Source: Dimorphilus gyrociliatus (taxonomy: Eukaryota > Animalia > Annelida). From it: a DNA stretch of 64,000 nucleotides. The stretch is from the NCBI GenBank assembly GCA_904063045.1, contig CAJFCJ010000047.1, positions 1-64,000 on the forward strand. The letters run 5' to 3'. The position numbers and the translations under genes were made by a program. The notes under the pieces are model-generated. The model saw nothing but the letters and a program-made list of their open reading frames with translations, was not told the origin of the DNA and did not search any database. This document shows, one piece after another, positions 1 to 64,000 of the stretch (the stretch's first letter is position 1; every line of letters begins with the position of its first letter).

Positions 1-3000
1 CCTTTTCTTTGAGTTTTTCATACAGAATTTTAATTAGTGCTTGATTGTCCCATTGATAGGAGATAAAGAGAAGCGGAGAGTTTCCTTTTGGTATTAGAGA
101 TTCACGCGAGTGTTGCTTCATTTCCAGAGGAGGATCCATCCAACCAAAGTAAGGAGAGTCTTTTTTGATTAATTTCATATTGGGCACTACATGGATACGC
201 AGTTGCATTAAAAGTTCACAGAATTTCTCTGGTTGCCAGAAAATACTTGAGTTGTTGATTTGTTCAGCTTTTTGATAGAATTTAATGTATAAATATTCAG
301 CTAAAATTGGACCCAAAGGGCCACTAGGTGGCCAAGATAAATCTTCCATTAGCAATGGAATAATTACCTTTCCAAGATTGGTCGATAGATTAATTTCGCG
401 GCAACAATTTGCAGATTTCGCGTATTTTAGACTTACACAACTTAGAATGACTTCAGCTGACCTAATTCCATCATCTATCTTCTGGAAGAGACTATCACCT
501 CCACCCATTTGACCGATATCCATCCAGGCTTTGAAGCCGGCTTTCTCCAAATGGTTGCAAAGTAGTTTAATCTCCTTCTGATGACCCCATTGATAGCTGA
601 TAAATACTTTTGGTTTTTCCACCATTTCGACTTTTTCATCTTTAACAATGGATTTTACTGATTCTAGGGCATCTTCAACAATCTCGGCTGCATCGAGTCT
701 ATCCATGTCTTTTAAATTTTTTAGGATGGCGAATGTCGCCTCCTTTGTCTTATTGGTAGCAAACCATTCATCAAGTAAGGAAAGACACGGATCAGGTTGA
801 GTAGCCCAATTTCTGACATCGTCCACACCATAATTGAGTTTTAATGCCAGTAATCTCCAATCGTTGTCACTTGGTTTATTCATAAGATCGGAAAGGTGAC
901 GAGACCAAGAAGGAGCATGGCTGAGAGTCATATGACTTAGTTGTTCAACTTGTTCATCAAGATTTTTCACATTATATTCAATTGTTTTAACTTGACTTTT
1001 CATCATTTCCACATCTCCTGCTACGTCTTCAATCCTCTCTTTAGTCTTTACTAAATCACTGTCAAGGGATACTATCTTATCACTGTTGTCAGTGACTCTA
1101 ATATCCAAATTTTCCAATTCATCTTGATGAGCATCTAAAATTTTTGCAACGCCCTCTAGACTCCTCCCTTCCAGAACATTAATGATGTATCTGACTAAAT
1201 CAGCCATAGGACCATCTTCTAGTTTTAGCAGTTCATCTTTATAAATAGCAACCGGTTCTTTAAATTTACAAACAATGTCTTTCAAAGCTGATAGTAGAAG
1301 GAAACGATGTTCAGTTTTTACTTTGTAGAAAATTTCCCATATCAAATTTGTATAAAATGTTGCCAATTCTTGTGTTTCAACCAATTCAGACACATTACTG
1401 GCCACAAATAGACCATATTGGTTTGAACTTTTTATTAACTTGCCAAGTCTTTCATGATAATTGGCAAACAAGTCCTTCCTACTGGACATGAGTTTATACA
1501 TTACATTCAAAACGAAATTTGAATTTTCTCCATCCAGATTCTCAAATGTAAATTCAAGAAATTCCTCATCCAATACACTAGGATTGTGTTGTATTATTTT
1601 TTCAACTAGTTCCATAAATTCGAATAGTGCGTGGTTGGGCAGATTTTTGACAGTGGCCAATAAGTATTGAAAATTTTTATGAATATAGTTTGATTGTCTT
1701 GGATACATTTCAACGATTTTGGCTATCGAACGGACAATATGAAGTATATTACTATTTCAAAAAATGCATTTACCTAGACTGCTTTCATCACCAGCAAGAA
1801 AATTGTCCACAAGTTGTCTTTCAGCATCAACTTTCCTCTCAACTGTCAACTCATAGTTTGAATAAACCTTTTCGGCTGAGACCTTTATTCATAAAGTTAT
1901 CATTATTTACTTATTGTCATTGCAAAACAAAAAAAAAGTACTTGGATTTCAATATCATCATCTTGATCCTTTAGCTTCTCAATAGTTTCAATGACAGGAG
2001 GGAGAAACTCTTTAAGAAATTTACACTGTACAGTAAAAGATGAAAGATTTTATTGACAATTCATAGAGAGAGTGAAAATTGAATATCATTAAATACTTCA
2101 TTATAGAATGTTTCAAGACACTTTAGTAAAATATGAGCAGCAAGTGTTTTTTTCCTCTCTGAGCCTACGCAGATATTCAAAGGAAGCTTATAACAGTTGT
2201 TGAAGAGATTTGATAAAGGTGTCTTTATATCGCGAATTTTAACATTTTCTCTGTTAGAAAATATATCATTTATATAAAGAGAAATAGAAATTGGAATGGA
2301 TAATGGAATTGGAATCACATATCCTAATCCCAAAACAATCAGTACTCTGAATCCAAAAGTATCAAAAAAACAAGAAAACTTACTGGTATGATGTCCAAAT
2401 ACGATCAAACAAAACGCTGACTTGATTAAAAACATCTCCATTGCAGATTATAAGTGGATTATCTACTTTTTCTATCTTAGCCTCGAGTTTATGAAGAATG
2501 TTTACAAATGTGTTGAAATATGGCTTTTGAAGAAGAAAAATATATAAATGTTGAAATAAAACAATGGAATCTTTTACCTCCCAGTTAAGAGATCTTTGAA
2601 GTGAGCATAAACTTTCAAAAGTATGGTAGGAGGAGAAATCAAAAGATTTTTCAACATAATATATCATATCTTTCATCAATTTGGAATAGCCATTAGTATG
2701 GCTGTGTATATAATTAATTAATTATATATTGTTTGTTAATTGAAAAACAATGACATTACGCTAATGCCTTGTCTACCGCCAATGAAAATGAGCCATATTC
2801 TCTATTTCCTTTTGATGATTGATCGACTTCCAATGAAAATATTACATCATAACAATATTTGAATAATTCTGGATATTTGTTAAAGTTTAAAAGATTTAAA
2901 TTCTTCCGTAGGAATTTCTCAATTATTGATCTTTGAGGATTTTCCACAATACTCTTCAGGAATAATTTTCTCTTTTCCATATCTTTTCTGTACAACAGTA

Positions 3001-3261
3001 ATCCTTTGAAAGGAGAAAAGATTAGGAGAAAGAGGATGAGTGATAAAATGCATTTTTCTTGTTGATGCTGCACTATATTCCACTCATTCTCTTCCTGAAA
3101 AAATTAATATCTACATACGTAAATGTTTGAAGAAGACTGCTATCAAAATCTTTACTATACAATTTAATAAATTCGTCATTGTGCCTCCTGGTTTCAACTA
3201 AGCTCATATCATGGAGAAATGCTGCAACGTCATCCTTCTTGGTATCATTATTAGTATCCAT
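1..3261 (-). CDS. Multi-exon ARM-like / coiled-coil / Death / TIR / TIR protein; 3' end lies outside the window
   Basis: Manual minus-strand translation gives an open exon from about 1722 to the window edge, absent from the ORF track. It contains a heptad region (LENLDIRVTDNSDKIVSLDSDLVKTKERIEDV), a Death domain (DWRLLALKLNY...LLDEWF), TIR1 (KVFISYQWGHQ...AWMDIGQMGGGDSL...SANCCREINLS) and the start of TIR2 (LFISYQWDNQ). Upstream exons join by GT-AG introns; the probable ATG is at 3261. Upstream exon boundaries are less certain. Confidence 0.85.
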
Positions 3262-4314
3262 CGAAAGTGATTATAATGTGAGATTTTTACAATTAAAACT
3301 GACTAAATCTTCTTTACTTATATATTCTGTTGACAGGCAAAATAGTCAGTCAGAAACTATAGTTGCTATGTTCGCGGGAAATGCTGACAGTTAATCAATA
3401 TTAAAAATGCTTGCCTACACTGTATGACTAATAAGAAAACTGCCAATACAGACAATTTTATTTTTGGAAAGATTTAACAAAATATCCATACGAGTTGCAA
3501 TTTCGTTCATACTGCTTGTCCATACATGCCTGTAGTATTTTATAAACAATTTCAAATTTTTCTTTCTCTTTATTGATTGATTTATTTTGTGCAGTTTTGA
3601 TGTATGGCGCTTTTGAATAAATTTGAAAATTCACTTAAATATATACTATTTATAATTACTGTTTTTGATTAATTAACTGAGAAGATTTGTGGATGTTTTC
3701 TGTGGCATCTCATGTTCGACTGTGAGTATTAGCATAGAAATGATTCATCTAAAGTCTTATAAGAACTTATTTACAAAATTCTAGTGTTTAAATAAAAAAA
3801 CTTTTATTGAGTACTTTGATCATTTATTTCTAGGTAACCAGGTGGAAAACTAGAGTAACATCTTTTTTTATGGTTTAAAAGCTTCCTATGATTTTAGCAG
3901 TTTACAACTTCAATGTTCCAATAATGCAAAGTAATGTTTAACAAAATTGAACCATTAAACAAATGTTTAATTTAAGGGACTTTTGCAAAAAAACGTTCTT
4001 AAGCAGGATGGTTAATTTGTAGTAGGAAGGAGCTAAATTACCAAATGTTTACGAGTAGATCCCTGTTTCCAACAATGTTTTTAAATATAACAAATGAGAG
4101 TGAAATATCTGCTGAAGGATAAGTCAAGGTTAAAGATAAAGGAAGTATGACAGAGCCATGCTGGCTTAAATATCATTTTAAAAATATTGACCAAATAAAG
4201 TACGATTTATGTGTTCATATGAGATATGACTCAATTCATTCTTTACAATGATTGATTGTGTGTAATGACAAATATTTGTCACTTGTATATGAACAAAGAC
4301 GGATTGACCTCATT

Positions 4315-4990
4315 TCAATCAATAAAATCATAGATAGAGCTCAATAAGTTGGATAATTTATAAAAGAAGCTAACAATAACTGGTAATACTCTTGGAGTGG
4401 CCTTTAAATTTTCCAGCAGATGAAAAAACAAATATATTTTATCAAATGCTTTTTGTGGACAAATGTTTGAATCTATTAATTTTAAAAGTGTAGATAATAA
4501 CAAGTATGGAGTATAAATATAAGTTTGGATTAATAAAAACATGAGCATATTTAGAACTTTTCTTTGTCATAAAATGTTACTTTTTTTCCAATAAACAACT
4601 TGAAATAAATTTTGAAAGAAAAATATTCTAAAAAGAACTGTACTGGCTGCAAGTACAAACCCATCATCAAATTGTCTGAACTCGTTTTTATTGTTGTTAT
4701 TTCATTTGAGTTGTAGTGCCTACTTTTTTATTGGTCACATTTTTAAAGAAAAATCATAACATACATTATTTAATTCAGAAAGAAAAATAGTTAGATTCAT
4801 TGTTAAGTATTTTAAAATAAATTGAAGTTAAGGCTAACACTAAAATTAGATCTGTAATATTTGATTATTCAAGTTAAGTGTTCCATTTTTCTGGGAAGAG
4901 GATATCATTTATATCCATTAGCCAATAATCATTATTATATCTCTTTACTATCTTTGAAAGAACCAGTCTATTATTTACTATGACAGAAGA
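4315..4990 (-). pseudogene. Degenerate helical-repeat (ARM-like) coding relic
   Basis: Protein-like frames (LLLSTLLKLIDSNICPQKAFDKIYLFFHLLENL; DINDILFPEKWNT*LE*SNITDLILVL) broken by TAA stops; family not identifiable. Confidence 0.3.
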
Positions 4991-5029
4991 GTCCATATCA
5001 TTTTCACTCCCTTGAGCATTGAGTTAAAG

Positions 5030-5270
5030 AACTGAACTGTTAAGCTGAGGAAATGCATTTCCTTTTATACATTTGCCAAACCTTAGGTTCATTTGGTCAA
5101 AGGATTACAAAGTTGAAATGTAACGGTCTCATAATTCACATATAAAAAAAATATGAAAGACTGTTATATCACACATATAAAATATAATCTTCAGATTATG
5201 GTTAACATGTGGCACTGCAAAAACAAACCTGCCTCTTCAGCATCTGTTTTTGACATGCATTTTTTCTACA
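5030..5270 (-). mobile_element. Solo-LTR-like fragment (copy A)
   Basis: Clearly homologous to 10380-10640. On the minus strand it begins TGTAGAAA and contains GGCAAATGTATAAAAGG followed by TTCAGTTC. Confidence 0.5.
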
Positions 5271-5304
5271 TTGTTTATTCCTTTGTTAATTCAATAGTGA
5301 CATC

Positions 5305-5577
5305 ATCTGTTATTGTCAAAGAATCTCTTTTCTACAATGAGTGAAACAATAAGAACAGATTTTTCCATTAGATAGTCAAGTATATAATTATCTATAACTT
5401 GCTGTACAATAAGCCCGTCTAAAGAACTGATAGGATCATCAATTAAAAAATTTCTGCCTTTCTATAAACAGCTCTAGCAAATGATATTCTAGATTTTTGA
5501 CCTCCCCTAAAAATGAGCTCATTTTCTCCAATAATTGGTTTATCACTGTCTGGAAAGTTTTCTAAATTCTTTTGAAC
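5305..5577 (-). pseudogene. ABCC-type ABC transporter NBD1 fragment
   Basis: Translation NLENFPDSDKPIIGENELIFRGGQKSRISFARAVYRKAEIFLIDDPISSLD shows a decayed LSGGQ signature and the DDP Walker B typical of ABCC NBD1. No adjacent exons found. Confidence 0.8.
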
Positions 5578-5731
5578 TTATAAACAAACAAAAAAACCAA
5601 CAATAGAAAGACTATTTTTGTTGCTGTATTCTTATTTTTAGTCCCAAATTATAATTACACAAGACAGAGAGAAAAGGAAAACTTACTACAAGCATATATA
5701 TTTTCTTTGATTACTTTTCATCAGCATTATA

Positions 5732-6057
5732 TTAAACTTGAATAGTTGGGCAGTATTTGCCTTTTAAAGATTTACAAGCACCTAGACCAGTATGATTTCT
5801 ACATGTTTCGCAGGCACGAAATATTTCTTTTTCTTTTTTCAGTAGCTATTCAAATACAATTGTAAACAAAAGATGTTAAATGAAAAAAACACAAATTAAA
5901 TGAAGAAATAAGATTGACTTACCAAATGTTGTAATGACAAATTATCATCCTTAAATTCTCTTTCATACAATTCGTTCACCAGTAAATCATCCCATGGAGT
6001 AGAAATTGCTTGATGAATGAACAGGAAAACAAGGAAAATTGTAATTAAAGTCATCAT
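5732..6057 (-). CDS. Two-exon small secreted Cys-containing peptide precursor (about 82 aa)
   Basis: Exon 6057-5923, intron gtaagt..gaatag (5922-5846), exon 5845-5732: MMTLITIFLVFLFIHQAISTPWDDLLVNELYEREFKDDNLSLQHL|LLKKEKEIFRACETCRNHTGLGACKSLKGKYCPTIQV*. Confidence 0.65.
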
Positions 6058-6659
6058 AGTGTTCTGTTGCACTTGACGAGCACTTCCAATAGAGCAATTT
6101 ATGTACTATATATATGCAAGAGACATGCCCTATGTTGTGAACAATTTAGAACTGGTCTCATTTAATGCCAGACCTTATTGCCCTGAACTATTTTAAAACC
6201 AATCTTTTTATATGCAATACCTATTTATAGCCCTCAACTACTTTTATGCTAATTTTATTTAATGCAATAACTTTTCATAGTGAAAAAGCTTCTGAACATT
6301 TTGCATGTCAGTTTTTTTAGACTATAGAATTTATAATCTTATTTGTCTATTAAGGCTTTTAGGGTTAAGGTAAAACACCAAATAATGGGCTATTATTTCC
6401 CATACATATTTACTGTACTGTTAAAAATTCTGTGCTTTTATCTCTAAGCAAGCAGTTAGAAAATTAAGGTACTAACTGTTAAATTTGTAGGGTTTTATAT
6501 AATTTTCTATGAGTTTATCAATTCAAGTTAGAATTGAGAAAACACCAGCTTGACTTGACAGAAAAGATTTGCAAAAGATATCAAAGTCTTAGCTGTAATC
6601 TATTTCTAAAATAATGAATCATTTTGCCTGTTTAACAACAGTACTAGATTTTTTAGCAT

Positions 6660-7475
6660 ATAAAATATCTAATTGAAAAAAGAATTGTTGAATTTACAAC
6701 TTTTAATAGATTGGTTGTGAAAGAGATGGTGTTGAATTTCGTATATGAAAATGTGAATTTTTGGCAATTTTAAATTCCTTATTACAATTATGACAAGTAG
6801 ATATATACATTGTACTCAAATTATATTAAGAGATGAACACCAAAAAATATTAATTTACAAAAGTCTTAAAAATACATTTTTCTATAAGAATCATTGATAA
6901 AAGCCAGGTAATTTTTTCAAAATTTTCAAGAAAGATATTCGTTCAAACAATGAAACAGTATTAGTTTTTGCAACTGAACATCACTTAAAACTTTTGTATA
7001 AGGCTAAAACATGGATGGTACTTTCAAAATTGCAGATCCATTTGTTCAACAATGTTTACTTTAACTCCAAATCAGTTTAACAAAATTAAAAGTGAACTGG
7101 CTTAAAAAAAGAATTTGGACATTTAATGGAATAAATAGAAGACAATGGAATAAGGGTAGCTTTTGGCCTCCAGAGACTTGGTCTGTTTTTTACTAAGCAG
7201 TCAGAACCAATGATTTTCTGGAAGGATTTTATAACAGATAAATGAAAACATTGGAGCAAACTTGTTATTTTACATGACTATTGATGAATTAAAGAGGGAG
7301 GCTGAGTTAATTTGTATATATGAAAAATTGATAAGTGAAAGGAAAATGTTGCAAATGCAAAGAAAAGTCTATTCAAAAATTTAACATTATATTTTTTCCA
7401 TTTGGAAAAATTTGAAAGTTGGTGACATCACAGCAAGCCACCTTTTTGATGTTTGTTCAGCTTTAAATTATTAAG
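6660..7475 (+). mobile_element. Decayed MULE transposase relic, related to the elements at 57156-62741
   Basis: Fragments VLVFATEHHLKLLYKAKTW-MDGTFKIADPFVQ, WPPETWSVF, RTNDFLEGFYNR and IDELKREAELICIYEKLISE, with deletions. Confidence 0.8.
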
Positions 7476-7808
7476 TATGTACATTATCAATTCATCTGTA
7501 TTGAAAATATATAAGATTGTTTAAGATATATGAAAATATATGTATTTTTCTTTTAAATAAACTATTTTATTGGCAACTTTAAAAGTTTGAATTTTTCTGT
7601 AAAATCATTATCTCATAAATCAAGTATATGAAATAACTCATTTTTGTAATATTTTATACTTTTCTTAAAAATGTTACATGATCACATCTCCATTTTTTAA
7701 AGCATGTTGTTTGACCACTTGTGTTGACATATTGTCCGATCTATATAAGTTTTGATATTAAGGGAAAACAACAACTTGTACAACTCCTTAATCATTGCCC
7801 AAATTCTA

Positions 7809-8308
7809 CAGTCGCGATAATAAATAATTAGTACAAAGAAAAAAGGTTTATAATGTGATTATTTGGTGTTATATAATTTTGATTTGTCTTATCACCATGT
7901 TAAATCTGTAAGTGAAGTCTTGGTTGAAAAACTGTAAAAGTTAGTTAATTTGCTTCCTTTTTAGAGTTGAATTTTGGAAGGGCCTATTTTTCAACTCTTC
8001 CATTTCAACTTGTATTTGCATAAAACTTTTTGACATCAGACAATGATATCTGAATAGACACAGTACAGTTTTGTAAAATTTCTTGTGCTGTCAAGTTTGG
8101 TTTAAATCTTCATTTGTTTGTAATCTAAAATTCTATTTTCCTTGTTATTGTTTGTGATCTGGGAGATAATTGTAACGTCAAAGCAACTGTCTTCAAATTA
8201 CTTAAAACCTTGTCAAATAATCTAGACCATAAACATATTTTGGTCGTCAAAAAATTCACATGTTTAAAACTTTTTATCCCTAGTTATAATTACTTATTAT
8301 CGTGACTG
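7809..8308 (-). mobile_element. Internally deleted Tc1-like element (500 bp)
   Basis: TIRs CAGTCGCGATAATAAATAATTA and the reverse complement of CAGTCACGATAATAAGTAATTA, each flanked by TA. The interior encodes a decayed HTH region (KPNLTAQEILQNCTVSIQISLSDVKK...NGRV). Confidence 0.85.
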
Positions 8309-9114
8309 TATATGAGCCACAGTTGGCCATCTAAGTTTATATGCAAAAAATGCAACAAACAACATCACACATCTTTACACCATAAGGAAGTAATGTTAGA
8401 AAAACCCTCTTTCGGCAGTAAACTTTAGCCAATCAAGAAAGAGAAGTAACAAATATGCACTTGGTTGGTTTTGAACAAAAATCATCCTATGAAACAATCC
8501 TAATCAAGTCAATATGGTCCTTTTGTTTATCATTTTTTTTTTCAGTGTGAAAATTTCTCCAAAAATCCAATGTGTCTTTATCACCAAACTAAGGTCATCC
8601 TTCATTCAACATGAACTACATAATTGTTATTTTAGTCACAAATGTTATTTGAAAGATGAGTAGTAGAATTATTATTTAATCATTTCTAATATCTCTCTAT
8701 CAAGTTGAAGAAAAGCCTTCTCACCTAAAACTTTCAATGACAAATAGATTGAGTAAAGTAGAATAAAAATTTTGTTAAATATCAATAAATAATATCTTTA
8801 TAGGATGACAAAATCTAGAGTAAAAAATATATTATTAAAGTCAATAAGAACATTTTTTGGAACTATTGTACTTTATTGATACTCATTAAAATTAGAATTG
8901 TGTTTTTTGCGGTTAAAATTCAGTTATTTTTAATTAAGGAATTTAAGATATGTGTGTGTGTTCAAGTTCAAATGTTCAATTTCAATAGTTTATGAAATAG
9001 TATGCTTTAAATTATGAATATATTTACTTTTATGGAAATTTTCCAATAATTCATTCATCATGGTAGAACGAAGCAAAACAAAACAAAATTCATATGTTAA
9101 AAGCATATACACAC

Positions 9115-9585
9115 CGTTTAAATGGCATCCATCAATTTTTTCATAATATGAAAAACCAATTTGAGAAATTGTTGAATGTGTTTCAGCCAGGGTTATCATT
9201 TTCAAATAACATATTTTGTTAAATTGAACACAAATGATTGCTCTGTGTATTTAATTTTTTTTTATTAGAAAATAAAAAAACATTAGTCACTTTTGGTGTA
9301 TTTTCATTATATAACCTGCACAAATCATACTGATCGCAAATGGTCATACATTCTTCTTTGATACAATTAGTCAAAATATTTGATAATGTTCCTGATGGCA
9401 CAAAATCACCATCCATATATCTTGTATTCTCTGCTAATTGATATAAACATTCTGAAAAATTAACAAAACAGTTTAATGTATTTTAAATATTTTAAAAATG
9501 AATTTATTGTACTTTCCGTTCCGAAAATATGGAATTGGTGAACAATGATAAATATTGCAATTTGAAAAATGACATAATGTTTCAT
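9115..9585 (-). CDS. Secreted PAN/Apple-domain protein (3 exons seen; may continue)
   Basis: MKHYVIFQIAIFIIVHQFHIFGTE|KCLYQLAENT...EECMTICDQYDLCR|AIICVQFNKICYLKM...FSYYEKIDGCHLN, joined by canonical introns. Confidence 0.7.
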
Positions 9586-10199
9586 TTTTCAAAATGAGAA
9601 GAAGAATAGAATGTAGGGAAAAGTTAACTGTAATTTTTTTAAATACCTATCATCTTTTCAATATTTATCTTTTGTCAATATTTTATTTTTTCAATTGACT
9701 TTTATTAGATAATATTCATTTTCCATTGTTCTTTTTTATTGAACAGCAACGGTTTCCATAACAATGACAAATATTTCCATCACAGATTTAAAATTAAGTA
9801 GTCTTTAATTTGACACCAATGATTTTTTTGAGTTTATTTTTGAAACCATTCAGCTAAGATGACATGGATTGATATCTAAAAAATCAAGGTCTTAATAATT
9901 TCACCTTAACAAGGACAGTAGTCATTTTACATTCTGTAATTTGTGTTATTGATTAAAAATAATTATAAATATTAAAAATGAATATTTATGATGATTATTG
10001 AGACAAATTGTTGACACTAAATGACAAAAAATTTGATGTCAATTTATACTTGATAAAAACATTTTTATACAATATTTTTCCAATATTTGCTTTATCGAAT
10101 TGTTCTGTCTGCATAATAATTAGCCTCGACATATACTTTCGAATACAGATTAATTTCAATCTTTCCCTTTCTTGAGAGTATTGTACTTTGTTGTATTGT

Positions 10200-10640
10200 A
10201 ATTGTGGGAATTTCTGCTTCTTCAGAACAGTATTCAAGTTCATCTACAAATAGTCTTAATAAATGTAATTTTGTAGAAATTAATTAACAAAATACCAGTA
10301 TTTCGTCCATAGAATATGTATTGAGTAAATCAGTTTCTAGTTCTAAACAACTAAGTTTAAACAATCAGCTGATAGTTAGAGAACTGAACTAACAAGCTTG
10401 CGAAATGCATTTTATACATTTACCAAAGCTCGGGTTCAAATGGTCAAAAGCTTACTTGAATGAAATGTGACAGTCTCACAATTCAAATATAACAAAAACA
10501 TGAAAGACTGATATATCACATATCTAAAATATAATCTTCAGATTATGGCCACATGGACAACATGTGCCGCTACAAAACAAGCCTGCATCTTCAGCATCTG
10601 ATACTTAATAAGATTTGACAACTTTGACATGCATCTTTTA
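10200..10640 (-). mobile_element. Solo-LTR-like fragment (copy B)
   Basis: Homologous to 5030-5270 and to blocks of 27947-28058. It has a TATAAAA box about 31 nt before a TCAGTT Inr-like motif and ends in ..TTTCTACA. 10200-10235 also matches the Gypsy LTR end at 54022-54055. Confidence 0.55.
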
Positions 10641-10650
10641 ATTGTTGAAA

Positions 10651-10677
10651 TATATATACTGTATATATATATATATA
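10651..10677. repeat. (TA)n microsatellite at the mariner left insertion site
   Basis: Visible TA run immediately before the TIR. Confidence 0.85.
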
Positions 10678-11489
10678 TCACGGTCACCCTGAAAGTTTTA
10701 CCCGTTTCCCTGTAATTTTAAAACGGTGGTGGCACAGTATGGATGATGCTATAAATCAGAGAGTAACTACTCAATTTCTTGCATCACAACAAGTTATTGC
10801 AATCAATATTCACAGGCAACTGAAAGCTTTTTTTGGTAAAACAACACTTGATGAAAGTTCAGTAAGAAAGCGGGTTAGAGAATTTAAAGGAGGAAGAACA
10901 AATATACTTGATGATGATAGGCAGAGACACCCAAGAACAGCCAGTAATAATGAAAATAAGGACAGAGTTGCTCTAATCAGAGATAATAAGAGAATAACCT
11001 AGGCTGAGATATCCCAAACATTGAACATAGGTCATACTGCTGTTGAAGATTTGATTTCCAGTCTTAAGATGAGAAAGATTGTCTCAAGATTGATTCCCTA
11101 CCAACTTGATTGGTATCAGAAAGCTTACAAACTACTCATTATCTTAGAACAACTGGATGGGTAGTCTTGCCTCATCCAGCCTACAGCCCAGACCATCAGA
11201 CTATTATCTGTTCTGGAAATTAAAGGACCATCCTCCGGGCAAAATATATGAGAATGATGAGGAATTGCAAAATGCAGGAAGGGCATTTTTCAGGTCTAAA
11301 CCGCCCTTATACATCGCCAAAGGAATTGATATGCTTCCCGCCAGGTGGCAAACATGCATTGACAATAACAGGCAATTCAAAGCTATATAGACATACCTAA
11401 GACATTAGTTAATATGAATGACTAAACATATTATGTTTTTTTTTTTAGCTGTAAGACACAAATGGGTAAAACTTTCAGGGTGACTCTAA
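10678..11489 (+). mobile_element. Internally deleted mariner element
   Basis: TIRs TCACGGTCACCCTGAAAGTTTTACCCGTT and the reverse complement of TTAGAGTCACCCTGAAAGTTTTACCCATT, with TA flanks. It retains the HTH N-terminus and the HPAYSP-PSDYYLF C-terminus; the catalytic centre is deleted and there is an in-frame TAG at about 11000. Confidence 0.92.
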
Positions 11490-12310
11490 TATATATTAAA
11501 CAGTATATTCTCTAAATTATAAGTGTGATATGCACTTTACTCTCTGTTGTGCAAGTATTAGAAGCCTTTGTAGTTCACATTTTAGAATTCATTTTTAATG
11601 ATATGAAAGAATTTTCAAGAGTTTGAACGCCAATAATAATTCTCTAGTAACATTGTACTGAATAACTGATTATTATTTCAATGTGTGATTATCTCTGTAA
11701 ACTACAATGTTATGTTTGTAAACATTTTATGGATTGAATCTGGGCTATTTTCAATTTTTTATTAGCCAATGTATTTTTAATGTGAGTTAGTCTGTAACCT
11801 CTTTTTATAAACTCTCTTTACAACTCTTTAATGAATACATTGCTATCAATTACTAATATTACAAAATATGACTAAATTTGTTGGTCTTTTTAAAAATAAA
11901 CAGTTAGTCTCTAGGCCTAATATATATTTTGTAAAATAATCTAGAGCTTTTTACATTCCGTTCAGTGTAATATCCTGGTTTGAAAAAATACCAATTGGAG
12001 AAAAGTATGGCATTACTCTTAAACAATTAACAATTGAATGTAAATCATAAAAACCGAAATGATTACATAACTTATTCGAAAGTGTAACAGTTTTATTTGA
12101 ATATTTTATAAAGTAACCATTCACTTACACGAGAACACCTTTCCAAAATCAATATAATCCACATTAATGAATCCTTTACTTTTGTCAATTAGATATAAAA
12201 TATCCAAGCCATTATTAACTTATTCAAAAGAGCGTCTATATCATCCAAAACAAAAAAACAGATCCGTCACTTAGTTGGTTTTTTCTCATATACAATAATT
12301 CAAGTAAAGG

Positions 12311-14130
12311 ATGAAAACTGTAAATGGATTTTTAGAGAGCGAAACACCAAATAGAAAGATAGAAATGAAAGATATTGGGAATATTATATCAACACGTGTT
12401 CATACATTTTCTGAAAATGTTAGCATGATTGGATTAAGGTATACAACAAACAATGAAACTTCTATTATAAAAAGAATTTTATGGACAATTCTTTTACTAT
12501 TTGGATTCGGTTTTATGATTTACCAATTACAGGATCGTATCACTTATTTCCTAAGATACGAGAGAATCTCACAAACTGATAATGTTTATAATAATTTTCT
12601 CAGATTTCCAACAGTAACAATTTGCAATGAGAATAAATACTTCCGGTCAAAAGCAATTGCGCAAGGTTACTTTAAATATTTCCTAGGTATTTATAGCATA
12701 AATGGACAATTGTTTTTAATTGTTATAAGGTTTAGAAAAGGCTATGGCTCCTCTTTTTGATGTTTTAAAGAAACAGGCAAAGGAATTTAACATAACTGAA
12801 GAGAATAAATATTTATGGAATAATTCTTATTGGGATTGGGAAAAAGTTTACGAAAGTTTGGGACATTCTAAAACTGAAGCTCTTGTTTATGTATTATTGT
12901 CTGTTTTTTTGTACCAGTTTTCTAATGTCTTTTGTTTTTTTTTAAAACAAAACAGTGTTCATTTAGGCAATTACCATGCAATGGATTGAATTTTACAATT
13001 GTTCAAACGAACATGGGAGGATGTTTGCAATTCAATTCGGGTTTGAATATCTCTTATGTTTTTTAAGTGTCTTTTTTCTTATGTTGTTCTCTTCATAGAG
13101 GATTTTCATTATGAATCAAGATCAGCTGGAGCAGCCAATGGATTAACAGTATTTCTTTATATTGGTCAATCGGATTATTTTACTGCTAATTCCTTATCAT
13201 CCGGGTATCGTGTAAGTTTTAACCCGCTTGTTATTTTTATGTTTTTTGTTGAATGCGAGGAATAGGAAACCAAGTTAATCCAAAATAGATTTTAATTCAC
13301 GATTCAAAAGAAATTCCTGAGATGTTAGAAAAAGGATTTAAACTGTCACGTGGACAAGAGTATCTTCTTTCAACATCTTTACATAGTAAAAGATTATTGA
13401 GTCATCCATATGGAAATTGCAAGAAAAATAATAGCTATAGGCAAAGTAGTTGTTTTCGAAGGTGTTTTTCAGATAAAATGGCGGAGAGATGTAATTGTGT
13501 AACACCTGATCTGAATCGTAAATAATTTCTTTTTAATTTAGGCTAAAATTTCAGAAATAATTTTTGTTTACAGCTACAAAACCAACTAAAATCTGTGCTC
13601 CTTACAATTTATTATGTATTCAAAATAATTCTATGCTCTATATCAAAGAGGATATGGTGGCAAAGTGCTCTTGTCCAAATCAATGTTTTATTCAACGATA
13701 TGATACAATGATATCATCCGCACAGTTTGGAAATCATTATCTCCAACAAGTTGGAGATAATGATGGTGTTAGAAATTATATTTTAAATGATCTAATAGCA
13801 ATCAATATTTTCTATTCATCAATGATTTCTGAAGAGTTAACTGAAAAACCTGCATACACTTGGTTGGCACTTTTATCTGATGTTGGTGGAGCTTTTGGAC
13901 TAGTTCTTGGCTCAACAATTTTGACTTTATTTGAATTTTTTGACTTTTGTCTAACTGTTATTGTAGATATGATAGGATTAAAATATTTAAAAACAAAGTT
14001 AGTCTATTCTCAGATATTAGAATTTACTCTTTTCACTTTTTCTTATCTTATCTTCTTGTTTATCATACAGAATTCAACCGATAAAATGAAATTAATGTCA
14101 ATGGACTCGTCTAAAAACATTTTTCTGTAG
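12311..14130 (+). CDS. DEG/ENaC (amiloride-sensitive sodium channel family) subunit, about 7 exons
   Basis: TM1 (RILWTILLLFGFGFMIYQL), FPTVTICNEN motif, Cys-rich thumb region and TM2 LLSDVGGAFGLVLGSTILTLFEFFDF. Exons join in frame through short introns, for example 12687-12729. Confidence 0.93.
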
Positions 14131-14137
14131 AAAATTC

Positions 14138-15150
14138 ATGCTTTTGAAAGCCTCTTCTTTCATTATTTATTGGACATTGTTCTCTATTCACAATGATTCT
14201 ACAAAGTCATTCAACTCTTCTTGTGAGATGACAGAAAAACAACATTCACAAATCTACAAATTGTATTATCTCTATTAAAAACGGTAAAACATTGCAATTT
14301 TGTTTTTTGCAAATGTTTTTATACCTGTTACTATAAATACAGTTTACCAGTTTACAGAGACTTTAAGTAGAACACATACCAAACATTGTAATATTAGAGT
14401 CAATTGACATGGTTTAGCAATATATTATATAAAATAACTGCTATTGTCATAAAACTTTGCATTAATAAACAATTTCTTATTATCACCCAAATTTTCAGGT
14501 TTTACATAATATATGAAATAATCTGCATTCATAAACTGCATAACTGTAAAGTAAATTTTTAAAATGTTATAGATATTTTATGATATACAAACATCTCCTC
14601 ATGTAATTTTGAAAAAAAAAACAGTTCACCATCTATAAAGTATTGATCAGTACTTTTAACAGCCACACACTAATTTTTGATTAATACACATCTATTTTTC
14701 CATTTTGTAGAGCATTTTCTTTTCGTACAATTGAAAGAATGTGCTATTTTATTACATGTAATTTACATGTAAAAATGCCAAATGGTAAAAGGATGATTAT
14801 AGATAGTAGAAAATGTTTAAAAATAACTCTGCTTTTCCTATTTCCAGGAAATTATCACATATACTTCTACATATACTTCTACAATATGGGGATCTCATTA
14901 CAAACTTGTGGATGGCATTGAAGAATGCTTTAGTGTTTGTTCTACAGAGATTCTTTGCAGTTTTCTTTCCTTTTCTTTAAAGATAAATGCAAAGTAATTT
15001 CTTTTCTTATTTAACTATTTTTATTTTTAGAGCATTTGAACATCATATAAATGGTAATACATGCTTTTTAAAGAAAGATTTTCTAGCCCAAGGACGCAAT
15101 CCATCATATGACACATATGTTAAAAATTATGAAGATAATGATTGTATTTA
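14138..15150 (+). pseudogene. Degenerate PAN-domain gene relic
   Basis: Exon-like pieces IICIHKLHNCK|AFSFRTIERMCYFIT and IEECFSVCSTEILC, KDKCK|AFEH reproduce the PAN motif and intron position of the paralogues but do not join cleanly. Confidence 0.45.
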
Positions 15151-16090
15151 AACCTACATAATTAGAATAAAAAATAAAATGAAAAATTTTTTTGCATTGT
15201 CACTTTATCAATGATCTAGTAGTCAAAATCAAAGGTAATTTCTACATTTATCTTCTTTCAAATATCTTCATTTTTCAATAAAGGTTTAGGTCTTAAAGTT
15301 AGGTTTTGTAAAGGTTTCCAGGATTCTAGGTTTTTATCTTCTAAACTAAATCTCATTTTTTTTACATTCAGGAAGATAAGATTCAAATATATTAGGCCTT
15401 TTGAAATCTCTAAAATGAACAGCAATTTTCATTACCAGAAATATTATAGTGATAAAAAAAAACCTTTTCTGAGCTACAAGAGGTGAAATATATCAATGAG
15501 TAGAGGGAATTGTGTAATTTAGGCTTATTTTATTTTTAGTGTTTAAAGGATTTAATCTTAATTGATATAATAATTTAATAAATGGATTAATTTGATTTCT
15601 TACCAGTCTTTAATCTACCATTTTAAAACCGAATAATCTGTTAAATACTAAAACTTTTGCCGCTCTTCAACTAATCTATTGATGATTTGTACCAAACTCT
15701 TTTAAAAAAACATTACTATTAATGTTTGTCATTCTATATTTAAAATATTCTGATTTTTCTATATCTGTTCTTATCTCCTTATCATCCCCTCTCTCCTTAA
15801 TCTTCTACTAAAATGTATGAATCATTTATGCTAAAGCGAATGAAATGATTTTGTGTTTTCTCTTGAATACATAAATTAATACTTTTACAATTTTATTTCT
15901 ATCATAATAAATTATATTTCCGGTTTGTTAAAAGTTTTTTAACCAACTTTCCGAAACTTTTTACATCTTCTCGGAAATTTTCAATGCTTCCATTTCTCAG
16001 ATATCTCGATGATAAAATGAATAAGCTTCCTCCACTACCATTCTAAATTGAGAAAGAAATTTTCACGCTACGTTTCTCACATTCAAATAT

Positions 16091-19000
16091 TTATTGTAAA
16101 CAATCACTCATACTACTCACAATGAAATATATATTTTCCAGTGTAACATCTCCTTCAAAATGTAAATCAGACATGTGTGCTGTACTCAAATTGTTGCAAA
16201 TATCTTTCAAGATTTTAGTAACATTATTAAAATGATAGAAAGATTTCTTTCTTCTTAAATCATCTAAACTCTTTACTAGACCATTCTGTTTTAGGTGTAG
16301 TTCATTCATTCTAAAGTATAATAAATCTAACACAAAGAGAAGATAATTAAAATGTTAATTCAACAAACAACATGACAAATATACATTTGCTATTTTTCTC
16401 TTCTAAAGCATTATCAACTCTGCTCTGTCTGTAAAAAATATATAAAAAAAACTGCAAAATATATCCCTAAATGCCTTATATTTACATTCTCTTCTCTCTC
16501 TTTCTCTTCACAGATGAATAGTATGATTTTCCATCACGGAGAGTGTAGAGTAGAGGATTTATCACGGAATTTAATGGCAACGTAATAATCACTATAGAAA
16601 CGTAGATATCCTTCTTTACGACCAGGTTAAAGAATGCAGAGTACACTCCTAATTTGTTAGATAAAATGAGAAATATCATAATTTTAACCTTAGCAAATAC
16701 TTAACCTAAAACAGAAATGGGAAACCAACAACAAAGATTTGATATAACAATGAAAAAGGCATTTAATTTAAACTTTTTCTGTTGACTTTTAAATTGATCT
16801 TCCTTAATCAATTTTCTTCCAATAAGTGTCTCTCTCCAAATTCTTACATATAATCCAATGATTAATAGACATATTGCAGAGATTGATATTCCAAAGATCA
16901 CAAATGAGAATAGCCAACCTTCAATTTTCTCACTCGACATGTAAAGGGTAAAACATACTGGACTTCTTGAGTAGTATGTCTGCAATTTGTTTGTCAGTTA
17001 AAAAATTATTCATTACTCTATTATTTTTCCATACTTCATAGATAAACAATGGAAAAGTAGAGATAAATGCTGATAAAATGAATACAAATGTCACCAGCAA
17101 TAATACTCTATTTTTTGTAAAGATTCTCTTGAAAGGATAAATAATGATAACATATCTTTCTATGGTAATGAGAAGAAGACTAAGGGATGAGAGTAGAATA
17201 GACCAACTGCAAAACCATCCCAGAATTATGCAGAAAAGACTATTTCTCCAATCATAGTCATTTTCAATATAATTTTGTCTGAAAAATAAATCAACACTTC
17301 CAACAATAATCAAATAGATTGACATACAAAAATCAGCGAGTGACAAACTCAAATGAAACCAATTTTTCTGTTTCTTAGAGAGAATTCCTCTGAAAATCAA
17401 TGATAAACAATTTTCAATGAAGCCAACTACTGCAAATATCCACAAAATTGAACGAAGAGAATCAGATTCTAGTAGATCTGTACAAGAATTGAATAGAGAT
17501 TTTGTTGGATGACAATCTCTTATGTTTTTGGAATATTGCCAAGAAAAACAGCAAAATGAGAAATATTCACTGTACAATACTTCCAATGATTGCAAAGGTT
17601 TTATTAATAAACTCTTATACTTTAACGGTAGTTTTGTACTTTTCAAAGATAATCTCTTCAGATTTGAAAGAGGAGAGAATGCATTCTTACTAAAATCATG
17701 AATATGTGAAAAATCAATAATTAGAATTCTGAGTTGTTTCAAATTCAAAAAGAATTTTTCACTCAAATAAGAGATGTCTGTAAATGTGAAATTGATAAAC
17801 ATCAAATATGGCGATTTTCTTAATGAAGTTTCAATGTTTGTCTTGATAATTCCACGATTTATGACCAAATTTTGAAGATTAATCATTGGACTGGAAAAGA
17901 TAAGAGATAAATTGAAATCCTTACAGTTGATTAGAGAAAGATATGCAAGATTTGGATATGTTTTTGATATAGTAAAATTGAATAGTGTAGAATTATGGAA
18001 TGATAGAAAAGTTGTTGAAAAGTCTTTTAAGGATGGAAAATTTACAAATGTTGATTTGTGATAAATTTCAATTTTTTTAAATTTGGCAAACAATATTGGA
18101 GTTGGATGATTTAAGACATTTTTAAATGAACATTGAATTGAATAGAAGTGACTGCAAATACAATGATTAGGGCATGTTGCATTAAAATCGCAATATAATT
18201 CATCTGTGCCCATTTGGCAATCAATAATGTGATTGCAGATGTCACTCAATGGAATAAATGTTCTCTCATTCTTGCACTTAAGATATCCTCTGGGAAAAAA
18301 CTGGTCTTTTGAATTGAGATTAATTAGATTTGAATGATAGATTCAAAACTGTACTATTTTTACCGCAATTTTGTTCATCATCGTAGTGAATACAATGCAC
18401 AATTCCGTCACATACTTGCTTTATAGAAATGCAGTATCCACCTAATTTACATAAATACTGTCCATAAGGGCAGACTGTTTTACTGCAATTTTCCAGTTCA
18501 AGAAAGGGATAATGGACTTTTGTTAAAAGATTTCCCATTGAATTGTATTCAACTCTACATCTATATTTTTCAGATCTACGAAATTTAGAGCAGTCATTAG
18601 CATCGTAACTACTCAACGATTCGCAAACAGATTGTTTTTCATCTTCTCTATCAAGACAATTGATTTGAAAATCACAAACTCTCCTGTTTGGTATACATCT
18701 ATTATCGCAATTATAGGCCTTGTATTTTTTACAATCATCTAGAAATGTTATATTATTAGTTTGTCTCTTGTTTTTAATAAGAAATTCAAATTGTAACCTT
18801 GTCTTGCTGTCAATGATGTACCGCATTTTTCATCACTTCCATCAAAACAGTGCTTTTCATCATCACAAATCAATTTCTCAGGAATACATTGACCATTGTC
18901 GCACCTGTAAAAAAGTTTTTTTTTTTTAAATGTTTCAGAATGTTCAATGTCAAGGTCATTTACCTATTTTCTTTGTCATTACATTGAAGCCTTTCTGAAA

Positions 19001-22000
19001 ATACGATAAAAAGTATATGAAATGTTTAATTTGCAGTTGTTTCGGTTTTTGTCTTCCTACCGCAATTCAATTCGTCCAATTTATTAGGACAATCATTGAT
19101 ATAATCGCATACAAATTGATTTAAGATTGTAGTATTTTCATTGCAGTAGAATAGATTTCCAATTGTTGAGCAATTGGCCTCATCTTCCCCAGAGAAGCAA
19201 TCTTTTCTTCCATCGCAAACACTAATAGAATTAATACAAATCTTATCTTTCCTACATTGAAACAAGTTGATTGGACAATCCATAAAATCTTTATTTTCTG
19301 TATCATTCGTCAAGGAAAAGTTAAATGTATCTGTTAAATCATTTATGGTATGATCACGTGACAAATGAGAAGAATGTAAAGGAAAAGTTTGTAATAAAAT
19401 TTCGGAGAACTTACAAGGTATCTTACAAAAATTGTCAGTAATTATCTTCTTATCGCAGTTTAATGAGGTTATTGAGTAAGCTACATGCTTTATTTGGATC
19501 CCTTCAGCATAATAACATTGTGAGTATTCTTTGTGATGGAAATACTCTCGAAAACGTTTGGAAAGTGAAAGTTGTAGACATTTTCTAAAGAATCTGCCGA
19601 AAGAGAAAAGAGAGATTATTTGTTTGTAAAAGAAAAAAATATGGAACAAATGTTTGCCAAACTTTAAATCAAAATTTAATGTAAAACCATAAAACTTGTA
19701 GGGTTTTCCATCACTGAATAGAAGATTTCTATACCCTTTTGAATCATTGAGTACTTGAAATTCTTTTCAGAAAATCTTGCATTTAAACATGCAGTATACA
19801 AATAGCTCTATATAAAAATATTTTGTATATACTTCCTGGTACAATCTTCATGTTTGCAAATGCACTATATTCAATTCCCTGAGATAAATCAGAGAGAAAT
19901 TTGAAATCATCACTGGAATAGTATGATAGAGTTGAGTTTCTCTTTTTACATTCCTCTGATGCCTTATTTATAGATAATGGGCGATGATAGGTAATTTGGA
20001 TATAGCAACCGCCATGGATAATATAGGCTTGAGGATCCAGGCAGAAAAATTCTTGAAAAGAAAGCATAAATGATAGAAGAAGAATTTATATTGATACACT
20101 ACTCTCATTATGATTACATTCCAGTATATATTTTCCAAATAGGTCATAGAAAAATCCTCTTTTACTGTTTGCAACAAAATGACTTAATAAATACCAAGAG
20201 TAGTTTGTCAAAAATTTTCAAAATACAAACCCTCCGTAGGAATAATTCAGTGAAATGTTACACTGAGTAATGTCACCAATATTTGGACAATTTATGGAAA
20301 ATGCATGCTCCCTATGTATTCTTAGATTAGATGAAGATTTTTCTGCTTTTAGCCTACCATTCTTAAATCCCAATGATCTACAAATGTTTAAAATCTCAAA
20401 GCTCTTAAGATTTTGCGGAATTGATCTAAGCCAAGAAAGGCCATGAAACATGATTAATGATCCTGCAAAAGACCCGCTTTTTGGCTGGTCTTTGCTTGTT
20501 GATAAAATAAAACTGGTATCAGTTCTATAAAGCATAAAAGTATTATCTGAAAAATTGAATATTCAACTATTCAGTATATATATATATATATATATTCGTA
20601 AAGTGTATTCAATTACCTTGTATTGTAGTGGCTGCCCCACATTCTACTGCAAATGTGGTACCCCTTTTGAATCCATCATGAAATTTACATCCACCATACA
20701 ACTCATATGTCCAACTGCAAGACTGCAAACAAGGAACTAGAAAATTTTCTAAATGATAGCTAACTTGTGGGCATCTATTGGAAAAGTGTGGTCTAAAAGA
20801 GTGTAGAACATGAGGGTTTGGTAATCTATTCCTTCCGCCAAGTCTGCAAATCATTTGACCAATTTCTCTTGATTCAAGTACATTTATAAAGATAATTGGA
20901 AAATGGCCAAAAGTTTTTGATAAAAAAATGTAAGATATTTTATCAGTAAGATTTTTTTGAAAGATAAATAATTTGTGAAAATCTGACATAAACTCCACTG
21001 AAAGATCTGCAAATCAAAATTATTGCTGTGTAGACTGATAACTAATAGAGTATACAGACTACTCAACCTTTGAGATCATTTTTTTCGCATTCCAACACCT
21101 TTGAGGAAAAAGATATATCACTCCTTTCCTCTTTGGAGAATTCCAAAAATTTTACAATAGTTCCATTGACAAGCTCTACAGCAATATTTTGCTGTTCAAC
21201 AATTAAAGATTGCCTATTATTCTTGTAAAATAGTACTTGATGGCAAATGTTACCAGTTGTAACATTTGCCTTCCAGGAGGCTATAAATGTTTTTCGATTG
21301 TGTCTAACAGCGATGTCGTACAACTCACGATGACGAGATGATCGAATAGCAAATAAAACTGCATTAGGAAAGAAAGAAAGAAAGAATTAATGTAAAAAAC
21401 ATGTGAATAATACCATTTTTTTCTTACATGGAAAATCTATTTTAAAACATTTTAGACAAAAAGACGCAGTACGGAAATTTTTTACTTGAATCTCTTTTCT
21501 TTTTCAAACAGCGAAAGTATACAATAATATTTGAAAATAGAGTTTAAATATTTGAAAATCTTACAAAACGTGTTGGCCATTTTCGTAGAGTAGTATCACT
21601 GATAAGTTCGCTGAAAGTTTTTTTTTTAGTTTTTTGACAAAAAAATTATGGAGAACAACAGGAAATATCCCATGCCTTTGCTGCCATGACTTTAGCATAC
21701 TTCCTGTTCACCTCCTTATCAAATTTCTCACCATTCTCATGATTACAAGCTTCAGCATTAAAATGAATGTCATCATAGCCAAGAGTAATACACAATCCAA
21801 CATGAAACTCTTGTTTTATACCAGGTCCAAAAGCAACACCAATCTCCCTCTCTTCCATTGATTTGATAGTGACAAGTACTCTGCCATAAACTGATACTCT
21901 ATCTTCCTTTATTGTTCTCAATGAGTAAATTATACTTGTATCATTTAGATGATCAGATAACAATTTTCCTTGATAAGAACACCCAAAACTGCTGATAACT

Positions 22001-22056
22001 GATATTGCAAAGTTACAAAATACATATAGAATTAACCATCCAAAAAATTTAATCAT
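16091..22056 (-). CDS. LDLa-LRR GPCR (GRL101-like LGR) with N-terminal SRCR and C-type lectin domains
   Basis: Signal peptide at 22056, SRCR (20218-20500), CTL-like domain (19800-20050), about six LDLa modules, LRRs, FCCF hinge and 7TM with ITIERY and NPLLYTL. Two further spliced exons (about 16430-16385 and 16330-16091) extend the C-tail. Confidence 0.9.
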
Positions 22057-22910
22057 TTCAATTGTTTTTAGAAAGCAGAAAAGTCTTCATTGTAACAAAT
22101 ATTTTTTGCCATTTTTTTTAAATACCTGAAAAAATTCACCTGTACAGTAAATTATAAATAATAACCAGTTAAATAGATATATTACTGCAACACATCTCAC
22201 AAAATAGATATCTAATACTACTTATCTACAGTAAGGATAGGTAAGACAAACTGATTGTAATAGATATAGGCCTATTACAAGTTATATAGTCATTCAGCTG
22301 AGTTGATGTCTCAATTTGTTTGTCTGTTTCCTGTTGTTATCTATAGCTATTAATAAATTATTTATTATTTGTTCAAGAATTGCTGAACAAATTGATGATT
22401 TTATTAAAATTAGTATCATAAAGGAGTTACGGAAGAACAATTAAAGAATTTACATCAAATCCTTTTGCAGTTTTGCATGGTGGGCATTTTCAACACTGGG
22501 TGTCTTATAAAGGAGTATTGAATTCATTCAACAATTTTCTAAACTGATTGATTAATATTTAGGTTTAGGCAAGGCATTCAAAAATGTCAACAAAAAATTA
22601 AAGAGAAAAACTACTTTTTTAAATGAATAATTAACAGTAGCCTTTCTTTAAGTGTGCAAAAAGAAAAAATGAGAAAAGAGTAAAAATTTTCAGTGTAGAA
22701 AAGACTTCATATCAGTACTGTATACCAAATGGTAACAGTTGACTATTATTGACTTATGGATCAGTTTCAAACATGGGAGCAAATTCGTCATTTTAAATGA
22801 TCATTTAAGAAACTAAAGACAAATTAGCCAAGCATATATGTCATAGTTCGAGTGCTCAACTAAAATCCCTTTTGCAACTATATCTTTTTAAAGGTTACCA
22901 GGTCATTAAT

Positions 22911-23021
22911 CTTGTGTCCCCTATTTTGCATTTTTACCATAACCCTAACCCAACTTTTTAGTACCTAACATTCAGTTTGGCCTTGACATAGACTGATATC
23001 AATGAAATTGAATTTTTCCTA
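22911..23021 (-). mobile_element. MITE fragment (second GGGGTCG-type family)
   Basis: Shares AGACTGA(T/A)ATCAATGAAATTGAATTTTTCCTAA with 43355-43388 and contains AACCCTAACCC. Confidence 0.55.
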
Positions 23022-23024
23022 AAA

Positions 23025-23500
23025 TAATATTGTTCACTTCATCTTGGCTCTTGTTTAACATCTCGCATTTCGCAAAATATCTTTCAATTTCTTGGATGGC
23101 AACATTTTAGATCCATCTTGCTTGTAGCACAGCATAGCCTCTCAGATCGTTCTTTTGCAAAAGCTTCTTGCAAGTAGAGGACAAAAATGTTTAACTCAGT
23201 CTTGAATGGTTAATGACATGTGAAGACTAAATATTAATAATGCTTTTAGAAATCATAAATCAAAAGCCATTTCTGACATTTCTTGCCATTGTGTAAAAAA
23301 ATTCTCACCCTTTATGAGGCTTTATATAATTTAAATTCATTTAGATTTTTATGAAAAGATCATGACAAATGTACGAATTTTTTAACAAAAAGACTGATTT
23401 TTATAAAATAGTTTCATATTATTTATTGTAAAGACAAATAATATGACTTTCCCATAAGAAAAATATTTAAAAAGTTAACCCAATGTTCGTCAAAGTTGTT
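23025..23500 (-). mobile_element. Decayed Tc1 transposase relic
   Basis: Homologous to 41330-41640 (KNDLRG...KMDLKCCHPRN...MLNKSQDEVNNIIL). Confidence 0.55.
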
Positions 23501-23519
23501 CCAAAAAAAAATTATAAGC

Positions 23520-24480
23520 AAAATACGTGATATTCGTCCAACGCCAATATTTTACCAAGATATACCTGAACATGAAGGAGAAGGTGGTGGGAAAGAAGGA
23601 AATTGAGAGAAACTATATTAAGATATTAAACTCACCTTGGACTGAATTTGCAACTTTTTCATTCATTTCCATAGTCATTTTGAAATGCTTCATGGCGTTT
23701 TGATTAAAAGGATACAAATATATCAACCAGTTTTCACTATAGTTATTTGACAGTAAAGTTAAAAATAGTTGAATTTTAATTGATATTCAACAAATATTTT
23801 AGTGTTTGATACAAATGATAACACACTCTCCAAAATTCAAATTGTTTTTCTATAGAAATCGGAGTTTTCACAATGCTATTAATTCTATCATCAGTTTGAG
23901 TTCTTACTAAATTATGAGCGGCAATAAGAAATCTTTCATATCTATTTTCATTATTGTAGTAATCAGTTTTATGTATCTTGAAATATCTGTCTGTAAAACA
24001 AATACAAAAATTTTTGGTGTTATTTATGTATTAAAACAATACCAGTTACTAATCCAATAGCTCTTTTACTTTTATCAGACATTTGCCATACATTTAATGT
24101 CCTGAAGAAAGTATTAGATTTGAATCTATAATATCATCCAACCAATTAGAACCATATTTTGAAGTCATATAACTCACTTCCAATTGGCGTCAACACAAAA
24201 CGTACTAAAGTGAGACAAATAAGCACTAACTACAAACTTTACGACTGTTGAATGAATTTTTGTAAAATTGTTCATAAATCTTTAATCTCATTTATGAATT
24301 TTAACATTCAATCATTTCTATAAAAAGAATATTGATTTTTAACTTATATAGAGAAATAGTCACCTAGAACAATACAAAATTAGAGTTAATTGTCACCAAA
24401 ATTTATAAACTATTCAGAGATGTTTAAGAAATAAATTGTATTCCTGTGTAGTAAATGTATATATTCAATTGATTGCTAGA
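23520..24480 (-). pseudogene. Multi-exon coding relic of unknown family
   Basis: Spliceable pieces RFVLTPIGSELYDFKIWF*LVG*YYRFKSNTFFRTLNVWQMSDKSKRAIGLVT|DRYFKIHKTDYYNNENRYERFLIAAHNLVR..., with several stops and a frameshift. Confidence 0.5.
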
Positions 24481-24663
24481 AAGTCTTTCTGGTTCAATAC
24501 TAAATGTAATGTGTTTTTCTAGGAAAGTGTATTTCTATAATAATGAATGAGCGATAATACATAATTTGATTTGAAAAAGAAAAGAAAGGGTTCCCTCTAA
24601 CGGTTATAAGAACAGTGAAAAAAGGTTTTGGTGTTAAGGCAAAACCTTGAAAATAGAATTTAC

Positions 24664-25595
24664 TTGCATTTTATTTTCTCATAATAATCATACTCTTCAG
24701 TAAAATAGACATTCTTTACATCTTGGTCTTTTGTTTCAGTCTTGAGAAAACACTCTCCTGTAGCTTTTTCATAACTTATACTTCTAATGCACAAAATAGT
24801 GAACTAAATTTTATTGTTAAAAGAAATGTAACAGTTTTTTTTGTATTTCTTACTTGCAAATATCCAACTTTTTACAAATTTTATGACAATTTTTCACATC
24901 TTTATAAGTGATAAATACAATATTGCTATATATGAATTTAGTATTCTTGAAATGCTTAAATATGTAATCTAAAATGATTAAAAAAATATAAATAAAATAT
25001 CTAAAGATGCTGGAGAACATCCATATTTATTGGGCAAAACTTACCTTCTTTTTGTTTAGTACTATCTATTCGTGGAGAAGTTATTTATTTGATAAAATGG
25101 TGGAAAATTTCTAACAAATATGGCAATAATACTTACTACAATCATCATTCTTACTGTGATGAGTAGCAGTTGTAGAAACAACTAAACCATTGGTGAGCAT
25201 TGAACCATTTTTTAAGTAACAATTCCCATCCAATGGATAGAAATCAAATGATCTAGTTGTATTTTTAAATATTTTTTGTGTATTAATCAAGCAAAAATGT
25301 ATATTACAATTTTAATTCTTACTTGCATTCTTTTATTTCATTACAAACTGCTTGACAATGAAATGTACTTCCATTAGCAAGAGTTGCCAATAAAATACTG
25401 CCGGAAAGTCTATTTTTATCAATCTTTTGATATGAACATTCTATTTAAAAGAAAAGTATATTAAATATTGGAAAAGTAAACAGATTCTTTGGTTTATAAA
25501 AATTCTTTACTAGTAAATTCCAAAAAATTATAAAGCTGCGAACAATTTGAAAAGATAACGAAGGATAAAAGAATTCTAATTTCAATCGTAGTCAT
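24664..25595 (-). CDS. Secreted protein with two PAN/Apple domains (one apparent 1-nt frameshift near 24890)
   Basis: MTTIEIRILLSFVIFSNCSQ..|KCSYQKIDK...HCQAVCNEIKECK|SFDFYPLDGNCYLKNG...|...ENCHKICKKLDICK|SISYEKATGECFLKT...YDYYEKIKC. Confidence 0.7.
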
Positions 25596-25977
25596 TGCTA
25601 TATTAAATTTTCAAGAGTTTAATAAGAGTTATATATAAATGTACATTTGCTTTGGAATTATTTGGTTGACTTTAAGATCTTTATTATTCTATGAACAAAC
25701 ATTTATTTATGGGTAATGATATTACTTAGAAAGAGAGAGAGCACCTTTTAAATGTATACATTAGTTATATACACGTAACTTAACTCTATTCTATTATATG
25801 ACATTGACAAATTTGATCTTGACAGTCAATAATTATATTTATAGGTTATTCAATAAAGATAATTATAGATAATAGCTCTAATGTTCAAGACAAAGTCATA
25901 AGTACGTTATTCTTAATAATGTTTGGTATGCGCAGCTAGTAATATAGCTAGAACAAGAATCTATTGTTCTGCTATTT

Positions 25978-26173
25978 CGGGTCGACAAGATATGTCCATA
26001 AATAATATATTTCGAGAAAAATGGTCAGATAGAACAAGTCAGCTATTGATTTGTACTTGGAAGGCTTAGATGCAGATCTAAGGATAGGATTAGGGAAAAA
26101 TACCAGGCAGAGACAAAGGCTGGGTTAGGATTACGGTAAAAGCTGTGATTTGTGGACGTATTCTGTCGCATTC
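25978..26173 (+). mobile_element. MITE, GGGGTCGACAG family (diverged copy)
   Basis: Homologous to 28062-28268; ends ATTTGTGGACGTATTCTGTCGCATTC. Confidence 0.75.
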
Positions 26174-26224
26174 TTTTACTGTCACTTTTATCTAATAGAA
26201 GAGTAAAATAGCTAGATAAGATAT

Positions 26225-27590
26225 TTGCTATTAACTGGAAAATGTAAGAAAGGCTACAACGGAAGTGACTGCTCCAAATTTTCTTGTGAGAAATTAAACT
26301 TCTGTTCTACTCATGGAAAATGTATCGAGTGTAATAAATGCTTGTGCGATAGCTTCTGGTCTGGAGAATTTTGCAGTATTCCAGTTTGTAGTAATGTGTC
26401 AGATTGTTCTAACAATGGCCGTTGCATTAGCGCTAATAAATGCCAATGTAAAGAATATGAAAGTGACGACTGTTCCTTGAAAATAGCTCCAAATAAAGCT
26501 CAACCAGTCTTTTTAAATTTCAAATACTCAACGGAAGTTAGTGAAAATTTAAATGTTGGAGAAGTTTTATTTACTGTACAATCGAATGATACAGACAGTG
26601 GAAAATCTGGATTAGTTTACTACGAAATAGTATAAACACCAATTACTTTGAGTATCGACAGTAAAACTGGAAAAATTACTGTAAAGCAGTAAATTCAACC
26701 AGGTTTCTATACTATACAAATAGAAGCCTCTGATAATGGAATTCCTGCTGAAAGAACTTCAACGACCTTGACATTAACTGCTAATGACATTAATGAATGT
26801 TCAATAATTCAAAATGACAAAACAACAAAGATAATTAAATCGGATATTGAAAAAAATTCAACAATATTCGAAGTGAAAGCGAAAGGTGATGATTTAGGAT
26901 TAAATTTTGAATTGATATTCGACATGTCGATTCATGGGATAGAAAATCGAGATTTCGAATTAGAGATATAAAATGAAACTAATCAGATCATCTCAACAAA
27001 GACGCCATTAATTTCCGGACAATTTGATGTAATCTTGTACGTTTATGACAAATCTAGAGGTCCTTGTATAGCCACAGCTATTCTGTCTCTTATCATCCTA
27101 TCACCAACTGTTGATTTATCAAAAATTCAAGGTCAAAGTGTTAAGATTGATGGAGAAACAACTTTTAGCACTACAAGTAACAAAGCCAGTGATGATGTCC
27201 CTACTTCAAAATATATAGTACAACTTTCATCCCATCTTCTTCTTCATCTCTGTGCATAGAAAATGATGAAACAACAACAGCTAACAGTGGCAGTGATAGA
27301 GTTAGCAAAGACATCACTACTCAAAATAACATTGGCCAATCTTTTTTTTTTATTCTTCTAATCCTCCAATATGATTTACAAAAGATTGTAGAACAACTGG
27401 AGAATCGTTGACAACTGAAAAAGTTGATGGAGAAAAGGAGAAGAAAACAAGCATGTTTACATCACTTCTAAATGGTCTTATGGTCACTATTGCTCTTGCT
27501 GGAATAATAATTCTATTGCTTTTTTTCTTTTGTAACTGTAAAAAGAGTTGAATGAAATGAATTCTATCAAGAAACATTAAAAAATTTAAG
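26225..27590 (+). pseudogene. 5'-truncated EGF-repeat / 2x cadherin / Ser-Thr stalk / TM protein pseudogene
   Basis: EGF-like repeats, cadherin motifs (PVFLNFKYSTEVSEN...DTDSG...VYYEI; IEASDNGIP) and a TM helix (GLMVTIALAGIIILLLFFFC). In-frame TAA at 26633, about 26690 and 26969, several TGA stops and a frameshift. Confidence 0.85.
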
Positions 27591-27675
27591 TAAAATTAAA
27601 GATTTTTCAGTGTTCTTAACATAGATTGACCTGACATGAACCTTTTTATATTAGACTAGTAGCGCCATCTACTTT

Positions 27676-28058
27676 TGTATAAATAACAAGACATGCGTTA
27701 ACAATTGGCTTAGGTCTTAAGATTAGGGTTTGCCAATCAAAGGCTGACTGGCAAGCCCTTTATTGCACTCACCTACAAGCTTGTTAGCCCTACAGCTAGT
27801 GTAGCTATTAGGAACTATTGTCTTAAGTAGCAGTTCCTAAGAATTAGAATGATGGAACTTTAGAAAGAATCCAATTTCGTAAGAAATAGATTCTTTGGCC
27901 ATAATAGATGGAGCCACAATGAAATTGGCATAGGCAAAGAAAAAGTGAACCCAAGCATTGGCAAATGTATAAAAGGAGATTGATTTCCAAAGATTGTCAT
28001 TGATTTACTCAATACATATTCTATTGGCAAAACTCTGGACTTTTAATAATACTGTACA
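27676..28058 (+). mobile_element. Solo-LTR-like element (TGTA...TACA, about 380 bp)
   Basis: Shares a TATA block and a GATTTACTCAATACATATTCTAT block with copy B and ends in TACA at the equivalent position. No TSD could be confirmed. Confidence 0.5.
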
Positions 28059-28061
28059 TTT

Positions 28062-28268
28062 GGGGTCGACAGAAAACGTCCACAAATGAGAAATTTCAAG
28101 ACAAAAGTTTGAATTGAGAAATGGATGGGCAGAAGAAAACAGCAACTGATTTGTACTTAGGAGGATCTCCTATAAGGGTTAGGGCTAATGGAAAAGGTTG
28201 GGTACAGCTAAGGGCTGGGTTAGCGTTAGGGTAAAAGCACTGATTTGTGGACGTTTTCTGTTGCATCC
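28062..28268 (+). mobile_element. MITE, GGGGTCGACAG family (best-preserved copy)
   Basis: Subterminal inverted repeats ACAGAAAACGTCCACAAAT / ATTTGTGGACGTTTTCTGT and an internal GGGTTAG-rich block. Other copies at 25978, 41115 and 43665. Confidence 0.85.
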
Positions 28269-28619
28269 ATCAGTGCTCTGACAATATTATTAAAGGATTG
28301 GAAAGGACAAATAATATTGTAAAGAGTCAAAATTTAGTAAAATATTCAGCACATAACATCTCTGGGTATGTGATAGTACTTACGTATTTCTTGTACATAG
28401 ATTCTCCAAAAAAGATTTGAAAAATTGAATGAAGATTTGAAAAGAAACTTTAGACTAAAAATAACATTGTTTGTAGCTGAATTAAGAATTTTTTTTTTAA
28501 AATAAGACACTTGAACAAGTAGTTATATCCAAGTTCAATGACAAAAAGATAGTTTATAGTAGCAGATTGCCAAGTTACCAAACTAGCAGTTATAAAGTAG
28601 TGCTTTTACTCAAACCTTT

Positions 28620-28960
28620 CAACACAGTGTTTAATATAATGGTTTATTCAAAGATTTCTAATAGTAACAGTTTTGGACGTAAATCCAATTGAAGTTACAT
28701 TTGAAAGAATTTTAATGTTAATATTTAAAACAATTATATTTTAGGTAAGGAAAACGATTCAATAAATTTTTATTTAAATAGCAATCAGATAGATTAAATG
28801 CCTCTAACGTGCCTGATGATTTTTGAAGTCCTTTACAAATGTTAAAGCAACCATTTGCTATTCTCATATTATTACCCAAAGTTAGTGACACTATTTTTCA
28901 ATTAAATTCAATTTGTAAGAATTTGGGATAAGATTCAATCTATTCACAGCTCAAACCATT
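28620..28960 (-). pseudogene. Decayed RI-like LRR relic of the same family as 48622-50384
   Basis: LTLGNNMRIANGCFNICKGLQKSSGTLEAFNLSDCYLN, followed by stops. Confidence 0.65.
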
Positions 28961-28999
28961 TCAAAAATCAGGATCATCAGTATTTTCAATGTTCTTTGT

Positions 29000-29150
29000 T
29001 CCTTTGCTAATTTCATATTGGCTTCATTTGTTTTGGTCAAAGAGTCTAATTCTTATAAAATATGATTCTTTCTTGAATTCCATTATTCTAATTCTGCAAA
29101 ATAGAGGTCTTTCCAAATTTCCATTATTCTAATTCCTACAAAATAGAAAT
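29000..29150 (-). repeat. LTR-like fragment homologous to 27842-27935, with an internal tandem duplication
   Basis: AATTAGAATAATGGAA occurs twice and the alignment to 27842-27935 continues (AAAGAATC...GACTCTTTGACC). Confidence 0.55.
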
Positions 29151-29636
29151 CTCTCTAAAGTCTCTCTATCATATGTAAAGTATCACTATGTCTTTGTTTC
29201 TAAGTGTACAATAGATTTTCTTCGTATTTACCAGTTTTTATCAAAATAAAATAATTTACTTATGGAGGTTATTGGAAACTTTAGATATTTTCTGACAATT
29301 TATGGATATTTCTTGTTGATCCATTGATACAAAGAAAACTGAATGTCTTAAATGTTGAAGTAAAACAAGATTATCAATTATCTTGTGAAACTTATTAACC
29401 AAAAATAAAAGAAATTGAAAAATTGAATTTCTTTAAACAATTTTCTTTGTCTCTATACACAAATTAGGTCAATATATAATAAATAAAATATTTAAAACAT
29501 GTATGCTTTGACATGTAAAAAACGTTTATTTGTTATTTATTTATAAGAATTGAACAATTAATTATCTATATTTTCAAGACTACAACAAGGCTGTGTATTA
29601 GTTAAAAGTTTCCTTTCCTTGAACACATTGTACAAA

Positions 29637-31541
29637 ATGGTAATGTATGTGGCTACAAACTATCTTGGTGTGATATTACTATTTGTACCATTAATCTTTG
29701 GATTTTATGAAGATTATGTAAATATGCTATCACCCCATCAGCATATTGTTCAAAGTGGATCAATTCACCTAGGAAAGTATACATTTGGTAATTTATATGA
29801 TGGAACTCCTTTTGAATTTAAAACTGATGGAAGTAGATTAAATATAAGCAAAGTTAAGTTATGGTTTCATATTCCTGGTGGAGAACATTTTAAATTACAT
29901 ACCTTACGTCTCCTGAAATTACGTAATGGACATGAAAAGTTAAGTTTTACATTAACATTCTTAAACAGTCGAGATATTTATGATTTAGAGCATAATTTTA
30001 CAAAGGGCTGGAATGAAATTGCGTTTACTAATTTAACATTTATAAATAGAATCTATGTAACAGTTACTGAATCAGATTATGATAATCTAGAAATTGGTGA
30101 ATTTCAAATTCTTGGTTTCAATAAATATTTTCTATCGTGTCTTGAATGGTTTAGTAAATCGACACTTGAAACATCTGTTGTAATGATACATACAATTGGC
30201 AGTTCGATATCATTAGATGTTTCAAGAATAGAAAGTGGAGCAACTTGCCAATCATCAACTGGTAATTGTAGATTAGCAATAAAAGATTCTGTTAATTATA
30301 TTGATGACATGTGGATACCATTGGCAACGGATAAAAATATATTTATTGAGATCAAATTTTATGATAGCTACTCAATTGAGGAAATTATTGTAAAACAACC
30401 AATTGAAAATGAAATTAATTCTATAATCATCAAATGTGATGAGAGTTTAATTGAAATGATTGTGAATAAAACTAGTTTATTTACATCATTACAAACAGAA
30501 TTGACAACAAGTTTTCTCAGATTTCTATTTTATAAGAGAGATAATCAGACATTTTTTGGATTGTATGAAATCAAAGTAATTGGTCGTACCCGTAAACCTC
30601 ACAAAAATATTTGTGACTCTGCAACAAGTTATATAAAATCACAAGATTTCATATCAATAGGTCAGAATAAAGTGACATATAAACCAACATCAACTGACCA
30701 ATGCTCTCAAAGTAAACATTTTTTGAGGTAAAACACTAGAAAATTCTATCCTCCATTTTGCTTTTTTGTTTACTTTTCAATTTCTCTTTTCAGAACAAGT
30801 ATTTCAGATTATAGAAAATACAAATATCACTTGGCAGCTAATAGCTATTTTTGCTCTCAACAAATAAGTATTGACTGTAGCAATTATAAATCAGAAAATA
30901 TTGAAGGATTAATATTTTCATCAAATAATAAAACTTTAAAATTTTTAGATGAAAATGAAAAATGTTTTAGAAATCCAATTTTAAAGTGTAAATGTACAAA
31001 TAACTTTAATGGAAGTTATTCTGGATCTATCAATTTTTCAACAAATGATTTACCACTTTTAAAAGTTTGTGTTAGTAAAAAAATTAATACTACTGAAACA
31101 TCAGAGGTTAATCTATCATTTGGTAAGCTAGTTTGTTATGCTAAGAAAGATTTTCTTCAATCAAATAACCAAGAAATTGTTGATAATAATTTACAAACTT
31201 GTTCATCTAACATTCATTTTAATAAAATTTCAATTAATCAACAAAGTTTGGCAAATGGTTCTATTGAAGTTAATCTATGGTTTAACGAGAATAATAATCA
31301 ATTTCACTGTCAGGATATTATGGTTTACAAGGAAGATAATATTGAAAAATGTGGTAATCTATCTCTCAATCAATGTTCCTTTCGAAGTTCAGAAAATACG
31401 GATCAATTTTCTATAAAACTATGTAAATATGTGTGCAAATATGGAGTAAGTCGTCATATACAAATTGTAAAAGAATACCAAAAATATCCAGATAATGATT
31501 CAAGTTTGTGTGAAGCAACAGTCATTTTTAATAATGAATAG
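29637..31541 (+). CDS. Secreted protein with discoidin (F5/8C)-like domains and a Caspr/neurexin-IV-type fibrinogen-like domain
   Basis: Hydrophobic N-terminus, two beta-rich modules ending in LEIGEFQILG and FGLYEIKVIG, an in-frame intron at 30728-30793, then CSQQISIDC...CKC...DLPLLKV...FGKLVCY. Confidence 0.65.
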
Positions 31542-31819
31542 TTAAAAATTTTAAATAAAAAAATATCTATTGGAATGTCATCATTGAAACTGAGTTCTTA
31601 AATACTAAATAGAACATTTTTTGCCCATTAACTTCTACTTATTAGCTATTAAATGAAGCAGGTATAGGGTTTGGGTCCACTGACAGGGCTATGTCATTTG
31701 GGTTAGGCAAGGACTTTAGTTGATAAATGAAGGATTTATTTGTACAAACATGTTTGTTTACATCACTTTACATAATATAACAACTCTTAAATCTGTTGGT
31801 TTTGAACAATCCTTGTCTT

Positions 31820-32090
31820 GTCTTTATTGTTCCATAATTCTTCCATTAAACTGGATTTTAAATTTTACTCTCTCTTTTGTCTTTAAAACATTTCCCTCTT
31901 CTGAAGTTATGATGATAAGCAAGTGGCTTCTTTCATAGTGAATTCAGAGTCCATTAACCGGATTTCTTTTTCTATCATGAAGAACAAAAGTGCTCCTGAA
32001 TCACATAAAGCAATAACTTCTCTTCCATTATGATTTTTCATTCATAATTGTAAATCTTTTCTTATTTTAAGACTTTTCAACTTCACTTAG
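31820..32090 (-). mobile_element. Decayed copy of the Gypsy protease region found at 55150-55400
   Basis: The reverse complement aligns (AAAAATCATAATGGAAGAGAAGTTATTGCTTTATGTGATTCAGGAGCACTTTTG...TTTAATGGAAGAATTATGGAACAA). Confidence 0.85.
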
Positions 32091-32129
32091 TACCAATATT
32101 TTGTACAACAGGAGTAAACAAAAATTTAT

Positions 32130-32450
32130 TCTTGCCGAGAAGCATTCCATATCTGAAGAGTTTTTTATCTAGACCAAAACTATGGCATAAGTGTAAAACA
32201 TTCGTGCATCTCAATGATTCAAAAGTACCAAAATACGATACACAGATTTTTCTTTTGTTTTATATCTCTCAGTAAGAATCCATAGGAATTTTTTTTTTAC
32301 TTTTATTTCAAAATCTAAATCTCTTGGATGCTTTTGTCTTTTACCCTCTTTATATCTAGAAGCTTTTCATTTTTACAGTAAACTCTTAATCATTTTTATA
32401 GTACGTGTTAAGGATAGGGAGCTCAAGAATATCTTTGAGTACATCTCCTT
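32130..32450 (-). mobile_element. MULE relic homologous to 50638-51187
   Basis: Shares AAATCTAAATCTCTTGG(A/G)TGCTTTTG...CTCTTTATATCTAGAAGCTTTT with 50705-50762. Confidence 0.65.
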
Positions 32451-32871
32451 GAAAAGCATTTATATCAAACTCAAGTGCACAATGTATCTCTTCTAAAGGT
32501 AAGCCACTGTTCAGGTTGTGTAGCAAGTAAGCATAAAAGATTTAACCATAATTTCTGAATTATTAAATTATAGAATATTGAAATAATAAAATTCATTATA
32601 CGAAGGCCTAGAATGTTACCAATCATATTTTGCAGGGTATTTCATCAATTTCTAAAAAAAAATGTCAATACTTTGAACAAAAATGGAAACACAGAATATT
32701 TTTCAATAGACAATGAAAATTCAACATCCTGAGATCACTTCATCTTGTATATCAAGATTATTAATATTGTTAATTATCCATTCATTTTATCTTGGTTGAT
32801 GGAGTTGTATGTATTTTCTTTTAGCATTTTTTTAAAATATTTATGAATACTGTATATATTATACAATTTAG

Positions 32872-33807
32872 ATGATATCAGTTGATCGTATTAAAGAGTA
32901 CTCTAACCTTCCATCTGAAGAGTGCAAAGATTATTTAAATGAGGAGAGTTCATCACTAATACAATCTGGTTGGCCTTGCAATGGAAATTTACAGCTTGTT
33001 AATGTTTCAATGAGATATGATGCTAATTTACCATACACATTATCATCTATCAATTTATCCATTAAATCTGGAGAAAAGGTTTTATTCCATTTATTTAAAG
33101 TTGTCTTTTTGTCTCTCTAGGCCAAATCATTTATATTTCAGATTGGTGTGGTTGGACGGACTGGTGCGGGTAAAAGCTCTCTGATATCAGCCCTTGTAAG
33201 AATGGCTATTGTTGAAGGACAAATTTTTTTAGATAATGTTGATATACTACGAGATGTTAGTCTCAGTAGGGCTAGATCAGCTATATCTGTTATTCCACAG
33301 GACCCAGTTTTATTCTCTGGGACAATCCAATCCAATTTAGATCCATTGCACATGTATTCTGATGATGAGATTTGGATGAGCCTCCATAAAGTTCAATTAT
33401 CAAAAAAGGTAAAAGATTTGAAAGATCAATTGCAATCAAAAATGATGGCAGGAGGAGGAAATTTCAGCACTGGAGAGAGACAATTGATTTGTTTGGCAAG
33501 AGCATTATTAAAACAATCATATTTAATATTGATTAATGAGGCAACTGCTAATGTGGACTTGGAAACAGATTATCTCATTCAAGGTGTTTTGCAATAGCAA
33601 TTTGAGCATTGTACAATTATAACCATAGCTCATAGATTAAATACAATTATTAATAATGATAAAATAGTTGTTATGGCTCAAGGGAGGATAGTAGAAATAG
33701 GAACTATTGAAGAATTGAAAAGGCAAAGAGGAGTCTTTTTCAAATTACTACAAACTGAAACTTTTACACTAAAAGAATTAGGGTTAAATCCAAATGAGAC
33801 TAAGTAA
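32872..33807 (+). pseudogene. ABCC-type transporter NBD2 fragment (C-terminal end, one intron retained)
   Basis: ISVDRIKEY...WP..G.L, Walker A GRTGAGKSS, FSTGERQLICLARALL and Walker B D->N (LILINEATANVD). In-frame TAG at 33595 before QFEHCTIITIAHRL. Confidence 0.88.
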
Positions 33808-34189
33808 GATATTAAAATCTGAGTTCTTTACATAAAAGATGGAATGCAACATTTGTATTTCCAAGTAGTAACATATTGATATTAGAAAATTAGATATGAA
33901 GAAATTTTAGAGATACTTCTACTTTGTTGGAAATAGAATAATGGACAATAATAGATTGAGCTACAATGGAGTTGGCAAAGGAACAAAGATTAACATTAGA
34001 AAGATTATATATTAGATCTGTGATGTAACAATTTTTCACTGTCAAAAGATTATTTGTTATATTAGGTATGACCAAAAAATTTCAAACTCTGTGTTTTTTT
34101 TTTTGCAAGAAATCTTTGTGAAATTTTATTTATTTTTTTATGTTATAGCCTACAGTCTACTCTAAAAATATTAACAATTGTATTTTCTA

Positions 34190-34420
34190 ATATTCCCCTC
34201 CTTTCTCTATGCAAGCCTGCCATTTGCTTGCAAGTAGGTTGATACCATGCTGATAAAAGGAGGATGGCTTTCTCCTTAGAAAATCTTTGATGTCTTTTTT
34301 TCAATTCTTCCAAATGATCATAATGGACCCCTCTGATATGGTCCTTCAATCTCCCAAAAAGATAATAGTCTGAGGGGGGCCAACTCAGGGCTGTATGGTG
34401 GGTCAGGGTATATTGATTAC
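34190..34420 (-). mobile_element. Mariner transposase C-terminal relic
   Basis: PPYSPELAPSDYYLFGRLKDHIRG...KWQACIEKGGEY, with frameshifts. Confidence 0.85.
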
Positions 34421-34640
34421 CCTTGGTCTCTTATAAAGTCTGTTGTTAGGAGACTTGTATGTGGTCTTGCATTATTGTGCTGTAAAATTATTTGTTTTCC
34501 AGTCTAATATTATGTAATCTTTTTCTTAGCCTCTCTTTTTCTTTTTAGAAAGAAAATGATTCTTTCACTTTAGTCATAGATGAAGAGGGAAGCAGACCCA
34601 AATTCAAAGAGATCTTTTTATCTGAGCTATCTTTTACATA

Positions 34641-34703
34641 AAAATATGTAAAAACTTACCTAAATGCTTTTTGAAAGAAATTTATATAAAATTCCAACTT
34701 TAA
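34641..34703 (+). repeat. About 63-bp dispersed repeat shared with 63925-63987
   Basis: AAAATATGTAAAAACTTACCTAAATGCTTT(T/C)TGAAAGAAA(T/C)TTATATAA occurs at both sites. Confidence 0.8.
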
Positions 34704-35192
34704 CTTATCATTCAGGATTGAAAAAACAAAGATAATAATCTTTCTTCATAATGAAAACGATTATTAATATTTCGCCTATCAAAATTCGAGGTGATCCAAT
34801 ATATGTGTCGTTTACTTTATCCTTCAAAAAATTCTTATAAATGAATGTTTATATAAAATTTCAGTTGGTTTTAGTTAAAAACGTAATACAAGCAAAAAGA
34901 TATTCTATATAAATAAGAGAGAAAGTCTGAAAAAACTTCCTACTGAACTTAAAGAGTTAATTATTTTTCTTTGGCCAATTTAATACGAAATCTATGTGAG
35001 TGAATTCACTTGGACACGTCAACATACAATCAAACATAGAGCTTAGCAATTTAGATGAGTGAGCAGCTTGTTTAACCATGCACAGCTTAACCCTTGTCAT
35101 ACCAAAATAGTTCGTTGATTATCAATGAAATCCTAGATAATCCTTTTTTATATATGCACTATAGAATAAATCATTTTATATTAAAACCAAGT

Positions 35193-35400
35193 GGGAAAAT
35201 CCCCAAGGTTAATGATCTGGTAGTTTAAGCTAGTGTCTCCTTAAAAAACCACAATTGGAAAATAGGATGCCTACAGAGAATAAAGAAGTCTGCTGATGGA
35301 CAACCTAGGAACCTACAGATCCTCACAGAAAGATCTTTAGTATGGCGAGATCACAGAAAAGTAGTTCCATTCTAAAGAAACATAACGTTCTTTAAGAGGG
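35193..35400 (+). mobile_element. BEL/Pao retrotransposon 3' relic (integrase C-terminal DUF5641-like region plus polypurine tract)
   Basis: GKIPKVNDLVV*ASVSLKNHNWKIGCLQRIKKSADGQPRNLQILTERSLVWRDHRKVVPF, followed by AAGAGGGGG. Confidence 0.65.
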
Positions 35401-35624
35401 GTAGCGTTAATCACATGGACCTACATGTGATTATATAGGACATTCTTTCTTTTAGAATACAGCTACAAACAGTAAAATTATATCGTTTGGTAATGAAGAA
35501 CCAATCTTCAACAATCTTACTTCAACTTTTTCCTTTGGATACAAATTGACTCATCACAAAAATTATAGCTTGCTAGGCCCTAATTATTTTTTTAGGGGTG
35601 CTTTTTTTGCTATCTTTGTTAATA

Positions 35625-38600
35625 TTAAACTGATAACAGTAGTAAGAATGGCAATATTATCACAGAAATATGTGAAACAACAATTCGTGCATGATTACAA
35701 AAATCAGAGTCACAGCATGCTTGACAGAGTTTTTCTTGGTTTATCTCTTTGCAGTTATTCTCATTTTTAGCAGGACAGGTTTCAGTTGAACATCCTCTTA
35801 TATAAGTAGTAACACCCTTGAACGTGTGTTCAAACTTAATACAATGCTCACCAGCTCCTACATAGCAAAATTTCTTTGTAGATAAAGAATCGGAATCACA
35901 ATCTTTCTCCTCACCAGAACATTCGTAACACCTTATTTCTTTAGGTTTAATGTCTGTTACTGAAAATTTTGAAAAACAAATCTAGTAAAAAAATTATAGA
36001 ACCAATTTAAATTAAAAGATGGTAGTATTTACAAGAGCATTTTCCATCCAACAGCTCATATCCTCCTTTACAAGTGTGACACGTTCCTATCATTAAACAA
36101 TTTTTACAATAATCAAAAGTGTCGATCAGACAAGGCCAACATTTTCCTCCTATGAGATAACCATATGTACATTGAGTACATATAGATTTTTCATTTATTA
36201 TTGAGCAACTTGAACATCCTTCCGATAACGTCATTGTGGTACATTCTATATAAAAAAAAAACACATATACACTGCGCTATTCGTTTGATTTATTTTGTTT
36301 TTTGCTTACCAATACATAGACCTTCCTTAAGACCATACCCAGGTGAACATTTCATACATTTTGCTTTACCATTTGACCCCATTCTGCAATCTTCGCAATT
36401 TTTAGTGCAAAATACACAACTTCCATTTATCAAGTGAAATCCTTGTTTACATAGATAGCACACAAGGTGATTTCTCAAAATTTCGCATTTAATACAATTT
36501 GGCGGACAAGCTGTACAAACTTCATTTTGTACAGATAAACAATCCACCTTTATCTTCATAGCATGATTGACAATTTTTTGGACATTTGTAGCATAGTTTA
36601 TTAGACTGTTTCAATCCATATCCCGTAGAACATCCGGTTGATGAACAGCGAACAATACCAAAGTTTGAACTGCATTTTTCGCAATTGTTGGGACATTCTA
36701 AGGATAATCAAATAAGATAAGAACATTAAGAGATTATTTTCCTAACCTATGCATTGTCCGTTAATCAGCATAAATCCTTTTGTACATGTATAGCAGTTGG
36801 AACCAAATGTATTACCAGGAACACTGGAACAGTGGTAGCATCCATTCGGGCAAGCTGATTGTAACAATTTAGTTTGTAATCAAAGAAAAACTAAAGAAAG
36901 AAACTTACGAAGGCAATTTTTGCTTTTCTGATTCAAGAAATAACCCGATTTACAACTTTTGCAGAGTTTTTCCGTTTCAGTTTGGTAACACGTGAGACAA
37001 GGACTAACGCATTTGAAACATTTGTTGTCACGATGAGAATATGTATAACCATCTTCGCAGACTGTGCATATCGTTCTGAAATGAGTACTATCCCATGAAC
37101 ATGATTTGCAGTTGAAAGGGCATGGTAAACAATTCCTATTCGAATCAAACGTGAATTTTGGAAAACATTTTGAACATTTGAAACTTCCATCTCCGGCTGT
37201 GAAACATTTTTCGCAAGATACTCCGCAGACTCCGCAAGTACCATCTGATTTTGTCACATAGCCAGCCTTACACCCGCTTGCTATGCAGAACGTTTCACTA
37301 CCTCTAAGTACGCAATTAATACAGGAAGGAGGACATTTGAAACACTGTTTTGAATCAGGACCAAGGGTGAAACCATCCGTGCACTTAATACAAATACTTT
37401 TTCCAAATATTGTCTTCATACACTTTTGACAATTCAGTTGGCAAGGACTGCACCGGAATTCATTGTCCGATAGTCCGTGTCCAACAGTACATTCAAACCT
37501 GATGCAGTGAGCTTGAAAGTTATCAACAGCCCTACATTTGGAGCAAGAAGGTGGACATTCCAAACAACCGGATTTATCTGGTTTTAATATATATCCCTTT
37601 TCGCATTGGTTGCATTCAACACCGAGATTCGTGAATGTACATGACAAACAGGCCGGATTGGAACTAAGGCATTCAGCTTTCGTTACACTAGGTGAGTAGG
37701 ACGTAGAACATTTATAACATTTGACTTCATTTAATTCATTAGCATTATCGCACTCTTTGCAGTTGGCAATTTTACCGCAATTTATGCATGTCTTTCTATC
37801 AACTGAAAGTGTAAATCCTTCAACGCATTCTTCACAAATTCGAGTCGTGTTAGAATTCGAGCATTTCAAACAATTTTCAGTCACGTGACTAGAGCAAGAT
37901 ATGCACTGTAAACCATCAAGCGAAGTAACAAAACCACTTTTGCATGTCTTACATGTTTTGTCGCGGTCTTTACATTCTATACAATTTTCATTAATCGAAT
38001 TGCAGGCGTAACAAAGCGCGTCATTTACATTATCAATAGCAAAACCACTTGAGCATTGATTACAACTTCCGGCCGTCCTACTTTCATTAACAAATGAGCA
38101 GGATTCACAAAATGAAGTACAAGATGTACATTTCGTTTTATCATTAGATAACGTGAATGAGTCATGACACGAACTGCATTGAGTCTGATAAGATTCTTTT
38201 AAGCAACTTGTACAATTTCCAACTGAGCATTGTACACAAATTCCAGTTGCTGAAATTGTAAAACCAGGTTTGCAGTTCAAGCAAAAGTTATTTTCCGAAC
38301 AGCTTAAACAATTAATATCTGAACACGTATAGCAACCCTTTCCGTCCGATTTAACATTGTACCCATTTCCGCAACTAAAGCATCTATCAACAGCAGTTTT
38401 TTCGTCGTTTAAGCTGCATTTTTCGCAGTTGGTATCAAGGCTACTGCAAGGTAGGCAATCCGTTTTCAAACCGTTTAAAAGATAGCCACTCTTACATTCT
38501 AGACAAATTTCTGTTAATTAATCTAGAAAGTTGATGATAACACACTTGTTGCAGTGTTCACTCAGTTGTGAACAACTCTGACAAACTTTCTCTGTGTAAT

Positions 38601-38780
38601 CTAATGTTCGCCCTTCTTCGCATCTATCTTTAAAGCATTTGCCTTTGCTATCGCAGATTTCGCAGTTAGGAACGCAGGATATACAATTGCCGCTATCAGT
38701 TAAACCATATTTAGGTTTGCAGATTATGCAGTTTATACGAATGCCTTGAATTTTGCAATGGCGACAACCAGTACCGCAAT
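35625..38780 (-). pseudogene. Furin-like/VSP-like Cys-repeat surface protein ending in a Ly6/uPAR domain and a GPI-like signal; disrupted
   Basis: More than 20 CxxC-CxxC repeats. The last exon is RCYECSGEEKDC...CCDSDFCN plus a hydrophobic tail. In-frame TAA at 38518-38520 and a deletion/frameshift near 36520; the 5' exon was not found. Confidence 0.8.
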
Positions 38781-39042
38781 CTGGAGAAGAAAAGTTTCAT
38801 TAGAATAGATATTCGGTGTGGTGATTGTAAAACTACAGAATCTGATAACTGTTGAAGATGGAACAATACGTTCATTGGCTGAAAAAACCACATCTATTGC
38901 AATTATCCTATTAAATAGTATATGAGTCATGAAACAATAGATTCATTTTAAAGTGATTTTCTTTATAATTAATTATGAAGAGAATGTAATGTTTATTGGC
39001 AATTTTTACTATTTCAGCAAATGAGTTACATTCTTAACTAAA

Positions 39043-40487
39043 CAATTAATGTCAATAAAGGAGATAATTGCCTTATTATTTCCATAAGGAAAAAATAAAT
39101 CAATCTAAAACTTTGTTTTATAACAGAAAAACAGTGAATGTTTTTTTCTATTCAGTTTTTATTATCTTCTTGAATGAAACTATTTGAAAAAAATGTGTAT
39201 CATCAATTTTCTACTTTTTCTACAATATTGCCAAATTGGTAACAAATAAACTCTTATTTTCAAATAGTCTTTTTTTTCTTATTGTTGCAAAAAAACAGGT
39301 TTTTCAAGATTACCATTCCTGCACAAAGATTCTGAGACTATCCTATTGTATGATTGGTACAACGAAACAAACTTTGGGCCTTTGCTATCATCTACTAAAT
39401 TATACGATAATGGAGGATTAAACAAGTACGGCACAATTTTTGGTACAAACTGTAAAATGAATAAGGATGGTTCAGTCTATTTTGGATTTGAAACCTATTT
39501 AAAAGTAAGATTTTTTTTTTAAAGTTTTTTATGTATAGTTAATTTTTTTTTATATCTAAATGGGACAGATTCTTCATGATTCTGATTTTAGAGCCAATGA
39601 TTTTACTGTTGAGATTGTAACGAAATATCTTTTACCGGCTAATTATCCATCAACTCAGAAGTTTTATTCGTTTAAGAAAGCTGGTCATTTGGGATTAAAA
39701 GTGTCAATGGACGGAGAAGGTGAACTAGTAGTTTCCTACTAGTTATCTGACACTTGGATTCTGTGATGGAGCTTGTCCTACTAAAGATTTTCATGGTAAT
39801 ATTTATGCATTTAAATGGACAAAATCTCTTAAAAGTGATGCTGACATTGCAAACAAATGGCAGGAAAGTTTGTAATATTCTTGCATTTAATTATCTCTAA
39901 TGTTTTTTAAATATTCACCATTCCATCCTTTTATATTACATCATTGTCGATTTAGAATATAATTAGACAATCTGGTTCATATTTTACAAAATTCAGGTAG
40001 AACTAACAGTTTTAAAAGTGGAACAAAACATGTTAGAAACTTTAAAACTACTCATAATCTTATTATTGTAATACACAGAGTAAGTTTTCCTAAAAAAATC
40101 AAATTGTGTTAAAGCATTCAGTTGGATATTTTTGTCGAAAATTTTGCAAATTTAATGGAGATTTTAATTCTCTCTAATTCAAAGATAATCTTTTTTGGAA
40201 CTGGTATAAAAATCCAACAGGAAGTAATTACTTTCTAAAAATTCAATAACATATTGAATAGAGCCACCAAATGTGGATTATAAATCTTTTCGATATTTTT
40301 CAGTTGTCAATATCTAAAGTTTTATCTAGAGAATTTATTGCGCAATTACAACAGTGGCGACACCTATCCCGAGAGGTTTGTATATAATTCAAGGCAAAAA
40401 ATTTAAGATTGATTTGTTTTTGCATTAATAAAACATTGTTTTTCTTATGGAAACATAAGGCAATTGTCTCTTAATTGACACTAATTG
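39043..40487. mobile_element. Possible TIR-bounded (Tc1/pogo-like) element of 1445 bp
   Basis: Imperfect inverted repeats CAATTAATGTCAATAAAGGAGATAATTGCCTTATTATTTCCATAAG and the reverse complement of CAATTAGTGTCAATTAAGAGACAATTGCCTTATGTTTCCATAAG. TA follows the right end. Confidence 0.4.
39193..39875 (+). pseudogene. Three-exon secreted LamG/concanavalin-like gene with an internal deletion
   Basis: MCIINFLLFLQYCQI|GFSRLPF...ILLYDW...|ILHDSDFRANDFTVEIVTKY..., then a frameshift, then LTLGFCDG...DFHGNIYAFKWTKSLKSDADIANKW. Confidence 0.55.
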
Positions 40488-41114
40488 TATTTGTGAGAAA
40501 TCAACAGAAATATCCTTTTAATATTTTATATAATTGTTAGAGTACATTATTTCTCAATTCTAAAAGAGTTGTAGAACTCTTGTTAATTTTTTCTTTAGAT
40601 ACCAAGAAAACATAATTCAATCACTCTTTATACAATCGATTGAAATGGATATTTAAAAGTACTAGTGAAAATAGCTTATTCAGCATTTGTAATAACAAAG
40701 TTTTACTATTCGAATTGAATTCTACCAGCTTTTATGAAAAGAATAATAGCCGATACTTAAAATTTTATTTAAACAGTTAAAACTTTAAAATTGTGTGCAA
40801 AAGACTTTACAACAAATAATCTCCATTCTGAGAAGACTATAGTCATTGGAACAATAGTGTAATAATTCTCCAATCTTTATTTAGGCAAATCAATGATGAT
40901 TTTAGCTTTCAATTATTGAAAATTAATGTAATAGGATTGAAAATAGCCCGCAAAACCATTAACGATTTGAAATATGCTGAAATTTTAAGCAAATCTAAAT
41001 CTTTAGTAAAATAAAAGAAATATTCACACAATCATAATAATAACCAAAGAAAAACCATAATTAGTAATTGCATTTGTGTAGTGATTACAGTCTAGGAGTT
41101 TTATATCTCAAATG

Positions 41115-41314
41115 GGGGTTCGACAGCAAAATGTTCACAAATGAGAGCTTTCAAGACTAGATTTTGAATTGAGAAATGGTTAGGAAGAAGACAGCAACTG
41201 ATTTGTACTTAGGAGGATCTCCTCTAAGGGTTGCGGTAAAAGAAAAAGTTAGCTACAGCCAAGGGCTGGGTTAGGGTTAGGGTAAAAGCACTGATTTGTG
41301 GAAGTTTTAGCAGC
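41115..41314 (+). mobile_element. MITE, GGGGTCGACAG family
   Basis: Aligns along its length to 28062-28268 and contains GGGTTAGGGTTAGGG. Confidence 0.85.
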
Positions 41315-41329
41315 AAAACTTAATTAACT

Positions 41330-41640
41330 GTACATTTAGTTAATATCCGGTTTTTTTGTATATTTTGGATCACACAATTTATCACTACCCCTACAGACCC
41401 AAATTCTCTTTTTTGGATACAACTCAATCCGACTGTCATCAGAAAATATAATTTTGTTTATATTTTCTTTACTCTTGTTTAGCATAGCCTTACAAAAAGC
41501 TTTTCTATTTCTTGGATGGCAAGGTTTTAGTGCTGGCTTACTTGTTGCAACACAGCCTTTAAGGTCATTTTTTTAGTTACATATTAACCCAACATTTGTC
41601 ACAAATTTCATCCAAAATAGTGTTGAAATTCTTCAGATAT
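41330..41640 (-). mobile_element. Tc1 transposase relic
   Basis: DLKGCVATSKPALKPCHPRNRKAFCKAMLNKSKENINKIIFSDDSRIELY. Confidence 0.8.
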
Positions 41641-41840
41641 ATGTAATATGTGATTCATAATTTCATACATCAGAAAGTTGACAATTTGCAATTAGCCTTT
41701 TAAGTTTTTTTAATATTGGAAGAACAACAAATATTCTTATTAAATGAAGCTAAAAGAACTTTTAATATTTCCAACTGTTTCTGTGAAAAAAAAAACAATT
41801 ATCTTATATAAAAAAAAACACCAATAATGAAAATTGCATT

Positions 41841-43340
41841 TTATACATTTTTCAAAAGACTCCAATTCTTATAACTAAATGATAGAAAACTGGAAAGGAA
41901 ACTGTAAAAATAAGGATAAGTTTTTGTTTCTTCATCAAAGCTTTTCATGTATTTCAGATACAAAACAATCATTTCTTCCATCATTTTTTGTTTAGAATCA
42001 AAATGTAATGTTTTCTTAAACATTCTGAAAGTGTTAAAAATACGAAATAGATGAATGGCCATAAAACGTCTTCTTCTATGGTTCATAGTCACGTGCTTAG
42101 TTAGAAATTTAAAGTTCTTATAGATCATCTACAGTAGTTGATTAAGGATAAGAGTTAGTCTATTATGTCTATATTACTCACTTTCCAGTAGGATGTACTT
42201 AAAACATTTGAACAGTTTTTTTTAATTAACTTAACCCTTTTTTGTACTAAGAAATAAAAATAGTAACAATAACTATTTTTCAAATATTCATATACTTTGG
42301 AAAGAATTTCTAAATCTTCACAATTGTCCATCTAAATTTAAAAAAAAAACAGAAACAATGATTTAGACAAAAAGAAGTTTTTCTTTCTTACATCCGTCCA
42401 ATTAAGATCAACAGAAGACAATTGATTATTCTGTGATCATGGTACATAATATATTCTATTATTATAAGAAATTTTAGACAATAGGCCTAAAAATTCAAAT
42501 TTTTTATGATTATCTATAAATTTTTTTTTATAAAAATTGAAATTGTAGATAAAAAATAATGTGACTATTTACCTTAAAAAGCTGTGATCCTCAATTTCTG
42601 TAGGCCTATAAGAATTTAGTATTAAAATTTTTATATTCTTCCATACATTCTCAGGTGAAATATCTTGAATATTTTCAGTATTAAGTTTGCATTCAGATAA
42701 CTCAAGTATTTCTAGATATTTCAAATGGAATAGATATTGAAATTCATCATACTGAATAATAATATCTGACATCTTTTTGAAAACTTTTATATTACTCAAC
42801 ATAAGAATAGGCTTTAATATTTGTTAAAGATATATTTAATTCTTGTAATAAGACTAAATTTTCGCACAACATTTCAAAATGGAAATCATTAATGTCTGTT
42901 CCACAGACATCCAATACTTTTAAATGATGTATTGATTTAATAAAAGCAGTTTCATTTGTAAATTCTTGTTGATAATCTGAAAAGATTAGAGTAGTAATTT
43001 CTCCTTTATTTATATCTTCAAATAATTTGTATATTGGAAAATGAGTAAAATTTCTGAATTCTAAATATTCTATTGGTTGATCTTTGAGAAATGATAAACT
43101 GTCAGCATTTTGAAGACGATTTCCAAATGCAGAAACTTTCTTAAACTTGATTGGTATATTCTGCCAATAGATTAATTGCTGTTCATTCAAACCAATTAAA
43201 TAATGATTTGCAAATGAAATCATCTGTTCACAAAGTTCAAATGGTAATTTTATGTTTTTTTCAAAATAATAATTTGTTATCCTTTGAAAATTTAATGAAA
43301 TAGTTTCCAATGTTAATTTTGATAAACTGCTGACAATTTC
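41841..43340 (-). pseudogene. ZYG11/ZER1-like LRR-ARM gene relic
   Basis: SSLSKLTLETI...IKLPFELCEQMI...LKVLDVCGT...LQELNISLT, a frameshift near 42800, then LRR and helical exons. The 5' end abuts a MITE. Confidence 0.55.
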
Positions 43341-43354
43341 AAAACTTTTTGGTG

Positions 43355-43451
43355 TAGACTGAAATCAATGAAATTGAATTTTTCCTAACCATAAAAAAGC
43401 TCCAAACCTAGCCCTAAAATTTACCTTCAGGGGACATTTTGTCTCGACCCC
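43355..43451 (-). mobile_element. MITE end (GGGGTCGAGACAAAATGTCC type)
   Basis: The reverse complement starts GGGGTCGAGACAAAATGTCCCC and shares a block with 22990-23021. Confidence 0.6.
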
Positions 43452-43468
43452 GGTTTAATAATACTGTG

Positions 43469-43495
43469 CAGTCGCGATAATAGGTGATTATATCA
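43469..43495 (+). mobile_element. Isolated Tc1 TIR of the 7809-8308 family
   Basis: CAGTCGCGATAATAGGTGATTATA. Confidence 0.6.
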
Positions 43496-43664
43496 AGGTT
43501 AACAAATTTTATGTGGAAATGGAAAGTGTTTTTTTCAAAATTTTAAAAACTCCTGTTTTCTAAGTTTTGGCGCGCATTGGAACCGAAAGTATTCATACTT
43601 TTTCAAAATTTCAAAAACTAGGTTATATTATCACTCATTGGATATTAAAACTTCAGAACCTTTA

Positions 43665-43803
43665 GAAGAAGAAGACGGCAACTGATTTGTACCTAGGAGG
43701 GTCTCCTGTAAGGGTTGGGGTAATGGAAAAAGTTAGGCACAGCCAAGGGCTGGGTTAGAGTTAGAGTAAAATTATTGATTTGTGGACTTTTTTTGTCGCA
43801 TTC
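43665..43803 (+). mobile_element. 5'-truncated MITE, GGGGTCGACAG family
   Basis: GCAACTGATTTGTACCTAGGAGG...GATTTGTGGACTTTTTTTGTCGCATTC. Confidence 0.8.
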
Positions 43804-44449
43804 CTCCATTGGAGAACGTACACAACTTTCCCATTGTATTACGATTGTTGGAAACCCTCAGCTGAATGAAATATGGTGTACACTTAGTAGTAAAACTGAA
43901 GAATTTTTCAATTGATTACAGTTTTTAAAAAATTTTTAATCATCTTAATATGCAATACATTTCTGTTTCTACTGTTTAGAATTATCTTTAGAATCCCCAA
44001 AACTGATCCATCTTCTCATCAAATGGATTTTTGAATATTTGCAAAGGGTTGGAAGCTTCTAGAAGCAGTTAATTTAAGCATGAAGTCAAGATGGGCTAAG
44101 TTGCGTATTAATTTTCTTAATTGCAAACTATCTTATGAGCAGAGAGAATTGTTAAGAATTTTTTTAAGTAATTACTTTATAATTATGTAATGAAATTGTT
44201 CTAAATTAGTAACAAAACCTGAATGGAAAATTGGAGAGTTTTTTGATATTTGTGTGAAGGACATTAACAGTCATTCAACACTTTAAAATGTCTGTCTTTA
44301 TCTGTTTAACTGTGATTTAAAAGAAGTGCAACATCAGCAACTTTTCTTTGTCTTGTTTGGGACTAGAAGCTCATTTTATTACTAGTATTTTTCTGATATT
44401 ATTATAATTCTTTGTTATATGGTTATTAGTTTGAATTTTCAGACCATAT

Positions 44450-44710
44450 TTGAATAGAATCTTCTTGGCAGAAAATTGACTTAGTTTGTCTTTGACAGCT
44501 CAGGATAAAGAACTCTTCTGTATTAGAACAAGTTATTGTTTAATTCTCTTCTTTTCATTGTACTGGAAAGCTTACTACCGTCAATCTTTATTTCATTGAA
44601 TTTCAAATATTTTCCTCTCTATATATGTCCTGGCCCACTCAGTGAGAGTTTGTTGTATTTCTTGGTCACAAGATCTCTAATATCTTTACTCCACATCATA
44701 AGAAAGAAAA
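44450..44710 (-). mobile_element. Deleted relic of the Tc1 family found at 62832
   Basis: MMWSKDIRDLVTKKYNK joined directly to LSLSGP, matching MVWSKDIRELVVTKY and FSLSGPD. Confidence 0.7.
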
Positions 44711-45059
44711 AATTGATGAAAATTACTAAAAATATTTTGCCAAAAATATTCATAAATATAAACATTTCCTCAAATTTGTTTAATATTATGTAAATATAAC
44801 TCTTTTTCTACATAAGTTTAGACAAAAGAACTACTTTAGAATGAAGAAACAATTTAATCATTAATGACAATTGATCTAAATTTATTATGCAGATTACTTT
44901 GTAGTTAAATAGTACCAAACAAGCAAAAGATAAATCCTATATCAAATCAGTTTTTGTAAAATCCTTATTTAAGATACTTAAATAGAAACAAAGGTGAATG
45001 TGGCACTTTTGAATGAGTCAGAATTTTCAACAGTTACCTCATAACAAAGTCCAAACTAT

Positions 45060-45600
45060 TTAAACAGAGTTGAATGTAGTTACTTTATTTTCAGTTTCAT
45101 ATTGTAAGTTTTATAATTAAAACAGAAATACCAACAGCTATTCCGAAGATGATTGCAGAGACAGAAAGAGATTTCGCTAAAGATGATTTAGCTCTTGCTT
45201 CCTCATAATTTCCTTTTTCTCTTGAATTTCTGCTTCCGATACTTAGAATTATTGAAGTAATTCCAAGAATAAAACAAAAAATTATGGCAGTTATTCCCCA
45301 AATCTGTTGAAAAAATTATAAAAACAATATATTAAAAATCATTAGCTTTACCAAATTATCAGGGATATCTGGCTGTGGCTGTGACTTTGGTTGTTGTATT
45401 ATTACCCTACTGTCTATTTGATTGGTAATAACTATATCATTAGTAGTAGATGAAACAGTAATGTAGCTCAGAGAAGCATGAGATCTATCTGTTTTCTTAT
45501 TTTTAGCGGAGAGAACAATTTCATCACAGTTTTTTGATTGTTTAGATTGACAATTACATTGTGATAGGATAATTTTCTGTTGAAATGTTTCTGAAGTCAT
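45060..45600 (-). CDS. CD225/dispanin (IFITM/PRRT-like) membrane protein, two exons
   Basis: Intron 45351-45304. PDIPDNL|IWGITAIIFCFILGITSIILSIGSRNSREKGNYEEARAKSSLAKSLSVSAIIFGIAVGISVLII matches the CD225 pattern. Confidence 0.85.
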
Positions 45601-46959
45601 TTTATCAGTATTGTGACTAGTATTTTTAATAATCCACAGTGAGAAATTCTTTTCTTGAAAAGAATACAAATCCCCTTAGTAGACAGAAAAAGGTCTGAGT
45701 GAAAATATAGAACTAGTGTGGGTTATATAATGAAATAGAATAATGCTGAGAATGACTCACCTTTTCAAATAAAAAAAGGGAATTTCTTTTTTTTTCGAGA
45801 GCTAGAGCTATATTATTTTTTTCAATGGAACAAAGGATCGAATATAGAAACTTGAACAATCAAAAAGAAATGAAATGATTTCTTCCAAGAAATTTTGAAA
45901 TAATCAATATTTGATACCCAAAATCCTAATTGTACTAAGTAAGAGTGAAATCATACTAAGGTGAAAGCTATCCAAGTGAAATAGAAAATAGAAATAGAAA
46001 AGGATTGGTAGCGCCATCTGCAGTTTAAAAATGTGTTTACTTGAAATAAAGAAAGCAAACATGAATTATATTATAGAAAGTAAAAGTATTTGTACTTCCT
46101 TTATAATAATCGCTAAAAATTTCACACTCTAACAGAATGACAATATATATTGATTACCAGATATTCTGTCAAAGGCAAAGTGCCATTCCTATTTTTGAGA
46201 TTTTTTACAACAGGGTTAGTACCCGTAACCCTGATTTTTTACATTTACAAATGTATTTGATTTGTATATAAAAAATGCTAAAGAAAGACAATCTTCTTAC
46301 TTTTTTGAGTCTTTGGTGAGCAATTAATGACTTGTCAATGAAAACTCTTTAATTATATAAATGTAAAATATTAATGATTAATTTATCTAAAAAATTGATA
46401 AATTTGAATTACTCCATTTATAGAGACTCTGTACTTGTGGACTATGCATAATAGATATAGGATTAGCTCTTTTGATGAGTCAGAAATTCCAATAGCAATG
46501 CACAATCAAGTTGAAATAACAGTCAGTCCTGCAAAAAGGTAGTTTTGAAAATATCAGCTCATTTTCTACAAATTCCCTTAATTGTATCCCAGAGAGGGGG
46601 AAATTATACCTTGGTCGAAACCACAAAAGCAAAATTGAATACAACATACAGAAACCACATCCACTAAATATATTAGGTACGATCTGAAAGTATTACATGT
46701 TTTGCTCTAATTTTAAAACGGCCTAACTAATACTTTTGGTACTTTCCAAATATATTACTTAATCTGTAAACTTTCATTTGGTTTTGTCAAGCCATTACAA
46801 AATTATTTTGCTGAAAACAACAGCAAGTCATTCTACATGTTCTGATCAGCAAAAAATTATTGCATTCTTAGTCCATGAGAAGGCCTCTTCAAAGAATATT
46901 TACACAAGGTTAAAAATCTATTTTTGGGAATGAAACTCTGAGTGCAAATTCAGTAAGAA

Positions 46960-47497
46960 GGTGGGCTGCTCTAGACAGATCAGAATAAAGAAGCAGTTGA
47001 CAGGCTTATCAGGGAAGATTGAACCACATCTCAGAGATCAATTGCCAAAAAATTAGATATTGGTCAAGAGGATGTTGGTAAGATTATTAAGGAGCTGGGG
47101 TAGAGAAAAATTTGTGCTAAATAGATCCCCTATGATCTTTATCAGGATCAAAAAGAGGTAAGGATGAGTTATTGCACTGAGCTACTTGATATATACAAGG
47201 CAGAAAAAGAAGCATTTTTAGAAAAAATCTTGGGTTCATCTCTTTGATCCTGAATCAAAGAGGACTTCCCTAACCTACAAACACACATCATCTCCACCTG
47301 AAAAAAAGCTAAAAATGACTAAATCGTCTGAAAAACTAATCATATCAGGGGAGTTGAATACGAAAATTTGGATGAGCTAAAAGAAGACATCAGGGAATTT
47401 TTGAGGAGAAAACCATCCGCCTTTTTTCGGAAAGGGATAGAGATCTACTTCCATCCAAAATGGCAGAAATGTATAAACAATGGAGGGGATTATTAAA
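46960..47497 (+). mobile_element. Mariner transposase relic
   Basis: VDRLIRED*TTSQRSIAKKLDIG...RKICAK*IPYDL...WVHLFDPESKR...KWQKCINNGGDY, with deletions. Confidence 0.85.
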
Positions 47498-47589
47498 GAA
47501 TAAAATAGTTAATTTTTTTAGAGTAGAAATTGATATAATAACTTAACTACTATAAATAAAAATACAGTTAGAGTTATATCTGATGAATT

Positions 47590-48560
47590 GCCAGAAAAGT
47601 TTATTTCTTTTAAAAGGTGACTTTGCGCAAAACATTTTTTCTGATCATTGCATTCATTGCTAATAAACTGGCAATAGGATAGATTGATTTCCCTCAATGA
47701 TTCGCATCTCTTAAACAGTAACTCAAGGCTCGAAAACTGCCTCTGTAATGGATATACAGTATATATTTTTTTATATTTTAGTTATTTTGATGTATGAATT
47801 ACAAAAGAAAATCTTACCAGAAAATTTGTTGAAAGACAAGTTTAACTTGATCATATTCTTAAGACACTTGAATAAAACAACATTTTCAAAGTTATACAGC
47901 AATCTTCTAACTCTAACTTTTCCAATAAGTTACTTTCCTCAATCTATTGGTAATCTTGATTCATTTCAATAATTTTGCTAAAATTCATGTGTTTTAGGCG
48001 AAGTTTGCGGATATTCTTAAAAGTGAATATTATATCAGGAATAATGGAAAAAGGTAATTGACAATGTACTCTATTATCAATATGAATTTTTTAAAGTCAA
48101 TCTTTGAAGGATATTTTTGCAATTTGAAATATCTCTTGAAAATTAAATTTTACATTCATCAGTGACAATTTTGTAATTTGCCTTTCTAAAATTGAAACAA
48201 TAAAATTCCAAGCAGCTGTCATTAAAATTATATAGTTTACAATATGTAACTGCTTGAAAATTCTTCATCTTTCAATATCCTTCTTTTTTATTACATATTC
48301 ACGTTGATAAGCATGGACTTTAAATTCTTCCATTCAGCTTCTATCTTCATAAACTGAACTGTAATTAGAATGAAGTTAAAGATTTTTGCAATTTTCCAAA
48401 TATGCAATGAGAGCATATGAAATAGATGGAGCATCTAACTAAAACGAAAATTTGTAGACAACAAGAAAAATTCAAAGCAGGTCGTGGCAGCAATTTGAAA
48501 TTGCATCAATTATATTTAATAAGAGGCATGTCTCGCGTTATGTACTGCATAAATCACATC
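47590..48560 (-). pseudogene. Decayed LRR gene relic
   Basis: Fragments NIRKLRLKHMNF, LEKLELEDCCI, MIKLNLSFNKFSG and CESLREINLSYC, separated by stops. Confidence 0.55.
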
Positions 48561-48621
48561 TTATAACTATATATGCATGTAAAATAACTAATCTTCAACT
48601 AATGTCATTGTTAATGCTCTC

Positions 48622-50384
48622 TCAATCAACAATGATATCAAATTTAGGATGATTCTTAAATATTTCTTCAATTTGTGTAGATTGATTGTCATTCAGGTTA
48701 CAAAAATTAAATTGAATATCCTTTATCATATTTGATGAATGAATTAATCCATCACAAATTGCTAGAATTCCATTTTCCATATCTTTATTCCCATCTAAAT
48801 TGATAAATTCTATTCTGGAAAACTTTTGCAACATTTTTCCAATTTCCACACATTGATTTTCATTTAAATCACAAAAACTAAGTTCAACTGTTTTTAAGGT
48901 ATTTGATGAATGAACTAAACCATCACAAATTTTAAATAATCCATTTCCCATATCTTTATTCCCATCTAAATAAATTAATTCGATTTTAGACAAATTTTCC
49001 AGCATATTTCCAATTTGTATACATTGATTTTCAGTTAGATTACATGAACTTAAATCAATTTCTTTCAAAGTATTTGATGAATAAACAAGCCCTTCACAAA
49101 TTTCTTTTAATCCATTTCCCATATCAGTATTTCTCCATAATCTGATTATTTCAATTTTAGTACAATTTTGTAGTACATTGCCAAGTCTTGTAGATTGATT
49201 TTCAGTTAGATTACACATACCAAAATCAATTTCTTTTAAGGTGTTTGATGAGGGAATGAGTCCGTCACAAATTGCCAAAAGTCCATTACCAGCATTTTTA
49301 TTCCCATCTATTTTGAATACTTCAATATTTTGACAATTAATCAAAAAATTTCCAATTTCTGTAGTTTGTTTCACATTTAGATCACAAGAACTAAAATCAA
49401 TTTTTTTTAAAGTATTTGATGAATAAATAAGTTGATCACAAATTTCTACTAATCCATTTCCCATATTTGTGTTTTTCCATAGTCTGAATACTTCAATTTT
49501 AGAACAATTTTTTAACAAATTTCCTAGTGATCTACATCCCTTTTCATTAAGATTACATGAACTAAAATCAATTTCTTTTAATTTATTTGATGAATGAAGA
49601 AGTTGCTGACAAATTTTTAATAGTTCATTTCCAATATCCTTTTCAAGAAATAACTTAATAACCTCTATGTTAGAACAATTTTCCAACATATTTCCAATTT
49701 GTATACATTGATTTTTAGTTAGTTGGCAGTAACTTAATTCAATTTCTTTTAAATTACTTGATGAATAAATGAGTCCATCACAAATATCAAGCAATCCATT
49801 ACCCATTTTCCTATTCCAACCTAATTTAATAGCTTCAAGTTTAGGACATTTTTTCAGCATCTTTCCTATTTCAGCACATTGCTTTTCATTAAGATCACAT
49901 AAACTCAGGTTGATTTCTTTTAAAGTATTTGATGAATTGACAAGACCATTAGCAATCCTGAACAATCCATTTCCCATGTCTCTATTTCTGCATAATGTAA
50001 TCTTTTCAACTCTAGAACAATATTTCAATGTACTTCCAAGTTTTATATTTTGATTTTCATTTAGATTACAAAAACTAAAATCAATTTCTTTCAAGGTATT
50101 TGATGAGGAGATGAGCCCATCACAAATCTCTAAAAACCCATTTCCCATATCAATATTACTCAATAATCTGACTATTTTAATTTTAGAACAATTTTTCAAT
50201 GTATTTCCAATTTTTGCCCATTCAATTTCATTTAGATGACAATCACTGAAATTAATCTCTTTCAAAGTGTTTTTCGAAGATGCAATTCCATTACAAATAT
50301 TTAAAAATCCTTCTTTCACATCTTCACTTCTTGCTGATCCATTAACTACAATCCTAAAACCATTTTTCAGCATATTTCTGGTTT
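48622..50384 (-). CDS. Ribonuclease-inhibitor-like LRR array (about ten 56-aa units) in one uninterrupted exon
   Basis: Open frame of about 587 codons with alternating 28-aa repeats (SNTLKEIDFSxCxLNExQ / IExIxLxxNxDMGNGLxxICDGL). There is a splice-acceptor-like ttttttgtctatag at the 5' end and an ATG at 50373. Confidence 0.9.
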
Positions 50385-50637
50385 CTATAGACAAAAAATA
50401 AAAACACTTATGAAAGAGTGATATCCTGTTTGGATATTTTTTTTATTATAACCATAGTATCATGGTTTTAGAAAGGTTATAGTGAAATTTGTGGTTACTA
50501 TTGAAAAAAAATGATATGACACACAAGTTATTTTTATAGGGTATGATAATATATATGTATGTAGTCGATGAAGGTAGCAACTAAAATCTAAGGTTTTGTA
50601 ATCAATGAGTAACAATTATAGGATGTCCCTTTTATTT

Positions 50638-51187
50638 TCAAATATTGACATGAATTTCATATTGCTTCAAAAAATCCATTGGAATTTCATTCATGTTTAT
50701 TTTAAAATCTAAATCTCTTGGGTGCTTTTGTTTGTTACTCTCTTTATATCTAGAAGCTTTTCTTTTTGGTGATTCTAATTCTGGCAAGTCTTTAGTATTA
50801 TCTCTAAATTTTAGGATAATATCTTCTGCTATTCTTTCACCAGTTTTGTCATTGTCATCAATTGCCATTTCCTTCAAATCCATTCTTGATTGAAGAACAT
50901 TTTACAGATTTTTATGCAGCTTACAAAGATGATTTTCATTTTTTACAATGAACTTTGATACCTTTTTGTAATATGTTTGCAGGACAATGAATTTTAGCAT
51001 ATCTTTGAGTACATCTGTAGGTGATGAAACATTCTATTTTTCTTTTCATAGAATTTTTGTATAGGAGTAAGTCTTTATGTTTTGCTCTTCCCCCTACAAC
51101 AATTTTGAAATCATCTCTTTCAGTTTCCATGATGTTACACTGTATATCCATCTCAAATTCATCATTTATATCAACTCTCTTTCCCAT
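50638..51187 (-). mobile_element. MULE N-terminal (FLYWCH-like) relic
   Basis: FKIVVGGRAKHKDLLLYKN...ITYRCTQRYAKIHCPANI...KHPRDLDFKI, with a frameshift. Confidence 0.75.
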
Positions 51188-51666
51188 CTTCCATCTTCAA
51201 GGAAACTAAACTCTATTATTGTTTGATGGTTCACATTGATGGTGAAATAGCAGTCTGGAGGGTTGACACAACAGAATGAATAGTCAAGTAAATTGAAGAG
51301 TTTCGTCTATGTATTAGTAAATAAACTAAAAAGAGAGGGTTAGGGATTAACCCTAAGCTTAACCTTGATCATTAACTATGAAAAGATAATGTCTGAAACA
51401 TAAATATAAGGATAGCCGAGAAGCAAGTGTATGAAAAGAGACACAAAGGGCGAATTTTTGATACTTGGGAAGAACACCAAATTGAAAATGTCAAGGGAGT
51501 TGAAAGTCGGCTGATAAATCGCAACCAGACTAACCTTGACCTTTATAATGAATTCTGTTTTAAATAGTACCAATATATTAAAGAAATGCCAGGATTTTTC
51601 CAAAAGAATTTGTATTTGACCTGAGTTCACATTATCAAAGGTTTATTAGGATGAAATGCGACAATT

Positions 51667-51940
51667 TTATATTTCACATGAAAGACTGTTACATGACACC
51701 TCCTGTAACAAATTGTACAACAACGTGTTGCGTATAGGTATAACAGGAGCTGGTGTAGGTGGAATACATTGGAAACATTTGGTCGTAGTTTGTCGTTTTC
51801 TAAGAGGACCAGAATGACCCACCTGACCTTCAGGACCAGGAGGACCTGTCAGACTTTTAACACCATGAATGCCTTGTGAACCATCATTATTAGAAGCTGT
51901 TTGCGGACCTGTAGGTATTTCACATTGTTTTCCAAAACTT
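51667..51940 (-). pseudogene. Short collagen-like (Gly-X-Y) coding fragment followed by RKR and Cys residues
   Basis: GSQGIHGVKSLTGPPGPEGQVGHSGPLRKRQTTTKCFQCIPPTPAP. Confidence 0.4.
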
Positions 51941-52856
51941 TGCTTAGATTGAATGTGGCAATGAAAGAGCTGCGGTGCTTTTATAGCGTTAGACAAGAAG
52001 TTTAAACAATAGGTTAATGGTTTCAAAGTGGCTTGTCTACTTATATTCTAAATCTAACTTAATCCTACATTCTTTTTAAATTTTCTATTACTTGACAAAG
52101 ATTTTGTTCAAGCTGAAATAATACCTTTCAAAATGATCTATTATGTCTAAAAGATAGCTTAAACTGAAAGTTGATTGGGGTGAAAAGATCATGTCAATGG
52201 CGGAAGAAAGGATATAGACGAATCATAACAATTTTCTCTACAAAACCAGATTTTAGAACTTTATAAGAAAGATGACCAACTTTTATCAACAATTTCCAAA
52301 TCTGAAATTTGTTACATTTCTATACTGTTTAATATTTTAGGGTTTGGGGTAATTAAAAAGGTTACGCAAAGACCAGGGCCAATTGTAAAGCCAGTTAACA
52401 ATATATTCATGAAATGTTTCTATTTGTGAACATATTTCACAGAATTTACTAATAGACAATCAACATAAAAACTGTTAAATAATGGATACTCGGTACCTAA
52501 GTAATACATTTATTAACAAAGCAAATTTCTATTAAAAACATTCAAACTAAAAGCTCTTAGAACAAAGTCATTTTCGAGGCCTATATGTTTTTGATAATAA
52601 ATCTAATAACTACTTAATATATCTAAACTGTCTACTTAATTAGTCATAATCAATAAATGACTTACTTTTATGAGTATTTAATGAGCACTAAATCCATTAG
52701 AGTCAATAGGAAACTGTTACTTTGTAAGTGTTCATAAATATTTGAAAATTTTCTCATTGCAAAAAAACTGTATTTTTCTCAGTTTGTTTCCAGATTCTTT
52801 TACTAACCAGATCAGAACCAAACAATTTTTTATAGAGATTGCTCAAAACATTCAAA

Positions 52857-53668
52857 ATGAATATTGTGATTCTTCTGTTGAAGATAATATTAATGCTAAA
52901 CAATTCTATTGTTAAAACTGATAGTAAATAGTATTTTTTCTTTGAACATAGTTTTAATAATCACATTTCAATTTTCTATGTTTCAGGTTGTTCATATACT
53001 ATAGAAACCAATTTAAATATTGAAAATCATGGATATATTCCACCAGGGCACAATGTCCATTTTTTTTCAGCACCTAGACAAGTCTGTGAATTTATCTGTA
53101 ATAAATATCCTTCCTGCAGGTTAGAATTCTTTTTTATATAACTGTTTGTTCTCATACAAAACAAAGTTCAAATTTTATGTAAAAGGTCAATTGTGTACAA
53201 ATCTTTTCCAAGCACATGTTATTTAAAGACCAAAATAAAATCAGAAGTTACTACTAAAGAAGAGTCAGTGTCATATTATGAGAAACAGGCTGGATGTGGT
53301 TTGAAAATTATAAAACCTAAATATACACTAGTTCTATATTTCAATATCTTTTACAGAGTGTTCTTTGAAGAAGTATCCTAAAAAAACTATGACAAGAGAA
53401 TTGATCTATTCAGATTCATTCAGTAATTTGGCAGAGTGCCAAAATTTTTGCCATAGTAAATATAATTGTTTGTAAGTATTTTTACTTAAAATCTAAAAAT
53501 CTGTTTATGGTTTCTTATTAATTTTGTTATGAATTATAACAACTAGGTCATTTCAATACAATAATTCAAATGGAGAATGTAAATTGAATGAAATAACAAA
53601 GATAATTAATCCAAATTTAATTGCTTTATCAGATAAATATGATTACTTTGAACTAAATGAAGAATGCT
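52857..53668 (+). CDS. Secreted protein with two PAN/Apple domains (5 exons seen)
   Basis: MNIVILLLKIILMLNNSIVKTD|SCSYTIE...VCEFICNKYPSCR|SIVYKSFPSTCYLKT...SYYEKQAGC|ECSLKKY...LAECQNFCHSKYNCL|SFQYNNSNGECKLNE...YDYFELNEEC. Confidence 0.75.
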
Positions 53669-53817
53669 GTTTGTATATTTTTATTTATTTATATTTTTTA
53701 TATATTCAATTCATTCTAAAACAACAAATCATTCAAATCATGAACAATAAAATCTAAATCATTTTTTGGCTGAACAAACAAATAAGGTTACTAGGCTTAC
53801 ATTAATGTATATTGAAA

Positions 53818-56800
53818 TGTAAAGTATTTTCATTGTCAAGTATTTTTAAAGACAAAAATTGGAATTTCTATCTCTGGAATTCCAATAACAATCTGAAAAA
53901 TAGATTGAGATATCTTCTTTGATAGATTCTTAATATTTTACTTATAAAGCTGAGGAGATTGGTTGAACTAAGTTCAAGTTGACTAATTAAAAAAAGAGGA
54001 GGATTACAGTTGTGACGAACCAGAAATTCCTACAATTACATTACAACAAAGTACAAATGTGGTGCAGTCGACAGCCCACAATGCTACTTCAATGAATGTT
54101 ATTTTGGTTTATGAGAATGACAAAGCCAGAGCCAAGGAAGTAGATGAGTATCTTTCAAAAATTAATGAATTAATGTTGAGAATTAAAAGTAGTGGAGCCA
54201 AAGTTGATGGTAATAGCTTTTTAAAGTACCATTTGATGACTGGGGCAGCTACAATTCCTGAAGGTATGGTTAATCCTGATCCTACTCAACCAAAATTCAG
54301 TGGCATTCAAGATAATGCTTTGGAGAAGACAATTGCAAGTCTTCTAATTGATGCTAATGAGAAACCTAATACTACTTTGCTGAGACCCTATTCTGGTAGC
54401 AAAGATACCTGGGCCTTTAAGAGGAACTTTCAAACAGCTTGTGAATTAAACCTTTGGGATACAGAGGAGAAAAGAATTTGAATGCTGAGAAAATACACTA
54501 CCGGAAGAGCCAGAGATGTTATTGAAAGTTTACCCTCCATGGCAAATGAAAATGAAATTTGGGATGCATTGGATGAAGAATTTAGCCCAGATCCTATGGC
54601 TTACAAAAAAGAAATTGATAGATTGAGACAGTTCAATGATGACACTGTCCAAAGTTTTGTTAGAAGAAGTAAAGAACTTGTGGAAAAATTCCTACCATTC
54701 AATACTACTGAAATGGTTTGTGTTGCTGAAAGAGTTAGAGAACTTCAACTGTTAACTGTATTCAGGAATGGTCTTAAAGGAAAAATTGTTAATCATGTGG
54801 AAAAAGATGAAAAGATTAACTCAGTTAATCAGTATATTAAATTGGTAAAAAGAGCAGAAATATTTTTTGATAATGCAAGAAAGGAAAGTGAAAATGAATT
54901 CAAACAGTACAAAAGGAGATTTGACAACAATCAGAGTAACTCAAATCAAAATGAACATACATTTAAACCTTTTTCTCAAAATAGATTTCAACAACAAAGA
55001 AATGGAAATGCAGGAAATAATGAAAAAGGCAGCTTTAACAGACTAATTACATGTTGGACCTGATGAACCTAATGAAACTGAAATTTCTAAAGGAAGAATG
55101 GCAATATTTAATTTCAAAGAAGAGAAAATTGCACATTTTAAGTGTACTTCTTTGGTAAAAGGCAGAAAAGATTTCCAATTTCATATGAAAAATCATAATG
55201 GAAGAGAGGTTATTGCTTTATATGATTCAGGAGCACTTTTGTCATTTATTACAGAAAAAGAAATCAGGTTAATGGATTCTAAATTCATCAAGAAAGAAAC
55301 TACTGGCTTACCAATCATCACTTCAGCAGAGGGAAATGCTTTAAAGACAAAAGGAAAAGCAAAACTGAATATTCAATTTAATGGAAGAATTATGGAACAA
55401 GAATTCTTTATTATGGAAAAACTAGATATGGCTATAATACTTGGTTGTGATTTCTTAGAAAATGCTGGAGCTCTTATTGATTTTGCAACAAAACAAGTTT
55501 CTCTTCCATTCTTTATCAGAAAAGGACAACCAGTTAGAAAGTTTTTGCAATATAACAAAAATCACCAGACAAAATTTGGAAAACAAGGCAGTGTAAAAAA
55601 AGTAACTGTTGGAATGATGGGACAGTATTTTGAAGATTCTGACACTCAATCTGAAGTTTTTGATATTCCATCTGAAGTTTCAGATAGTGTGGACTCAGAA
55701 ATGGAAGTTACTGATCAAGATACTGGCTATGATACAAGCAACACTTATGGTTCAAGCATAGTTTATGAGGGATTCAATGGTTTGATTCAAATAGCAATTA
55801 TGGCACAGATGAAAGTTCCAGTACTTCTGAAAATTATGATACAGAAACAAGTATTGAATCAGATCACAGCCCAGACTCAGATTTGGATATAATCAATGGT
55901 ACAAGCTCATCTGAAGATGAAATTAGTGATTCAACTGATTCTCATAATGGTTCAATGATTGTTATAGACTCATCTGAAGAAGAGCTTGATAACGTAACTG
56001 AGCCTGATAATGATTCAATGATTGTTATAGACTCATCTGAAGAAGAGACCAGTAACACAATTGAGTCTGACAATGATTCCATAATGGTTATAGACTCATC
56101 TGATGAAGAGACTGGAAACATACCTAAGTCTGGCAATGACTCAGTTATTCTCATAAATTCCTCTGAAGAAGAAACTGAAGACTTAGCTAAGGAAATGGAA
56201 ATGAAACCACAATGCATAGAATTAGAAGATGGAATAACTATCAAAGTGGAAAAAGAACAAAAGAAAAATCCAGTAACTCCTGAAATAGAAGAATTACAGT
56301 TGGAAAGCATTGAATTTGAACATTTGTCTAATCAAAATGTACACAATATTAATTCAAATACACTAGAAATTGACAATTATTTACATGTGTCCAAAAATAA
56401 TCTTGACAAGAACAGAGAAGAATTAAAAGAAATGATAAAGAATTATGAAGATATTATTGCTACAAAATAAGAATGACATTGGTTCACCAGATGTTCCACC
56501 AATGGCAATTGAATTATTGGAAGATATAAAGCCTTTCAAACAAAGACCATACAGATTGCCACCCAACAAACAGCAGGAATGCAGGGATCAATTAAATGGA
56601 TTATTGGAAAATGGTCTAATTAGAGCAAGCAAAAGCCAATGGGCTTCACCCATTGTTTTTGTGAAAAAGAAAGAAGGAACATTAAGAATTGTGTGGATTA
56701 CAGAAAACTTAACAAGCAATCAAAAAAGAATTGTTATCCAATCCCACATCAAGAAGATTTATTTGATAAGCTTGGAGGAGGCCACATATATTTTTCTATA

Positions 56801-57154
56801 TTGGATTTAACAAGTGCATTTCATCATATTCCAATCAAAGAAGAAGATAAGGAGAAAACTGCTTTTATTACACCATTTGGTTTATTTGAATTCAACCACA
56901 TGCCATTTGGTTTGGCAAATGCACCTTCACACTTCAGCTATATCATGCCAAATTTTGTTATTAATGGATTGGAAAACTTCTGCATTAATTATATGGATGA
57001 TATTATAGTTTTTACCAAAACATTGGAAGAACACTTTGTAGCTCTACAGAAACTTATGGAAAGAATCAAGGAAAAAGACTTTAGAATTAAACTGAGCAAA
57101 TGTGCATTCTTACAAGAATCAGTTCAATTCCTTGGTCATAGAATTACACAGAGA
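53818..57154 (+). mobile_element. Ty3/Gypsy LTR retrotransposon, 5' part (probable LTR, PBS, gag, protease, acidic insert, RT), cut at the N
   Basis: Gag-like ORFs at 54092-55063, protease motif LYDSGA, RT motifs (QRPYR, WASPIVFVKK, VDYRKLN, FSILDLTSAFHHI, MPFGLANAP, YMDDII). The LTR start is approximate. Confidence 0.92.
54060..54074 (+). promoter_or_regulatory. Probable primer-binding site (tRNA-Ser-like)
   Basis: TGGTGCAGTCGACAG lies 4 nt after a ..TACA LTR-like end. It resembles the TGGCG(C/T)AGTCGGCAG tRNA-Ser PBS with two transitions; the tRNA sequence is recalled, not checked. Confidence 0.45.
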
Positions 57155-57155
57155 N
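57155..57155. other. Single N: assembly junction or gap
   Basis: RT coding sequence stops at the N and a transposon TIR starts immediately after it. Confidence 0.9.
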
Positions 57156-60100
57156 GGGGTCGGGAAAAAACGTCCTTGGGAAAAAACGTCCCTGGGAAAA
57201 AACGTCCCAGGGCGGGAAAAAACGTCCTAATTGTTGGGAAAAAACGTCCTATGCCTGGCTAAAGATATACTTGGCATAATTATTTATACTTATAATCAGA
57301 AATGTTTTTCTCTTTGCTGTTTATTTCATTTATAGAATAAAATATTAATATTTTTGAAGAAAGGGATATGTATTGTGATGTTTTTACCAGTTTTCTCTGA
57401 ATTATGTAATGCTATTAAAAGAGAAATGAGTTATTTCCTTGTCTTGTCTGTAAGTGAAAGATAAATTTTGCATTTCTTGGCATATTTTCAGGCTAATTTG
57501 TTTTTTAAGCATTGAAACTCTGGTATTGATTTAGTTTATTGAATATTACAAGATTATACATTGTTTAAGAACACTTCTTTCCAGTGAGTTATTATTTATA
57601 ATTTTTGTATAGGCAGCCATATTTGATAGTTGAAAGTGAATTTATTTTTGCAGAAACTTAGTAATGGCACCTGTTGTATTAATTGTAATAAAAGATTTTA
57701 TGGCAGACAGAGAAAGATGAAATGCAATGACTGCCAAGATTATGTCCATGCCAAATGCATCAAAGGTCTGTCTCTTTATATGTTTTTATTAAATTATTCA
57801 CTTTTTTCATTTTCAATTTAGAATCTGAAAGAGTATTTTGCAATAATTGTGCAGAAAAGTTCAGGATTCATGAAACTACATGTTCACTTTGTCATCATAT
57901 CTGTAAAGGTGATATTTACTATGTAAAACATACATTTATTTAACTTTGCTTAATATTACAGAAATGAAAGATGATAAGTGTTCTTCATGCAAAAGTTTGA
58001 GTGAAAGATATTGTCTCATTAGTTTATCAGATGTGATCAATGATGATCCTATTGTAAAAGCTGCTCTGAGTTGTACTCATAATAATATGGTTAAAGACAA
58101 TTGTAGTCTTAAAGAAGTTAGCAATACTTCTAATATGGAGGAAAATTTATTGCATGAAAATGAAACTGAAAATAATGAGAATATGGAAAGCTCAGACAAA
58201 TTTCATATTATTATTGGTGGAAGTCAAAAAGGGAAAGATATTTTGACCAACAATGGCTATGCTTTTAATATAAAATCTAGAAGTGACAAGAGAACCATCT
58301 GGAGATGTTCTGTTAGAAATAAGAATATTCAATGTCCAGTTATTATTCAACAAAAAGAAATATTTTCATAAAGAGTAAACATGAACACAATCATAACAAA
58401 AGGAAAAGCCTTATTGTGAATATTTCTGCTAGAAAAGAATTGAGAGCAATCTCTAATGCAGACATCAAGTCATCTGGAAGAGCAATTGCTGAAGATCTAT
58501 TAATTAATTTAAATAAAAGTGAAAATAACCTACCAAAACTGGAAAATCTGAGGAGATTAGCCAATATCAATAGGCAAAATCAAGGCCTAAAGAACCAAAC
58601 GAAATTGATTTTGAACTTAATACAACATTTATACCAGATGATTTTCTTCAAAGTGATATTGTTGTAAGAAATCAAAGAGTTTTACTATTTGCTTCTAAGC
58701 ACCAGCTGTCTTTATTATGTAAAAGTAAAGTATGGTATTTAGATGGCACTTTCAAGGCTGTGAAGGATCCATTTGTACAGCTTTTTTCTGTTCATTCTTT
58801 TATTAAAAATGATGGAGAAGCAAAACAAATTCCATTAGCATTTGCTTTTTAACATCAAAGAAAAAAAAAGTGTACAAAATGATTCTTAAAGTAAGTATGA
58901 TTTGGTTGCTTAATTCTGTTTCATTAACTTCATCTTATCAAAAGGAGATTCAAAAATTGACAAATGGTTTTCAACCTGACAAATTTGTAGTTGATTTTGA
59001 ATTAGGTATATGGAGTGCTCTTAACTCAGTTTACCCTAATATTCCTATTCAAGGTTGTGTCTTCCATTGGACACAAGCTGTCTACAGAAAAATTCAAGTA
59101 AGCTTATATTTAAATTCAGTGCTTGGCCTTATTATTAAATTATTGTAGAATTTGGAGTTGGGGTGCGAACGTACCTGGGTGTGAACGTACCCGGGTGCGA
59201 ACGTACCCTGGGCGGGTGCGAACGTACCTGGGTACGTTCGCACCCTATTTTTATATTTATTTTATTTTTGAATTTTTGAATAAAAGATTTAGCTATAAAT
59301 CTAAAAGTATGTATTTAAAAGACTAAATATTATACTAAAAAACAATAAAGCTTGACAAATGATATTTATGCTGGAGAGTAGATATGGGATGTCTGCATTA
59401 ATAGATCAATTGATGTCAATTTGTTCAACTTGAAATCATCCCATAAATCAAAAATTTTCTTTTGGATGTCAATATACTTTTTCTTTTGATGTTTGTAAAT
59501 CCTTTTTTCTGACAGTAATTTCTCATAAACTGCAATCAACTCAGACTCTTTTTTTAGCTCATCAACCAGCATGTAAAAAGAACCTTTAGCAGGCAGCTTA
59601 CTATTCATTCTTTGATGCCATCCTTCACAATCATTATTGGTCCTAATAGACAAACCAAAAACTGACCAGTTATTTGGTTTCCATAATTTATTTTTGATCC
59701 AGTTTGTTTGGAAGTATTGCAGCAGGTCCAAAAATCTATTTTTTTCACAAAGTTCTGCATTTATGCTGTCAAATGTTGGTTGAATAATATGTGCTGGCAA
59801 GAATGGCAGAGCCATCAATTTTCTGAAATCTTTCCAATCATTTCCTTTTTCTTTGTATTTCTTTACATAGCCAAGAGCCTATTCAATAATATAAGTTATT
59901 TAATAGATAATGTTATATATATTTGAATGTAACTGACTTGTATTTTCCTGTATACTGCTTGTGTGAAATGAAATACACAACCTTGAAATTCAGTGAGGGA
60001 TATACTTTTGATAATGCTTTCCATAGTCCTTTTTCAAAATCCATTGTAATTCTTTTTGGATGAAAATCATTGATAAGATTGTTGATATGCTACAAAAAGC

Positions 60101-62741
60101 AACTTTATTTATCATCACTTTTGAAGAGATAATATGAAATATTTACTTGAAATGCTTGTAAGTATGCTTTGGTATGCTTTGAAGTCAGAAAAATAAAAAC
60201 AAGAGGAACTTGCTTCATATCACCACTCTTCTTAACAAATGAGTGAATAGTGACAAGTTGATAAAATGGTTCTTTTACAATCTTGAAAGTACCATCAATG
60301 TACCAACAGTTGGATTTTGATAATAAATTCAGCTGATGGTTTGTTGCAAAGATTAAAATTCTTTCTCCATTTTCACAAATATCTTTCTGCAAAAATTCAT
60401 CAGGCAAAAATGTTTCATCTAAATTAAAGTTGTACACTTTAGGTTCCACTGGCCTAAACTTTTGTCTATTTGAGTTTGCCATTCTCTTCAAATAGTTGAT
60501 ATCAGGAAGACAAGTTGCATTGGGTTCATAGGATAGAAGAACTTTTTCAGCAATGCTTCTTCCAGATGTTTGATTATCACTTCTGCAAACAATTTTCAAA
60601 TCTGTTTTCACTTTAATATCCACTTCTAAATTCTTTTTTCTGTTGTGATTATGTTCCAAATTGCCTTTGAGAAATAAATTTCCATTTTGTCTTATTCTGG
60701 CCACACATCTTTTCTTCTTACTTCTCACACTGCACACCCAAATAGTACTTGATGGTGTTTTATGTTTAACAACAAAAGAATATCCATCATTCAGTAAAAT
60801 GTCATGTCCCTTTCTACTTCCTCCTTTTACAATCTCAAAATCACTTTTTGTGGATGATTCACAATATTCTTCAGCATTCTCTTCAACTTCCTCCAAAGAG
60901 TCTAGGTCCATTGATTGGCATTCTGAAAGAACATGATTTTCATCCTCCAATATTGATTCCTCAACTGCAGCAATCTTATTTCTTTCATCAATAAAGCTTT
61001 CTTCAGAATTTACTTTGAATTGATGAATTTCCAGATTAGTTAACTTCTTGAGCATGACAGTACATTTTCTTTTGTTACAAGGTTTGCAAATTGGTATGTT
61101 ATGTGTTTCTATAAGAATATGTTAAAAAATATAATTACATGAAAGCTGATTAAAGAGTTACATACCTGTGCATTTCCTATGAATAAGATTCTTACAAAGG
61201 CTGCATTTCAAATATTTTTGCCTTCCATAAATTGTTGAATGACAATTGTGACATTTGAAAGCCATTTTTTAATCTTCAATCAAATGTAGATGGTTATCTA
61301 AAAATATTTCCAGTTATCAATAAATTTCCTTTCCAAATATTCAAAATGGCTGAAATTTTATTTATGAAAAATATTCAGCTTTTTCACAATTGAAGATAGT
61401 ATATTACATCAAAATATCATGAATCAACAATCTCAATGATTAGATATAAATACTCACTTCTGTTGAAGCTTCCAAGAAGAACTTTGTCCAAATTTATTCA
61501 GTAAATATAGCTTTACTTTTGCAAGGATAAATATTCCAAGTGAAAGTTTATTTAATAACACTATCACTATTAAAATGGCTGCTATTTCACTTTCAACAAC
61601 ATTTTCTTTTAAAGTAGTAATTTAATATTGATGGGATATGTATTCTATTTAATATCTGCATTCTATCAAATCAATATATTAACAAATATATAATGAAGGA
61701 ACAGAAGGAAAAAAGGGTGTCAATGTACATGTTTATTCAAAAATTCAAAAATAAAATAAATATAAAAATAGGGTGCGAACGTACCTGGGTACGTTCGCAC
61801 CCGCCCAGGGTACGTTCGCACCCGCCCAGGGTACGTTCGCACCCGCCCAGGGTACGTTCGCACCCGGGTACGTTCGCACCCAGGTACGTTCACACCCGAC
61901 CCCTAGAATTTGGGATACACACAACAATATAATATGGAAAAGAAGAAGGCAGGACTGCTGAAACAAGTTTTGGCATTACCTTTTCTTCCAGATGAAGCCA
62001 TTCTAAACAGTTTCTACATGCTAAAAGATGAGGCCTTTGAGAGAAATGAATTTTTGGATTTTTTCCAATACATTGAAAGTACTTGGATTAAGCATTCAAT
62101 TTGGACACCAAATTGTTGGTCTGTATTTGGTCTTGCCATCAGGACCAACAATGATGTTGAAGGATGGCACAGAAGAATAAATGAAAAGACTCCTGCAAAA
62201 GGGTCATTTTATATGCTCATAGATATTTTAAAACAGGAATCAAGTCTTATTCCAGTTGTAGAGAAACTTCTATCAGAAAAAAGGCTAAAGAAGTATCAGA
62301 AGAAAAGTGTCATCCAGAAGCAGAAGCAAGTATTTGCTGTTTGGGATGAATACAAATTGGGAATGATTACATCTGCTGTCCTCTTGCAGAAGATTGCATT
62401 AATCTATTCAAAATAATTCTCAGTGTCTTAACATACTTTATACTTTATTCTAGTAACTTTTAAACTTTGTATAACATTCTTAGCTTTTTTCATTTTTAAT
62501 ACATTTTAATAAACATATATTCATTATTAATTATTATATTCTCAGTATATTGCCATTGGTTCCCAAAATAGAGCAATCTTTTTTAAAATTCAAATATCTT
62601 TTCCCACTACTTGTTTTTCCCAACCTTGGGACATTTTTTCCTAACCTTGGGACGTTTTTTCCCACACTGGGACGTTTTTTCCCACCCTGGGACGTTTTTT
62701 CCCAGGGACGTTTTTTCCCAAGGATGTTTTTTCCCATACTC
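57156..62741 (+). mobile_element. MULE (Mutator-like) DNA transposon with repeat-built TIRs, encoding a PHD-like, FLYWCH-like and DDE transposase with introns
   Basis: TIRs made of GGGAAAAAACGTCC repeats (5 left, 6 right). Motifs YLDGTF, VVDFE, GCVFHW and RTNNDVEGWH are present; the last exon is 61907-62416. Confidence 0.93.
59155..61903 (-). mobile_element. Nested MULE transposon (2749 bp) with 9-bp TSD TAGAATTTG
   Basis: Identical TSDs at 59146-59154 and 61904-61912. The TIRs are built from GGGTGCGAACGTACC repeats plus an AT-rich arm. The transposase starts ATG at 61265 (PHD-like), has YIDGTF, TMDFE and RTNNDCEGWH, and carries one 1-nt frameshift near 59995. Confidence 0.96.
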
Positions 62742-62831
62742 TTTTCAACTTATTTGCTTTTTTAAGTTAAGTTTCTTAGTTATAGACTTTTTCAATTACT
62801 GTATATTATAGTTATAGTACTTTTTTTAATA

Positions 62832-63829
62832 ATGGTGTGGAGTAAAGATATCAGAGAGCTTGTAGTCACAAAATATGCAGAAATAAGGAAATTAAGGGCC
62901 ACAGCAAGGGTTTTAGGAATGGCATCATCATCAGTAAGAAACATCATCAACTATAAAGAGCCAGAGCAAGACAATAGACAATATAAAAGAAGCTTTCAGA
63001 CAGAGAGATAGCCAGAATGAAAAGGATCATCAAGAAGCTGAAAGATAATAAGGAAAGAGTGACAGCAGCAAAGGTTTTGAAAGAATTAGAAGTAGATGTA
63101 AGCATTAGAACCATTCAGAGGGAGCTAAAAAGGCAAAATTTCAAATACCAAAGAATCAGGCAAAGAACAGATCTCACCTCTAAAGATTGTAACCAGCGAA
63201 AAGAATATTGCCTCAAAATGATTAGTGATAATCTAGACTGGTCTAGAGTAATTTTCACCAATGAGGCTAGATTCTCACTAAGTGGACCTGATGACTTTAG
63301 GACCTGGACCAACAATAGCCAAGAGGACTTTAGGGTGACGAAAAATATGGGAAGAGGTGGAGTATTGGTCTGGGGGTTGATCACATCTGATGGCGTATTC
63401 GAAGTATGGAGGATAAAGAAAAGATTAAATGCAGAAATTTATAGCTCCTTCATTGTGGAACATGTTCTTCCTGTTATAGAAGAGATTGAGGCAAAAATGG
63501 GCAGGAAGTACATCTTCCAGCAAGATAATGCTGGCTTACATACAGCAAGAGCAACAGCAAGGGCCTTTAAAAAAAATGAAATTAAGACCATTGATTGGCC
63601 AGCAAGGAGCCCCGACCTGAGCCCAATCAAAAACATGTGGCACCTAACAAAAACAATGGTCTACTATTGGCCACAGTTTGAGTCAGAGGATGAATTATGG
63701 GAAAAAATTAAACAGTGTTCCTATGAGCTCATAAAGAAGAATCCAGAGTTGCTTCCAAATTTGTATGATGGAATGGGCCATAGGATTAGTAAATGTATCG
63801 AAAGGGAGGGTTGGCACATACAAAGATAA
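62832..63829 (+). mobile_element. Tc1 (DD34E) transposase, catalytically mutated
   Basis: IFT(N)EARF, FQQDNA and SPDLSPI(K)N with 34-residue spacing; frameshift near 62987; TIRs not confidently identified. Confidence 0.9.
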
Positions 63830-64000
63830 AGAAAATTTGAACTCAAAAGATTATGTGCCAATAATCATGTTGTTTGGCCAAATAAGAAAAAAAATTGTAA
63901 AACAATAGTAATTTTTATAAAAAAAAAATATGTAAAAACTTACCTAAATGCTTTCTGAAAGAAACTTATATAATATTCCAGGTTTAATCTATAATTTAAG

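Follow-up and report, generated by a model that had tools for sequence, protein, structure and literature searches.

The window analysed here, the first 64,000 nucleotides of contig CAJFCJ010000047.1 from the annelid Dimorphilus gyrociliatus, contains a FLYWCH/MULE transposon of 2,749 bp (59155-61903), with its gene on the minus strand, nested in a related 5.6-kb MULE (57156-62741). A perfect 9-bp TSD, TAGAATTTG, can be read directly from the sequence on both sides of the inner element, at 59146-59154 and 61904-61912 (neither copy is assigned a strand). The left junction runs ...ttattg TAGAATTTG gagttggggtgcg..., with the inner element starting at 59155, and the right junction runs ...cacccgacccc TAGAATTTG ggataca..., with the inner element ending at 61903. 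The TSD includes the AG of the last, 51-nt intron of the outer transposase gene, and the AG of the right copy (61905-61906) is a regenerated, far acceptor. Direct reading of the junctions confirmed the original prediction that the inner MULE had inserted across the outer acceptor and that its TSD regenerates AG|AATTTG.

A young inner MULE family

With a 9-bp TSD, long TIRs and a MULE-type DDE transposase (PF10551) with a CxxH motif, the inner element is a MULE. Its TIRs comprise arms of 93 nt (59192-59284/61732-61824, 98% complementary) and 68 nt (59161-59228/61830-61897, 97%), and the subterminal word GGGTGCGAACGTACC occurs in the element in 12 copies against an expectation of 0. The gene is made up of four exons on the minus strand (61265-61166, 61108-60147, 60089-59938 and 59878-59366), in which Pfam recognizes a FLYWCH domain (4.4e-7) and the blocks WYIDGTF, DFE, GCVFHF and RTNNDCEGWH align with homologues. 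Exon 3 measures 152 nt instead of 153: near 59999 it has lost one C from a run of four (C4>C3) by comparison with two other family copies.

These two copies, at loci L001 and L002 of the same assembly (GCA_904063045.1), are 99.4% identical to the inner element over 2.73 kb and are bounded by perfect 9-bp TSDs of their own (TATTACTAT and GTCTACTTA), defining a very young MULE family in D. gyrociliatus. Their gene models, P0156 and P0157, carry both PF10551 and FLYWCH. The copies were recovered by a full scan combined with a profile search; when exon 2 or the last exon of the inner gene served as query in word searches restricted by length, only relatives of 42% identity or less came up. Exons were searched one by one, leaving the joined (spliced) protein model and the joined empty-site sequence out of the searches. 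Neither the inner nor the outer family has copies in three further D. gyrociliatus MULE loci (L003-L005, 66 kb) or elsewhere in the window, which holds only two degraded MULE relics without TIRs. None of five window ORFs was present in the protein collection on exact look-up and, as expected, the inner element had no match in the phage collection.

Enrichment of this family at splice acceptors had been named as a check of the original prediction, and the two additional insertions show no acceptor targeting (three sites in total). One of the three copies sits in unassigned AT-rich DNA, and the one at L002 splits an NLR exon that is otherwise open; its TSD, GTCTACTTA, has no AG on the host strand. 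Nor does the family recur as gene introns, with one of three copies, a very small sample, at an intron edge. We weighed the proposal that the family prefers acceptor-like targets (TAG within the 9-bp target) in the manner of Introners, which would lower the cost of genic insertion, and regard it as very unlikely. In its favor, CTA (TAG on the other strand) is found on the sense strand of the element in all three known TSDs, whereas about 9% of random 9-mers drawn from these sequences contain it. However, its offset varies from one TSD to the next (positions 6-8, 3-5 and 7-9), unlike a fixed 9-bp staggered cut; there are three sites only, and the pattern was spotted post hoc. Moreover, of the two sites whose host gene is known, only one has an AG on the host-gene strand, and the L002 insertion interrupts an exon that is open. 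On the grounds of the varying register and post hoc discovery, the shared CTA was judged not significant as a target motif.

The outer MULE and its transposase gene

The outer MULE (57156-62741, plus strand) spans 5,586 bp with the nested element and about 2,828 bp before the insertion. At the 5' end, five GGGAAAAAACGTCC words come after GGGGTC, and in the reverse complement of the 3' end the same words come after GAGTAT; the word is found 11 times in the element, against 0.22 expected. Its TIRs form an inverted repeat at 57162-57227/62670-62735 with 66-nt arms (97%). No copies of the outer family were found anywhere, the best protein identity being 60%. The outer element has no matching 9-bp TSD (left flank cacagagaN, right flank ttttcaact), and its flanks belong to different TEs, a gypsy RT and a Tc1/mariner element, with a single N at 57155 adjoining the left end. 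This lone N and the absence of an outer TSD would be in keeping with an assembly artefact in which repeat copies were misjoined, a reading that we consider extremely improbable. The inner element is full-length and aligns collinearly with the two other copies, both its borders show the same 9 bp without mismatch, and on its far side the outer reading frame resumes exactly. A misjoin would not yield a structure that combines exact duplication with frame continuity across the insert.

Exons 1-4 of the outer transposase gene (57664-59097, plus strand) were delineated by three-frame translation, tblastn and Pfam. They encode a PHD-like finger, an extra zinc-finger exon, FLYWCH and the MULE core as far as the CxxH motif, and are separated by introns at 57766-57821, 57909-57961 and 58891-58944. 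Pfam detects FLYWCH at 7.3e-8 and MULE at 1.5e-5, the latter scoring 25.7 bits in a single exon and falling just below the cut-off of 27.6; in tblastn, the gene is strongly collinear with PF10551 proteins. The last exon (61907-62416, plus strand) has 169 codons plus TAA, is open throughout, carries an RTNNDVEGWH block and shares 53% identity with the last exon of the inner element.

As assembled, the outer gene does not give an uninterrupted ATG-to-stop frame after splicing. Its ATG (57664) is not in frame, and exon 3 changes frame three times, at 1-nt breaks near 58354-58358, 58577 and 58846-58849; tblastn follows the frame order 2>1>3>2 across the gene both with homologues and with inner exon 2. 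The two elements have five frame breaks in total (four outer, one inner), all of them single-base deletions and four of them in short homopolymers. In alignment with homologues, the outer gene keeps every catalytic-motif block and shows no nonsense substitution. Since single-base homopolymer deletions are also the signature of residual PacBio consensus error, and the assembly was built with PacBio RS II, Quiver and Pilon, the outer gene might really be intact. Assembly error as the sole cause was judged less likely: at the homopolymer-deletion rate of the inner family (3 in 8.2 kb over three copies), about 0.7 outer breaks are expected versus 4 seen, and the 53 A/T runs in homology-defined intact exons contain no break at all.

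Two candidate acceptors for one donor

The original last intron of the outer gene (59098-59148, plus strand) is a 51-nt, phase 0 intron of the form GTAAGC...TTGTAG. Its donor GT (59098-59099) follows ...AAA ATT CAA, and its own AG at 59147-59148 is the near acceptor; the inner element has an intron of its own at the homologous position (59879-59937, minus strand). Joining the donor to the far acceptor restores the frame exactly, as had been predicted, and the join of 59097 to 61907 agrees with homologues residue for residue. In the homologue P0001, the two sides of the join correspond to consecutive residues, 372 (ending at 59097) and 373 (starting at 61907); a second alignment (A1) is equally contiguous, and the reading then runs for 169 codons up to the normal stop. 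The near acceptor leads to the early stop that was also foreseen, reading NLELGCERTWV (11 codons) and then TGA. The far AG in the right TSD copy is a candidate splice site supplied by the TSD, with an intact exon directly after it. As frame restoration across a TSD is automatic, it is no evidence of function, and in this caution lies the practical value of the locus. The geometry is real, but it is not beyond chance expectation: of the approximately 2,828 registers at which an insertion could enter the outer element, 32 (1.1%) would copy an acceptor AG, of which it has four, and 8.4% would preserve all exons together with the full set of splice sites.

Very probably, then, this is an ordinary nested cut-and-paste MULE insertion whose duplicated acceptor is a geometric by-product, the far AG being used at most to a minor extent. 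A young FLYWCH/PHD-type MULE copy would have inserted antisense into a related, probably already decaying MULE in a transposon-rich region. The 9-bp stagger of the cut would have taken in three bases at the end of the 51-nt intron and six at the start of the last exon, and gap repair would then have duplicated AG|AATTTG. Because TSD formation copies whatever the cut spans, the second acceptor is an automatic consequence of it; it is probably not an adaptation, and selection on splicing is not expected in such a transposon graveyard. As the evidence stands, the locus is a well-defined case of a 9-bp TSD duplicating a splice site by geometry alone. Transcripts of the outer gene, should there be any, would mainly lose the native 51-nt intron at the near AG and meet a stop 11 codons on, and early polyadenylation may be expected inside the AT-rich insert, whose sense strand carries nine AATAAA and four ATTAAA signals. 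The predicted product would lack the C-terminal 169 residues that bear the conserved NND-EG-H block.

Alternatively, the far, TSD-regenerated acceptor might be used appreciably, with a 2.8-kb intron removed and full-length outer transposase made, tuned by acceptor choice, fold-back and antisense transcription. The exact in-frame join, its agreement with homologues and the chance that the frame breaks are consensus errors fit this account, which we nevertheless consider very unlikely. The outer ORF, as assembled, is broken four times upstream of the join. All seven introns of the two elements measure 51-59 nt, while the far acceptor would require one of 2,809 nt, and the near AG, the first one past the native branch region, belongs to a retained intron of normal size. 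D. gyrociliatus has a median intron of 66 bp and splicing adapted to short introns, which it splices best (PMC7854359). As read in a transcript of the outer gene, the right TIR (61771-61903, plus strand) presents four CCCAG|G sites, followed by UUCAC and a C-rich tract. These acceptor-like decoys upstream of the far AG (AG at 61807, 61828, 61849 and 61882) are all out of frame and all give stops, and the tract before the far AG has 15% U versus 40-60% in real introns.

Predicted TIR folding bears on both sides of this question. In a local hairpin of the right TIR (-81.7 kcal/mol, z = -6.8), three decoys out of four are masked, and the final 24 nt, which are C-rich, stay unpaired and include UUCAC, which resembles a branch site and lies 14 nt before the far AG; the far acceptor would therefore be usable in principle. 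Against this, a long-range duplex of the right with the left TIR, with a gain of about -100 kcal/mol, pairs all of 61865-61903 and the whole 40 nt before the far AG, so that the fold-back would hide the splice signals rather than present them. The original prediction proposed that the TIR fold-back could loop the insert out, and the burial of these 40 nt in the predicted duplex argues to the contrary. Overall, its structural part stands (nested MULE, 9-bp TSD, frame join and near stop), and its functional part found no support, with several points against it. The broken outer gene, the retained native intron, and the decoys and low U content count against the ideas that the inner element hides in an enlarged intron and that acceptor choice is an on/off switch for the outer transposase.

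Comparison with Introners and other spliced transposons

Introners are transposon-derived introns, such as IE1 of Micromonas (Huff et al. 2016, as summarised in PMC11282704). According to the descriptions in PMC11282704 and PMC9860276 (Gozashti et al. 2022), the elements carry one splice site and co-opt a 3' AG or 5' GY from the TSD, and pairing of the TIRs is described as drawing the intron ends together. Splice sites derived from a TSD are already known from Introners. Like these, the inner MULE is a TIR transposon whose TSD supplies a candidate splice site. However, Introners are mostly short and non-autonomous, with many intronic copies in genes and proven splicing, whereas the inner MULE is a single 2.75-kb, transposase-bearing insertion whose splicing is hypothetical. 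It also enlarges an existing intron instead of creating a new one, with the host's own donor, and the other two copies of its family are not introns.

Were the far acceptor really used, the locus would show a full-length DNA transposon being tolerated in an animal via intron mimicry, and it would tie the biology of nested TEs to intron gain by the Introner route. More generally, the C-rich TIR end of a young, transposase-bearing animal MULE might, together with a TSD-derived AG, act as a usable 3' splice site, so that elements landing on or close to an acceptor would in part be removed by splicing along with the enlarged intron. We think this highly improbable. If true, it would mean Introner-like behavior in an autonomous annelid element, in which one MULE nests in another without fully silencing it.

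Plant and nematode transposons are also spliced out of pre-mRNA, as in the Ds, dSpm and Mu alleles of maize and Tc1 in Caenorhabditis elegans, cases that are backed by RNA evidence and phenotype. As in those systems, the inner MULE is a DNA transposon in a gene, removable in principle via host or cryptic splice sites near its ends. Unlike in those systems, its host "gene" is itself probably a dead transposase.

Within D. gyrociliatus, TEs are concentrated in gene-free, closed-chromatin islands, and the DNA transposons reported are MULEs and Mariner (PMC7854359). The present locus resembles the MULEs of such islands in its MULE-in-MULE nesting, and it combines a 9-bp TSD with long TIRs in which subterminal words stand in tandem. 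Compared with other nested MULE-in-MULE insertions, its sole special feature is the position of the cut across an intron/exon boundary.

Insertion of a MULE at a splice acceptor

The nested MULE is a young element that inserted in the ordinary way and by chance took a splice acceptor into its target-site duplication (TSD). Direct reading of 58500-62500 delimits a complete transposon at 59155-61903, with its gene on the minus strand. Its left end begins with GAGTTG and its right end, reverse-complemented, with GGGGTC, both followed by words of the GGGTGCGAACGTACC type, and its arms are 97-98% complementary across 68 and 93 nt. All 12 copies of this 15-nt word in the window fall within the element's two ends, where none would be expected. 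A perfect 9-bp direct repeat, TAGAATTTG, lies on both sides (59146-59154 and 61904-61912). The element is nested within a second one at 57156-62741 whose termini follow the same pattern, GGGGTC... on the gene's 5' side and GAGTAT... on its 3' side, but are built on another word, GGGAAAAAACGTCC, present in 11 copies. By Pfam, both code for FLYWCH plus MULE-type transposases; the two genes run on opposite strands and share 53% identity in the last exon, and the inner gene has its own phase-0 intron (59879-59937) at the position homologous to the outer gene's last intron. In the outer transposase, a small cysteine-rich exon (57822-57908) that the inner gene lacks separates the PHD-like finger from the FLYWCH region, which gives the outer gene one more intron (57909-57961).

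Outer exon 4 ends at 59097 with ...GTC TAC AGA AAA ATT CAA, followed by GTAAGC and a 51-nt intron ending in TTGTAG at 59148. The three terminal bases of this intron and the first six of the next exon make up the TSD. The original prediction that the duplication carries the intron AG with it and that the exons join exactly in frame across the insert proved correct in every detail. In tblastn, residue 372 of a homologous protein maps to 59097 and residue 373 to 61907, and in an alignment with four full-length relatives, exon 4 runs directly into the last exon with neither gap nor overlap. Reading from the near acceptor (AG 59147-59148) gives NLELGCERTWV and then a stop, the 11 codons that had been predicted; reading from the far acceptor (AG 61905-61906) gives 169 codons and a normal stop. 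Exons were used singly in the homology searches. These turned up no other copy of the outer family (best protein identity 60%), and hence no empty site for comparison.

Choice between the two acceptors

The structural part of the prediction was thus right, but its functional part, in which the far AG is used and acceptor choice switches the host transposase, is unsupported and disfavoured. All seven introns of the two elements measure 51-59 nt, and the D. gyrociliatus genome paper puts the median intron at 66 bp and describes splicing machinery suited to short introns (PMC7854359), whereas the enlarged intron would measure 2,809 nt. The first AG past the native branch region (CTTAT about 17 nt upstream) is the near one, which would also be transcribed 2.7 kb ahead of the far one. 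A sense-strand reading of the right terminal inverted repeat (TIR) meets four CCCAG|G decoy sites, each leading to a stop, before it comes to the far AG, whose 20 preceding nt are 65% pyrimidine but only 15% U, against 40-60% U in real introns. Nine AATAAA and four ATTAAA motifs on the insert's sense strand also count against its use.

Fold-back of the TIRs had been proposed as something that could loop the insert out. Pairing between them is predicted to be very favourable in RNA (cofold -261.9 vs -161.3 kcal/mol for the arms alone), but the modelled duplex takes in all of the 40 nt that lead up to the far AG. It would thus mask the branch and pyrimidine signals of that acceptor, and splicing would then rely on the native branch point, from which the near AG is reached first. 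Speaking for the far AG, the right TIR alone is predicted to form a hairpin (-81.7 kcal/mol, z = -6.8) that would enclose three of the four decoys and leave the last 24 nt free, with UUCAC 14 nt from the AG; far-acceptor use at a minor level is conceivable on these models. Transposon-like predictions were removed from the published annotation, so the missing gene model at this locus carries no information on transcription.

Introners and other transposon-derived introns co-opt splice sites from TSDs, with TIR pairing drawing the intron ends close to each other (PMC11282704; PMC9860276), and Introner-type elements are mostly short and non-autonomous (PMC12130899). What the inner MULE is seen to have in common with them is geometry alone. 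Introners are defined by removal through splicing, and they recur as introns, a recurrence not seen in the three inner-family copies.

The inner family and its targets

A full scan of protein representatives returned two proteins 100% identical to inner exon 2, DgyrCDS14435 and DgyrCDS14643, both from D. gyrociliatus (GCA_904063045.1). Their loci, L001 and L002, hold one full inner-family copy each, and since these are 99.4% identical to the window copy over 2.73 kb and have perfect 9-bp TSDs (TATTACTAT and GTCTACTTA), the family must be very young. Against both, the window copy shows one substitution, a TIR longer by one 21-nt unit, a hairpin loop in the flipped orientation and two homopolymers each shorter by 1 nt; the loss near 59999 (C4>C3) breaks inner exon 3. 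The extra subterminal unit, at 61846-61866 in the gene-5' TIR, is present in the window copy only among the three, and the central loop of the TIR-internal hairpins (CCTGG or CCAGG) switches orientation between copies.

Before the insertion, the outer element measured about 2,828 bp and had four introns. An acceptor AG would be duplicated at 32 of its insertion registers (1.1%), and either an acceptor or a donor at 2.3%, while 8.4% would spare all exons and splice sites. A single case such as this one is thus in line with chance. The three known TSDs are AT-rich like introns (11-33% GC, with 20-28% in introns here and 29-35% in exons). At L002 the insertion falls within an open exon of an NLR-type gene, and the TSD there lacks an AG on the host strand. 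CTA occurs on the element strand in all three TSDs; we rejected it as evidence of targeting, as its offsets vary and the pattern is post hoc and drawn from three sites.

The annotated genes DgyrCDS14643 (NACHT-LRR, 2,396 aa) and DgyrCDS14435 run through the MULE copies (L002:6239-6470 and L002:9100-9300; L001:6001-9948). Both models translate TIR words into peptide (GCERTWVR...) and use an AG made of the last flank base and the first TIR base. Because the NLR exon is open across the insertion site, they look like chimeric models produced by recent insertion.

Condition and surroundings of the outer gene

The outer exon homologous to the continuous inner exon 2 passes through frames +1, +3, +2 and +1, switching near 58354-58358, 58577 and 58846-58849, where introns would not fit, and ATG 57664 is separated from the first finger cysteine codon by 8 nt instead of 9. 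Each of these breaks is the loss of 1 nt, in three cases from an A/T run. They could be residual long-read consensus errors, the published assembly being PacBio RS II polished with Quiver and Pilon. However, 53 A/T runs in homology-defined exons elsewhere in both elements contain no breaks, and at the homopolymer-deletion rate of the inner family's three copies (3 in 8.2 kb), the outer coding sequence should hold about 0.7 such deletions, where four are observed. These counts suggest that the outer copy is probably, though not certainly, dead; it would not have been so for long, since all catalytic blocks are kept and the alignment contains no nonsense substitution. Across the MULE copies, frame breaks and length differences (57664-59097, ~59999, ~60098 and the L002 match of 59555) are all single-base deletions, mostly in homopolymers, as would arise either from mutation by slippage or from long-read consensus left unpolished in repeats. 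This pattern bears on any claim of an intact or dead transposable element gene in this assembly.

The window's single N (57155) abuts the left terminus of the outer MULE, whose ends, read together with their flanks (57147-57164 and 62733-62750), lack a matching 9-bp TSD. A gypsy RT open reading frame (ORF) reaches the left end, and a Tc1/mariner element follows the right, its transposase in two frames (HTH 62832-63011; DDE_3 63017-63829) split near an A-run at ~63000. Given the N, the missing TSD and the unlike flanks, an assembly join or a later rearrangement is possible. At 6904-7468 (+) and 50662-51175 (-) lie the degraded remains of two MULE transposases, neither of them with recognisable TIRs. 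The MULE nest lies near LRR-type host genes, as the window also holds LGR-type receptor ORFs at 16930-19649 (-), with LDLa, LRR and 7tm_1 domains, and a 590-aa LRR ORF at 48622-50394 (-) built of nine 171-nt tandem units.
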